DNA of 64,000 nt, from NCBI RefSeq assembly GCF_006345805.1, contig NC_043008.1, positions 76,446,001 to 76,510,000 on the forward strand, written 5' to 3'. The stretch is from Octopus sinensis. Its lineage: Eukaryota. Of the stretch, positions 1 to 64,000 are shown piece after piece. A program made the position numbers and the translations under genes. Position 1 is the first letter of the stretch. Every line of letters starts with the position of its first letter. The notes beneath the pieces are model-generated. The model made no database searches, was not told where the DNA came from, and saw nothing but the letters and a program-made list of their open reading frames with translations.

Positions 1-102
1 ATACTGGATGCGGGCTACTTCAAACTATCAAACTGTTCAAGCAGAGAAGATAGATTATTTTGGTAATTTTTAGTCAAATTATTGAGCAGTGATAGCAAAA
101 AT

Positions 103-332
103 GCGGCGAGCTGGCAGAAACGTTAGCACGCCGGGCAAAATGCGTAGCCGTATTTCGTCTGCCGTTACGTTCTGAGTTCAAATTCCGCCGAGGTCGACTT
201 TGCCTTTCATCCTTTCGGGGTCGATAAATTAAGTACCAGTTATGCACTGGGGTCGATGTAATTGACTTAATACCTATGTCTGTCCTTGTTTGTCCCCTCT
301 ATGTTTAGCCCCTTGTGGGTAATAAAGAAATA
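103..332 (+). mobile_element. tRNA-derived SINE, family A (full length)
   Basis: Head GCGGCGAGCTGGCAGAAACGTTAG with B-box-like GAGTTCAAATTCC; body GCCTTTCATCCTTTCGGGGTCGATAAA; tail GCCCCTTGTGGGTAATAAAGAAATA. Close copies at 17831 and 20590. Confidence 0.9.
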
Positions 333-499
333 GGTATTTTAAATGCAAAATTATATATTTATATGTTTTGTAATTTTAATTTCGTTTGTGAAATGAAGCA
401 ATTGTAGGTGAATAAGGCAAATAATTAATAAATTAATTTGTATCCATTAAATATATCTGTTTTCTAACTCGATAATATTTGATATTTTACAATGTTTTA

Positions 500-513
500 T
501 ATAATATATTCAT

Positions 514-580
<67 letters not shown>
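500..580. repeat. (TA)n microsatellite
   Basis: Direct observation. Confidence 0.95.
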
Positions 581-581
<1 letters not shown>

Positions 582-588
582 TGAGGTC

Positions 589-793
589 TATATGCGATCA
601 CCGTATAATGACTAAAGGAAATATAGGGGCATAAATGCCATCGACGAAAAGAAGTAGGATTTCTGCACGCAAGGGTCACGAACCCACAGTTCTTTGTTTG
701 AAATACGTACGAAAACCTTACTTTTTTCCGTTGAGGGCTTATATACCCCAGTATTAGATTATCTTCTTAGTCATTACACGGTTATTGCTTATA
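589..793. repeat. Imperfect fold-back (MITE-like hairpin)
   Basis: TATGCGATCACCGTATAATGACTAA (591-615) pairs with TTAGTCATTACACGGTTATTGCTTA (767-791); inner arms GGGGCATAAATGCCATCGACGAAAAGAAGTAGG / CCTTACTTTTTTCCGTTGAGGGCTTATATACCCC. Confidence 0.7.
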
Positions 794-3019
794 AGCTTTA
801 AACTTATTAAATATTGTTATCATCATTTACAGAATCGTAAAAAAATAGACAATTTTAGAATATATATATGTGAAATCGTTTTTGCTAAGCGGTGTCGATT
901 TTTACAACTCTGTAACTGATACAAATATCGTATCTTTCTACCGGCCATTTCATCATCATGAACCTCTAATTCCTACACATTTTTTCGCTCTCCGTTATTT
1001 TCCCTCTCAAGCCTTCCTGTCGAAACGTCAAAGACTTTTTCTAGTCTTCTGAGAAATGATTATGCAAAAGAATCAAGAATTTCTTACCTACGTTAGTTGT
1101 AATTTTTACATTTTACGAAACATAATTTACCTAGGTCTATTTTTATGATTTATATTTTCACTTGAACGGTTGAATCAATTTCTTATCTTTGAAGCCGTTG
1201 TTTACTTGGGCATTGTTATGGTAGGTGGTTCCCTTATCAAATACTTCTTTAGCAGATGGGAGATTACTGATGTTAGCTTTCAAGTTTTTAAACACTATAG
1301 GGATAAACAGATGTTTTTCTATATAGGAGGATTTCTCATTTTGTTTATGGCACGGTATGTAAGAGTGGGAGTTTAGATCCAGGGAAACATCTAAAAAGTC
1401 GACTTTTGACAGATTAATGATAACAGCTATTTTGAAGCCTAAATGACAAAAGGTATCAATGAAATTTTTTCTAAATTTATCAAAATATAAGGTATTCCCA
1501 ACCCATCATACCGGTATAGGTCAATATCATGGGATGGGACAGACGCTCGATTAAGTTATCATAATCATCAACGAGAGCTCACTCACTGTTGTATCTCTCG
1601 AGACCCTGACGCTGCGCACTTCATCAGGCGTCTATGATAAACTCTGTCGTCTATGATGTAGAAGTCATAGTAACTCTTCAAGGTACCATAAATGAAAAGG
1701 AAAATCACAACGGTTTTCCGAAGGCGATTTCAAAAGACTTTATGGAAACCACTTAATTTTTTCCAGCATATCGATAAATGTAAAACATGTGACTTAGCTA
1801 ACTATGCATGACTTTTGAAGACTAGCTGACATCACAAGTGGAGAATCGTAGAGAAACCCATGCCATATGTAAATTGATCTAAGAAATCAACTTATGCGCA
1901 GCTGAAAATTCGCACGTTCTTTTTAGGTCTTAAAATTCCACCAGATACGATACTTTCAGCAAATGCAAGCATATAAACAAATTTCTTTCGGTGAACTGGA
2001 AGACACCAACCTCTCCGGATTGAGCGGCTGTCTCGAACACTTTAGACTCTTCTTCGTTGAATTATTCTACAACAACTAGTTTAATTATGCCTTTTTACCA
2101 TGAAAGTTGATGCAAATCTAATTTTCATTTCTTTTATTCCCTTTTTTCCGTTTTTATTCACACTTACACTTTTTTAATCAACCATATCAACTATCTTCTC
2201 GTTTCTACCCGTGACTTCTCAGGTACCAGCGTGCTGAATTTCAGATAGAATAGATCTGTGCTCAGAGCCTGTATATGGCCTGGAGACACGAGGCATGTTA
2301 TAAAAACTTGTCTGAGCACGTATCTCGGATCTTTTCGCTTTGACTTCGTATACTGGTAGTGTGTTACATAAAACATATTTTTCTCTTGGCTTTCTAGAGA
2401 AAGTTCTGTAGTTTGTAAGCTATTTGTTGTTTAATTTCTTGCATTTCGGCAATTTCAAACAATCAATGACGTCTAATTGAGGTGAATACAATTTCTGCCG
2501 TATTTTGTCAACAACATTTTCTGGCGGTACTCTGTGGCCATAAACTGAGGGGTCACTCGTAAACAGAGCTGGATAACAAAACCGTTCCCTCTTTAGTGTC
2601 CACCCATAATTATGACCCTAGTATCGATGCAATACAGCCCATAGTGTACACTTAGATGAGTAAATACATCATAACTAAAACGGAAATTAATTTGAACTTA
2701 TTTTAATTAGATGATGACAGTTTTGTTTTCGCCCAAATACTGGATGCGGGCGACTTCAAACTATCAAACTGTTCAAGCAGAGAAAATAGATTATTTTGGT
2801 AATTTTTAGTCAGTGATAGCAAATGGCATATTTATCTTGATTTTTTTAATGATTCGAACATGATTGTCAATTTATATCTATTCCCATTTTTAGAAGGAAC
2901 ATTGGAGCAAGCAAGACAATCAATAGCTATAAGTAGTATCGATAAGAATAGTAATGATAGAATCCAATTAACGATGTTTGTAATATAAATGAATTATTCA
3001 CACGATAACACTAAGCTCA

Positions 3020-3400
3020 ACGATAAAAAGATTCTGTTAGCTTTGAGGAATCCATATATCAAGATACAGTTACACCCATTAGTTTTATTTTTCATGTAAA
3101 GAGATGCGTGGATGATTTGTGCCTTTCACCCAATTCTCTACTGTCATCTCAATATGTTGACGATATCAGAGAGGACACTTGAACCTGTCTTGCACGGCAT
3201 GTTATTTAAAACCTTAATCTTGAAATCTGTATCTGTCAACTACAGACCAATACCTTAATCTCTCTCGCATAAGTAAAAGCTATCTCTTGGATGATTGATA
3301 ACCAATTTGGTCTGAAATAAAATTAGAACATAACACTGCATCCTTTCTCTTGAATTTCAAAAATATTTGCTATTGCCAGCAAAGATAATTTTTTTTCTGT
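3020..3400 (-). pseudogene. Very old L1/Tx1-type RT remnant
   Basis: Manual translation LTDTDFKI...SVLSDIVN...CILIYGFLKA resembles LLNTDYKI...VLPDII...DFEKAFD; many stops. Confidence 0.35.
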
Positions 3401-4572
3401 TATGTTTGACACATTTGTGAGTCAATTCAAACATTTTTTATGAACCAATAGTTATGTTGGTCACATACGTCATTCTATAAATCTCTATAAATTCTATCCC
3501 TGTGGTCTACAATATATATGCTGATATACATTTCACATGCATGTACAATTTACAATTTGACGTAGAGATTATGGTATATATATTTGCTTCATTACGTTTC
3601 ATATTTTTACGGAAAAGGCACACCATTAGTAAACACTATGGAATTCTTCTACTTAGCTTCATCAAAATAAATTCCGAGTTAACGCAGGATGCTTAATAAC
3701 TTTTGGTTTATGATGCGTTGAGATATATTTCAGTGGCAATCGTAAACAGACTGCCTGCAATGCTACAAGCCACATCAATAATTTAATCAACCAATTTTCT
3801 TATTGTTATTAGGATCAATTACACGTATTATCTAGTCATCACGAAGAAGATATTTATCAGTGACGGACAATTCTGTTAAAAGGAAAATTGAACATTCCTA
3901 GAAGTGTCCATTAAAACTTTACGTTTCATTGTAAATCTGTGTCGTATCCGTTTTCATTATTGAATTACAGATAAAGTTGCTGACATAATGAAGCAGCACA
4001 CAGTTTATATTAGAGCCCCGAATAAAGAGAATTCCCAACAGAATATTGAAATAATGAATTAGACATTAGACAAAACGAATGACAATGTATATATCAGCAT
4101 CAATAAAGAATAGGTTTGTAAAATTGAGTGATACATTACCGTGAAATTTCTAATGCGTCTTAATATTGACGTTTTGTTGAAGACGTTCTTTGCTTAAGTT
4201 TGGTTTCTAGACTTCAGTTTCAATTCTCCTTTCTAAATACATTTCCTTACACGAAGATATTCATTACTTTCCTATAGATATCATCAACGAATATATAATT
4301 TTGTGAAAATTAGAGGTTAACGGGGTTTCTGCTAAGAATCTATATCACTTATCTTTTACCTGTAACAACATGAAAGTATGAAAGGATACAGGAATATCAC
4401 AAACCCTCAGAAAAGATCGAAATCACTGCAACATTCTACCGTTTTCGGATCAGTTTCACTCTATTTCTATAGTGGATGAAATTCTTTTATAATTGTTAAT
4501 ACTAATCATATAGTTGTTTCCAAATTATAAGCAATAGCTATAGTTCCGTCTTTAAACTCCACAGGCACGTAA

Positions 4573-5200
4573 GTGCCGCCAGTCGGAGCTACCCGAGATG
4601 TGTGTAGAGCGATGAAACCGTTCTGTGCGACAATTTCTGTCGAGCACTTGCTGTCGAGTGTCGCACGAATCCGGCTATCAACCGAGTCTATTGTTAAGAC
4701 TGCTCCGCCTCTTTACTTTGATCGGGAAAGAAGGGCAGTTTCCATCTACCTCTTGGCCATGGCGAAAATGGTTGAGTGGTGGACAAGATTGAAAGCGCTG
4801 AAGACGGGCACTTCCCTCTCTGGCGAATCTCTGAACAACTTTTTCAGGTCCCACTTGAAGAGTTGGATCAGAGTGGAGAGGGAGGTGCTTCCTTCTAGCA
4901 AATTTATTGAAATGTGGATGAGATTGGTGAGCACGGATCGCGTGAACGGGCTTGCACTGAGCATGATCTTCTGAGTGAAGTAAGCGAGAGGGGAAGCACT
5001 TGCCGGGATTTTCTGTGTGGTTTGCACAGTTTTCTCTTGAAGGTCTCCACCTATTGAGGAATTGTACTTGGTTAATTTTACTGTTCATTTTTGTTATTGG
5101 TTTATATGTTTACACGTTTAAGGCCTCCGTTTGTACCTTTGCATTTGCGTCCCTGTGTGTTCTATGTGAGCCCATGTGGCCAACAAAGGAATTGTTATTA
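4573..5200 (+). mobile_element. Tx1 (L1-clade) LINE 3' fragment: ORF2 C-terminus plus 3' UTR
   Basis: APPLYFDRE...AKMVEWWTRLKALK...FFRSHLKSWIRVEREVL is homologous to ORF 31363-31668; 3' end GAGCCCATGTGGCCAACAAAGGAA then TTA repeats. Confidence 0.8.
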
Positions 5201-5352
5201 TTCCGTCTTTAAGTTCTGAGTTCAAATTCTGCCGGGGTCGACGTTGCCTTTGATCCTTTCGTGGTCGATGAAATAAGTACCAGTTACGATATATTCGACA
5301 GCCCCTTTCCCCAAAAAATTGTTGGCCCTATGTCTATAGTAGAAAGGATTAT
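5201..5352 (+). mobile_element. SINE family A, 5'-truncated, alternative tail
   Basis: TTCTGAGTTCAAATTCTGCC...GCCTTTGATCCTTTCG...GGCCCTATGTCTATAGTAGAAAGGATT. Confidence 0.75.
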
Positions 5353-5440
5353 TACTATATTATTATTATTATTATTATTATCATCATTATCATCATCATC
5401 ATCATCATCATCATCATTATTATTATTATTATTATTATTA

Positions 5441-5479
<39 letters not shown>

Positions 5480-5570
5480 CATCATCAACATCATCATCAT
5501 CATCATCGTCATCATCATTATTATTATTATTATTATTATTGTTGTTGTTCTTGTTCTTGTTATTATTATT
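5353..5570. repeat. Compound (TTA)n/(CAT)n/(TTG)n microsatellite
   Basis: Direct observation; source of spurious ORFs 5261 and 5355. Confidence 0.95.
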
Positions 5571-5850
5571 GAGTGAAAGAGCAGTGCATGCCATCAAAGT
5601 GACACTTGGGTAAAATAAACGAAGCCCAGTACACCTGTCATTATTATGCAACTGATGAGGGTACACCAGGCACATGCATCACAACCATATGTGCTCAACA
5701 TAGTGATTAATATCAAGATAAACAGCGCATAATCTTGCAGGTGGAGCCCTGTTAGAATTTTCTTCAGGTCGAGTAGCCCATCAAGCTCAAAAGATCTATG
5801 AATAAGGGTTGTTTAAGGATGATGAACAAACCACTCATATTTCCAAAGAA
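5571..5850 (-). mobile_element. Non-autonomous (TAA)n-associated element, 3' part (probably R4/Dong-related)
   Basis: Reverse-complement copy at about 63520-63792; both end ...GCATGCACTGCTCT(T/C)TCACTC followed by (AAT)n. Confidence 0.7.
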
Positions 5851-6790
5851 CTTCCTTTATCAAGACCATTTTTCTTTCTTTTCCTTTTGGTTATTTTATG
5901 ACAATCGTGGATGACCATCTGTTGGAATATTCCGGTTGTGGGGTACTTCCAGCTCCTGTTTCCTGAAGATTTGAACCAGTCGCTGATTTTTCGTATCCAA
6001 TCTGGTTCCTCACTGAGGTACGCGGCCATTGCTTATCCAGGGTGACGGCTGATTTGGTTTGTATTTTGCTTCGTTATCACTGAGGCATGGCGAGTTTAGA
6101 CATTGACATTAGGAAACGGATCTGTCTGTTTAGGGTTAATTTTTTGAGACAACACCGCCTCCGAGTTCTCTGAATGAAAACATTGCTCGTAACATACCTT
6201 CTTTAGGCTAACGGATCTGTATTCGTCTGTTTTTTTCTTCTGATAGATTTATCGGCGGGCATAGTTTTGTTTTTGGTGGGGGATGTTTTTAAAGTTATGA
6301 ATTATTCCTTTTGTCTGTGCTAATTCGAAAAAACAAATTGTTTTGTTATATTTTTTTTGCTTCGTTTGTGACACATGCTTTCATATGTCCTGTAAATTTC
6401 ACGTAGTTGTTTAAACATTTGGATGTATCTGTTGCCCTATGGGTATTCAGATGTATATAAGATTGTGTAGACATTCGACTGTATGTGTAATTAATCAATT
6501 TGCGTACTTAATGTTTTGTACATTTATATTTTATAAATTGTACTTTCCGATGTTGATTTCGCATGTGTCTTTTGCACATGTTTCACTGAGACATCATGCA
6601 TGGGAGAAACTGTGCTTTGAATGGCCGTAAAATTTCGTTTTTGTGATTAGTTTCCTTAAAAGGCCGCTTCCTTCAATACTTTCACATGTCCCTTCATCTC
6701 ATTCCACTGATGTTATTAGATTAGATTTGTTTTCAAATGGAGAACCCAGTGTAGCACATCCATGTTATTATACAGCGCGGACTTACAATT
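5851..6790 (-). mobile_element. Degenerate R4/Dong-like LINE fragment (pre-RT region)
   Basis: EEPDWIRKI-type peptide (ORF 5835-6029); bounded by a TTA tract and in the same orientation as the neighbouring Dong. Confidence 0.4.
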
Positions 6791-6816
6791 TATTATCATT
6801 ATTATTATTATTGTTA

Positions 6817-8871
6817 TCTTTTTTTCTTCTTCTTTCAAATTTGCTTCCATTTCTTGCCGAGTGTCTTCCCGACTCCTAGGGCAAAGAAACTCATAGTATA
6901 CATTGGTAGGCCATTAAACTAAACTCACTAGTTCGTTCATTTTTTTTTTAAGTTAAATTAAAATACATAGGTAGTAATAGTTCTCACATCGGCAATGCTC
7001 TTCTCAATACGTGTGATGTACCAGTTAAGACAATCTTTTGCACTTCTTGCAGGGATGGTAAGCCAGGGATCATTCTCATATAATTTTCGGTTCCCTTCTT
7101 GATCATTCCTAGGGCTCCTACGATCACTGGTATTGTAACCGCCTTGAGATGCCACATTTTCTCAATTTCAATGAGCAAGACTTTATATTTTCTGAGCTTG
7201 TCAAACTCTTTCGCCGAGATATTATGATCACAGGGGATGCTCATGTGGATCAATAAGCAAACTTCATTGTTTTGGTCTTTCACAACAATATCCGGTTTAT
7301 TGGCTTTGATGGTTCGGTCTGTATGTACTGGAAAGTCCCACAGAATCGTTACATTTTCTCCTTCAGTTACAGCTTCAGGGTGGTGATTATACCACTTGTC
7401 GGCAGTTTTGATATTGTAATGCCGACTTATTAGCCAATGTAGATATTGGCCAACTCTGTCATGTCTTAATTTATACTCCACTGGTGCTAAGACTTTACAT
7501 CCAGAGATTAGGTGGTCCACTGTTTCAATCATGTCGTTGCAGAATCGGCATTTTGGTTCTGCCCCATTTTTCATCACATTGGCCTGGTAGTTCCGGGTTA
7601 ATAGGCTTTGATCTTGAGCAGCCAGGATGAAACCTTCGCTCTCTGCTTTTAGCCCTGAGCTCCGTAGCCACTGATGGGATTGCTTCTGGTCAACATCAGC
7701 TTGTTTGCTACGGGCCACATATTTGCCGTACAGAGGTTTCTCCTCCCACCTATCAGCCAATTGCTCGTGCGCTTTTTTCGTTGCCATTATTTTCACCTTC
7801 TTTGCAACAATAGTCGCCGTACTTCCCTCGGGTTGTTCAGTTTGGGTATCCTGCACGAGATCAATAGCAATTTTTTTGCTTTTCTTTATGATAGAATGAA
7901 GCTTCTTTCGTCTCTCGTGATTTTCCACGAGCTTTAGCATCCAGTCATTCGTTATTTCAAGATATTTGGCCAGTCCAATTGTGTTTGTTTTGTATGCTAG
8001 TTCAAATTGGATCAGGCCTCGACTTCCTTGGGCTCTGGGAAGGTAAAGGCGATCTACGTCTGCCTTTGGGTAGTGCATCCTATTACAACTCAGCAGCTTG
8101 CGTATTTTCCTATCTATATTCTTTACTTCACTCATATTCCAGTTCAACACATTGTAGCTATAAGTAACAAGTGGAACTGCTAAGGAATTTATAGCTAACA
8201 CCTTGTTACGTGCATTTAGTTCAGATTTCAGGACTGCACGAACTCTCCTATAACATTCCTTTCTGATCTTCTCTTTCATGCTTGCATGCTGAATACCAGA
8301 GCCTTCATTTATCCCTAAATATTTGTATGTCTGTTCTTGCTCAAGCTCTCTTATGACTGTGTCAACATCTAACAGGACTGAGTTTGTGGTCTTCACTTTC
8401 CCTTTCTGGAAAGTGGCCTTGGCACACTTCTCAAGCCCAAACTCCATCCCGATGTCATCGCTGAATGCTTTCACAGTGCGCAATAGGCCTTCAAGTTCAT
8501 TATCCTATTTACCATAGAGTTTTAAGTCATCCATATAAAACAGATGGCTTATTTTTTTATTGGCAATTTTATACCCATACCCTGTTCTGTTTAATTCACT
8601 TGTAAAGGGTATTAGGGCTATGCAGAATATTAAAGGTGAAAGTGAGTCACCTTGAAAAATTCCACAGTTGATGTTTATATTCTCTGAGGCAAGTACTCCA
8701 TTAGAGTGGTATAATTGGAGATTCGTGTTCCACAACGACATATTGTGCTTCAGGAAGCTTGAAATCACAGGGGAAATTTTGAAGATGTCCAGCGATCTCA
8801 AGATCCATGGAAACGGTATACTGTCGAAGGCCTTTTTATAGTCAATCCATGCGGAGCTGAGATTTCTGCGC
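6817..8871 (-). mobile_element. R4/Dong-clade non-LTR retrotransposon, 5'-truncated, young
   Basis: RT motifs WIDYKKAFDSI, GIFQGDSLSP, YMDDLKLY; CCHC CRFC..ETVDHLISGC; RHD; REL KPDIVV; flanked on both sides by (TTA)n. Confidence 0.93.
6984..8871 (-). pseudogene. RT-CCHC-REL polyprotein, truncated, one in-frame TAG at 8505-8507
   Basis: ORFs 8505-8966 and 6984-8483 are in the same frame: ...DDLKLYGK*DNELEGLLRTVKAF... Confidence 0.9.
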
Positions 8872-8929
<58 letters not shown>

Positions 8930-9640
8930 CCTTTTCTCTTGTTTCATGAAATTGGTATCGTCCCACAAATCATGGTGTAGAATGGAAAACATTTTTTTTT
9001 TCTGTCAGCAGGCGTTTTTCTTTTATTCTGTTCTTCATATCTGCTCTTACTTCGTATTAAAGATATTCTGCATGACTCTCGCTAACAGATTGCAGCTGGT
9101 TGAAATGTTTCCTGCACTTCAACTACTTCAAATTTAAAACAATATTTTTTACGATTTATTCCCCAAATCCTCTGTCACTGTTTCCAAGGATCTAAAAATA
9201 ACCGGCAGTATCCATAACCTTTTTAACTTCTCTGTTTCAGAACTTCAGGATTTCATACTTCAAGTTAGTATAATACTCCTCTTCCTTTCTTTTATCTCTT
9301 TGTGTCACATAGGCTTGTGATGTCGATAACAATGCATACTTCCTTTGTCAACGATTACAGTACCCTGTTGTATTCCTTATTTGGCTTACACAGTAAAGTT
9401 CAACAAAAGCTTCACTTCGCCGTTTTCAAAAGCTTGCATTGCTATTTCCATAAAAATGATTATAGCTTCTTTTTCTATCCTTGCAAAGTCAAATTTCCTG
9501 TAAAAATTCCATTGCATTGCTACAGAAGATCTTATTTCTATATTTAATATATTCATTCCGTATTAGCTGTGTACTTTCTAATACAATGAGCTATGGATTT
9601 CAGTTGAATAATTATATAATCTGCATTTGGGCAAGCTGTC
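8930..9640 (-). mobile_element. Degenerate R4/Dong-like N-terminal fragment
   Basis: HDLWDD peptide and K/E-rich pre-RT composition; adjacent to the TTA tract. Confidence 0.4.
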
Positions 9641-9654
9641 TACCATTCTCTTGT

Positions 9655-9860
9655 AGGCTGGTAGAATGGCGGAATTTTTAGAGAGACAGGAAAAAATGCT
9701 TGCAGCATTTATTTGACACTTTGCAATGTCATTTAAACCATTCGGGAATCAACTTTGCCTCCAAGATCGATAAATTAAAGTACCAATGAAGTAGTGGGAT
9801 CAATGGCATTGACTAGTACTCTCTCTCAAAAATTACCAGTCATGTGCCGACATTATAAAC
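9655..9860 (+). mobile_element. SINE family A, degenerate
   Basis: GGCTGGTAGAAT...ACTTTGCCTCC..GATCGATAAATTAAAGTACC... Confidence 0.6.
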
Positions 9861-10715
9861 CATTACTTTTGTTGTTGTCGTCGTCGTTGTTTTTGTTGCT
9901 GCTGCTACTGCTACATCTGCTGCTACTGCTACATCTGCTGCTACTGCTACATCTGCTGCTATTTAAACCATCCCTATCAGTGAAGTTTCGTAAACATTCT
10001 ATGGATTGAATTGTATTTGTTCCCGAATGGTGACTTGCGTTCGTTGTTTAGTTTACCAAACCTAAGTGACTCTTGCCTGCATTAAGTGGAATTCTGCTTG
10101 CTTCAAGTATCAGGTCATAACTCTGGTCTCATGATGGCTATTTTTCTTTCTCTCGTGATAGCAACACTGAAAACATTGTTACGTGCTGTTATTTTTCTTT
10201 CTTTATTTTTTTCACTAAGCTGTTAGACACCATAATAATTATCGCAATATAATGTGAATAAGGTTATAATTGACCATTTGCCAAATTATTCTTCAAAACT
10301 AGACATCTTTACTGTTAGAAGCAATTATACTGGATAATTACAATCACAAACTAAACCTGGTTAACAATTGTTGTTTGCAAACAGCGAGAGTAATTTGTCT
10401 CGGCTGCAGCAATATTTTTTATATAAATTTGTGCATTAAATCTTTTAATAAAGCGATATTTTAACCGTCGTTTAAATTATTTCTAAATTACACTAGCTTT
10501 CAGAGTCTTGCTGAAGTATATGGTAAAATCGTAGCATAAAAAAGAAGTTAACTTCTGATTCTTCGCGAAGATTTCCAAAAAAATAGGAATCCGTAAATAA
10601 GGAATTCTTAACTGACTAAAATTCTAGGAAATTATTAATTAAATCTATATCAATATTAAATACTTCGATTTTGGTTTCCAATATTCTTTATGTGAGTTCA
10701 TGCGTTGAAGCATAT

Positions 10716-10899
10716 TCATTTTCTTTATGTGCCTTATAATTTAACACACTCACCGGTAAAATTTCCGCTTATTTCCTTATTTTTATTTTCCTAAAATTTT
10801 CGTTGCGACTTGCAATTTTTTTAATTGTCAAGATTATTGAAAAGGTTGCAAGACGCAACCGGTGAGTGTGTTAAATTATAAGGCACAAAAAGAAAATGA
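10716..10899. repeat. Fold-back element (inverted PLE pLTR-like arms)
   Basis: 42-bp outer inverted repeat 10716-10757 / 10858-10899 (1 mismatch); inner arms GTTGCGACTTGCAA / TTGCAAGACGCAAC. Confidence 0.85.
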
Positions 10900-10949
10900 C
10901 TCTTCCCAGACACAAGAGAATGCATTTTTCTTTTCTCCACTTCAAAGGT

Positions 10950-11795
10950 AAAGCCAAATTCGACCACATCAAGAACTAAACCTTCTCTTTCTGTTATGTC
11001 AAATTTGACTTCATGTGGTTGGTGATGAAAGCATAGTTTTAAGAGCATGTCCATTAGATATTTCATATGCCAAAAGGAATTTAGCGTCGAAACTTAATGA
11101 AATTCCAATCATTTATATAGTTTCACAGCTGTTAGCATCATTGAATTCTGTTAACATTGTTAAGTTTTCTGTATTTACAAATTGCACAAACGTATAGTGA
11201 ACTGAAAGGAACTGTAAAGTCGACATGTCCGCCTACCTTAGGATTTCTTCAAGAAATAAATATGAAGTAAAAGAAATACCCTTATATACTGTCCACATTC
11301 GTCATGGTTATCAAACAATATGTCCGCTTTGTTGGTTTTTTTTTCATGGGTATCCGTAGAAATTTGCATGCAAATTTTATCTTTCTTTGCCAAATATGAG
11401 CGCATTCACACGAGTAACCATTGCTCAGGTGCCATGTTAATCACCCAAGTAAATGCTCACCATTTTCAAGTGTGTACTAAGATATTATTTTATATTTCTG
11501 TATTTTAAATGCCTTTCAAATTTGATTTTTTTCCGTAAACTGTATACAAACTATTTCAAATGTACATATGAATAAGGCTGCACTCTTCCATTAAATGCCA
11601 CTGACAAATTATCAGTATCATGACTTTCTTCAGTTCTGGTGTCATTATCATGAAATTGAATGATTAATTTCTCCACTTCAACAAATTCTATTTTACCTAG
11701 TAAACCTTGTGTTCGCATATCACTTTTTTTCTTTTCTGCGCTAGTTGCAAAAGTCGTGTGCGCTTGCATAAGTGCGCAGTATGACGGGAGCACTG
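10950..11795 (-). pseudogene. Decayed Gypsy pol: RNase H C-half and integrase
   Basis: TYAS/TFATSAEKKKSDMRTQGL ~ YASRTLTSAEKNYSQIEKEGL; RTEESHDTDNLS ~ RKTEEHGNADALS; FHHQPHEVKFDITER ~ YHPQSNGxAER. Confidence 0.55.
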
Positions 11796-14596
11796 AGGAT
11801 CAAGATTGATACATTGATATATGTAGTTTACAAAATAATGTTCAGTATTCACTTATGTTCTGAGTTAAAAGCTGACTTTCCATTTTATCCGTTTGTGCTT
11901 GATGAAATATTACCAGTTAAAAAGAGATTTACCACACTCGCCACCGAAATTTGAGGTGTTGTGCCCATTTATGTATGTCACGTTCTCTTTTTACTGCCAG
12001 GTGTGAACTAGTAAAAAAACAGACATACACGCGCGCGCGTACATTTTTAAAAAGTCAGATTAAGTTAGAAATCAGAAAACTATTTCAAACGCTATGATGT
12101 GCCATAGAGAAAACCTATTTCTCTCAGCAATTTCCAGTAATTTTATTGCATTTCGAACCCTACCGTTATCGGTTCAATATGAAATAACAAATATTTAATA
12201 ATCCAGATTATGAACAGTGTAATAGCTTTGTAAAAGACAATAGGTTGTTATTCTGATGAATAAGAAAGGAAAATAATGGCTTATGTATAGGGATTGTGGC
12301 GGTTGCTACTACTACTGATGTTGACGATGAAGATGACTTTGAATAATGATGATGAATACAAGGAGTATGAGTGGAGGAGGATGAAGTGTTAGAACAAAAT
12401 ACTTTGTCCCAAATACACACACACACACACTAAAGCTCATATGCACACATGCACACACATAAGAGAAAGTCAATATTTAATGAAATGGAAATATCAGTTA
12501 TTATTGCATATATGTGTGTGCGAGCATATGTCTGTGTGTGTGAGCGTGATTGTGTGTGTGTGTGTAGTTCGGATATTAAATATTCAATCATTTTCTCTTC
12601 AGGTGATGATGGTTCGAATGTATTATTTAGCTTATTTCCTCCTCCTCCTCCTGTTTTACCAACAATATCATACTTCATTTATTTTGATGAATAGAATTCT
12701 TACTATCCAGTTGTTGTCAAAAACAAAAACATTGCATCATTTTATCAAATTCACTGCTTAAAAGATAATAAAATATTTCTTCCTCAACTGAATTAAAATA
12801 TCTGTGATAATATAATACCGAAAGGAATAGTTAATTATTACGAATAAAAAAGAATATAAAAACGCAAAAGAAGAAATATATGTCAACGTTTCCAGTCTTA
12901 TCTACCCACCGTTTGACAGATAACAAACCATCAAGCCCCATCCCACCTTCATGTCGGCTTCTTTTGCTTCAAGTCAGATTACGTCACGGCTTTGAATATG
13001 CATGAGTTAACAATAAAGAAAAGAAATGCTTATCAGTGCCGGAATGTGGCATATTCGATGAAAATATTGATGTTGCTCCGTTAATTTACTACCTAAAGAT
13101 ATCCAGTATTTAGTATACCACATTTAATTGTTTCTAGAGGAATAGACAAGACCTATTTGAGTGCATTAAGTATCAACTTCAATCTGTTAGGAATTCTGTA
13201 GAATGGTCGGACATTGATGGACGTTATCTCATTCAGTAATTTCTAATCATAGCTTTGTGTGGTCGTTGTTGTTGCTAATACTACTACAACTGTTGTTGTT
13301 GTTGTTGTTTGTTTGTTTGTTTGTTTCAGCTACCATTGTGGTAGAGAAACTTTATGAATTGATTAATTACGCATATGGAAAAGCAGAACGAAATAGCCAG
13401 TGTGCTTGAAACAATTTGATAGATACTTGAATATATATGAAAAAATATAGCCACTTTAGAGTACGATCTACCAGAGTATTCGTAGACCTGACATGTCAAC
13501 TGAGACCTCAGCTGATTTTGTGGACTTTTATCGTATGAACTTATTACTTGTGCTTACCTTTTTCTTTTTCACTCTTTTGACCTGATTGCTCCTGACTGGT
13601 CAATACAAAAGCGCAGTTAACTAGCACCCATATCAGTGTCTTCCAACTGAAGCCAATAACATTAGTGTAACACGTTATCCACTTCATATATTTCTATATA
13701 AGTGTCATTTTGACAGAGAAAACAACAGTTGCATTTTTACGAGAAAACAATCTTCTAGAGACACCACAAGAAGCAGACCCTTGTCATCGTTATATATGTA
13801 ACCAAAACACTCCATATGCAATCATTCCGACTGTTTCAGAATTTAGAATTACATTATTTGACATCAACCTTTTATAATAAGCTTTGGTTTGAACCAGACG
13901 TTGGCTCATATTCTGACAGTTATGTGTTGTTCTGTAATTTGTTTTAAAAGTATGCCGCTGTCATCTTCTTTTGTTGTCGATGATGATGAGAAGGAGGAGG
14001 AGGATGATGGTGATGCTGATGATGATGATGATGATGCTCTCCTCATCATCTACCATTCTTCTAAAGATGTTATTGTGGTCATTAGTGTTCTTACAGCTGC
14101 TGCTGGCGTATGCGATGAAGTTTTGCTTGATCCAGGCCGTCGTTATGGAGCAAACTTATAATCGAAGTCGTTCCAATTATGACCAAATAACCTTTTTATG
14201 CAGGCATAATATATTTATGACAACATTTCCCAATGGATCTTTCCTTTTCCTAGATGACGTTGTGTGGAGGAAGTTTGACAGCTATTTCAAACTATTTCTT
14301 TGACCATGTAGACGCTACTCTGTTGGTGTTCTTTGTTTCAGTTGTATTACATTTCAACTTATTTTCTCCCAGAGCTCTCTTATTTTCATGTGTTGACATA
14401 TTACAAAATATGTTCTGCTTCTTCAAACAGAAAACGATAAAACATATCCAGGAAGCGGTTCAACCCTACTATTGCTGCAAATTCCTCCCTTCCTTTTTTT
14501 TTTCACTCTAAACCAAAAGATATTTTCGTTCACAATCTTATAAAATATTGCTCAAACCCACAAGGCTCCAGATCATATATTTATAGTCACATATTA

Positions 14597-14762
14597 ACTA
14601 CTACTACCACTAGTAGTAGTAGTAGTAGTAGTAGTAGTAGCAGCAGCAGCAGCAGCAGCAGTAGTAGAAGAAGAAGAAGAAGAAGAAGAAGAAGAAGAAG
14701 AAGAAGAAGAAGAAGAAGAAGAAGAAGAAGAAGAAAAAAAAAGAAGAAGAAGAAGAAGAAGA
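14597..14762. repeat. (TAG)n(CAG)n(AAG)n compound microsatellite
   Basis: Direct observation. Confidence 0.95.
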
Positions 14763-15049
14763 GTGTGAGTGAATCTGCTTGTTCACATCTCGTGTTGGTT
14801 CGACGACACCGGTACATAAAAGAAGTCAACGAAAAATATCTTTAGTGTATCACTCAGAAATACAGGTGTGAAATTAGAAATTAGAAAATAAACTACTGAT
14901 AAATAAACTTAGTATTTCGCTTGTATTTGATGTACCTATTTCAGAATAAACTGCAAAAAGTTTACATATGACGTACATAAATGTTGCATTTAGTCTAGCG
15001 CTCTACTAAATGTCATCCACCACCTTCCTTTCTTATAACAACGATATTT

Positions 15050-15170
15050 TATTTAATTTAGCCAGAATCGATGAAGCCTAAAGTTGACCGTGGTAAGATT
15101 TGAATTAGGAACATAAAAGGTATGAATAAATGTTGCATTTCGCCTGACACTGTAATGATTCTGCCATTAA
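15050..15170 (-). mobile_element. SINE family A remnant
   Basis: GATGAAGCCTAAAGTTGACCGTGGTAAGATTTGAA is a diverged reverse complement of the family A body. Confidence 0.5.
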
Positions 15171-15229
15171 TAAATGTCCTAAGTTAAACGAAATAATGGC
15201 ATTAATGATAAAATTCATACGAAATTACT

Positions 15230-15900
15230 TTCATTAGAGAATCGATCCAGTGCAGCTCCTTATATGGCATTTTCTTTGATATGTTTTAGAACTATTGTAT
15301 ACTGTAAAGAAAGGTTTTATCTCTGTTTGTAGCTATATCCATTTTTAGGCTATTCATATTCTTGAATATACTGCAACGTATTTTCCTTTCACATCCCAAC
15401 TACATTAACTAATAAGAAGTGCAATAGTCCAATAAAACATATTTTCAGTTTTTTATGATTCTATGTTCTTCACTTGTGAGATGTGTTGACAAAGTTCAAA
15501 AATTTACTGCTGGATTACATCATATTAATCCTGAAAATGCAAGAACCTAATTTTGAAAGTGACTTCTTTCTATTCACTGATGTTTATTGTCCTGTAATAT
15601 TTCTTTTATATCTATCGCTTGTATTTAATTAGCCAATAACTCGTAGAAGATATTCTAGTTGAACACATTTAGCACAGGGGCTACGTGTGTTTTTTATTTT
15701 ATTATCCACCAACTGTAACCTTATAGCTACACTAGATAGTGTACACTGATTGTTTTGGAGTGGTTTTTTAATCTTAAATGTGAATCTGAAAACCTTAAAT
15801 AAGTCTCTATTTGTTGATGACAAATATACACAAGTAGAATTAGATGGCTTTACTATATCATTTTTATTTACACGATAAATCATATTCGACCTTTTTGTTA
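15230..15900 (-). pseudogene. Decayed Gypsy pol: RT core to RNase H N-half
   Basis: YLSSTNRDLFKVFRFTFKI..SVAIRLQLVDN..VQLEYLLRVIG ~ YLTINTHRGLFxYxRLPFGI..APAIFQRxMD..YLDDILVxG; then FYWT and NAI*GAAL ~ DASxYGxGAVL. Confidence 0.5.
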
Positions 15901-16249
15901 TATATGTTCACACTGCAGTTAGTATTTGATAACACAGTAAGTATATGCATTTTAAAGTCCATTTAAAAGATATATACATACATACATACATACATATATA
16001 CATACAATCATACATACATACATATAGATTTACTTATTTATTTATTTATTTATTTATAAAACTCTTTCGCATATATTCGTGCATAATACCTAAATATATA
16101 GACAGACACATATAAATACGCACATACATACTACGCAAACAAAACAGATTTCCTTTCTGCAATAAATCAATCTTCAACCGATCCCAAAAACATTTGTCCT
16201 TTTCCACAACAAAGGAACATTTTCTCTATTTTTGTATTTCTCTTAACTT

Positions 16250-16530
16250 CGTTCTTCATTTCTCTCTCTCTCTTTGACTCTATCTATCTATCTATCTTCC
16301 TTTCTCATTTCCCCTCCCTCTATTTTTGTTTTTCTGTACATGTATGTGCATTTGCGAATGTGTGTTTTCTCTTTTCGTCTCTTCCTATATTTCTCACTTC
16401 TCCACCCCTCTCTCACTCTCTCTCTCACTCTCTCTCTTTCTCTCTCCCTCTCTCTTTCTGCTCTCTCTCTCTCTCTCTCTCCCTCTTTCAACCCCGCGCG
16501 CACGCTTATCTCTTTTTTCTCTCTTTCACT
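16250..16530. repeat. (CT)n-rich polypyrimidine tract
   Basis: Direct observation. Confidence 0.85.
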
Positions 16531-17487
16531 CATTAGAAACACGTCTGAACGCAGATAAAAGCACCTCATGTTCGTTTTTACATTCTTCTTTTCAACAATA
16601 CTTTACGAGTTCACTTCTAAACATTACATTATTATCTACAATGCGTCACTTATACTATTTGATGTTTGTGTAAAACTCCGGTGTAGATAGAGAAAAAGTT
16701 AAACAGAATGAAAAATGAACAAAGGATCGGACAACAAAACGATTGAATTACTGAGTCTTGCATTTAATAATAATGATGATGATGATGATGAGGATGATGA
16801 TGATGATGACAATATCTCAACATAATGGTGTCTTAAAATGGTTTTATACTAAACATAACTTCGGACAATACTTTCTTTTAGACGCCATCATTCATTGAAT
16901 TTGACAATCCCAGCCTTAAAATTCATGGTGAAAACTCACAAATTATTTTTCCTGTTAGCTATTCTTAACCCTAAAACAACTGTTCCTAAAGAGGAAATGT
17001 TTCATAAGAACTGTAGAAACCATACATAAAAATTTAACTATCGAGGAAACAGCTGCAGTAGAAAAGAGCATCGCATGAAAATTTCTTGCACAATAGCATC
17101 GAATTAATCAGAACTTTTGCCATAGAACCAGTTGCGCTATCAAAACATGAACTGCAAATAACACTGGTACTTCAGTAGAAACTGCTATAGAACTTAACAT
17201 GAAGTGTATTCACTGAAACATAATATAATATGCATGTGCATTATGCAGCATGTTTTATGAGAATGTTTTATTATCACAGTTTTTTATATGGACAGGCGTA
17301 TGTATGTGTTTATGTACGTATGTATGTGTACGTACGTATGTCTCTGTGGATGTGCACATGTAGGCATAGATATTTCTCACTGTTCAGCATCTTAGTTTAC
17401 CGAACGAGTGCTCTTTCACTTTATGGATTGTGGAATAAACTTATCTCCCTTCTATCACTACACCACTCTCTCCTTCTCTGTTTCTCA

Positions 17488-17543
<56 letters not shown>

Positions 17544-17624
17544 GGTTGTCCTCTAATACATGACAATACTTCCATGAATAAATTTTAAACATAGACATGG
17601 GACTCACTTTTGGGACATAGGTTA

Positions 17625-17760
17625 TGAGATCACATTTACTCGAGTAAAAGACACGTACTTTCTTTTTATCGAACCAGGAAGGATGAATGGCAACGTCGAT
17701 CTTGTCTGAATTTGCAATCAGAACGTAAAGGACTGTAACTAAATACTGCACGGCATTTTA
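17625..17760 (-). mobile_element. SINE family A remnant
   Basis: GAAGGATGAATGGCAACGTCGATCTTGTCTGAATTTG. Confidence 0.6.
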
Positions 17761-17830
17761 ACAGTTCATCACCTTACCACTGTATTATATTGATAATATT
17801 GATTTCGGGATAATATTGTCTCGGTATAAA

Positions 17831-18310
17831 GCAGCGAGTTGGCAAAACCGTTAGCACACCGGGCGAAATGCTTAGCGGTATTTCGTCCGCAGTTACGTTC
17901 TGAGTTCAAATTCTGCTGAGGTCGACTTTGCCTTTCATCCTTTCGGGGTCAATAAATTAAGTACCAGTTACGCACTGGGGTCGATGTAATCGACTTAATC
18001 CGTTTGTCTGTCCTTGTTTGTCCCCTTTGTGTTTAGCCTCTTGTGGGTACTAAAGAAATAAGTATTTCGTCTGCCGCTACGTTTTGAGATCAAATTCAGC
18101 CGAGGTCGACTTTGCCTTTCATCCTTTCGGGATCGATTAAATAAGTACCAGTTACGCACTGGAGTCGATGCAATCAACTTAATCTCTTTGTTTATCCTTC
18201 ATTGTCCCCTCTTTGTTTGGCCCCTCGTGGGCAATAAAGACTGGGGTCGATCTAATTGACTGGCCCCCTTTCCAAAATTTTCGGGCCTTGTGCCTACAGA
18301 AGGAAAGAAT
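17831..18310 (+). mobile_element. Head-to-tail array of three family A SINE units
   Basis: Full unit 17831-18060, 5'-truncated unit 18061-18240, tail-only unit with the alternative tail 18241-18310. Confidence 0.88.
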
Positions 18311-19954
18311 ATTGTCTGGGTATAAATTCCACGCTTTAACCGTTGTTTTGCAATATTTTCCTCATAAAAGCTGAAGCATTTGCATATAATTTTTCTTATT
18401 GGTTTCCGTTTATGATAACAGCTATGCTGGAGCATCGATTCTAGAAATTATTTCATTTTTTTACATGTTTTGTCGACTTTCTAGTTATCAAATCCCTATG
18501 CTACACTTAAACATGATAGGTCTACAAGTTTATCGGTTTAACCCGGTAAACATAGATACAGTCACATACACATTAAGACGTATAAGTATAGAGATTGATT
18601 GACAGAAATGTAACGGATATCTACAGTTTCTGTCTACCAGATTCCATTAACAAATCCCAACGTACATTACAGTGAGGTCCTAAAGTAGGCAGTTACACTT
18701 ACTTCTACAGTAGGGAAAGTGTTTTCAATAATAATTCTAACTAAGGAATAAATGACCTAAGACGACAATGAGATTTATTAGAAATATGATGTGATAGAGG
18801 AACACTGAGAAAGACAAAGGGGTAAAGAGAGGGGGAGAAAAATGGAGAAAGGAAAAGACGGAGCTATGTACATTCTAGAAACCTGAAACTGCATTTTAAC
18901 TTCATTCCTTACCAGTATTTATGTTGTCTCTTTTAGATAGGGACACCAAGCCAACGGTTACAAGAAGCATATTGACATAACTAAAGTCGAATATACAAAT
19001 GACCAGATGTAAATGACCACGACACAATAGCCAGTTGTAAATAGCCACGACAATAGATTGTAATAAACAGAGAAAATAATTGGAAATAATACAAATAAAT
19101 TTCACATAATTTGATGTCAATTATTCAATTGCATATACATATATATATACATTATGCACACACACACACACACATTTATATATATATATACATACACATA
19201 CATACAAACATGCATGCATGCATACATAAATGCATACATACATACATACATAATGCATACATACATAATGCATACATACATACATATGTAGGCGTGTAAT
19301 GTCTGTAAACATTGGGCGGGGTGTAATATATGAAATATTCAAACGTAGGAACAGAAAAGGGTACTTATAAATAGATATGGATACCATATCTATTTATAAG
19401 ATACCATAAATGCAAAGAGAGAGAGAGAGGTCTGTTCTTTGGAATGCAGATTGCATGTTTATATTTAAGAACTATGTCTATTCATCGCTTCCTCTATTTA
19501 AATAACTCCCAATCTACTTCCCAGTCAATCTCTGTCTTTCAATACTTCTCTTCAATTCTATAGAATGAATCTAAGTGACGAAATTAAACGTCACCTTTCT
19601 AAGTTAAACATTCTATTACACGGTCACTTGGTGTTATATCGTCATTCACATAGACACTTAATAACAACACGGACGTAGATGTATTTGTATGTATGAGTAT
19701 ATATAGGATATATTTATACTAATAATATACATGTGTATTTTCCATGTGTATGAATGCTATGTAACTAGTAGAGTCAAAAGCTGCAGTGTCTAAAACCTAA
19801 AACATTTTTCTTTTTAAAATAATACCTGAAGAATATACATATCTGTATTAAATGGAGCTACAAGTACATAAATATGAATATAATATACAGTTCCCCATTT
19901 AATAATTGAAACCGCATCTCTATGTCCCAGTTCTAATATGTAAAACGTTATCGT

Positions 19955-20150
19955 ATTGGTTTCACATTTTGACACAAGGCCAAGAAATTCGGCGAAGGGG
20001 TATGCCGATTACATCGAATCCAGTGCTCTTATTTCATCGATGCAGAAAGGATGAAAGGCGAAGTCGATCTCTGTGGAATTTGAAATCACAACATAAAGAC
20101 AGAAAAATGCTTAGCGGCATTTTCTAATGGTTGTTTCAGCTCGCCGCCTT
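19955..20150 (-). mobile_element. SINE family A, degenerate
   Basis: AAAGGATGAAAGGCGAAGTCGATCTCTGTGGAATTTGAA...CAGCTCGCCGCC. Confidence 0.75.
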
Positions 20151-20589
20151 TAAAACTTTATCAATTAATACAGATTAAGTACCACCTATGATGATTTTAA
20201 TCAGTCGACAAGGTTGATAAATGTATAAATATGTTATCCAGTTCTATTAAGTTTTTCAAGTGTATTTGTTATCATTCAGAATTCATTAATTGCATTGAAA
20301 GTTTGTGTTGCTATCGATATGCTGCCACATTCTTTCTGTATCTCAGTTCGTACGCATGCTTTCAGTCAAATTTATGCATAATTTCCTATCGCAAAATAGA
20401 AGTGTATCAAATACATATACGCATATGGCTTCATAATTTTGACAATAACTTTGAAGTTTCGACAGCTTTTTCAAAACAATAAATATATACGGAGACTGTT
20501 GCATTGGAAAGTAAGTATGTATGTATGTATGTATAAATGTGCGTACGTACGTATATATGTATGTAAGTATGTATATAGGTAGGTAGGAA

Positions 20590-20820
20590 GGCGGCGAGCT
20601 GGCAGAAACGTTAGAACGCCGGACGAAATGCGTAGCCGTATTTCGTCTGCTGTTACGTTCTGAGTTCAAATTCCGCCGAGGTTGACTTTGCCTTTCATCC
20701 TTTCGGGGTCGATAAATTAAGTACCAGTTACGCACTGGAGTCGATGTGATCGGCTTAATCCCTTTGTCTGTCCTTGTTTGTCCCCTCTGTGTTTAGCCCC
20801 TTGCGGGTAGTAAAGAAATA
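20590..20820 (+). mobile_element. SINE family A (full length)
   Basis: Close copy of 103-332, inserted in a (TAGG)n tract. Confidence 0.92.
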
Positions 20821-21074
20821 TATATATAGGTAGGTAGTTAGGTAGGTAGGTAGGTAGGTAGGTATGTAGGTATGTAGGTAGGTAAGTAGATATGTAGGTA
20901 GGAAGGCAGGCAAAGATGTGGGCTCGTAGGTAAATAGGCTGTGCTAGGGTCTGTACATTGAGCAATTAACATGAAGAACCAATGTAAGAATGGTTATTCT
21001 ACTTTCCTAAGTGTTCCATCTTAGAATGTTTCTCCTCTCATGTTAATTATCATTTGAATATCAGTATCAATCAC

Positions 21075-21970
21075 GCACAGAGGCCCGCCCATAGGTACCA
21101 GACAGAGGAAAACTGCCAGCCCTTCAAGGCCAAAGGATGGTGGCAGAGCGATATTCTGGGTGAAGTCAGACGATGGCCAGATCTACTGTACACGTGACAG
21201 TAGCTGTTCAGCATAAATCAATAATTCAGCAAAGCTTGAGCATGCAAGACGGTTTCCTCGATCCGCGCACTTTCGGGCAGGCGCAGGTAACTGTACTCCC
21301 ATGCCTGTAGAGTCAACCACGACATGAGCAGTCCTTCATACAGTGGATGGTGACTGCAAATGGGCCATCTGAATAGCGGAACATTTCCACTCCTCAGATA
21401 GTGAGGTGGTAGCAGATGACGGATGTGTTGTAGGCATCGCCACTCACCGCAGGTCCTTTATCCACGCTTTCTATGGAGTATCACGTGAGCTGCTGTTTGT
21501 GGATAGATGTTTCCTACGGTACGTGTCTGGGTCTCACTAATCAGATTGTCGACGACAAACGCTAACTTCTTACCCAAAAACTTGGTCAAAATGTTCACTT
21601 CTGCATTTACCTGAGTTACAGGCCTGATGTTACTAACATAATTTCCTACATATTCGGGTGCTAAGAAAACGAGGTAAACGGAAAAATCCATTCAAGTATC
21701 CGGTCCGTCACAAGAAGTTCAGCGAAGTGCCACTGAAAAGCTGCGTATATCAGCTTGAAACCGTATATCAAGTACTCCTTCCGATCCGTCAAAAACCAAA
21801 TTGCGTCTTTGTTGCCGTGTGCAACTCTGCCATTAAACGACTTTCATTCCTTCATGCTTTAGATAACGTTCGCTAGCTCTGTCAACGCAAGATTCGTATT
21901 GAAAAATCGGCGAAGGGCAAATCTCGCCACCAGCACATCAGTTGCAATGCCTTTTCTAAGGATCATGGCA
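21075..21970 (-). mobile_element. Degenerate, internally deleted Tx1 LINE
   Basis: LRKGIATDVLVARFAL matches ORF 29226; NIRPVTQVNAEVNILTKFL matches ORF 29693; SLCHHPL matches SICCQHP of ORF 30525. Confidence 0.75.
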
Positions 21971-22059
21971 TTGTATTTAGAGTTTCCCTGTAAATATGTA
22001 TTCATTGCCTGTTTATTGTTGCCCGGGACTGTGTTTTTGAAAGCTTCTCTTTCTTTCTC

Positions 22060-22612
22060 TACGAGGGCGTGTTGAAAAGTTCATAATCTAGCTATGAAGG
22101 AGTGAGACTAGAACTGTGAGATCTTGCATGCATTAATTTCAACTCTTTGTATTAATAATTGTTTTGTTTTTCCAGGTAAACTGACATATGACTGTTGAAA
22201 GAAGACTTCAGAATTAACAAGTACCGATTTTCCTTGAAAACGGACAAAATTTGGCATCGTGGTATTAACAAGTACCAATAGAAATGCCTCAAGGACATTC
22301 GTGCTGACATGGGTACTACACCAGCGTGCTCCAGCTGTATCAACAGTGCAAAAAGAGTAGCTGAATTTAGGAGAGGAAGGGAGTTTGTTGAAGATGGCTC
22401 AAGAGCTGGTCGTCCTGATACTGTCCTCACTAAGGAAAACCTTGATTGTATTCACCACAAGGTACTGGATGGCAAACGATTGACTATAAATCAAACAGCC
22501 AATGCTATTAGTTGTTTATCTCATGTGAGAGTTGAGAATATTCTGCTCAATAAACATAGCATGACGAAGGTTTCGGCTCGGTGGGTACCACATCTTCTGA
22601 AACCTGATCAGA
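22060..22612 (+). mobile_element. Mariner, left TIR and N-terminal transposase half
   Basis: TA-CGAGGGCGTGTTGAAAAGT TIR; EDGSRAGRP and SARWVPHLLKPDQ motifs. Confidence 0.85.
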
Positions 22613-22719
22613 ATAAACAATCCTATTAGCATATAAGATTAGAGAATATTTTGCATTAAATAAACTTGGCAGGATGAAGGTTCCTGATAGGATACTCAAA
22701 TGGAAAGGGCTTTTCTCGA

Positions 22720-23387
22720 TATATGAAAAAACATTGGCCTCATATATAGGCCATGGTTCATTTTTAAACATAATTGCCCTTGCGGTCGACACACTTCTTC
22801 CATCAATGTTACTGTACTTGCATTCCATTAGTGAAGAAGCTTTCATCTTGTTGGTCAATAAAGTCATCAGCAGTAGATGTGACAGAATCATCCCAGCCAT
22901 GAGTTTTTTTTAATGTTGAGGAACATGTGATAGTCAAACGGGGCCAAATCAAGAGAATAGGGACTGTGATCAACCAGTTCAAGTCACGGTCACATACAGC
23001 AGCCATTGAAAGCAAGGACTAATGGGCTAGAGCATAGTCCAGACGAAACAAGACCCCTTTCATCAGTTTTTCTTGGTATTTGGTCGTCATACCCTTTCAT
23101 GACTTCCTCTGCAGGTTGGCATAATATTCTCTACGTACGGTATACCCCTTTTAATAAAGTCAATAAACAGAATATTTTTTACATCTCGAAGAACTGATGC
23201 CATCACCTTCTCTGAAAACGAAACCACCTTGGCCTTCTTTAGAGCAGGTAAGGTGGAGTGTCTCATTGTCTCTGGCTCAATGTCATGCACCCAACACATA
23301 ACCTAGTTGAGGAAACGTTCAAGGAAACCAGCTAGATTTCTCTCAAACAATGTCAGTGATGTTATCAGCCTGGTGCACTTTTGGTCG
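22720..23387 (-). mobile_element. Mariner C-terminal transposase half (inverted)
   Basis: DQKCTRL...WVHDIEPET...KVMASV...DDFIDQQDESFFTNG...WKKCVDRKGNYV. Confidence 0.82.
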
Positions 23388-24217
23388 TCTCTCCTAAATG
23401 AGGTTTTTCGTTAATGGGTCAATATATATCAGTTTTTCCAGCAGTTACAGCTAGATCTTTAGGAATTGGGGTCAAGCTCTGACCTTCTCTTAACTTTTCG
23501 ATATCTTACGGAGTGTTCCAGTTTCGACTGTTTACCTCTTAGGTAGAGAGTATAAAGTTCTTTTGTGGTGACCACTCAAGTGAAAGAAGCTTTACTTTTG
23601 TTGTTGTTGTTGATATTGGTAGTTTCGTTACTGCTCGTGCTGTTGCTCCTACCGTTGCAACAATCACTGTAACTGCTGTCTCCACTGCTTTTCATACGTT
23701 GTTGATGTTGCTCCTTCTACTGCCACTGTTGTTCCTGCCGCAGCTGTACTTGCCTCTGCCACCGCTATTGTTGCTGTGTTGCTGCTATTGTCGCTACTGT
23801 TGCTGCTGCTGTTATCGCCGCTGTTACTGCTACAGCTTTTCTTTTGTTACTTTTGTTAGTGTTGTTGCAGATACTGTTGTTGTTTATGTAACTGAAACTG
23901 TCGTTGCCGTAATAGCAATTTTCCGGATTTGGAAACTTGAGAATATACTTTTCTTCCCTTCCAAGCGCAGCGTGAAAGGAAAAGCCCTTGAAGTGTGCTT
24001 CGACTGTATCTTAGCGTTATCTCTCCCTTCACTCTCCATTTTACTGGCTGTGGAAGTCAACTTCATTTTTTCATTTAAATTATTTTCACAGAACAAAAAT
24101 TTCTTTTCAGCAAAATTTTATTTTCAACCTTACACCCCAAAAAGGCAAAAAGAAAACTAACAAACACCCAGCCGTATTATTTTGGTGGTCTTTATCATAT
24201 ATAATAAATGTACAATA

Positions 24218-24359
24218 ATCGTTTCTTAAGTTTGTTAGTCTCTTTAAATATTTAAGAGTTGTTAATTGTTCTTTTTTTCTTTTGGAAAGGAAAACAAGAA
24301 AAAAAGAACAATTAACAACTCATAAATATTTAAAGAGACTTAGAAATTTACGAACGATG
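24218..24359. repeat. Fold-back palindrome
   Basis: AGTCTCTTTAAATATTTAAGAGTTGTTAATTGTTCTTTTTTTCTT / AAGAAAAAAAGAACAATTAACAACTCATAAATATTTAAAGAGACT (1 mismatch). Confidence 0.85.
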
Positions 24360-24464
24360 TGACCTACGTCTTTCTGGTAATACTAACAACAACAACCACA
24401 ACAATAACAAAAAAAAATTTTAAACAACAACAACGACGACAATGAAAATAATTTTAATAACTCT

Positions 24465-24608
24465 TTCAACAGAGGCACAAGGCCTGAAATTTGTGGGGAG
24501 GGGTTAATTCGATTACATCGAGCCAAGTGCGTAATTGGTACTTGTTCCATCGACCCCGAAAGGATGAAAGGCATAGTCGACCTCGACGGAATTAAAAACT
24601 CAGAACGT
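24465..24608 (-). mobile_element. SINE family A, 5'-truncated, alternative tail
   Basis: AGGCACAAGGCCTGAAATT...CGACCCCGAAAGGATGAAAGGC. Confidence 0.8.
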
Positions 24609-24611
24609 GAT

Positions 24612-24672
<61 letters not shown>

Positions 24673-24900
24673 GGAAAATATATACGTTCCTTGCGGAAAA
24701 CAGTCAACTTCCACTACAGCAAAGGGGATTCCGAAAATGATTTAAGGGCGCCAAGGATCACCTTGTAACAGAGAAGGTTGTAATGAAAAACTGCAAATGA
24801 TACCATAAAAACATGTGCATGGCCTGGATAGACATTAAAAAAGCTTTCAGCATGTTACCGTATTCATGGATTCTGGAAACACTCGAAATATGTAGAATAC
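24673..24900 (+). mobile_element. R4/Dong RT fragment following (AAT)n
   Basis: QRGFRK*FKGAKDHL...CMAWIDIKKAFSMLPYSWILETL. Confidence 0.8.
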
Positions 24901-25015
24901 AAGGACCCTACCAATATTTAGATACTCTGCTACCTTTCTAAAATAGAGAGGACAAAGCTGTAGGATCTAGAAGAATTAGAAACAGTATATGTAGTGTCAG
25001 GAGTTATATTAAAGA

Positions 25016-25092
25016 AAGTCGTATTGACAGAAGTTGTATTGAAGGAAGATATATGAAAGAAAGTTGCATTGACAGAAGTGGTACTGACGGAA
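25016..25092 (+). repeat. 15-bp minisatellite (~5 units, AAGTTGTATTGACAG-like)
   Basis: Direct observation. Confidence 0.6.
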
Positions 25093-25454
25093 TCTTATGT
25101 AGACTTCATAGAAAACCCTCACTAAAATGGCGGGACAGTATTTACTGTGAAATTGTAAGAGTTTCATATTGAAGGGGGGATACACTTGCCCATAACAAGT
25201 GAACTTGAAAACCCATGCAATCATACAAAAAAGAATCATACAATCGATTATATGCACACACATACACAGGCGTACATAGCAAAAAGAAAGCTATATACAC
25301 ATCACCCCCCCCCCCCCCATGCAAAACATACATTTTTAAATATTTTATCGAAAATAATATTTCATTTGGTAGAAAAATAATAATATACATCTATACGTGT
25401 CACAGTATTGGTATATGTGTGTGCATATGTGTATGTAGCCCGTCCATACATTTG

Positions 25455-26348
25455 ATTTTGCCTTTCTTCAAGACTAACACACCACACTTTCTCAGTCCGA
25501 AATCCATTCTAATATCAGCACAGTATCAACTAGGGAACTGACTTCGGATTCATCTTTACCATAAATTTTGAAGTCATCCATGAATAACAAGTAGTTGACT
25601 TATTGTTGGCGGTTTTTGAATACATACCCAGACTTTGCTTTCCTCAGAATCAGTACAAAGATCAGTGGGGACAGGAAGTCCCCTTGGAAGGTGCCTCTCT
25701 TGATTTCTATATTCTCTAAGCTTTTTCCATATGCTGTCAGTTCCGCATTCCAATTCGCCATGCTTTTTCCAAGCAATCGCTCAACATTCGATGCAATACC
25801 AAATAGGTTCAGTCTAGTTTTGGCTACGAGGAGTTGATTCTTGGTACTTTTGCACTTACGCTTGCAACTTTTTTGCTCATGTGGCAGGACTCCATTTTTT
25901 CCAGATATCCGTACATTGACTCTGCGACTATTCCAGTGAAATAATTTCTACATATGTGGCAAGCAGGATATGGGCCTATAATTGTCTACCGTATTGCCAT
26001 TGTCAACGACTCTGGTGTTACTTGGGTGGCATTTAATAAGGTGTTGAGTTGTGTAGCTATTCGTACATGACATTCACCAAATCTTTTGATCCAATAGCCT
26101 CGAACTCCATCTGGTCCCGGGGCCTTCTTGTTACTCTTTTCTTTTTACTCTTTTACTTGTTTCAGTCATTTGACTGCACCGCCTTTAATCGAGTAACTCG
26201 ACCACGGGACTTATTTTTTTTGTAAGCCCAGTACTTATTCTATCGGTCTCTTTTTGCCGAACCGCTAAGTAACGGGGACATAAGCACACCAGCGTCGGTT
26301 GTCAAGCAATGCTAGGGGGACAAACACAGACACACAAACACACACACG

Positions 26349-26417
<69 letters not shown>

Positions 26418-27960
26418 TACGACGGGCTTCTTTCAGTTTCCGTCTACCAAATCCACTCACAAGGCTTTGGTCGGCCCGAGGCTATAGTAGAAGACACTTG
26501 CCCAAGGTGCCACGCAGTGGGACTGAACCCGGAACCATGTAGTTGGTAAACAAGCTACTTACCACACAGCCACTCCTGCGCCATTTGTTGCCCATTTTTC
26601 TTCTTTGTTTTTGTTTTTTTGCTGATTTCCTTCACTTCCCTAACTGAAATGACTAGTTCTGCCAGTTTTGGACAGACTACTGTTTGTTTCAGTTCTTGAA
26701 ACCATTCAGCATCTTTCTTGTGCACCTTGTCTTTGCTCCAAATGTCACTCCAAATCATTTGACTTTCAATGGTTACTAACTTTTCATCAATGCACTCTCT
26801 ATTTATTTCTTTGTAGACTCTCTTCTGATCTACTCTGAATAACCTATTCTGCTTGTAACCATTCATTCTTTGGTCGTGTCTTACCATCTTAACTTTCTTT
26901 GCAACGAGGCGCTGCTTCAGTTTCTCTATTACTACTTTCTTTCAGTATTATACTTCCTGTTCAGTACCCTGTATATTTGTTTGCTTTTAAGCTCCTCCTT
27001 CTCTTTTTGGTCTAACACAGAAATGTCCCTCGAGAGCATATATAACCCGCATATACTCTTTGTTTCCAGCATGGATCTTCTCTTTTGTTATTACCATTAA
27101 ATTTCTTTTTCTTGACATCAACACCCACATTTTCTGCTACAAAAATACTTGCTGCCTTGATTATTTGTTTCTGTGATTTTTTTGTTCTGATGTATTTCAG
27201 AATTTCATCCACATATTTCTTTTCTTGGTTCAATTTCCACCGGCCAACCTTTTTAAGGTTGCAAATAATGTCACTATCTTTCTCCTGAACCCTTGCCCAT
27301 CTGTCATGTCACCATTAGTTTTATTGTCTTCTTCTAAACCATATTTATGCCTCTCATTGAGCAAGTTATCACTGTTCCTGTCCTGTGTTTATTCACCTCT
27401 GTTTTCTGCTATGAGATTACTTTTATCAGTAGGAATTGTATTTTCATCATTTCCTCTGCTGCTGTTTTTCAAGACCCGTCTTTTGAAAACTTCTAGCTCT
27501 ACTTCTGTGAACCAAACATTTTTTTCTTTTGTTATTGCTCTAGCTTGATCACATAATTTCTATTCCGTGAGCTGAAAAAATCCTCTTTTTCTCAATTGAT
27601 CATGCATACGATGTCGCTATCCCCTAAGATGAACACCATTTTCGTCTACGAGTTTGCTCAGGTAGCAACACTCCATCACCACAGCATTGATTTGTTTGTT
27701 CCATCTACACAGTATATGCTGGTCCCTTGTTGGATAACGACAGGCTGGAGTCAGACCAGTATCTCTGAGCCTGCCGGGTGTAACACTGTCACCATTGATG
27801 GCTTCGGTTACATTGCCACCGTTATTCACAATATTTTGAGTTTTCATTGTCACTGATATGAGGTAGCGATTATCAAGTTGCGCAGTTACCAGTGTTTTTA
27901 TTGTGACACCATCACTAGATGTATCATCAATCAGAGCATAGGGAAATTCTAACCGCTTCT
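25455..27960 (-). mobile_element. Degenerate R4/Dong LINE (5' end to RT), interrupted by a SINE
   Basis: N-terminal RWNKQINAVVMECCYLSK; QNRLFRVDQKRVY..IWSDIWS; FQGDFLSPL; LFMDDFKIYGK. Confidence 0.82.
26135..26582 (-). mobile_element. tRNA/CORE-type SINE, family B, with internal (TA)n
   Basis: Head GGCGCAGGAGTGGCTGTGTGGTAAG...GGTTCAGTCCC, CORE-like ACCTTGGGCAAGTG; (AAAGAGT)n tail; copies at 38549 and 61725. Confidence 0.9.
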
Positions 27961-28350
27961 TTTCATTATTATTGTTGCTGTTATTGTTGTTGTTCTTATC
28001 ATTATTATTAATTCCATTTATTATTAAAGGGTATTATTAAATGTTGTTTAGTTTCAACCTTTGTTTTGTACTTGATATGATCATAAATATGTGAGTGTTT
28101 AAGTAGTAGCAAGCGAGACAGCTTGGTGAATAGTTTAAATTCCAAAGGTCTATAAATAGATTCGGCAAACGGTGAAGAGATCAGCAATGGGCAATCCTAT
28201 GCGATAAGGAGACAAAAGTAGCCTCACACCCTTGGGGTCAACAGAGGTCAAATGTGCTTACTACTAGCGATCAATAAGAGCGCTGACCTTGGCTTGAAAA
28301 AAACGAATTCACGTTGTTCTATTTTTAATTACTGATAGAAAAAATGATTT

Positions 28351-28399
<49 letters not shown>

Positions 28400-28409
28400 T
28401 ATATATATG

Positions 28410-28450
<41 letters not shown>

Positions 28451-28671
28451 CACATTATTTACATTATTTACATTTGACGGATATTTGTCAGTTTGTTTCT
28501 TGTTAACACAACAACAACAACTATAATAATAATAATAATAGTTTTTTTTTTAAATGTGCAGTTTGTATATATTGGCCGGTGCTTACCTCATTTTTTGTTG
28601 TTGTTTTTTATTGTGCATTTAATTATGCTGTTACAGCAAAAGACATGTTTATATATTAGGGTAGTCAGACA

Positions 28672-28921
28672 AAAAGGAAAGATAAAATTTTCCCACAAAA
28701 TTGTAGATATTAAAGTTTCTAAGTTTTTTAGAGATGTTCATTCGTATGTCCGATCAGGGAAGACTAGTGTTTTGCAATGAAAATGATGTTTACATTTTCG
28801 AATACTCAGGGAGAAAGGAAAGGAAAGAGAAGTAGTGTAAAATTTTTACAGAAAGTTGTAGATATTAAAGTTTTTAAATTCACTTAGATGATCTTTTGTT
28901 TGCCCGAACAGAGAAAACTGG
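28672..28921 (+). repeat. Tandem duplication, period ~150 bp
   Basis: TTGTAGATATTAAAGTTT...TAGA..T..CCGA.CAG.GAA.ACT.G occurs twice. Confidence 0.65.
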
Positions 28922-31876
28922 CATAGTATTAGTTGTCCATAATTTCAAACAGTCGGCTACACAGATCACAAATTCGTGACCTGTAAGGTTGATTTAGATA
29001 GCATATGTAGGCACGGCCCCGGCAACTGGAGGCTGAACACGTCACTCCCGGCTGTCCAAGCTTTCAGAGACTGGATTAAAGAGTTAGTTCAGAAAGCTTT
29101 GACGGGGGGGGGGGGCAATCGTCAATAATAAATTGTGGTATAAACTAAAAAGAGCCATCAAAGTAGAATCAGTTAGATTTAGTAAAGTTTAAGCTGTAGA
29201 AACAAATAGATTAGAGGGCGAGTTAGTGAGGAAGCTAGAAGTGGCGCTTAGGAAAGGCATTGCAACTGATGTACTGGCAGCGAGGTTGGCCCTCGATGAA
29301 CACTTCAACGCCGATCACGAAGGTTGCATGGTTAGGACTAAGGCCCATGCTCTGAGACAAGAGGGAACCAATGCTGCCCGATGGGCCCCAGTGGCTGATG
29401 CGCAAAATGGCGACAAAAACACCATTCACTCTTTGGTGAACCAAACTAGGCGCACGGTGAACGAGCCGGAGCAGATGTGTGCGGCTTTTCAGCAACATTT
29501 TGTCGAATTGTTCGGGACGAACGGTGGGCCAGATCGCAGGATGGATGCCACGACTCTCGGCAACTGGTGCGGAGTGTGGCGAATGGTCGATAACAATTAA
29601 AGAAATATAGGACGAGATAATGGGCTGCATGGTGGAGGGGGGGAGAGAAACCGCCGGTTTGAGATGGTCTGCCCTACGAGCTTTATTCTAGTATGCAAGA
29701 CTTGTTTGCAGGCCTCTTGGTAGATATCTACTGCAACTGGCAACAGAATGAGAGAATTCCCAAATCTGTTAGCCGAGGAGCAGTGCTACTGCTAAGAAAG
29801 GATCCAAACAAGGGCGAGGTATTAGATAATTTTAGGTCCATCATTCAGCTTAATGTAGACATGAAAATTTTGGGCAAAGTTTTAGTGAAGAGGTTGGCAC
29901 TCGTCCTCGAGAAACTGGTTGGAGACGCACAAACATGCGCCGTCCCAAACAGGTCCATCCTTGACAACCTCCACCTCATGCGCTGCATCATGGATAGTGT
30001 AGTTAAGAAATCTGGTATGGGTGGGGCTTTGATCAATTTAGATCAGTCAAAAGCCTTTGATAGTGTTGACCATCAATATCTGGTGGTTTGTTCTAACGGC
30101 GGCCGATTTCGGTCCGGTTTTCCTCTGTTAGATCGCTGCCATGTAGTGACATCTGCTCGGTAGTCCGGGTGAATGGTCACATATCGAAACCATTCAACAT
30201 CGTGCATTCGGTCTGTCAAGGGTGCCCTCTCTCGTCCCTTCTGTATGTACTGACCCTCGAACCATTACTTCAGAAACTGGAGACGTTAAGAGGTATCTCG
30301 CATGAACTAGGATGTGGGGGTGTTGTATCGGCATAAGCTGACGACGTCACTGTCATAGTGTTGGACGACAAGTACATAGATTTGGTCAGCACTATCGTTA
30401 AAGAATACGAGCAAGTAAAGGGAGCAAAGATTAAACCGGGAAAATCGGTGGTTCTGCAGCTCGGCACCTGGAGAGGCAGATCCATGCTGACCTTGTAGGA
30501 CGTTGGACAGTCAGGCCCGTAAAATTGCTCGGTGTCTGGTTCGGTCCAAATTTCCAACTGGAGAGGAACTGGAGCGAGGTGGCGAGCAGGGTAGCCATTC
30601 TCACCCAGAAATCGGCCGAGCGAAAGCTATACTTGAAAGGTCAGGCAGAGGTGGCGAACACTTACGTCGTCTCAGTCATTTACTACCGCCTCACCGTCGT
30701 GCTTTGCCCCAGCTCGTACCTGGTCAAGCTGGACAGTTTGCTTTTCTGCCTCTTATGGAAGGGGCGGCCTCTCCTGGTCAGACGCTCCATTTGCTGTCAA
30801 CACCCTATGAATGGAGGGCTGGGTTTTCTGTGGCTATTGATATACAGACATGCGCTGAGCTTGCGACTCATCCTGCGTTTCCTCAACGACAGTGCGCAGG
30901 TGTGGTCACCTTTGTCAGACTAGCTTTACTACAACTCATCTCTTTGAGTGAGCTGCAATTTTGGATTAAGCGTAGATCGAGGCTGGAGGTCTGGCACCTT
31001 AAGTCGCTAGGCGTTCACGCTCCTCAGCCGATCGGGCAATGCGGTTAGAGGAATTTCTACTATGGCGTTGTATAGAAAGTTATTAGTGAAAGGAAACGAC
31101 AACATTCTTGGAGAGACTCTAAGCATCGATGAATTTCAACTCACCAGTCTGTTCCAGAGGACTTTCTGGCCAGGGCTTATGGATAACTTCCAGAAATACC
31201 TGGCCTGGCAGTGTTATAGGGAAGCTTTGCCTGTTCGAGATAAACTGTACAGGCATGGAAGTGGCCGAGATGTGCACAGATTGACGAAACCCTATGTGAC
31301 TGAGCATATCTGATATATGGTTTTATGTCGAACACCTGCTGACACGTGTAGGACGTGTACGCTTGTTGGCTGATTCCATCATGAAGATTGCCCCGCCGCC
31401 TTCCTTTGACCAGCAAGAGAAGGCAATTTTCAACTGTCTCGTGGCTTTTGCGAAAGAGGTTGTGTGGTGGTCTAGGCTGAAAGGGCTGAAGAAACATACT
31501 TTTCTCTTTGACCTACCCCTTATCAACTTTTTCAGATACCATCTGGAAAGGAAGGTGAGGGTAGAGAGAGAAGTGCTGACTTCCAGCAATTTTGTTAAAA
31601 GGTGGGTGAATGTGGCGAAGACGGTCCGTGTCAACTTTGAGCATGCGCTTGTGAGTTTCCAAGGCTGAGAAAGATATAAAGATGGGGCGCGCATGTGGAT
31701 TTTTCGTGGGGTCTCCATGAGTAGCCCAGTGTTGCTTGCTTCCTTTAGGCATTTTCTTTGTTATTTTTTCATTGTTGTCGACTTTTACACGACACTTTAT
31801 CAAACCCCACTTTGTCCTTCATGTTTTGTAATGTCCAATCTTCTTTTTGTCGGCCCTTGTGGCTAATAAAGAAACG

Positions 31877-31877
<1 letters not shown>
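28915..31877 (+). mobile_element. Tx1 (L1-clade) LINE, 5'-truncated, frameshifted ORF2
   Basis: APE end TDH..GPGNWRLNTSL; RT DGLPYE, LDQSKAFDSVDH, QGCPLS, A*ADDV; LGVWFG; 3' UTR ending GGCCCTTGTGGCTAATAAAGAAA plus (TTA)n. Confidence 0.92.

Positions 31878-31971
<94 letters not shown>
31878..31971. repeat. (TTA)n tail of the Tx1 element
   Basis: Direct observation. Confidence 0.95.
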
Positions 31972-31972
<1 letters not shown>

Positions 31973-32742
31973 TCCGTTTCCCGCTAATATGTTGCCACCA
32001 TTTTGTGATTTGTATTACCCAGATAGTTTTATATATACATCATTTATATTTATATTGTTTCGCGTTTTTATGCTTTTATTAATTTCCTGGTGCCCTTTTC
32101 CATTGTTAAAGGGAAAACATTGCTGTTGATTTTTCATTAATACACCTTATACATTTTTAAGGCTATCATTGCTGAACTGAAAAGAAAACAAATTATTTTA
32201 CTCTATAAAACATCGTTTAAAACATTCCGTAGATTAACGCAACAATTTTCTTATAGTCTTCTAGCATGTTGAGTGTTTCATTGAATTCCATTACAAATAT
32301 TACGATAAAGAAGCAATCAGTTTGTTGTTCATGTTATGCACTTTTTAAGATATTTGTTCTGCTAAATTTATATTCTCTATCTGAAGTCAACCATTCATTT
32401 TATATTAAAATTAATGTGTATTAGGTTTCAATATTGTTCAACTATCGTATTTTCGAAAGCTTATCTGATTTAAAATTAGGGAGACAATACTTGTATGTCC
32501 TGGTAGGTTTTATGCACTTCATTATAACGTTATGCACACACCTCTCATAGATTTTGTACGTATGCTCACTGATACAATCATCCGAACAGAGACATACTTA
32601 TACACACACTGCTTCATACACACAATCACACGCACACGCGCGCAGCTCACACACTAACAAACACGCACATGCTTACAGTTCACACACTAACACACACATA
32701 CAAAAACACACAGACACACACACACACAAAGAGGAGAGAGGG

Positions 32743-32776
<34 letters not shown>

Positions 32777-33592
32777 ATACAGATAAGCATAGATAAACTA
32801 TTTGATATACTATCGATGTAAGCAAAATGATTTGGATTCAAGCTGCATTCTGTGAGAGTTTGGTACCATTTTCTGTAACATCTTATGCATTTCTTTCTTG
32901 TATGTTTTGCGTAAGTTACGAAAGATTTGACACATCTATGACATATTTATGATAAATTTATAACATGTTTATGACATATGTTTGACATATATGACATCCA
33001 TCACCTCCTGAAAAACAATGGTTGTAAACAAGACCAAACCTTGTAACTAAGACAAAGTGGAAAATATTCAAGATGATAAATAAGAAAATGAAATCACTTG
33101 AAGTATTTGCTGTTACAATATATTTTGTTATGGTATTTGGTAAATGAACCATTCCATAACCCTGTCCGATTGAAATATAACCTGTTTTCTCGTTTTTTTT
33201 TTTTGTTTTCCAGTTTGTGTGTGTATATGTGTGTATACGTGTGTGTGCGTGAGATTGTGTTTGTAGGCGCGTATGTGAGCAACAGAGTTTCTTTTATTCA
33301 AGCTATTATTATCCTCAATGTCACCTACGAACCATTATTTGGTTTGTTTATTCTTTCAACATTAAATTTTTCTAATATTAATTTGTATCAACGTTAGTTC
33401 CTTCTCCATTTGTTTCACTTCTTTCACAGAAACAGTTTATTAAAAAAATATCCCTTGTGAAATATTTTCTAGTTAATAGCTGTTTCTGGAAGACATTCGT
33501 TAATTCATACAATTTTATGGAACTGAAATTTATTGAAAACCAATGCTAAGTTGAAATTTCATAAGATCTTTCTCGCTCCCACTGTGTGTTTA

Positions 33593-33679
<87 letters not shown>

Positions 33680-33724
33680 ATATATATATAATATATATAT
33701 ATATTCAGACAGAGAGAGAGATTC

Positions 33725-34290
33725 CATTTGGAATTCAATCCCATAACTCAAACTCCACACGCCCTTCAACATGGCAGACATTACTTTCAACGAAGTGAGC
33801 ACAATGATGGCAAAATGTCATTTAGGTTCTGCTCCAGGGTCATCTGGCACCACGTATAGAATTTACAAAATGTGCCTACTATTGTAAAGGAAGTTGACAA
33901 GACCTTTACGCCTTATCTGGGAGAAGAAGCAGGAACCCAGGCTCTGAACACTCGCTGAGGCTAAAAGAAGAGAACATTGCAGGACTTGATCAGATTTGAG
34001 TGATCACTCTTTTGTGCGTTGACGGTACGATCTTTTTGGCCATTATTACCAAAAGGGAAACGTCATATGTCTTGGTTAACAAGTATATCGACACAAACAC
34101 CCAGAAAGGAGGAGTCGCAGGCCACCCTGGACGCCTCGAGCACACATCAGCAATCAGCTGGATCATGCCTCACTATCTTCAGAGTGCACTTATGTACTAC
34201 CAAGTATCAAAAGAAATATTCAGATTTATATTGTTCCACGGATTCATTGAGGCTGAGGCTCACCGTTGGAAATTTCATCACGAAGTGACA
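33725..34290 (+). mobile_element. Hero-clade REL retrotransposon RT fragment
   Basis: SAPGSSGTTYRIYKMC; ITLLCVDGTIFLAII; NKYIDTNTQKGGVAGHPGRLEHTS ~ Hero NYIDTSVQKGGxPGxSGCLEHT. Confidence 0.7.
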
Positions 34291-34520
34291 GCAATTAGAA
34301 AAACGCAACATGTCTAGTGCACAACTGGCGTGATGCTAAGCTAGCTAAGTCTCACTGCCACACTTAGATGTAGCGTGCAAGCTAAGGGGCGAAATACTTG
34401 AGGCCCTGAGATACTTTCTGACGATACGAAAGGTTTTCCAGCATTGCAATGGATTTAGAATAGCTTGCAAAACATTTGAGTCGCTACTGCCATTTCTACA
34501 TGGGGAAATAAGCATCTATT

Positions 34521-34586
<66 letters not shown>

Positions 34587-34739
34587 GGCCAAATACAAAT
34601 ACGAGCTCAGTACTTGGTACGAATAAGATCACAAGAACAGCAACATGAATGAAAAGGGCTGAGAAAACAACCAAAGGGCAGATTAACGCAGAATAATGTA
34701 TTGTAGACTCCATCCGATGCCGGTACAATCAAATATAAT

Positions 34740-35260
34740 CCTGCAACTTATCCTCTGGAGGCATGGAATGGAATCAGGAACAATGCATGTGCCAGGACTC
34801 TGAAGCAGGTTCAAATGGAAATAAATGATAATGATTTGTAATTTAACTGTAACTACTATTATGGGTAAAGAGCAGGAATTAGTGGATGGTACTAAATACT
34901 ACCAACACATTTACACCAAACAGCAAGTCCAAATACAATTCCTTCCATCTTCAAGGAAGTATTTGGATTGCAAGTTCAAATACAAATGCTTCGTTAATTA
35001 CATGTAAAGCTTTATATCTAAAAACTAAGTCATTTGTCTTGCAAGGTGACTTCAATGCACATGTTGACACTGATCACCGGACATGGAAAAGAGTGATTAG
35101 AAGGAATAGCAACCCTGAACGTAATACAAATTGAGAAGCTTTACTCGACTTATGTGCTGCAAATCGGCTCTCTCATATGAACACATTCTTCCAATACACG
35201 GATAGCCATAAGTATAGAGATACGGATAGATTTTGTAATCGTTTCTGATGTTCTCGCTGC
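34740..35260 (+). mobile_element. RTE-type APE endonuclease fragment
   Basis: GDFNAHVDTD..TWKRVIRR..LLDLCAANRL..NTFFQ..HKY..IDFVIVS. Confidence 0.7.
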
Positions 35261-35609
35261 TGTGAATAGACTCAGATAGCAGACTGCTAGATGGTGACCA
35301 GTTAATCGTTGAGCCTCTATCTCTTTTCGCCGGTGGTCCTCAACTACTTTTTGTCTATGGACCACTTTGATTCCTATTTTTCTCAGGCAAAGTGACCCGC
35401 ATAGCCACTAAAAACAGTGTGTAGTACCGGATTTCATGGGAAATGTTGGGGCTCAGTCAACAAAGAGTGAGAGAGCAAAAACCAGTTAGATGTTGCTATA
35501 TATCGACACAAACCATATGTGTCTCAAAATTTGAAGAACAAATAATACTTTTATACATTAGATATACACATAATATTCTACTTCTCATATAGATGTAGCC
35601 TTTATAAAA

Positions 35610-36620
35610 TACGAGGGGTGTATGAAAAGTTTTGAGCCTAACCTAGAAACGGGGCTGCTAGTAGCTGAAACAATTTTTCTGGTAAGTACAGTCTTTTCGG
35701 AGTATTCTTGCTCTTTTTCATGATTCTGATTTTTTTTTTTTTTGTTACAGATTTTTGAATAAACAAGTGTCGAAGTTACAAGCAAAATGGAGAAAACTGA
35801 GTATCGTGCTGTCATAAAGTACCTTCATTTGAAAGGCATGACTCCATCAGAAATCCATGAAGATATGGGGGAACCTTAACAAACAATGCTCCTTCATATG
35901 CAACAGTTAAATGCTGGGTAAATGAATTCCAGCGTGACAGGGGGAGTGTGGAAGATGATCCCATAACAGGGAGGCCTCCAGCTGCAACCACCGAGGACAA
36001 CATTGATCTTGCTCTTGGTATGATAATGCATGATCGTCGAATATCATGTCGCCAGATAGCTGAGAGATTGGGCATCGCAAATGAAAGAGCAGAAAACATT
36101 GTGACAAAAGAACTTGGGTTCTCAATGGTTTCTGCAAGGTGGGTCCCTTGCCTTTTGACTCCTGGACAGAAACGCACCAGGTGCACTTTGTCCACGAGCA
36201 CACTGGAACAGAGGAGTCCTTTTTCATCACGACAATGCTCCAGCGCACTCCTCAGTGGTTGCCATTGCAACAATTCGGGATTGTGGATACGAACTTGTTC
36301 CCCATCTGCCCTATTCACCAGACTTAGCCCTCTCTGACTTTCATCTATTCCCGTAAAATGAAAAAAGCCCTGGTTGGTTGCCATTTTGCCACTGAAAATG
36401 TCATCATAGACACTGTAGGAAGTTTCTAGTCTCAAGTCTCAAACAAAATAGTTCCTCTACGCCGGGATAATGGCACTTCAGTACCGGTGGAGAAAGTGTT
36501 CAGCCATCAAAGGAGACTATGTTGAAAAATAAATCATCAGAAGTCTTGTACTATGTTTTTTTTTGCTTTCTTTTTTTCTTCTTTTTTTTGGAGGTTCAAG
36601 ACTTTTCAGATACCCTCGTA
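35610..36620 (+). mobile_element. Mariner, both TIRs, internally deleted
   Basis: TA-CGAGGGGTGTATGAAAAGT...ACTTTTCAGATACCCTCG-TA; MEKTEYRAVIKYL, ARWVPCLLT, HDNAPAH, YSPDLA; the region with the first catalytic Asp is deleted. Confidence 0.93.
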
Positions 36621-38209
36621 GTCCTTGGTAAATAATCTACGTTATAAACTTTACAGGTAACATATTCCATAGATTAAGATCGAAGAACAGATCAATCTCC
36701 ACCCTGTTTCGACGTCTTCATTTTACTCAGAAAGGCCTCTGAATTTGTATACAATAGTGTCCACAGTTGTTTCTTATCCCGTCATAAATCAGAGCTTCCT
36801 ACTTTATCCTGTTAGCAGCTTATTCTTCGACTGATCAATATAGATGACAAAAGAGGCTCAGTATGGAACTAAGCACTAAAAGAGCCTCTTGTTTTTAAAC
36901 AGGAAGTAGAAAAAATACCATCAGATCAAAGAGGAAGGCCGACAAAGCTTGACTTGAAAATAAGTCTCTTCTGCTCAGGCAGTACATTCAACTCGTAAAG
37001 TTGCAGCAGAGGCTGTAAAAACGTCCAAGATATTATAAGCTTATGTATTTTGATCTATTAAATGTTTCATCTATTATAATATTGTTTTCCCTTTGTCGAC
37101 TTAATTTCTTGAGTATACTCCCATATTTAAGTGAAGCAGAGTATCGTTTATTCCAGGCATAAAACAACACGTCAGTCACTAGGTGTAATCTTTAGTCTTT
37201 TTGATATTTTGTTGTTGCTGCTGTTAGAGTTGTTGTTTTTCCCCAGCCAGCTTTAACGGAGTAAGTTTATGAGTAAACGTGCTCAAACCGTAACTAGCCG
37301 TCTACTTTTACTGATAGTGTATAGTCAAGACATCATTATCTAATATGTTCAGTTTATTTTAAGCAGTATTTGTAAGGGATATTTTGCTACTATTTCTAGC
37401 AGCTCCACTGACCAAGTAAAGATTCTCCTTTTATGGTTGTTTATTTATGAGCTGATGGAGAGATGACATATTAAGTGATCTGCAGACTGATCAATAAATA
37501 TACTGTCCTATAAGTTAGAGAATGGTTATACTTAATATGATCTTACACACTGAAATATTTATGGAACAACTGGAAAAAAATTATATTGAGAATCCGGGTA
37601 TGGTAATCTAAAATTGGTGCATTTGTTAATTCGTTGTGGAGGCTTTCAATGAAATTCAAATTCTGCTTATGAAAAATACTTTCGCTGTAAATTCTTTGAA
37701 AACTAAAAATTTGAAAACAGACATGAAACATTCTGTCAGAAAGAGAAAGAATCGAAGAAGAATAAAATGTATAATGTAACATATGGAAATGGTTAACAGC
37801 TTATAATATCAACTAGTACTGGCAATTATAATGCATTCTTCAGGCTCTGCTGTTTTTTTGTTTGTTTTTTTTTACTCTTTACCATTATGTTAGAATAGTG
37901 ACTCTATGTTTCTGCCTTTATTATATCTGTAAAACTTACAATAAAAACTATGACAATTTGCCTTTCTGCTTCACTGATTTTCATTGAAAATCTTTTTTCT
38001 TAAATGAAGAAAATATGCATGAACGACTTCTATGTCTATCAGATACCAAATTCACAAATCGAAAAAGTTCATACGGCGTAAAAATACGACGAAATGAATA
38101 CAAAAGCATCAAAGTATACAACTTCTTTCCAATGAACAATAAAGATTCTTTGCTTTTAGAGAGCTGTTCGAAACTGAAGGCATACATATAGCAAGTATGT
38201 AGGCTATGC

Positions 38210-38319
<110 letters not shown>

Positions 38320-38548
38320 GTTTACTTGCATGTGTGTGTATCTACAAATGTAGATTGAAAGAGAAAGAAAAAGATGTATGTAAATATGTATCTGTGCATA
38401 TTTGTTTATAAATGTCAGCACCTCGCAAATATATTTATATCAGATTACGTATGAATATATATGTAAGTATTTACTCGTGGGTGTGAGTGAGTGTGTGTAT
38501 TTATGTATGCATTTTATGTTATGTATGCATAAGAGTATGTGTTGATGT

Positions 38549-38759
38549 ATACTCTTTTACTCTTTTACTTGTTTCAGTCATTTATCTGTGGCCATGCTGG
38601 AGCACCGCCTTTAGTCTAGCAAATCGACTCCAGAATTTATCCTTCGTAAGCTTAGTACTTATTCTCTCCGTCTCTTTTGCCGAACCGCTAAGTTACGGGG
38701 ACGTAAACATGCCCGCATCAGTTATCAAGCGTTGTTGGGGGCCAAACACAGACACACAA

Positions 38760-38830
<71 letters not shown>

Positions 38831-39000
38831 AACATATATACGACGGTCATCTTTCAGTTTCCGTCTACTAAATCCACTCACAAAGCCTTGGTTGGCCCGA
38901 GAGTATAGTAGAAGACACTTGGCCAAGGTGCCACGCGGTGGGACTGAACCCCGAACCATATGGTTGGTAAGAAAGCTACTTACCACACAGCCACTCCTAC
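38549..39000 (-). mobile_element. SINE family B
   Basis: Homologous to 26135-26582. Confidence 0.9.
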
Positions 39001-39109
39001 ACCTATGTTTATATAAATAAATATGTTTATATGAATATATATATATATATATATATATATAAGAAATTAAATCTACAAAAGAACGAAAGATTATGTCATG
39101 AACTTCATT

Positions 39110-39189
39110 AACTGACAGCTGTTTCTGCAATACAATAAAATGCGCTCGTAATTGAATACTTGTTGACTACCTAGAGCTTCATCAGAGCT
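39110..39189 (-). ncRNA. Putative type-I hammerhead ribozyme (PLE-type)
   Basis: AGCT-CTGATGA-...-GAAA-CAGCTG-TC-AGTT; 4-bp stem I, palindromic stem III, GUC site; stem II poorly paired. Confidence 0.55.
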
Positions 39190-39369
39190 TCAAAAGTATA
39201 ATGCAATTTCATTTGTGGAAGCATTTACATTTATCTGTACTTTTGAATTATATATATATATATCTTTATTTTCACTGACCAATTTTACGGAGATTATGTC
39301 TTCCATGAATTTTATATATATAAATAAAGAAAAGGTTTTGTATGCACACTTTTGTATATATACACTCCC

Positions 39370-41000
39370 TTTATCCATCCTTCCTGGCCCCTTCTCTTCA
39401 TTCTCGACATCCAGAGCCTTTACATCGTGATCCCTCACCACGAGGGGCTGCGTGCACTCCATTTCCTTGGCCTTCGACCCAACCCCAACCTGACACATCC
39501 ACATTCATTCGTCTGGCCGAACTTGTCCTCTCACTCAATTCCTTCTCGTTCGCTGGTGATTTTTACCAGCATTTCTCGGGAGTGGCCATGGGAACGAGAA
39601 TGGGCTCCAACTATGCGAACCTGTTCATTGGCTACGTTGAGGCCTAAATATTCTCAAGTTTCACTGGTCCCACTCCCGAACTATACGGCCGTTATACTGA
39701 CAACTGTATTGGTGCGACCTCACTCTCCCGCGAACATCTAGATTCCTTCCTCTCCTTTGTCATATTTTTCCATCCTGTCCTCCACTTCTCCTGCACTATC
39801 TCTGACGCATCCGTCTCCTTTCTTGACATTTCGGTCAACATTCATCACTCTACTCTCACCACCTCCATCCACTACACACAGACTCACTCTCATACCTCAA
39901 CTTCTCCTCCTCCTACTCTAAACAAACCAAGCATTTCATCCCCTATGCCCAATTCCTCCGTGTACGCAGGCTCTGTAGTGACGTACATGACTTTGAGACT
40001 CAGTCTCAACTCATGGCTCGCCACTTCATCCTACATGGATATACCTTCACCACCATCCACACTGCCCTTGCCAGAGCACGTTCCGTAGACCGTGTATCTG
40101 CTCTCTCTACCCCCGTACCCGCCCCGCCATCTCTAGTCTCCCATTTCCTCTCACCTACCACCCCACCACCTTCAACACACCATTCTCCGAGCTTTCCGAC
40201 AACTCCAGTCCGACCCCTTCACTTCGAAAATCTGCCCTAACCGACCCCTCCCCTCTTTCAAACGAGCTCACAACCTACGAGACCTCTTTGGTCCACAGCT
40301 TCTTCCCCAATTCAACCTCTCAACCCGGCTCGTTCCTCTGCTCCCGCCCATGCTGTCGCATTTGCCCTTACCTCTCCAACACTACCCTCCCCTGCGGCAC
40401 CCATCATCGACCCTATCACATCACCGACTCCTTCACCTGCACTTCTATCAATGTCATCTGCTGCATCCCCTGCTCTTTCTGCCCTTCTTTATACATCGGG
40501 CAAACGTGACGCTGCTTGGCTGACCGGTTCGCAGAACATCTCCGAGATGTCCGACTCGGCAATGACGCCCCGGTCTCGCGCCATTTCTGCTCTACCGGTC
40601 ACTCTTTTGCAACACCCGTTTGTATTCGGATTGTCCTTGCATAGGGGCCATCTGGATTAATCTTCTCTCTTCGCTCCTTTGTGCCACATGGGTTCAACTC
40701 TCCTCCACTCTTCATCTAACCTCCTCCCCCACTTCTCTCCCCCTCACAGCTACTTCCTCCCACCCACCTCTCCTCTTTTGCTCCAACTCCTACTTCTCTT
40801 CACTCCTACTCTCCTCTCTTCTCTTCACTCCTACTCTCCTCTCTTCTCTTCACTCCTACTCTCCTCTCTTCTCTTCACTCCTACCCACCTTCTCCCTTCC
40901 CCTTCATCGTCACCCCTCCCTCGTAACTCCATCCCATCCCTACACAATCCAACCCCACCTCCCTATCCATCCCATACAACCCCACCTTTTTATCATGTTT
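39370..41000 (+). mobile_element. Penelope-like element (Neptune-type) RT plus GIY-YIG, degenerate
   Basis: LDIQSLYIVIPH; GVAMGTRMGSNYANLF; RYTDN (RYIDD); linker CSRPCCRICPY; NVICCIPC..C..LYIGQT..RFAEH; CT-rich 3' region. Confidence 0.88.
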
Positions 41001-41487
41001 TATCATGGCTACCGAATAATTGTCACATATTACATTTACAGATAAGTTCCTCTATTTACATAATATCGAGATCTCTTTCATTCTTTTGTTGTCTTGACAG
41101 TTTTATTAATATATATATTTATATATAAGGCAGGTTGCACAACATTATCTAGTAAAATTTGGGAACTAAAAACAAATCATATAGAATTCAACCTAAAATG
41201 GGATATAGTTAGAAGAGCGCAACTTTATAGAAATAGTAGGGATGGTTGTCAACTTTGTTCTATGGAAACTTATGAAATTTTGAAACATCAGAGTAACACA
41301 AAACTGTTGAATAACCGTTTGGATCTGGGAGTATCTTGTATAGATCGTACGACCCGAACGTTTAAATACGTTAAATAATAATTTTGTGAATATTCAAATT
41401 TTAATTCTTTATAACCAAATTAGAAGTAATATACCATTTTAGAAGTAATATACCATTTCAATTTAATATTTATAGATGACTAAAATA

Positions 41488-41918
41488 ACTTCACTGCAAA
41501 ATTAAAATTGAATTCTTCTTTTTTCTAAAATTAAACTCTATGAATCTAAATAGTTGGAATCCTAAAAAGTATGAATCCCAAATAGTAGGAATACTAAATA
41601 GTATAAATCCTATGTCTCTAAAGAAACTATTCAGTTCACTTTGATTATCTCACTTCCATTTCTTAATATATAATTAGTCTAAGATATCTTTACAAAATAT
41701 ATTTAATCAAATAGGAACGAATATACCATACTGGCTTTAGTTTAACACCCATAAATGATTAAAAAACTTCATTGCAAACTTAGAATTAAATTCTTCTTTT
41801 TTATAATGTTCTCCAATACTAAGTAGTATTATTCCTATGTCCCTAGGGAAACTATTTGGTTCATGTTGATTATCTCACTCCCATTTCTTAATATATAATT
41901 AACCTAAGATATTTTTAC
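41488..41918 (+). repeat. Diverged tandem duplication within the PLE 3' UTR
   Basis: AACTTCA.TGCAAA.TTA.AATT and TTGATTATCTCACT.CCATTTCTTAATATATAATTA each occur twice. Confidence 0.75.
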
Positions 41919-42656
41919 CTAACTAATTAACTTTTATCCGCAGGTAGTAAATTTTATTTCCAATAGATCCTGTATTTTAATTCATTAATATCATCTCTCT
42001 ATCCATGAAATTTGAATAATTTACTCTTCTAAATCACCTCCCCTCATATTATAGAATATCACATTCTACTAAATCTATGAATATCTTCTTTCTTTGATTT
42101 TCCCTCTTCCATCTTTCTTAGTATATATTTTGACCCCTAATATGTTCACTTGATTAATAAGGCTGATAGTCTCTTTCTCCAAATTTGAATAAATTTTAGA
42201 TTTATATTTTTTCCTTTATTCTAACGTGTCAAAGTACTTGGAACTTATTGACCAACTGTTGTGATGATGTGCATAGGGTTTGTAAGGTCTGTGAATGTTA
42301 TTGTGACCATTTGACATTGACCTAGTTCTCCTAACGTCGAATCTGTTCATCAAATAGTAGTAATTGGCATTTAGTTGTGACAATGCTGTCTTCTACATAA
42401 ATTCCTTATATGGAGCTATGGCATCCCCTTTACCCCATTTCTATAATTAGAAAATCTTTATTGTCTCCTTTCATTTGTTCTTCCCTCTCAGAACCTTACA
42501 GTAGTCTGGAACAACTGAATCTTAGTCAGTCAGTTGATGGGCTCCACTACCTCAAATGTTCTTAAAATTTAAATCCACATCTTTATCTATGTATCTATCT
42601 TCTCTATAATGTTGCCACTTGATATGAAAATTTTTGTATTCATGGAAAACCTCTAT

Positions 42657-42747
42657 AATTGGCTGATGAGTGCTCAGCATTTTTAAAATGTTGTAATACT
42701 TACAACAATTAATAAAATGATGTAGTACGAAACGATCTCACTAAATT
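42657..42747 (+). ncRNA. Degenerate hammerhead ribozyme
   Basis: CTGATGA (42663)-GTGCT...AGTAC-GAAA (42729)-CGATC-TCA; cleavage triplet mutated. Confidence 0.5.
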
Positions 42748-42805
42748 ACTGGAGTCATTCTTGTTGCTTATTTTGAGTGTGTATATATATATATATATTA
42801 TATAT

Positions 42806-42863
<58 letters not shown>

Positions 42864-43047
42864 TTACGAAAACATAGCTCCTGTCCGAGCTCTGTTAGCT
42901 GTGAGCAGGCTGATAAGTTATTAGGCTATAAATAGCTGTTGTTATATAGTATGTTGCTTCTAAACAATATACTGTCAACATTTCGGAATAATATCAAATC
43001 TAGTATAAATATTTTAAAATGTCACTTTTCTGTCTTCAATAGAGAAT

Positions 43048-43353
43048 GTTGTTGTTTGTTCCTTCTCGAGCCATGCCTGGCTCATAGGGCCGGTTCCCGG
43101 TTTCCTTGGTGCATAGGTTCCCAACCTGGACTGGACGCCGGTCCGTCGCAGGTGAGCTGCAAGATGCAGGAGAAAAGAGTGAGAGAAATTTGGGGCGAAA
43201 GAGTCTGCAGAAGTTCGCCATTACCTTCTGCCGGAGCCGCGTGGAGCTTAGGTGTTTCGCTCATAAACACACATATCGCCCAGTCTGAGATTTGAACTCG
43301 CGATCCCTCGACCGCGAGTCCGCTGCTCTATCCACTAGGTCATGTGCCTCCAC
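43048..43353 (-). mobile_element. tRNA(Arg)-like SINE with V-domain-like segment, family C
   Basis: Head TGACCTAGTGGATAGAGCAGCGGACTCGCGGTCGAGGGATCGCGAGTTCAAATCTC; CCTGCGACGGACCGGCGTCCAGTCCAGG; (CAA)n tail; TSD AATAGAGAAT at 43038-43047 and 43355-43364. Confidence 0.88.
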
Positions 43354-44116
43354 TAATAGAGAATATAAGGACCCATCAATCTTTGTACGATATCCGAGAC
43401 AGGTGGAGAGGAAAAAGTTGAAAATTTCATTATACATTTGCTTTCTACATTAGAGATGGTGAAAGAATTTATCACACGTTGGTTGCTGTTGTAGTAGAAA
43501 GGAGTGTATTGAAATACTGCATTATTCTAAAATTGGTCCAGTTCTCGCAAGAGCTTGTACATCTTTAAAGCACCCGAATAAATTAAAGGTGTTATATTTG
43601 ACCATCGATTATTATAACAGTATTAAACTGGGATATCAAATGTAGTGTTAAAGCTATCCCTCCCAGCCAGAAACACTCCATCCTACCTTTAGTACATACT
43701 CAGCTTCCACACATTTTCTAATTATTCAGTTTCTGCCATACCCTCCGCCTCTGAGGATATTGTAGAAATTACTTGCCCAGTGAGATTGAACCTTGAACCG
43801 CATAAATGCAAGGCGTATTCTTCAATCTCAGCCTAGTGCACTAATCAACATTAATGAACAAAACAATATTAATCTGGCTCCTGACCGCCGAGGATTCATT
43901 AAGTTTTCGTAACAAGGAAATATGAAAAAGTCATAAGTTTTGTTGAAAACAACCGTAAAAGCAAATATGCGTTGTTGGCCCGTGGGGACAATTACTTGTT
44001 ATTTCTTATAACCACTTATGTTACTATCTCGCTTCAACATCCACCGTCTTGTTTCTAAATATTGAATCAACATAACAGTTATATGGGAAAAGATGAAATA
44101 TATTGTCTTGAGAGAT

Positions 44117-44276
44117 GATACTATTTTTCTCAGTCAAACAAAATGGTCTTATATAAATATGATAAAGATTCTTCTAAGTTTATGTCATATAAACTTGCTT
44201 CGTCTAACATAAAAACAAACAAACACATATTCGCAATAGGGAACAATGACCAGTCTTTAACTGAGAAAATAGCAAT
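44117..44276. repeat. Small imperfect inverted repeat (MITE-like)
   Basis: CTATTTTTCTCAGTCAAACAAAATGGTC / GACCAGTCTTTAACTGAGAAAATAG. Confidence 0.5.
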
Positions 44277-45260
44277 CGATTATCAATCAGTTAACGATCG
44301 ATTCTTTGATACATAGTAAATCAAAGAATGCGTTCTTTGAAATGGACAATGTGTTTGGGAATAAATCGAAGCGGGTATTGTGTTGGAGAAGACTTCTGCT
44401 GAACATGTTGGCAAGTTTCCAGTATACTATTGAAAAATGGAACTTCTATATACGAAATGTGTCTTTTCAAGAATTTCTCTCTTTTTTTTTTTTTTTTTTG
44501 GAAAGCAGAAAGACTACTTGAACAAGTGAAGTTTTGAAGAATACAAATGGCTGTGATATCCTGATATCCAGTGACGTCATTTCATTCAGAATCTCTGGAT
44601 ATACATGATAAGAAGTACAGTTTATGCTTAAAGAACATAACTGCTTTAAGGAATTTACTCAATAATCAGATCAATTAACTATTTCGCGCTTCCATAGAAA
44701 CTTATGACTTAAAGAGGTCCAGAATTTTCTTTGAATGAAATAAACAGTAGAAAACGATAATAACTTTAATACAAACTTGCAAATAATTTTTCTTTTCTTC
44801 TATTATTAACATTGGCAATAAATGCTTAATTTTATAGGCGAACTGCAAGAACTGATATGAAACAATTCTCATGGTAAAGCTGAAATATATGAACAAAGCG
44901 AAATAGATACGAGTTTTGTGAATTACCGTTTTGAAGAAGTCAATTCTTCTTTTATAATATACTTCCCAATGCATTATAACCTGCAGCCTGAAAAATCTAT
45001 CTTTAGTTCTGTAGTTATGTGTTAGATAATGTTATAATTTCTTGTTGATTTAGCTGAATGCTACATCAACAAGAAGTGAAGGAAAATAGGGAATTTGGAA
45101 ACAAAATCAAAATTTAACAATCAACAGGAACAAAATAATTTAACTGTGATTGAAGAATCATTGATAAAAAAGGTATCTGTAAACATTGGAATAACGAGTT
45201 TTCGCCTCTTAACTCAAATAATACATGGAAGTTTGATTTTCTTTATGTAGATTCTGTGTA

Positions 45261-45293
45261 AGTAGTAGTAGTGGTGGTGGTGTGGTGGTGGTG

Positions 45294-45377
<84 letters not shown>

Positions 45378-45397
45378 ATAGTAGTAGTAGTAGTAGT
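45261..45397. repeat. (GTG)n/(TAG)n microsatellite
   Basis: Direct observation. Confidence 0.95.
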
Positions 45398-47419
45398 GTT
45401 CCTTCATTTACCATTCTTTATAAATGGATTTGTACCCGTGCTGTAACTTGGAGAGCTTTTATAGAAAATTTTGCTTCAGTGTAACAAACATCTTTTGTTT
45501 TTTTTATGTTGTTTTTGTTGTTTTTAGAAGTTTAATTGTCTTTCCCTATAAATGACATGAAACATGTAAATATTTCCCAATTCTGACAGGCATTTAAGAA
45601 CAGATGCTTAGTTGTGGTTTCATGACATCAGGAAGAAAAATGTTTTGAGAGGACGCTGGATTATCACGGATAATGGTCTTAGAGAATTTACTTCGGCGGG
45701 TATTGTCAACATCTAGGTTAATTGGGGTAATATACAATTGAGATTTGAACTAGAAACACATGAAGTAGGTTTGACCTTTCGAACCAAGAAAAGCTGGTCT
45801 AAATCTTTCCCTATCCGATTTTCCCACCTTTACGTTCGTTATATATAGTAGTTTAAAAAATTTAGCTCACAATAGCCTAACTGGATTGACGCTACACCTT
45901 TTTAAGAAGTCTATACCGTAGGTCCTGTTGGACATGATTGCGATGGCTTACACTGCATACTTTTACAAATAACACATTATGATTGAAGTGTGTCTATTGG
46001 TTAATTAGAATAACAAAATACCTGTCTTTTAGAAGAATGGCCACACACGACAGTTATGAAAATCCACACAGACGCAGCACGCATAAAGCATATTCATAAA
46101 CAGGTTCACATTAATATTGTATCTATCATAATGTTATTGCAAATTTTCTTCTCACTTGGTCGAAAAATAAATAGCAATCATATACTTTACCACTTCAAAG
46201 GAGCAGACGCCTCCATTTCAGTGTTATCGCCTCGTGATAATGTGAAAAATCAATATTATGTTTATCTCGATATATGATAACATTTTCATTTACAGTATTA
46301 TCATGTTTTCATTCAAGTAGTGTTATATTTTTGTATTTGGTTTCATAGTAGAGCTGACATCTCTCATATTTCGGTAAAACGATTCTGCTTTTATCAATTT
46401 ACTGCTGTCGTCATACGTGAATATTACTAACAACAGGAATAAAACAAACACAGAACCATTGGGCAAACAATATTATGGCACATCCAGTCTTTTATATCAA
46501 GATTTCTGTCACCATTGACAGGATTCTGCTGCCATTCGTTATGTTACAATCTCACTAAGACTCATAAATACTGGATTATAACCGACAGCATTTTATTCAA
46601 TAGAGTGCATTTGTTTCGCAACCTCTTGTTCGATTAATAAAATGTTACAGAAAATAGATTTCCGTCAAAGACGTCCGTCCTGTCGTTTGTAATGGATTAA
46701 TGAATGTTTGTTTTGTTCAAATCACGACGCCGTCCTAATCATGTAGACTTATAATCTTAGAATAACAGATTTTAACTGATAAATGGATTAATTTAATATT
46801 AGATAAATTTTTCACATCATATTGAAAGCTTATTAGATTCAGTTAAAATTTCGTCTGGGAAAGAAACTATTTGATTTTCTTATTCAGGATAAATTTCTAT
46901 GATAAACAGAAAATTAGTCGTTATATAAATTTTACGGGATATATGTGTCTGTATATCTTAAAACAAAGGTGAAAATGCCTTTAAGAACTTTATCAAGTTT
47001 GTGTGTGTATTTAAATGGGAGGGAAAGTGTTTGAAGGAGTAAGATGAGTGCCGATGTATATATGAATGTCTGTGTTATACTGAGTGGATGTTACTTATTG
47101 AATTTAGCAGAAGGTGTATCTATACGTGATGAATAGTATGAACTGATGAAAACGTTCTGAAAAGTGTAACTAGTAAAAGGATGTGAAGTGCTTATGGTCA
47201 AGTGTTAGTGTCGCCATATACACACTCCCGTAAGTAAAGAAACATAGGGCAGTATACAAATTTATATATGAGAATACACACGCACAAATATTCATGCATT
47301 CTCACGTTTTTATACATACATACATACATACACACATACACACACATACATACATACATACATACATACATACATACATACATACAAACATACATAAGTA
47401 CATACATACATAGAAGCAA

Positions 47420-49245
47420 ATCAATATACGTCACACCAACAAAAAGTGAAGAAGGAAATAGAAGTGTTGTTTGGAGACAGCAAAATAATACATTCCCTTG
47501 CAAACTGATTACCCTGAAGCAGGAGTTAAAAGCTATCAGCGAGAAACTCCGACATCAGAAGCGAATAACCCAGAGAAAAACAATTAATAAACCATTTAAC
47601 TGGAACCAGGCAGCAGTATACGGAGACATGAAAGGAGAAGCAGTGAACAGCACAGAATCTCTTTCAGGAGAAGACTCCTAAAGGAAAATCTGGACAGAGG
47701 GAGGTAGAATTTCGAAGAGGTAGAATTGTCCCAACATTACCCCCAGACATACAACACTTTTGATGTTATCTCTGTAATTGTGATCCAGAAACTTCAGGAT
47801 AGAAAAGTACCTAGAAGATACTTGGTTGTTGGACCATATCTTATCAACCTGTACCAGCAAGCTCTGGCAGGGGCAAAACTGATCCCCAAATGCAAAACCT
47901 TCCACATGGCAAAAAAATACCGGCTGATTACACGCCAGAATTTAATGTATAAAATATTTAGAGCATGTTTAAACGTCTTCCTCCAAAACCGTTGTGACAG
48001 TAACAACATCATCACACAGAAGAAGGAAGTTTGTGGGTGTACCGAACAATTGTTAATAAACAAAACAGTAATGTCAGAGGTGCAGGAGCATAGGAGAAAC
48101 CTAGTTTCAAGGTGGCTAGGCGAGAAGAAAGCCTCTGACTCTGTTCCCTATTCTAGAAACCCTTCAAGTTGCTAAAGTTCCAGTGAGCATAATCAAAGTC
48201 ATAGCTAACCTGACATCATCAAGAGCCACTATCTTGAAATTGAACACAAAGAGTGATTGTATTATCACTGATGGAATACAGTTTCGCTGAGGTATATTCC
48301 AAGGAGACAACCTCTATGTGATGTTGCTTATACATTTTGTAAACCCCTTATCATTCATGCTAAGGACGTCTGAAGGATATCTCACTGGTTTACAAGATAA
48401 CAAACACCAAAATTAGTGTTTCTTTGTGGATGACTTGAAGCTACATCCATAGATATGCATGAGATGAAAAAGAGCCTTGACCTAGTTACAACATTCTCAA
48501 AGAATGTAGGGTGGGAATTTAGACAGGAGAAATGTTGCTATACGGTTGGGAAAAGAGAAGACCTGGAAGGCAGCTTCTTGAGCAGCATTGTTTGTTTGAT
48601 AACCTTGAATACATGCCTAAAGAAGTCGCACGACTCTTCCGCAACATATCATCAGATGGAAGGCTGAGTGTATATGAGCAGAAGACCCTGCACAGGTATG
48701 TTAGTAGAAAGCTCTGATATGTTATTAACATTGATCAAAGCAATCTATCATGGACCAACAACAGGATTACTTCACCCCATTTTGAAAGGTATGCGTTTGC
48801 AATCCAGGAACAGGAAATCTCAACCAAATACCTGATGCACAAAAGGGACAGAGATGCAGGAAAAGCAGTAAAATGTGACAACCTATACAGACTTTGCGGA
48901 GTTAAAACCAAAAATATTGCCCACATCATAAGCAGTTATTCGAAAATGTCAACACGGTATTATCTGCCGATGAGACATGATGCTGTAGCTAGGACACACT
49001 ATATAAATAAATACGTAGGAAGGATAACCCCGAGGATAAAGAACTAATAGCCCACGCTATGGTAGAAGCCATAGCCACTCATAATAAAACGGAGTACTGG
49101 TGGAATGTTCCAGTGAAAATCCCAATAAAATGTCAATACAACACATCTGATATAATGATCAGGGACAAAGAAAAGAAATTGTGTACGTTTGTGGAAATCA
49201 GCTGTCCAGCGGATATTAACGTAAAGCTAAAGATCAGATGAAAGA
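47420..49245 (+). mobile_element. Degenerate R4/Dong LINE
   Basis: GCTEQLLINK; GIFQGDNL; FVDDLKL; RLCG..NIAHIISS..RHD; WWN..SDIMIRDK..VEISCPAD. Confidence 0.85.
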
Positions 49246-49317
49246 GAATACCCACTGAAAAATACATACATACATATATGTGTGTGTATGTATATACATA
49301 TATGCATGTATGTATAT

Positions 49318-49358
<41 letters not shown>

Positions 49359-50052
49359 ATATACACATACATACATACATGTATATATATCGGAATTCAA
49401 ATTCCAGCAAGGAGGAAACTTTCCAGTTAACACCAACTTCACATTCCCTCCCAGAACCTAATTTATGCCCTAACCTGCTCAGGTTCTGGTCATACTTATG
49501 TGAGCCAAACGAGCCTTACTTTGAGACGCAGAGTTACGCTGCATAAAGAACAGATTCTTTTTTCCTCAATACAGGCAGATTGCTCTGCGCGAACATATTG
49601 ACAGATGCGCAAGACATAAAACACCAAATTTCCATATTTTTCCATTATACCAATGCAATGATTAATCTCCTTACAAGAACTCCTAAACAAAGAAAACATG
49701 TTCATACAAAAGTACAGCCCACACCTTCATATAGAAACTTGATGACCTCATCCGTACACATTCCTATTTCCCCTTGCACCTATTACCTCCCTTTATCCAC
49801 TCTCTCCATTCATTCTTACTTTTCAAAAAATCCAAAATGGCGTGATTCCTTTGTCTCAAAGAATGATTACTTCACAATGTCCCTTGAAGCTAATTGAAAT
49901 AGCGAATCCGGTTGGATATCACTACTTTTTATGAGACTTATACTATCTATGAAATATGTATATATATATATTTTTATAAAAAGATAACAAAATTATGTGA
50001 AATGAAGGCATTTCTCTTCCCCTTTTTATGTTTTCTACAAATTTTACTATAT

Positions 50053-50140
50053 ATACTTGCCCAAGGTGCCACGCAGTGGGACTGAACCCAGAGTGATGTG
50101 GTTGGGAAGAATGCGTCTTTCTACACAGCCACTTCTGCGA
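50053..50140 (-). mobile_element. SINE family B head fragment
   Basis: ACTTGCCCAAGGTGCCACGCAGTGGGACTGAACCC...ACACAGCCACTTCTGCG. Confidence 0.8.
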
Positions 50141-50270
50141 CTATTTGTAAGAAATCTTGAAATAAAACTGAATAATGATATACACACATACTTACATACA
50201 TACAAACATGCATACATGTGCGTGCCTGCATAAGTGCTTGCGTGCGTACGTACACACACGCATGTGTGTA

Positions 50271-50510
50271 TGAAGGTACGTGGCTTAGTGCTTAGGGTGT
50301 TCAACTCACAATAGCCAGATCGTGGTTTCAATTCCCAAACCGGGCATTGCATTATGTTCTTGAGCAAAACATTTCATTTTCACCTATGCGGCACGTCGTT
50401 GCACCTGTGCAAGTATTGTCGATTTGATAGAGAAGTGACCTTATGTGGACACAAACATTTGATCACAATAAATAAATCATTTGTGCGGTTGTTCAGCAAG
50501 AAATTATACT
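50271..50510 (+). mobile_element. tRNA/CORE-like SINE, family D
   Basis: TGGCTTAGTGCTTAGGG A-box, GTTTCAATTCC B-box, TTCTTGAGCAAAACA. Confidence 0.65.
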
Positions 50511-51336
50511 GCAAGAGACTACCTTGTAAAATTTCTAATAAAAGCGTAAAAATTACTATCATCAAAGTGAAAATGAAATAGTTCTCATTTGTATGATGTT
50601 TTAGCAATTCAAACCAGTTGCATCTTTTGATATAAATGAATTTTTGTCTTTTTCTTTCATGCTAATGTTCTCGAAATATTTTCTTATTTTCTTTTATATA
50701 ACTTTACCGGTGTGCTTGTGTGATGTGTGTGTGTGCGTGTGAATGCGTATGTTTGTGTGTGTGAATTATAAAAAGAAAATATTGTAATTTCACTTCTTCC
50801 TCTTACATTTGGGAAGCGAAAGGAATTGTACTGATGTTAATCACGACTAATTAAGCTTCTGTAATTGTGTGATATGTGTAGAGGCTACGGAAGACTAAAA
50901 TAAGCTTATGGCCCACTGAAACTCAAAAAGTTTATCACTTGAAGATATGTTTTAAGAGTAGATAGTTAGTAACGTGACATGTTAACAAGAACATCTCTTC
51001 TGCAAAGATTATTTAATTTGTTTTGTGTTATTTTCATAGAATCCTTTTGTTTTTATTCTACTTATTTTGTCTTGCATGAGTTTTTTTATGTTTCAAGGGA
51101 AAAAAACTATATTTCGTGACCTCTTTTTAGCTTTTTCTTTTCCTTTTACCTGTTTCTGCTCGTAAATCGACAAATCCTTTCCTATCGGGCTTAGTACTAC
51201 TCACTGGAATTACCTCACAAATCGTGTAACACGACAGAACTGATTTAACTCAATGTCTTCCAGCAAGCGTATGAAATTCTTTCTATATTCCCTAGTGATT
51301 GATCAATATTTTCCAGCTACAGGTCCTAAATATATA

Positions 51337-51700
51337 AGGCACAAATGTAGATGTGTGGCAGGAACTTTACTTCCTAAACATATAGTTCCGGGCTCAGTCT
51401 CACCGCATGGTATCTTACACAAGTGTCTGCTACTATAGCTCTGGGATCACTAATAACTTGTAAATCGATTTGATAGACGAAAACTGAAAGAAGCCCGTCA
51501 TATATATATATATATATATTCTTTATTTGTTCAGTTATTTGACGGCGGCCATGCTAGAGCTCCGACTTTGGTCAAGCAAATCGACTCTACGACTTATTTT
51601 TGTAAGCCTAGTACTTTTGCCGAAACGTTTACGGTGACGCAAACACATCAGCATCTGTTGTTAAGCGATGTTGTGTGGACAAACACAGACTCACAAACAT
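51337..51700. mobile_element. SINE family B: head on +, tail on - around a (TA)n tract
   Basis: 51337-51500 is the head half on +; 51520-51700 is the tail half in reverse orientation. Confidence 0.75.
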
Positions 51701-51812
51701 ATATATAATATATATATATATTATATATATATATATTATATATATATATATACTACCAACAAGCCAGTGGATTTGGTTTCAAATCTCAGACAGGGTCAAG
51801 CTAGATCCCGCC

Positions 51813-51876
<64 letters not shown>

Positions 51877-51934
51877 GACAAGAAATCATTTTTGTCTCCT
51901 TTTTATGGAAACAAAGGGTTTATAGGACTGCAAC

Positions 51935-52716
51935 ATTGATCATAAAACAAACATCAAATTCGAGTCAATGACTTTATATATAACACCGTATCTCCAAACA
52001 TTTCACCATATATAAATATTACCATGGCTCTTAAACTTATAGAGTATACATATATAAAAGAAAAATCATACAAATTATACATACATAAAAAACATCAAAG
52101 GTAAAAAATATATATGTGAATAAAAATGCAGGTATATAGAATGGCCTAGCAAGAAAGTATATACAATCGACTAAGAATTCTAAAGCGTGTCATGCTACTA
52201 AAAATCTAAATAAAGTAAAATATCAATCGACTAAAAAAAGTTTTCTTACTCCCCGCAAATGAAAGAGTACGTCAAAAATTTTGTTTCATAAAATCCATGG
52301 TAGGTTAGAGTCCAGGAGCAAAAAGAGTTCCACAAAATCAAGTCAAACACACCTATGGCCATTTCAGGAGTTCATTGCCACAGTTAAAGCGCTTCTTGGC
52401 AATGACCCTCACATCAGGATGAACAGGAAACTCAACAAATTCTTTGTTTAGTCCATTGATATTTTATTCGATTTTATTTGGATTTTTAGCATCACTACAC
52501 GCTTTAGAATTTTTAGCCAATTCTATATACCTTCTTGATAGGCTGTTCTATATATCTGTGGTTTTATCCGTGTATATATTTTTTACCTTCTTTGTACTTT
52601 ATATATGTATACTTTTTATGTTTAAGAGCCATGGTAATATTTATATATGATGAAATGTTACGGTGTTATATATTAAGTCACTGACTCGAATTTGATGTTT
52701 GTTCTATGATTAATGT
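51935..52716. repeat. Large diverged fold-back (~300-bp arms)
   Basis: AACAAACATCAAATTCGAGTCA / TGACTCGAATTTGATGTTTGTT; ATATAAATATTACCATGGCTCTTAAAC / GTTTAAGAGCCATGGTAATATTTATAT; AATTCTAAAGCGTGT / ACACGCTTTAGAATT. Confidence 0.88.
52350..52421 (-). ncRNA. Putative hammerhead ribozyme in the fold-back spacer
   Basis: CATC-CTGATGT-GAGGGTCATTGCCA...TGGCAATGAACTCCT-GAAA-TGGCCA-TA-GGTG; one core substitution (A9>T). Confidence 0.55.
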
Positions 52717-52727
52717 TTATATATATA

Positions 52728-53814
52728 CTAGCAGTATCACCCGGTGTTGCTTGGGTCTGTTTTGACCCTTTAGAATTGGAATTTTTGAAAAGTAAAAAGT
52801 TTGCATTATGCAACTTGTTGTTCTCTCCACGTGAACATTTTTCCAGTTGAAATACACCGAAAAATGGTGACACAGCAGTCAAAAATCGTAAAAATACGAA
52901 TTTTCAAAGAAAAAAAGCATCTTTTTAATGTAAATAATGTTTGGTGTTAATATGGTCCGATTTGAATTTTATCTTCTACGGAATAAAGAGCAAGCCTTCT
53001 TCTATCCTACTCTCAATTTTGGTCAACTTGCGCTGCAGGGTCAAGGAGGAGATAGTGTTAGTTGAAGGCTACCAAACCTGCCACACATAGACAACTTCAG
53101 CTTTATGCATATAGATTTGCTACACAGTACTTTCCATCCTTAATAATGAAACTTGGTAGATCCAAAAGTTAAACACACAGACACACAAGTTGAGTTTTAT
53201 AGATATAGATTTCTCAACGGGAATTTCAGGGGAGAGTTTCAGGGAGTCGCTAGCGATGTATCGTGATGATCAAAAATCCGGCCTGCTAAAATTTGGTTAA
53301 AGTGATTCAAACTGCAGACTCAACGCAAAATGGTCACATTTAATTCAAAGCGTTAAAAATGTTATGAAAACAATTGGTACGTGTTCACAAAGTCCAAACG
53401 ATTGATAGGAAAAAACCCTCCAGGCTACATCCCGAAAATTCATTTCTTTGCCAAATTTCTACAATGTTTACGGCGATTCGTTTTTATATCTTCATTTTTT
53501 TCATATTTCATGCAATTTACGCATGCTTGGACGCGTGGTGAACAGATTTCAAGTCAAACAGCTGACTGAGTAAAGTTCACTATTCAATGCATGGGATAAG
53601 ACCTAAACAAACACATTATCGATTTTAAAACTGGCGTGATGAATTTCGGAAGAGAAATAGCGCAGTTCAATTTTCATTAGCCTAAACTTTAAGTGACCCA
53701 TTTTTGGTGGTTCTACGATTTGTTGGCTAGGAGCAGATGTGCCGGGAAGTTAAACACACAGATACTCACACAGATACACACACGGACACATAAGTTGAGT
53801 TTTATATATATAGA
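52728..53814 (-). mobile_element. Composite non-autonomous Helitron
   Basis: 3' end CCCAAGCAACACCGGG hairpin..CTAG|T at 52728; three A|TCTATAT..ATAAA 5' termini ending at about 53115, 53209 and 53814. Confidence 0.75.
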
Positions 53815-53936
53815 TATATACATATATATACATAAACATGTATATATACATATATACAAACATATATATATATATATAACTGTGCGTGTATATGTGTATA
53901 TGTATATCTTTTCTACTTACATATATATATATATGT

Positions 53937-53995
<59 letters not shown>

Positions 53996-54187
53996 AGTTG
54001 TATATATATATATATGTATATATAGTACAAAGTAACATAGGGGTTATGAGGGTAACCCACTATGGATATCAATTATCCAATATACTGCTGGTGAAGCACC
54101 AAACCCAATAAATACAGAAATGCTTATAATTGCAATAAAATTACTTCATTTATTGTATTGGATGAATGAAGGATGTATATTCCAGTA

Positions 54188-54242
<55 letters not shown>

Positions 54243-54250
54243 TAATATAT

Positions 54251-54283
<33 letters not shown>

Positions 54284-54362
54284 CATACATATATAGATAG
54301 ATTAAAATGTGTGTATAATTTGTTAATATTTATATTTATATTTTTATGATTGTACTTTATAA

Positions 54363-54484
54363 TCTCTGACGAGGCCTTGAGATATATATAAGCACCTCAT
54401 TTTCAACTGCCTATTACCCAAATACATTTGACTAATATAGGCAGAATGAGATGCTTTTATCTATGGGCTGAAACAGCTGTAAGG
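54363..54484 (+). ncRNA. Putative type-I hammerhead ribozyme with long stem II
   Basis: TCT-CTGACGA (54366)-GGCC..AAGCACCTCATT..CTGCCTAT / ATAGGCAG..AATGAGATGCTT..GGGCT-GAAA (54470)-CAGCTG-TA-AGG. Confidence 0.72.
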
Positions 54485-54765
54485 AGCAGTTTATTTATAT
54501 TATTCTTATGTTATTATTAATTTGCATATTGATGTATATTGTTTTGTGCGATTAATTGATAAATAATATGAAATGGTAATATCTGTAAGTTGATGTTCGA
54601 AATGAATTTGTTCCTCCATTTTCTTATTTATATGTGTATATATATATATTTATTTATTTATACCTATAAATACATATATGTGTGTGTATGTACATCTTTT
54701 GTGTTGATGTGTATATAATATACATAGTATAATATATATATAATATATATATAATATATATATAC

Positions 54766-55045
54766 ATGGCTCAGTATTTAGAGCATCGGGCTCACAATCA
54801 TGTGGTAGTGATCTTCACGATTATAAATTATTTTATGTTGCTCCAGTTCACTCAACTGTAGAAATGAGTTGCGACATCACTGGTGGCGAACTGTATCGGC
54901 CTTTGCTTTTCCCTTGGATAACATCGGTGGAGAGGGCAGGCTAGTCTGCATAGGCGACTGCTGGTCTTCCATAAACAACTTTGCCCGGACTTGTGCTACG
55001 AAGGGGAACTTTCTAGGTGCAATCTCATGGTCATTCATGACCCAT
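54766..55045 (+). mobile_element. tRNA-derived SINE (family D-related head, different body)
   Basis: ATGGCTCAGTATTTAGAGCATCGGGCTCACAATC head; TTGCTCCAGTTCACTCAACTGTAGAAATGAG. Confidence 0.6.
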
Positions 55046-55280
55046 TACAACATACATAGAAAGACACACACACACGCGCACATACATACATACAAACGCG
55101 TATATATATATATATGGTTGTTGTATGTATATATATATAATATATATATATAATATATATATTTGTTTCTCTCGTTGTTTGCGTGTTGAACACAATTGCT
55201 GTTGTATTTCAAGCTGTTTACTGCTGGTGATGTCCTGTACCCATATATACATGTATATATATATATATAATATATATATA

Positions 55281-55343
<63 letters not shown>

Positions 55344-55388
55344 ATATATATATATATATATACATGTATATATATATATATATACATG

Positions 55389-55436
<48 letters not shown>

Positions 55437-56029
55437 GCTGGTGATGTCCTGTACCCATATATAGGACAATAACATAAAGAACAACCCTTCATCAGTTGTC
55501 AGCTGTCTATCTATTCCTCATTTCGAGCATTGAAAGAAAATATGAGTCTTCGAAGACTGTTGCTCCCATAAGTAGCAAAATACAATTTGGGATTTATAGA
55601 GGGTCAAAGTTAGGAACAAAAACAGGACAGATGAGACATAAAAGGAAACCGAACGAAAACAAACATGGGGAGTTGTTAGAGCAGAACGAGAGTAAAATAC
55701 CGAACGCTGGGGAAATACTTCCTTTGACAAGAGAATAGTTAGAAGAGAGAGATAGGATACGGCCAGTCCTTAGGAGAGTCCTGAAAGAAAGGAAAGATGA
55801 TAACGTGAGGAATAGAAAGATGGCCGATGGTCAAGTGTGAGCAACGAGAGAGAAACGGAGAAGGAGGGAGACAGAGACAGATAGAAAACGGTGAATGAGT
55901 GGAAAAAATTAGGAATTAGAGAAAGGATGAGAGAAAACAGTATAAACTAGAGTCGCATCAAAAAGATAAACTTCCTTGGAAATGGATGCGTGGCGTTCAA
56001 TCAAATAATAATATAAATAATATATATAG

Positions 56030-56865
56030 GGAGAGTTTACGAATAAAACAAAAGACAGGTGATGTACAAAACAAACAGATGTATTAGTATAATGCTTAGA
56101 AATAGAAAAAGTCTGTTACGTTTCGAGCCTACGCTCTTCTACAGAAAGGGACACAGAAAAAAAAAACGAGAGAAACAAGGAGAGTAAAAATGTGTGTAGT
56201 GCCTACGATCTATCATGGCGACTAGTGCTGGACAGAATGGTCAAACGCTTAAAAAAGTAGGGGAGATAACAAAGTAAAGATGACCCCCAACACGAAGGTA
56301 CGTGTGTGTATAAGAGAGTATGTATGTGCATGTGTGTTGTGATGTGATGTGTAATGTTGTATGGTGTAGTGTGGTGTGGCGTGATGTTGTTGGGAGGTGG
56401 GGGAGGCGAGGGTGGGGAAGTACAGGTGGGATGAGGGTTCGGCTGAGGGTTCGGCTGAGGGTTGGGACTTGTGGGTAGGCAGAGGGTTGGGATAAAGGTG
56501 GGGTAGGATGGGGTAGGATAGGGGTAGGATGGGGGTAGGATAGGGGTAGGATGGGGGTGGGAAGCATAGGGAAGGTGGAGTAGGGATGTGTATGGGGTGG
56601 GTGGGCTTATAGGGGAGGGGACGGTGGGTAAGTGAGGAGAGAAGAGAGAAAGAGAGTAAGAGAGAAGAGAGAAAGAGAGTAAGAGAGAAGAGAGAAAGAG
56701 ATTGTGAAAGAGAAGGAGAGAAGAGAGAAAGAGAATAAGAGAGGAAAGAGAGTAAGAGGGAAGAGGGAAAGAGGGGAGAGAAAGAGAAAAAGAGAGTAGG
56801 AGAGAAGGCAGAAAGAGAGAAAGTGTGTAAGAGAGAAGAGGGAAAGAGAGTAGGGGTGAAAAGAT
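56030..56865 (-). mobile_element. PLE 3' end/pLTR fragment related to 39370-41000
   Basis: CT-rich repeats then CCCATCCTACCCCACCTTTATC, similar to 40960-40995; HHR-like CTGTAGA-A-GAGC-GTAG-GCTC-GAAA-CG-TA at about 56116-56145. Confidence 0.55.
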
Positions 56866-57014
56866 GTGTGTGTGTGTGTGTGTGTGTGTGGATGTGGATG
56901 TATTTATGTATGTATATTAATTTATAAATTTATTAATATCATCTTGACCGGTTTATTACATGATATCTACCCGATAAAATCATATATAGATTTTATCCTG
57001 AATTTTAAAATATA

Positions 57015-57059
<45 letters not shown>

Positions 57060-57122
57060 ATGTTATTAGTGAATTGAAGAAATGGAGTTGAACGAAGATT
57101 GAACAGAAATCCTTTTATTGCA

Positions 57123-57201
57123 TTCTACACGTGTTTCGAAAGCCACATTTACCAAATTCCGATTGAATAAGGAGACCATATTGTGTCTTTCTCTTCAGGA
57201 A
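57123..57201 (-). ncRNA. Type-I hammerhead ribozyme (left arm)
   Basis: Mirror copy of 57384-57463. Confidence 0.75.
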
Positions 57202-57383
57202 GAAATAGGAATTCCGTTGGCAGAACAAAAACAGAACAGAGGCGCAGCAAAACAAATCGAACGAGGAGGCTCCTAAGAGCCCATAGCCAAACTGTTGGCC
57301 ATGGGCTCTTAGGAGCCTCCTCGTTCGATTTGTTTTGCTGCGCCTCTGTTCTGTTTTTGTTCTGCCAACGGAATTCCTATTTC

Positions 57384-57463
57384 TTCCTGAAGAGAAAGAC
57401 ACAATATGGTCTCCTTATTCAATCGGAATTTGGTAAATTGTGGCTTTCGAAACACGTGTAGAA
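57384..57463 (+). ncRNA. Type-I hammerhead ribozyme (right arm)
   Basis: TTC-CTGAAGA (57387)-GAAAGACACAAT / ATTGTGGCTTTC-GAAA (57449)-CACGTG-TA-GAA; GUA site after 57460; AATAAA at 57467. Confidence 0.78.
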
Positions 57464-57675
57464 TGCAATAAAAGGATTTCTGTTCAATCTTCGTTCAACT
57501 CCATTTCTTCAATTCACTAATAATATTAAAATTCAATTATCCGCACCAACGCACGGTTGCAACACCATATGGTTGTACCTCCAACCGTGCTTTCTTCTGC
57601 TGTGATTTTTGCTACCAAGGTATCGGTTAAACTTTTGATTAATCTGCAACAAGATTATTCATCTTTCTATTTCAC

Positions 57676-57765
<90 letters not shown>

Positions 57766-57984
57766 TATATATACATATATAATATATATATCATATATTT
57801 TAAAATTCAGGATAAAATCTATATATGATTTTATCGGGTAGATAGCATGTAATAAACCGGTCAAGATGATATTAATATATATATGTCTGTGTGTGTGTAC
57901 ATATATATTTGTATGTTTGTATGTATGTATATGTATATATGTATATTTGTGTATGCATGTGCGTGTTGGTATGAATGTGTGCAT

Positions 57985-58185
57985 CTTTGTGTTTGTGTTT
58001 GAAGCCGCTGGACAACCGATGTTGTTTTGCTTACGTCCCCGTAACTTAGCGGTTTGGTATATGAAACTGATAGAATAAGTATCAGACTTTAATAAGAATA
58101 AGTGCAATGCTCGACACGCTCGATTAAAACCATTCAAGATATTGCTCCAGCATTGTCGCATTCCATAGACTGAAACAAATAAAAC
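57985..58185 (+). mobile_element. SINE family B tail fragment
   Basis: GACAACCGATG..TTACGTCCCCGTAACTTAGCGG..GATAGAATAAGTA..GCTCCAGCAT..GACTGAAACAA. Confidence 0.75.
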
Positions 58186-58499
58186 ATAATCGATTCTAGA
58201 TTTGTAATTGGATGCCATTCCCTTTGGCTATATCATGTAGTTTGTTTCGTAAGACTATTGACTTTGATCTTATGTAAGTCCTAATCGTTTTACGTGTATC
58301 TAAAGTGAACTGAGTTAGGGAAATCATTAGAGCGTCGGCTAAAATGTTTTGGCCCACTGGTTTTGGCTCCCTGAGTTCAGAACCTGCAAAGATCATTTTC
58401 ACACAAAGTACGAATCCAGTACTGAATTTTTTCTTTACAATATCTACCTACATATTCTTTAAAATGTCTAACTTTTCTCTCTCTCTTTCTTTTTCTCTC

Positions 58500-58535
<36 letters not shown>

Positions 58536-59284
58536 GTAACTGTACTTCAAAGCCCAGTCTTTTCACTTCCTGTCACGCTTATTTGGCCTCAGAATCATAT
58601 CGAAGTTACGCAGGTCTGTGGAATACTCAGCCACTAACCTGTTATTTTAGATGCCATGAAGATAATTCGATTTAATTCACGTACAGATTGCACCTTGAGC
58701 CCTTCCTTTAAAAACTCTCACTTTTACAACGAAACAATTATCTTCGTTCTTGGCATTTATTTAGCAATTGACATTGCGACCTGCTTCTGTAATTATTATC
58801 TCATTGAACTAGATTTAAGTTCATAGTGTAAGTATGTATGTATGTATGTATGTATGGATGGATGGATGGATGGATGCGTATGTAAATATGTTTATGTATA
58901 CACATTTATGTGTGTAACAAGGATATGCATGTACATACGGGCTTTTAAATTCATTAATGCTACGAGTGTGTGTGTGTACATCTTTCCATTATTGTGCCAT
59001 TCATTAATTTTGCGAGAACACGGATGTGCACCGGAAAGTAGTTACTCTATTTTTGTCGACAGAACAACTTCTGGTGTGGCTATAAACCCACACACAAAGG
59101 TAAATCCCAAATGCAACCACCATTCTTTATTCCCGAGGTGTTTTACGTCACGTGAGTTATTCTCCTGCATGAAGTCTCGTCTACTTTCTTCATCTTTTTA
59201 AAACTATCTCTAGTTACAGCCTACTGTGTGATCGGTCACGTATTTACGTGTGCGCGTCTGTGCGTATGAATATATGTATATACG

Positions 59285-59315
<31 letters not shown>

Positions 59316-59431
59316 ACGTGTATATATATATGTGTATGTGTGTGTGCGCGTGTGTTTGTATGATTTTGTGAGTGTGCGTGTGTTTGTGTACTTGTGTGTG
59401 TGTGTGTGGTATGTGTGTGTGTGTGTGTGTG

Positions 59432-59463
<32 letters not shown>

Positions 59464-60499
59464 TTTCCTCTTAAATCTTAAATTTTGCGGTATCGCTACA
59501 TTTTATAAGTTTCTTACTTTGATTTCCTGTACAATGATGGATTATCTACCTAATATGTTTGTCTATCAAGTTTATTTGAACAAAGAAAATCTGCCGACTG
59601 ATTCGGCAGAAACAACGATATGATATTGTCATGTACATCTGCTTTAAAGCTATCTCTTAAAGTATAAATTTCTTTCTTCGATTTCTTTCTTTTGATTGAT
59701 TACCTATCTAATCTATTCGTCTACCTTGTTTATTTTAATATTGAAACTAACTTGCAAGATAAAAAATACTTCTTTACCGGAGACAAATATGCTAGAGTCC
59801 ATTTTACCACGTAAACACGCTCTTCTGCTTAACATAACTCTAATGATAAGAATGTTTATGGCACTTTTGCTCTTTTTCCTATATTTTTTCAGTTTTTCTT
59901 TGTTACATTTCATACACAAGGGAAACAATTACTCGAACATCGAATGTTGCTGTTGTTTAGTCTCAAGTCAGACTGTATGAATTAGATCTATGATTCCTAT
60001 CAGTCCAGTCATAACCATCACGTCTGTTTTCACAGATGATTTACTGTGCTCCTCATTTCTATATGTGCACTTAGTTTTTAATGAGGTGGTATGTGATTTG
60101 ATGGTAAATTCGAATACTATTTCCACTGGGTCAAGTAAATATGTAGACGCAAGATGCCTTTATAACAAATTGCTCTGTATATATTTGTTCTCTCTTGAGT
60201 TACACGTGCTCCCTTGTCGATTACGGCAGCAAGGAAACAGTAAAGTAGCGATTGGTCTGTTAGAAACATACAACCAACGTCCCCTCTATGTTTAGTCCCT
60301 TGTGAGTAATAAAGAAATAAGAAACATACAACCAACAAAGCTAATGGTTATTTACTGTGATAGAAAGTAAACGAGCAAATAAGGAAAAGGAAGTTTTAGT
60401 TGAAGTATGTGTGTGTGCTAATATGTGTGTACGTATGTGTGTGTGTGTGTGCTTCTGAGTTGCCCATGAAATTTATTGTTCAATATGTATTGTTGTAGT

Positions 60500-61310
60500 T
60501 AGGCAGGATTAGTCAAGCAATCCTAAACCGGTGAGTTTGATGTACCAAAAATGTAGACAAAGATTTGAACCGAAAGACTGGTGTAAATACTAGACTCTGC
60601 TTACGACTTCTAAGGATCGAACGTTCTCATGTACTGTGACCAAACTTCATAGTAAGTAAAATTGCATTCTCTGTTTCGTTTCCTAGTTGTTTTTCAAAAA
60701 TTTCGTAATCCTTTTGGAAGAAGCATGTCCATAACCCATTTTCATTTTCTCTTCCCATAAGCATCGGTGATTTCCCGTCTATAGCAATTCTCAAATGGAG
60801 TCGTCTACAGGCAGGATCTTTTAATTCCACATGAATTACATCACAAAACAAAGTACCTAATCAGACATCAAACTCTGTCCCCTCTTACAGTAAGCAGCAA
60901 GTTGTGGCTCCAGTAGATTCCATTATTGGATTTAAAAAGCTTATGAGATTACAGAAGAATGATGTCGCTCTTTTTTGCTGTTGTTGCAGCTTAGGTGTGG
61001 TCCTAAATCGGCTAATGAAAAGCATTAAACTATTAACATCTTGCCCTTTTTTTAGACATAATGTATCTAGGAAGAGTGAATCTGAGAAAAAAGAGGATAG
61101 AGAAAAGAAGGGAGACTAATAACACCATGACGTATAGTTTTTTATGGAAGTCACACCATAGACAGAAGATGGTAATCTACGGGTATGAGATATTTTTCAA
61201 CTCCTAAACACCTTCAAATCTGGCATTTGAACTTCTCCCACCACGTGAGCTGGTGGGTGGTTCTGAATGCAATAGAGGCAGTAAATATCATCCTTTCTGT
61301 TTGGGAGTCA
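60500..61310 (-). pseudogene. Decayed Gypsy gag knuckle, protease and RT N-terminus
   Basis: CLYCIQNH knuckle-like; MESTGA ~ MExDTGA; LRIAIDGKSPMLMGRE ~ LxVVxGxGPxLLGRD; YEIFEKQLG; VFTPV. Confidence 0.5.
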
Positions 61311-61724
61311 GTGGCTGCCAGCGTCAATTCTCTGTTCGAATTAATTTCATATTCAGTGTAATGATACACTTTTATAGGCTAATTAATGGCATACAAGTAA
61401 ATTTCGCTATAAATTAATAGCTAAAGAGTTATTAGTAATTAAAGTTTCACAATTTTGGTAATTTTAGCCAATAGTAAGCCACAGACACATTCATGTCTGT
61501 TTCGATAGTTGTAAGCGGAAACATGAGAACACTTTTGGTTGTTGCCATAGTAACAGTCTTTGAAAAGTCTGCGAGGAAGCACGTGTTGATAGCAATCAAA
61601 CGAGGATGGTTGACAGCAATCAACCTGAGCAGTGGGTTTTCGTAGGAACGTGTCACGAGACCGAACAGGTTTTTATGTATACATATTAAATTGTAATTAA
61701 ACATATTTAAATCGTTTTAATATT

Positions 61725-61918
61725 TTATTTGTTTCATTCCTTTTACTGTGGCCATGCTAGGGCATCGTCTTTAGGTAAAGAAATCGAGCCCAGAACTTAT
61801 TCTTTGTAATCCTAGTACTTATTCTATCGGTGTCTTATTGCCGAACCGCTGAATTACGGAGACATAAACACACCAACATCGGCTGTCAAGCGATGGTGAG
61901 AGACAAACAGGCACAAAC

Positions 61919-61991
<73 letters not shown>

Positions 61992-62140
61992 CAGATAGAT
62001 ACGACGGGCATATTTCAGTTTCCGTCTACCAAATCCACTCACAAGGCTTTAGTTGGCCCGAGGCTATAGTAGAAAACACTTGCCCAAGGTTCTACGCAGT
62101 GGGGCTGAACGCGGAACCATGTGGCTGGTAAGCAAGCTTT
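61725..62140 (-). mobile_element. SINE family B with internal (AGAT)n
   Basis: Homologous to 26135-26582; the internal repeat is (AGAT)n at 61921-62000. Confidence 0.88.
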
Positions 62141-63160
62141 GTCATCGAGCATTGAGGTGGTTGTGTGCTGAAAACAACAGCTAATTAAAATTTCGGTGGT
62201 GGGATGAATCTATTAAATTAAAGTTTATTAGCCAACATCTCGCTCAGGGATTTAAAACTAATTGTTTTTCTCTTTTAAATTAATATAAACATTTATTTAC
62301 ATGAAAGAAAATTACTGAAGAACTTTTGTGCTAAAAATAATAGCTAAATAAGATTTATTTGCGCGAAAGAAAATTACCGGAGACATAACACGTGTGTTTA
62401 CAAATAAATATTGATAACACTTGCTTTTATCAGGATATTGAAATCAAAATGCGCAGTCTCACACAAAATGTCAGCTCCTGAATATTGTTTCCTGACTAGA
62501 TGAAAATGATCAAACTTTAAACTTCTATAACTTTTTTAAAGACATTTTTCTGGAAAAAAATGAGATAACTCCAGCAATTCAGTTTGGGCAAGAGTATTAA
62601 TGTGTCGAATTTGAAAATTTTCGGTAAACTTTAATTTTTTGGTGCCGCTGAGAACCAAACAGATAAAAATCCCTTAAATGTTATGTAAGTTTTCAATGTG
62701 CTGAAAACAAATCTACTCGTTATTCGAACTTTCAACTCATGAATCCTTTTTTTCAATAAAAGGCCTAATATACCGAAATAGGGCCATAACTGTCACCCTT
62801 GCGTACAAAAATACTCCTGACATTTTTCCTTTTTGATTAATTCCTAACTTCAAGAGATTAATTCTTAAATTTAAATTTTGAAATTTCCCCCCCCTTATTT
62901 TTAGACAAGTGCTATAAATTGCCACTAAGTTTTCTCCAGTCACAAAGTGAATTCCAAGGATTTAGAAACTATTTTGTGACTGACATTTAGTACATTACCT
63001 CTCCTCTAACAGTGTTTAAACTTAACGACTTTTCTATCGAATTTCATTTTCAGATACAAATACCAAATCGACAACCTGATACCACAGAAAAATTATAATC
63101 ATGTGGTCAATATAGATATTAGTTTTCTTTATTTATAATAATAATAATAATAATAATATA

Positions 63161-63196
<36 letters not shown>

Positions 63197-63243
63197 TGAT
63201 GATGATGATGATGATGATAATGATAACAATGATAATAATAATG

Positions 63244-63792
63244 ATTAACAAATGTCCTGATGCAGGACCGGGCAGTGCCTCTCATGACTGCTCATCTTAA
63301 CTAATTGGAAGTGTCATCACAATTAGTCTTGGTATAAAAGATGGGCTACAGTAAGTATTCTGCTCAATACCAAAGATTGGCTTGTTAGTTGTTTGACCTT
63401 AACCAGTTGAGCATGATCCTTAGTGGCTGACAATATATGCATCTCTGATCACGAGCAGAAGTAGTGGGGGATCATCATAGCCATGTGTTAAGAGGAATTC
63501 TTTGGGGTTTGAATAATTCGTCTCTGGAAACATGAGTGATTCGTTCAGCATCCTTAAACAATGCTCGTTCAGGGACCTTTTGAGCGGGACGGGATCCTCG
63601 ACCAGAAGAACATTCTAACTGGGTCTCACCTGCAAGATCATGTGCTGTTTATCTTGATATAAGATTACCATGTCACACACATATGGTTGTGATGCGAGTG
63701 CCTAGTGTACCCTTATCAATCATTATGGGTATACTGAGCTTTGTATATTTTAACCCAGTGTCACTTTGATGGCATGCACTGCTCTCTCACTC
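63244..63792 (+). mobile_element. Non-autonomous (TAA)n-associated element
   Basis: Flanked by (AAT/GAT)n and (AAT)n; the 3' half matches 5571-5850 in reverse. Confidence 0.72.
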
Positions 63793-64000
63793 AATAATAA
63801 TAATAATAATAATAAGGGGACTGATAAGATATTCTCTTTAAGTCCTTATTTCTTATTTTCTATCCACCTGTTTTTATCTTTCCTTATTCTTTATACTCTA
63901 AAAATTCTCTTAATTCGCTTTCCTCCACACCATCCTCATCCCCTTTGAAAACTTACAATTATATACGCATATATACATCTCTGCTAGATCATACAGTGGA

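Follow-up and report, generated by a model that had tools for sequence, protein, structure and literature searches.

Inverted insertions of EN+ Penelope-like elements (PLEs) are known, and in the accessible text of two reports (PMC3846280, PMC8557442) they are described with a head-to-head inverted pLTR, a tail at one end only, a palindrome at the junction, a microsatellite target and no visible target-site duplication. The same text states the origin of the inverted ends and of the one-sided tail to be open. All of these features could be recognized at a locus of Octopus sinensis located in the window, a 64,000-nucleotide stretch of DNA (C12:76446001-76510000) analyzed here. The described tails measure 30-40 bp, whereas that of the octopus family measures 154 nt; further, the one-sided rule was quantified in the octopus family (44/46), in which either arm may be the longer one.

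Among C-terminal EN+ PLEs, the Hydra clade is characterized, in the part of PMC8557442 that describes it, by a DKT motif, an RWK-like motif, conserved E and N residues flanked by CxxC and CxH, a CxCX5C linker, a hammerhead and insertion into (TA)n. The octopus element shares the single ORF, DKT, RW-x, the CxxC/CxH arrangement around E and N, the hammerhead and (TA)n. It differs in its length of 3.64 kb, compared to under 3 kb given for the clade (PMC8557442), in a Ser/Asn-rich insert before the endonuclease, in a degenerate CxCX5C and in having RWL rather than RWK. Minimal type-I hammerheads of metazoan PLEs, as reported in the sections of PMC4209133 available to us, have a short helix I, a long helix II, a G10.1-C11.1 pair and a palindromic helix III for which dimerization is predicted to be necessary, all of which could be found in the octopus motifs; dual motifs on opposite strands at a distance of 100-700 bp have already been reported in the same paper.

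According to the available portion of PMC11167929, the PAc protein (Poseidon, anole) cleaves and extends both target strands in vitro and starts reverse transcription at two internal sites bounding the tail, ribozyme cleavage being dispensable. The octopus insertions, as interpreted below, resemble this system in the two internal start sites bounding the tail, in the extension of both target strands and in the AT-rich target. PAc belongs to another clade, its tail is 30-40 bp in contrast to 154 nt, and its sites are adjacent and inside the ORF, whereas the octopus sites lie upstream of the ATG and 154 nt apart. In LINE-1 twin priming, the other target end primes a second cDNA, giving a 5' inversion, and copies reaching the RNA cap carry an extra G (PMC11702581, accessible text); both points have a probable counterpart in the octopus family. 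However, the second primer site of L1 is variable and its two cDNAs barely overlap, while in the octopus family both sites are fixed and one RNA stretch appears to be copied twice. Retrozymes are head-to-tail tandems with a sense hammerhead in each repeat, and non-LTR retrozymes are like the octopus unit in being ORF-less and pLTR-derived and in carrying a type-I hammerhead (10.64898/2026.07.22.740005, in the text at hand); the octopus unit differs in being head-to-head with one ribozyme per strand.

The locus and its parent element

The searched genome was 2.72 Gb in size and microsatellite-rich. Positions within the unit are given as u coordinates, with u1 at window position 57295 in the right arm and u1-u386 corresponding to 57295-57680. 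Arm-to-arm alignment of 57060-57292 with 57293-57526 revealed 98.3% identity over 466 columns, which agrees with the near-perfect palindrome described in an earlier reading made from the sequence only; the differences consisted of two substitutions, a 1-nt deletion in the left-arm stem II and an offset at the centre. That reading had also taken the locus for an ORF-less, pLTR-only head-to-head unit of a Penelope-like element, and this could be confirmed, as could the further hairpin that it noticed in the continuation of the right arm, for which 200 of 200 shuffles folded worse than the real sequence. The right arm was 100% identical to another locus, L002. Pieces of the unit were present in 20 of 24 listed sequencing runs, the RNA origin of 8 of these runs being a guess; since the family has thousands of copies, this does not indicate expression of the window locus.

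Features of the head-to-head insertion and its flanks (window positions)
Feature	Position	Strand	Remarks
Left copy of host flank, fragment of older unrelated repeat	56924..57009	.	family members 81-94% identical
(TA)n target, left side	57010..57061	.	
Untailed arm, pLTR ~u-2 to u232	57060..57293	-	u232 end common to 68 of 156 mapped 3' ends (approximate counts)
AATAAA, left copy	57114..57119	-	predicted motif only
Minimal type-I hammerhead motif, left copy, 1-nt stem II deletion	57123..57201	-	predicted cut after 57126; C3 at 57198, H17 at 57126
Head-to-head junction at the parent's quasi-palindrome AAACAGTTT; putative transcription start of the element RNA	57291..57296	.	identical junction at 9 loci, variants at 39
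Tailed arm, pLTR u1-u386	57294..57680	+	97-100% identical to 40 scored genomic copies
Minimal type-I hammerhead motif, right copy, palindromic helix III ACACGUGU	57384..57463	+	predicted cut after 57460
AATAAA, right copy	57467..57472	+	kept in at least 14 of 15 aligned copies by eye
154-nt 'tail' between two fixed 3' ends	57527..57680	+	
Hairpin within tail, candidate reverse transcription pause site	57551..57590	+	z -3.65; 5 of 51 tailed arms stop near its 3' foot
(TA)n target, right side	57679..57798	.	
Inverted duplicate of left host flank	57782..57884	.	

Both (TA)n runs were bracketed by an outer inverted repeat (56924-57026/57782-57884, 97%) that is absent from the sequence-only reading. 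The older repeat from which it derives was present in a single orientation in 4/4 other loci inspected, and the two flank copies shared private bases when compared with four family members, indicating that one host segment was duplicated in inverted form. A similar flank duplication was observed in 1 of 44 other insertions (L192; 42 nt, 100%). An interpretation of the outer repeat as a MITE was rejected, since in other members of its family the sequence occurs a single time, in an internal position. Palindromes of 100-600 bp in host DNA, unrelated to the Penelope-like family, were also seen near insertions, in the flanks of L008, L023, L027, L039, L136, L141 and L142, and fold-back structures seem to be common in this genome. 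Elsewhere in the window, translations of 6984-8969 (-), 29663-30923 (+) and 35861-36337 (+) revealed fragments which we take to resemble two non-LTR retrotransposons and a mariner-type transposase. The region 55500-56200 looks like the terminus of a further Penelope-type repeat; judged by eye, its minus strand may hold a variant hammerhead core near 56115-56145.

The unit does not stand alone; it forms the pLTR end of a Penelope-like element whose monomer measures 3.64 kb and whose ORF of about 900 aa encodes a reverse transcriptase (RT) and, at the C-terminus, a GIY-YIG endonuclease (EN). Open frames of 899-914 aa were found in L085, L086, L089 and L095. Of these, L086 was 99% identical across the unit, and ORF-bearing copies of the window's own subfamily were present. 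In other copies a GIY-YIG-type C-terminus was encoded upstream of u1, while downstream of u386 tandem copies entered the ORF, with an ATG at about u432; tandem or partial-tandem copies forming pLTRs were seen in L087, L093, L095 and L201. Among 8,000 scored candidates, 37 database homologues of the parent protein could be retrieved at 30-42% identity, and the RT and EN motifs aligned with 9 database homologues. Pfam analysis of two parent ORFs returned no significant family, so the domain names rest on motifs, namely DKT (QSDKT), RW-L (RIRWL) and CxxC..E..N..CxH (CNLCVSE..VNG..RCPH), with no CCHH.

Compared with the published description of the Hydra clade, these motifs, the (TA)n insertion and the pLTR hammerhead were all present. 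The CxCX5C linker before the endonuclease, however, was reduced to a single Cys (SGCSSRN/SGCRSRN), whereas three Cys were kept in 9/9 aligned homologues, and the Hydra-clade label judged from these motifs is therefore provisional. A Ser/Asn-rich insert between RT thumb and endonuclease (approximately residues 630-760 in the ORFs of L085, L089 and L095) was absent in 8 of 9 aligned homologues; N-rich inserts are described for rotifer Penelope elements in the available text of PMC3846280. Another abundant PLE family of Hydra-like type, in which the CNC..CP..C linker is intact, was also encountered (L216-L245; 16,977 first-look candidates with an endonuclease query). No own hammerhead was detected by the descriptor within 1.5 kb in 28 of its 30 loci, so it could not be used for covariation.

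Head-to-head insertions across the family

A copy-number search suggested in the sequence-only reading returned 3,739 exact genome matches of a 20-mer from the ribozyme 3' half, and 0 for the control. The right arm gave 2,421 first-look candidates, of which the 40 scored were 97-100% identical. The first 100 matches of the 20-mer in order (C1, 1-73 Mb) were taken as a positional sample, and the 60 insertions fetched accounted for 92 of them (6 of the remainder were seen in other loci and 2 were not fetched). Neighbouring pairs closer than 7 kb within these 100 matches comprised 33 divergent, 1 convergent and 1 tandem, the sole tandem pair being of element length (3,650 bp). The palindromic form was thereby found to recur. 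The retrozyme-like nature proposed along with it was not supported, since copies stand head-to-head rather than in tandem and the ORF-bearing L086 is nearly identical over the unit. Head-to-head pairs are the normal footprint of the family.

After filtering out matches in an AT-rich reference stretch, the end classes of the 60 insertions were 44 with one short and one tailed arm, 2 short on both sides, 0 tailed on both sides, 2 unresolved and 12 single-armed. An inverted 5'-truncated copy lying adjacent, with a tail at one end only, is thus the pattern of 44 of the 46 resolved two-armed insertions (p 3e-11), the tailed end lying 154 nt beyond the short one and both bordering (TA)n. Across loci, 153 of 156 mapped 3' ends fell on the two fixed sites (u~232 and u~386), counts that are approximate because de-duplication by sequence context left some repeats; the positional sample is free of this effect. 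Nearly all 3' ends that did not continue into a tandem copy were followed by (TA)n.

The window's exact junction was found at 9 loci with different flanks, 8 of which had both full arms, and a looser pattern located a near-identical centre at 39 other places. These represented three subfamily states (28, 7 and 2) and 2 mixed cases, which indicates that the unit forms repeatedly from each active subfamily. The recurrence of one centre with different flanks argues against both an assembly artefact and a single palindromic master copy. In 7 of the 39 symmetric centres an extra G/C stood beside u-2.

Among 39 simple two-armed cases, the arm extending further 5' was the tailed one in 13 and the untailed one in 16; the other 10 were symmetric (within 10 nt), compared to 2.6 symmetric cases expected by permutation (p 5e-5). 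Partner arms differed by 1.2 substitutions, as against 4.8 between insertions (186 nt, 21 insertions). This closeness is expected if both arms were copied from one template, and equally if one subfamily is active at a time. The 5' ends ranged from u342 to u-2902, and 13 of the 51 arms that reach u-1 stopped at u-2/u-1. The stop corresponds to the A of CAGT, a sequence similar to the initiator consensus. A G preceded 13 of 20 arms ending at u-2/u-1 outside palindromic centres, at a position occupied by C or A in the parent (p 1.5e-5 against 0.2). This count leaves out 17 arms at palindromic centres, and for several of the 13 G's microhomology with the partner arm is an alternative reading. In 5 of 51 cases tailed arms ended within a few nt of the 3' foot of the tail hairpin, a pattern that RT pausing would produce. 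The 5'-end hot spots at u-1 and u~298 both begin with GTTT (L161, L191, L193, L198, L199 and the u-1 ends), and a third cluster of 5' ends was noticed near u20-37.

Hammerhead motifs and AATAAA

The sequence-only reading had assigned one hammerhead motif to each strand, and the assignment was upheld. On both strands a 3-bp stem I, CUGAAGA, a 12-bp stem II, GAAA, the palindrome ACACGUGU and UA could be located, so that the CUGANGA/GAAA/UH core, helices I and II and the palindromic helix III that define a minimal type-I hammerhead are all present. In the right arm, TTC occupies 57384-86, CUGAAGA 57387-93, stem II 57394-405/57437-448 (11/12 paired, as noted earlier), GAAA 57449-52, ACACGUGU 57452-59 and GAA 57461-63, with the predicted cut following A57460. 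A descriptor, composed with the motif already in view, gave 3 matches in the window (both arms and an unrelated one at 54366) and a background of 0.01 matches per shuffled 64 kb (100 shuffles). The Rfam model Hammerhead_1 (RF00163) scored 11 bits (E 7.8), below the gathering score of 34; the long stem II lies outside the Rfam model. An Rfam scan of 7 kb returned 45 matches with no hammerhead row, comprising only sub-gathering miRNA-type hairpin matches.

The lowest-energy fold of the left hammerhead lacked stem II, of which one base is lost. Across 15 copies, 9/11 stem II pairs never varied and the stem II changes included 0 compensatory pairs, the copies being 92% identical and thus too alike for covariation; within the family the hammerhead stems were conserved. 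Three other repeat families of the same genome were found to share this layout with different stems and different helix III palindromes, which supports the hammerhead annotation. A second, unrelated minimal type-I motif at window 54363-54484 (+) has CUGACGA, a stem-loop II of about 96 nt and the helix III ACAGCUGU, and adjoins (TA)n; its repeat family comprised 1,364 candidates, and the motif was intact in 10 of 12 loci. Motifs of other families at L206:2545 (+) and L244:105 (-) have the helix III sequences ACAAUUGU and ACAUGU and stem II lengths of 10 and 13 bp, respectively.

Minimal PLE hammerheads are described in the accessible text of PMC4209133 as showing no cleavage as monomers and low cleavage as dimers. 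The computed energy of the helix III self-duplex was -10.3 kcal/mol. Helix III would need a second sense copy, and the window hammerheads lie on opposite strands. The fold of the whole palindrome was computed at -419.7 kcal/mol with 452/461 nt paired, compared to -13.7 for the ribozyme region alone. Read-through from either side would yield the antisense arm first and the hairpin fold is stronger, so the fold-dependent switch suggested earlier is unlikely. The hammerheads at this locus may be regarded as passengers that came with the pLTR; in any read-through RNA they are predicted to be blocked, and dsRNA would be expected if the locus is read through.

AATAAA starts 6 nt beyond the predicted cut on both strands. 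Its presence had been correctly noted, whereas its designation as a polyA signal was not sustained: 0 of 156 mapped 3' ends fell at u190-210, just behind the motif, and 0 of 156 were followed by poly(A). The hexamer occurs 146 times in the window on both strands, giving a chance of approximately 3% within any 30 nt. It may serve the parent mRNA, though neither insertion ends nor poly(A) tracts point to it. The ribozyme cut site was likewise dismissed as an insertion boundary, as 0 of 156 3' ends lay at u166 and no cluster of 5' ends occurred at u167 among 39.

Origin of the head-to-head form

We consider it very probable that the locus arose when the pLTR end of a high-copy Penelope-like retroelement, without its ORF, was inserted head to head into (TA)n, likely through two reverse transcriptions primed from the two ends of one DNA break. 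The element protein would cut both strands of (TA)n; one target end would prime a cDNA at RNA site u386 and the other at u232; both cDNAs would extend toward the RNA 5' end, and their two ends would then be joined head to head. At the window locus both cDNAs likely reached the capped transcription start near u-2, which would result in a nearly perfect palindrome. PLE reverse transcriptases are not known to carry RNase H. All insertion classes fit two primings, one per break end; however, the outer inverted duplication of host sequence is not explained by this model and counts against it.

The centre of the palindrome may correspond to the transcription start, and the unit to a double copy of the 5' leader. 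This reading draws on the clustering of ends at u-2/u-1, the preceding G, the analogy to L1, where copies extending to the RNA cap bear an extra G (PMC11702581, accessible text), and the promoter located inside the Penelope pLTR according to the available text of PMC2377424. Against it counts that a 5' pLTR beginning at u-2 was seen in 0 of 13 long loci examined. Extended to the whole family, the proposal states that every two-armed insertion derives from one break, with one end primed at each of two fixed sites that lie 154 nt apart in a capped sense RNA, and that pLTR-only palindromes are double 5'-leader copies whose centre marks the transcription start. This extension is tentative and falls somewhat short of being probable. 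If true, one-break two-site priming would account for the inverted pLTR and the one-sided tail without an antisense template, whereas self-priming on an antisense template is proposed in the available text of PMC3846280. In the literature searched, which covered few subscription journals, no paper applying twin priming to Penelope elements was found.

A single cDNA could instead fold back at AAACAGTTT, copy itself and be resolved at u232. The parent is quasi-palindromic at the centre, and at the window locus such a snap-back would give identical letters, leaving the element and its dead-end status the same. The excess of symmetric junctions, one of them at u-1542 on both arms, the position of the centre on the quasi-palindrome and the variants shared by the arms are all in its favor, and self-priming is the published hypothesis in the portion of PMC3846280 at hand. 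However, the untailed arm extends further 5' in 16 of 39 insertions, and the arms do not overlap in L191, L193, L194 and L198; an untailed arm of either type cannot be a self-primed copy of the tailed cDNA. Moreover, the single-armed insertions L016 and L188 also end at u-2/u-1, and in 2 of 39 centres the joined arms differ in subfamily state. Snap-back as the sole mechanism had been suggested by a length-biased sample and was dropped after the counts from the positional sample. It is an unlikely account of the locus, and it may still hold for some symmetric copies, the window locus included.

It is improbable that the pLTR-only palindromes are a self-propagating, non-autonomous family of retrozyme- or SINE-like type, whose outward transcript from the centre is copied in trans by the protein of the element. 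The right arm does span the inferred start site to u386 and thereby both RT start sites, the exact form recurs, and pLTR sequences can act in trans according to the accessible text of PMC3846280. Nevertheless, the form arises separately in each subfamily with that subfamily's letters, its centres vary, 5' ends range from u342 to u-2902, the window's subfamily has ORF-bearing copies, and no head-to-tail array of the short unit was seen.

A locus kept as a regulatory RNA element, either as dsRNA for siRNA or A-to-I editing or as a cleavage switch, is more doubtful still and would be very surprising. Read-through RNA would form a duplex of about 230 bp, and rotifer Penelope families are reported to be under small-RNA silencing in the available text of PMC3846280. 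Yet the copy is young, given the right arm shared without change with L002, it is one of thousands, its left stem II is damaged, and no sign of locus-specific conservation was observed; a switch is disfavoured by thermodynamics and transcription order, and siRNA at the family level would amount to normal transposon silencing. That the palindrome is a fold-back artefact of the assembly or library is scarcely credible: fold-back chimeras mimic perfect palindromes and the host flank is also duplicated in inverted form, but the arms are unequal, only one of them carrying the 154-nt tail, and three positions differ between them, the identical junction occurs at 9 loci with different flanks, and both outer ends lie on the family's two fixed sites.

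The locus is real, was correctly described and is ordinary, being a by-product insertion of a known kind of retroelement. It is most likely a dead end. Dual opposite-strand hammerheads (PMC4209133) as well as junction palindromes and inverted pLTRs tailed on one side (PMC3846280, PMC8557442) are already published, as far as the accessible text of these papers extends; the family, its 154-nt tail and the counts are new, although this family or one close to it may be listed in the supplements of PMC8557442. The value of the finding lies in the family statistics, the locus being a single stump among the thousands left by a retroelement family that looks active. The one-short-one-tailed rule, the possibility of either arm being longer and the G at the most frequent 5' end predict that RT starts at u232 and u386 and that the RNA has its capped 5' end at u-2. 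Hypothetically, hundreds of such palindromes across the genome could supply dsRNA for silencing.
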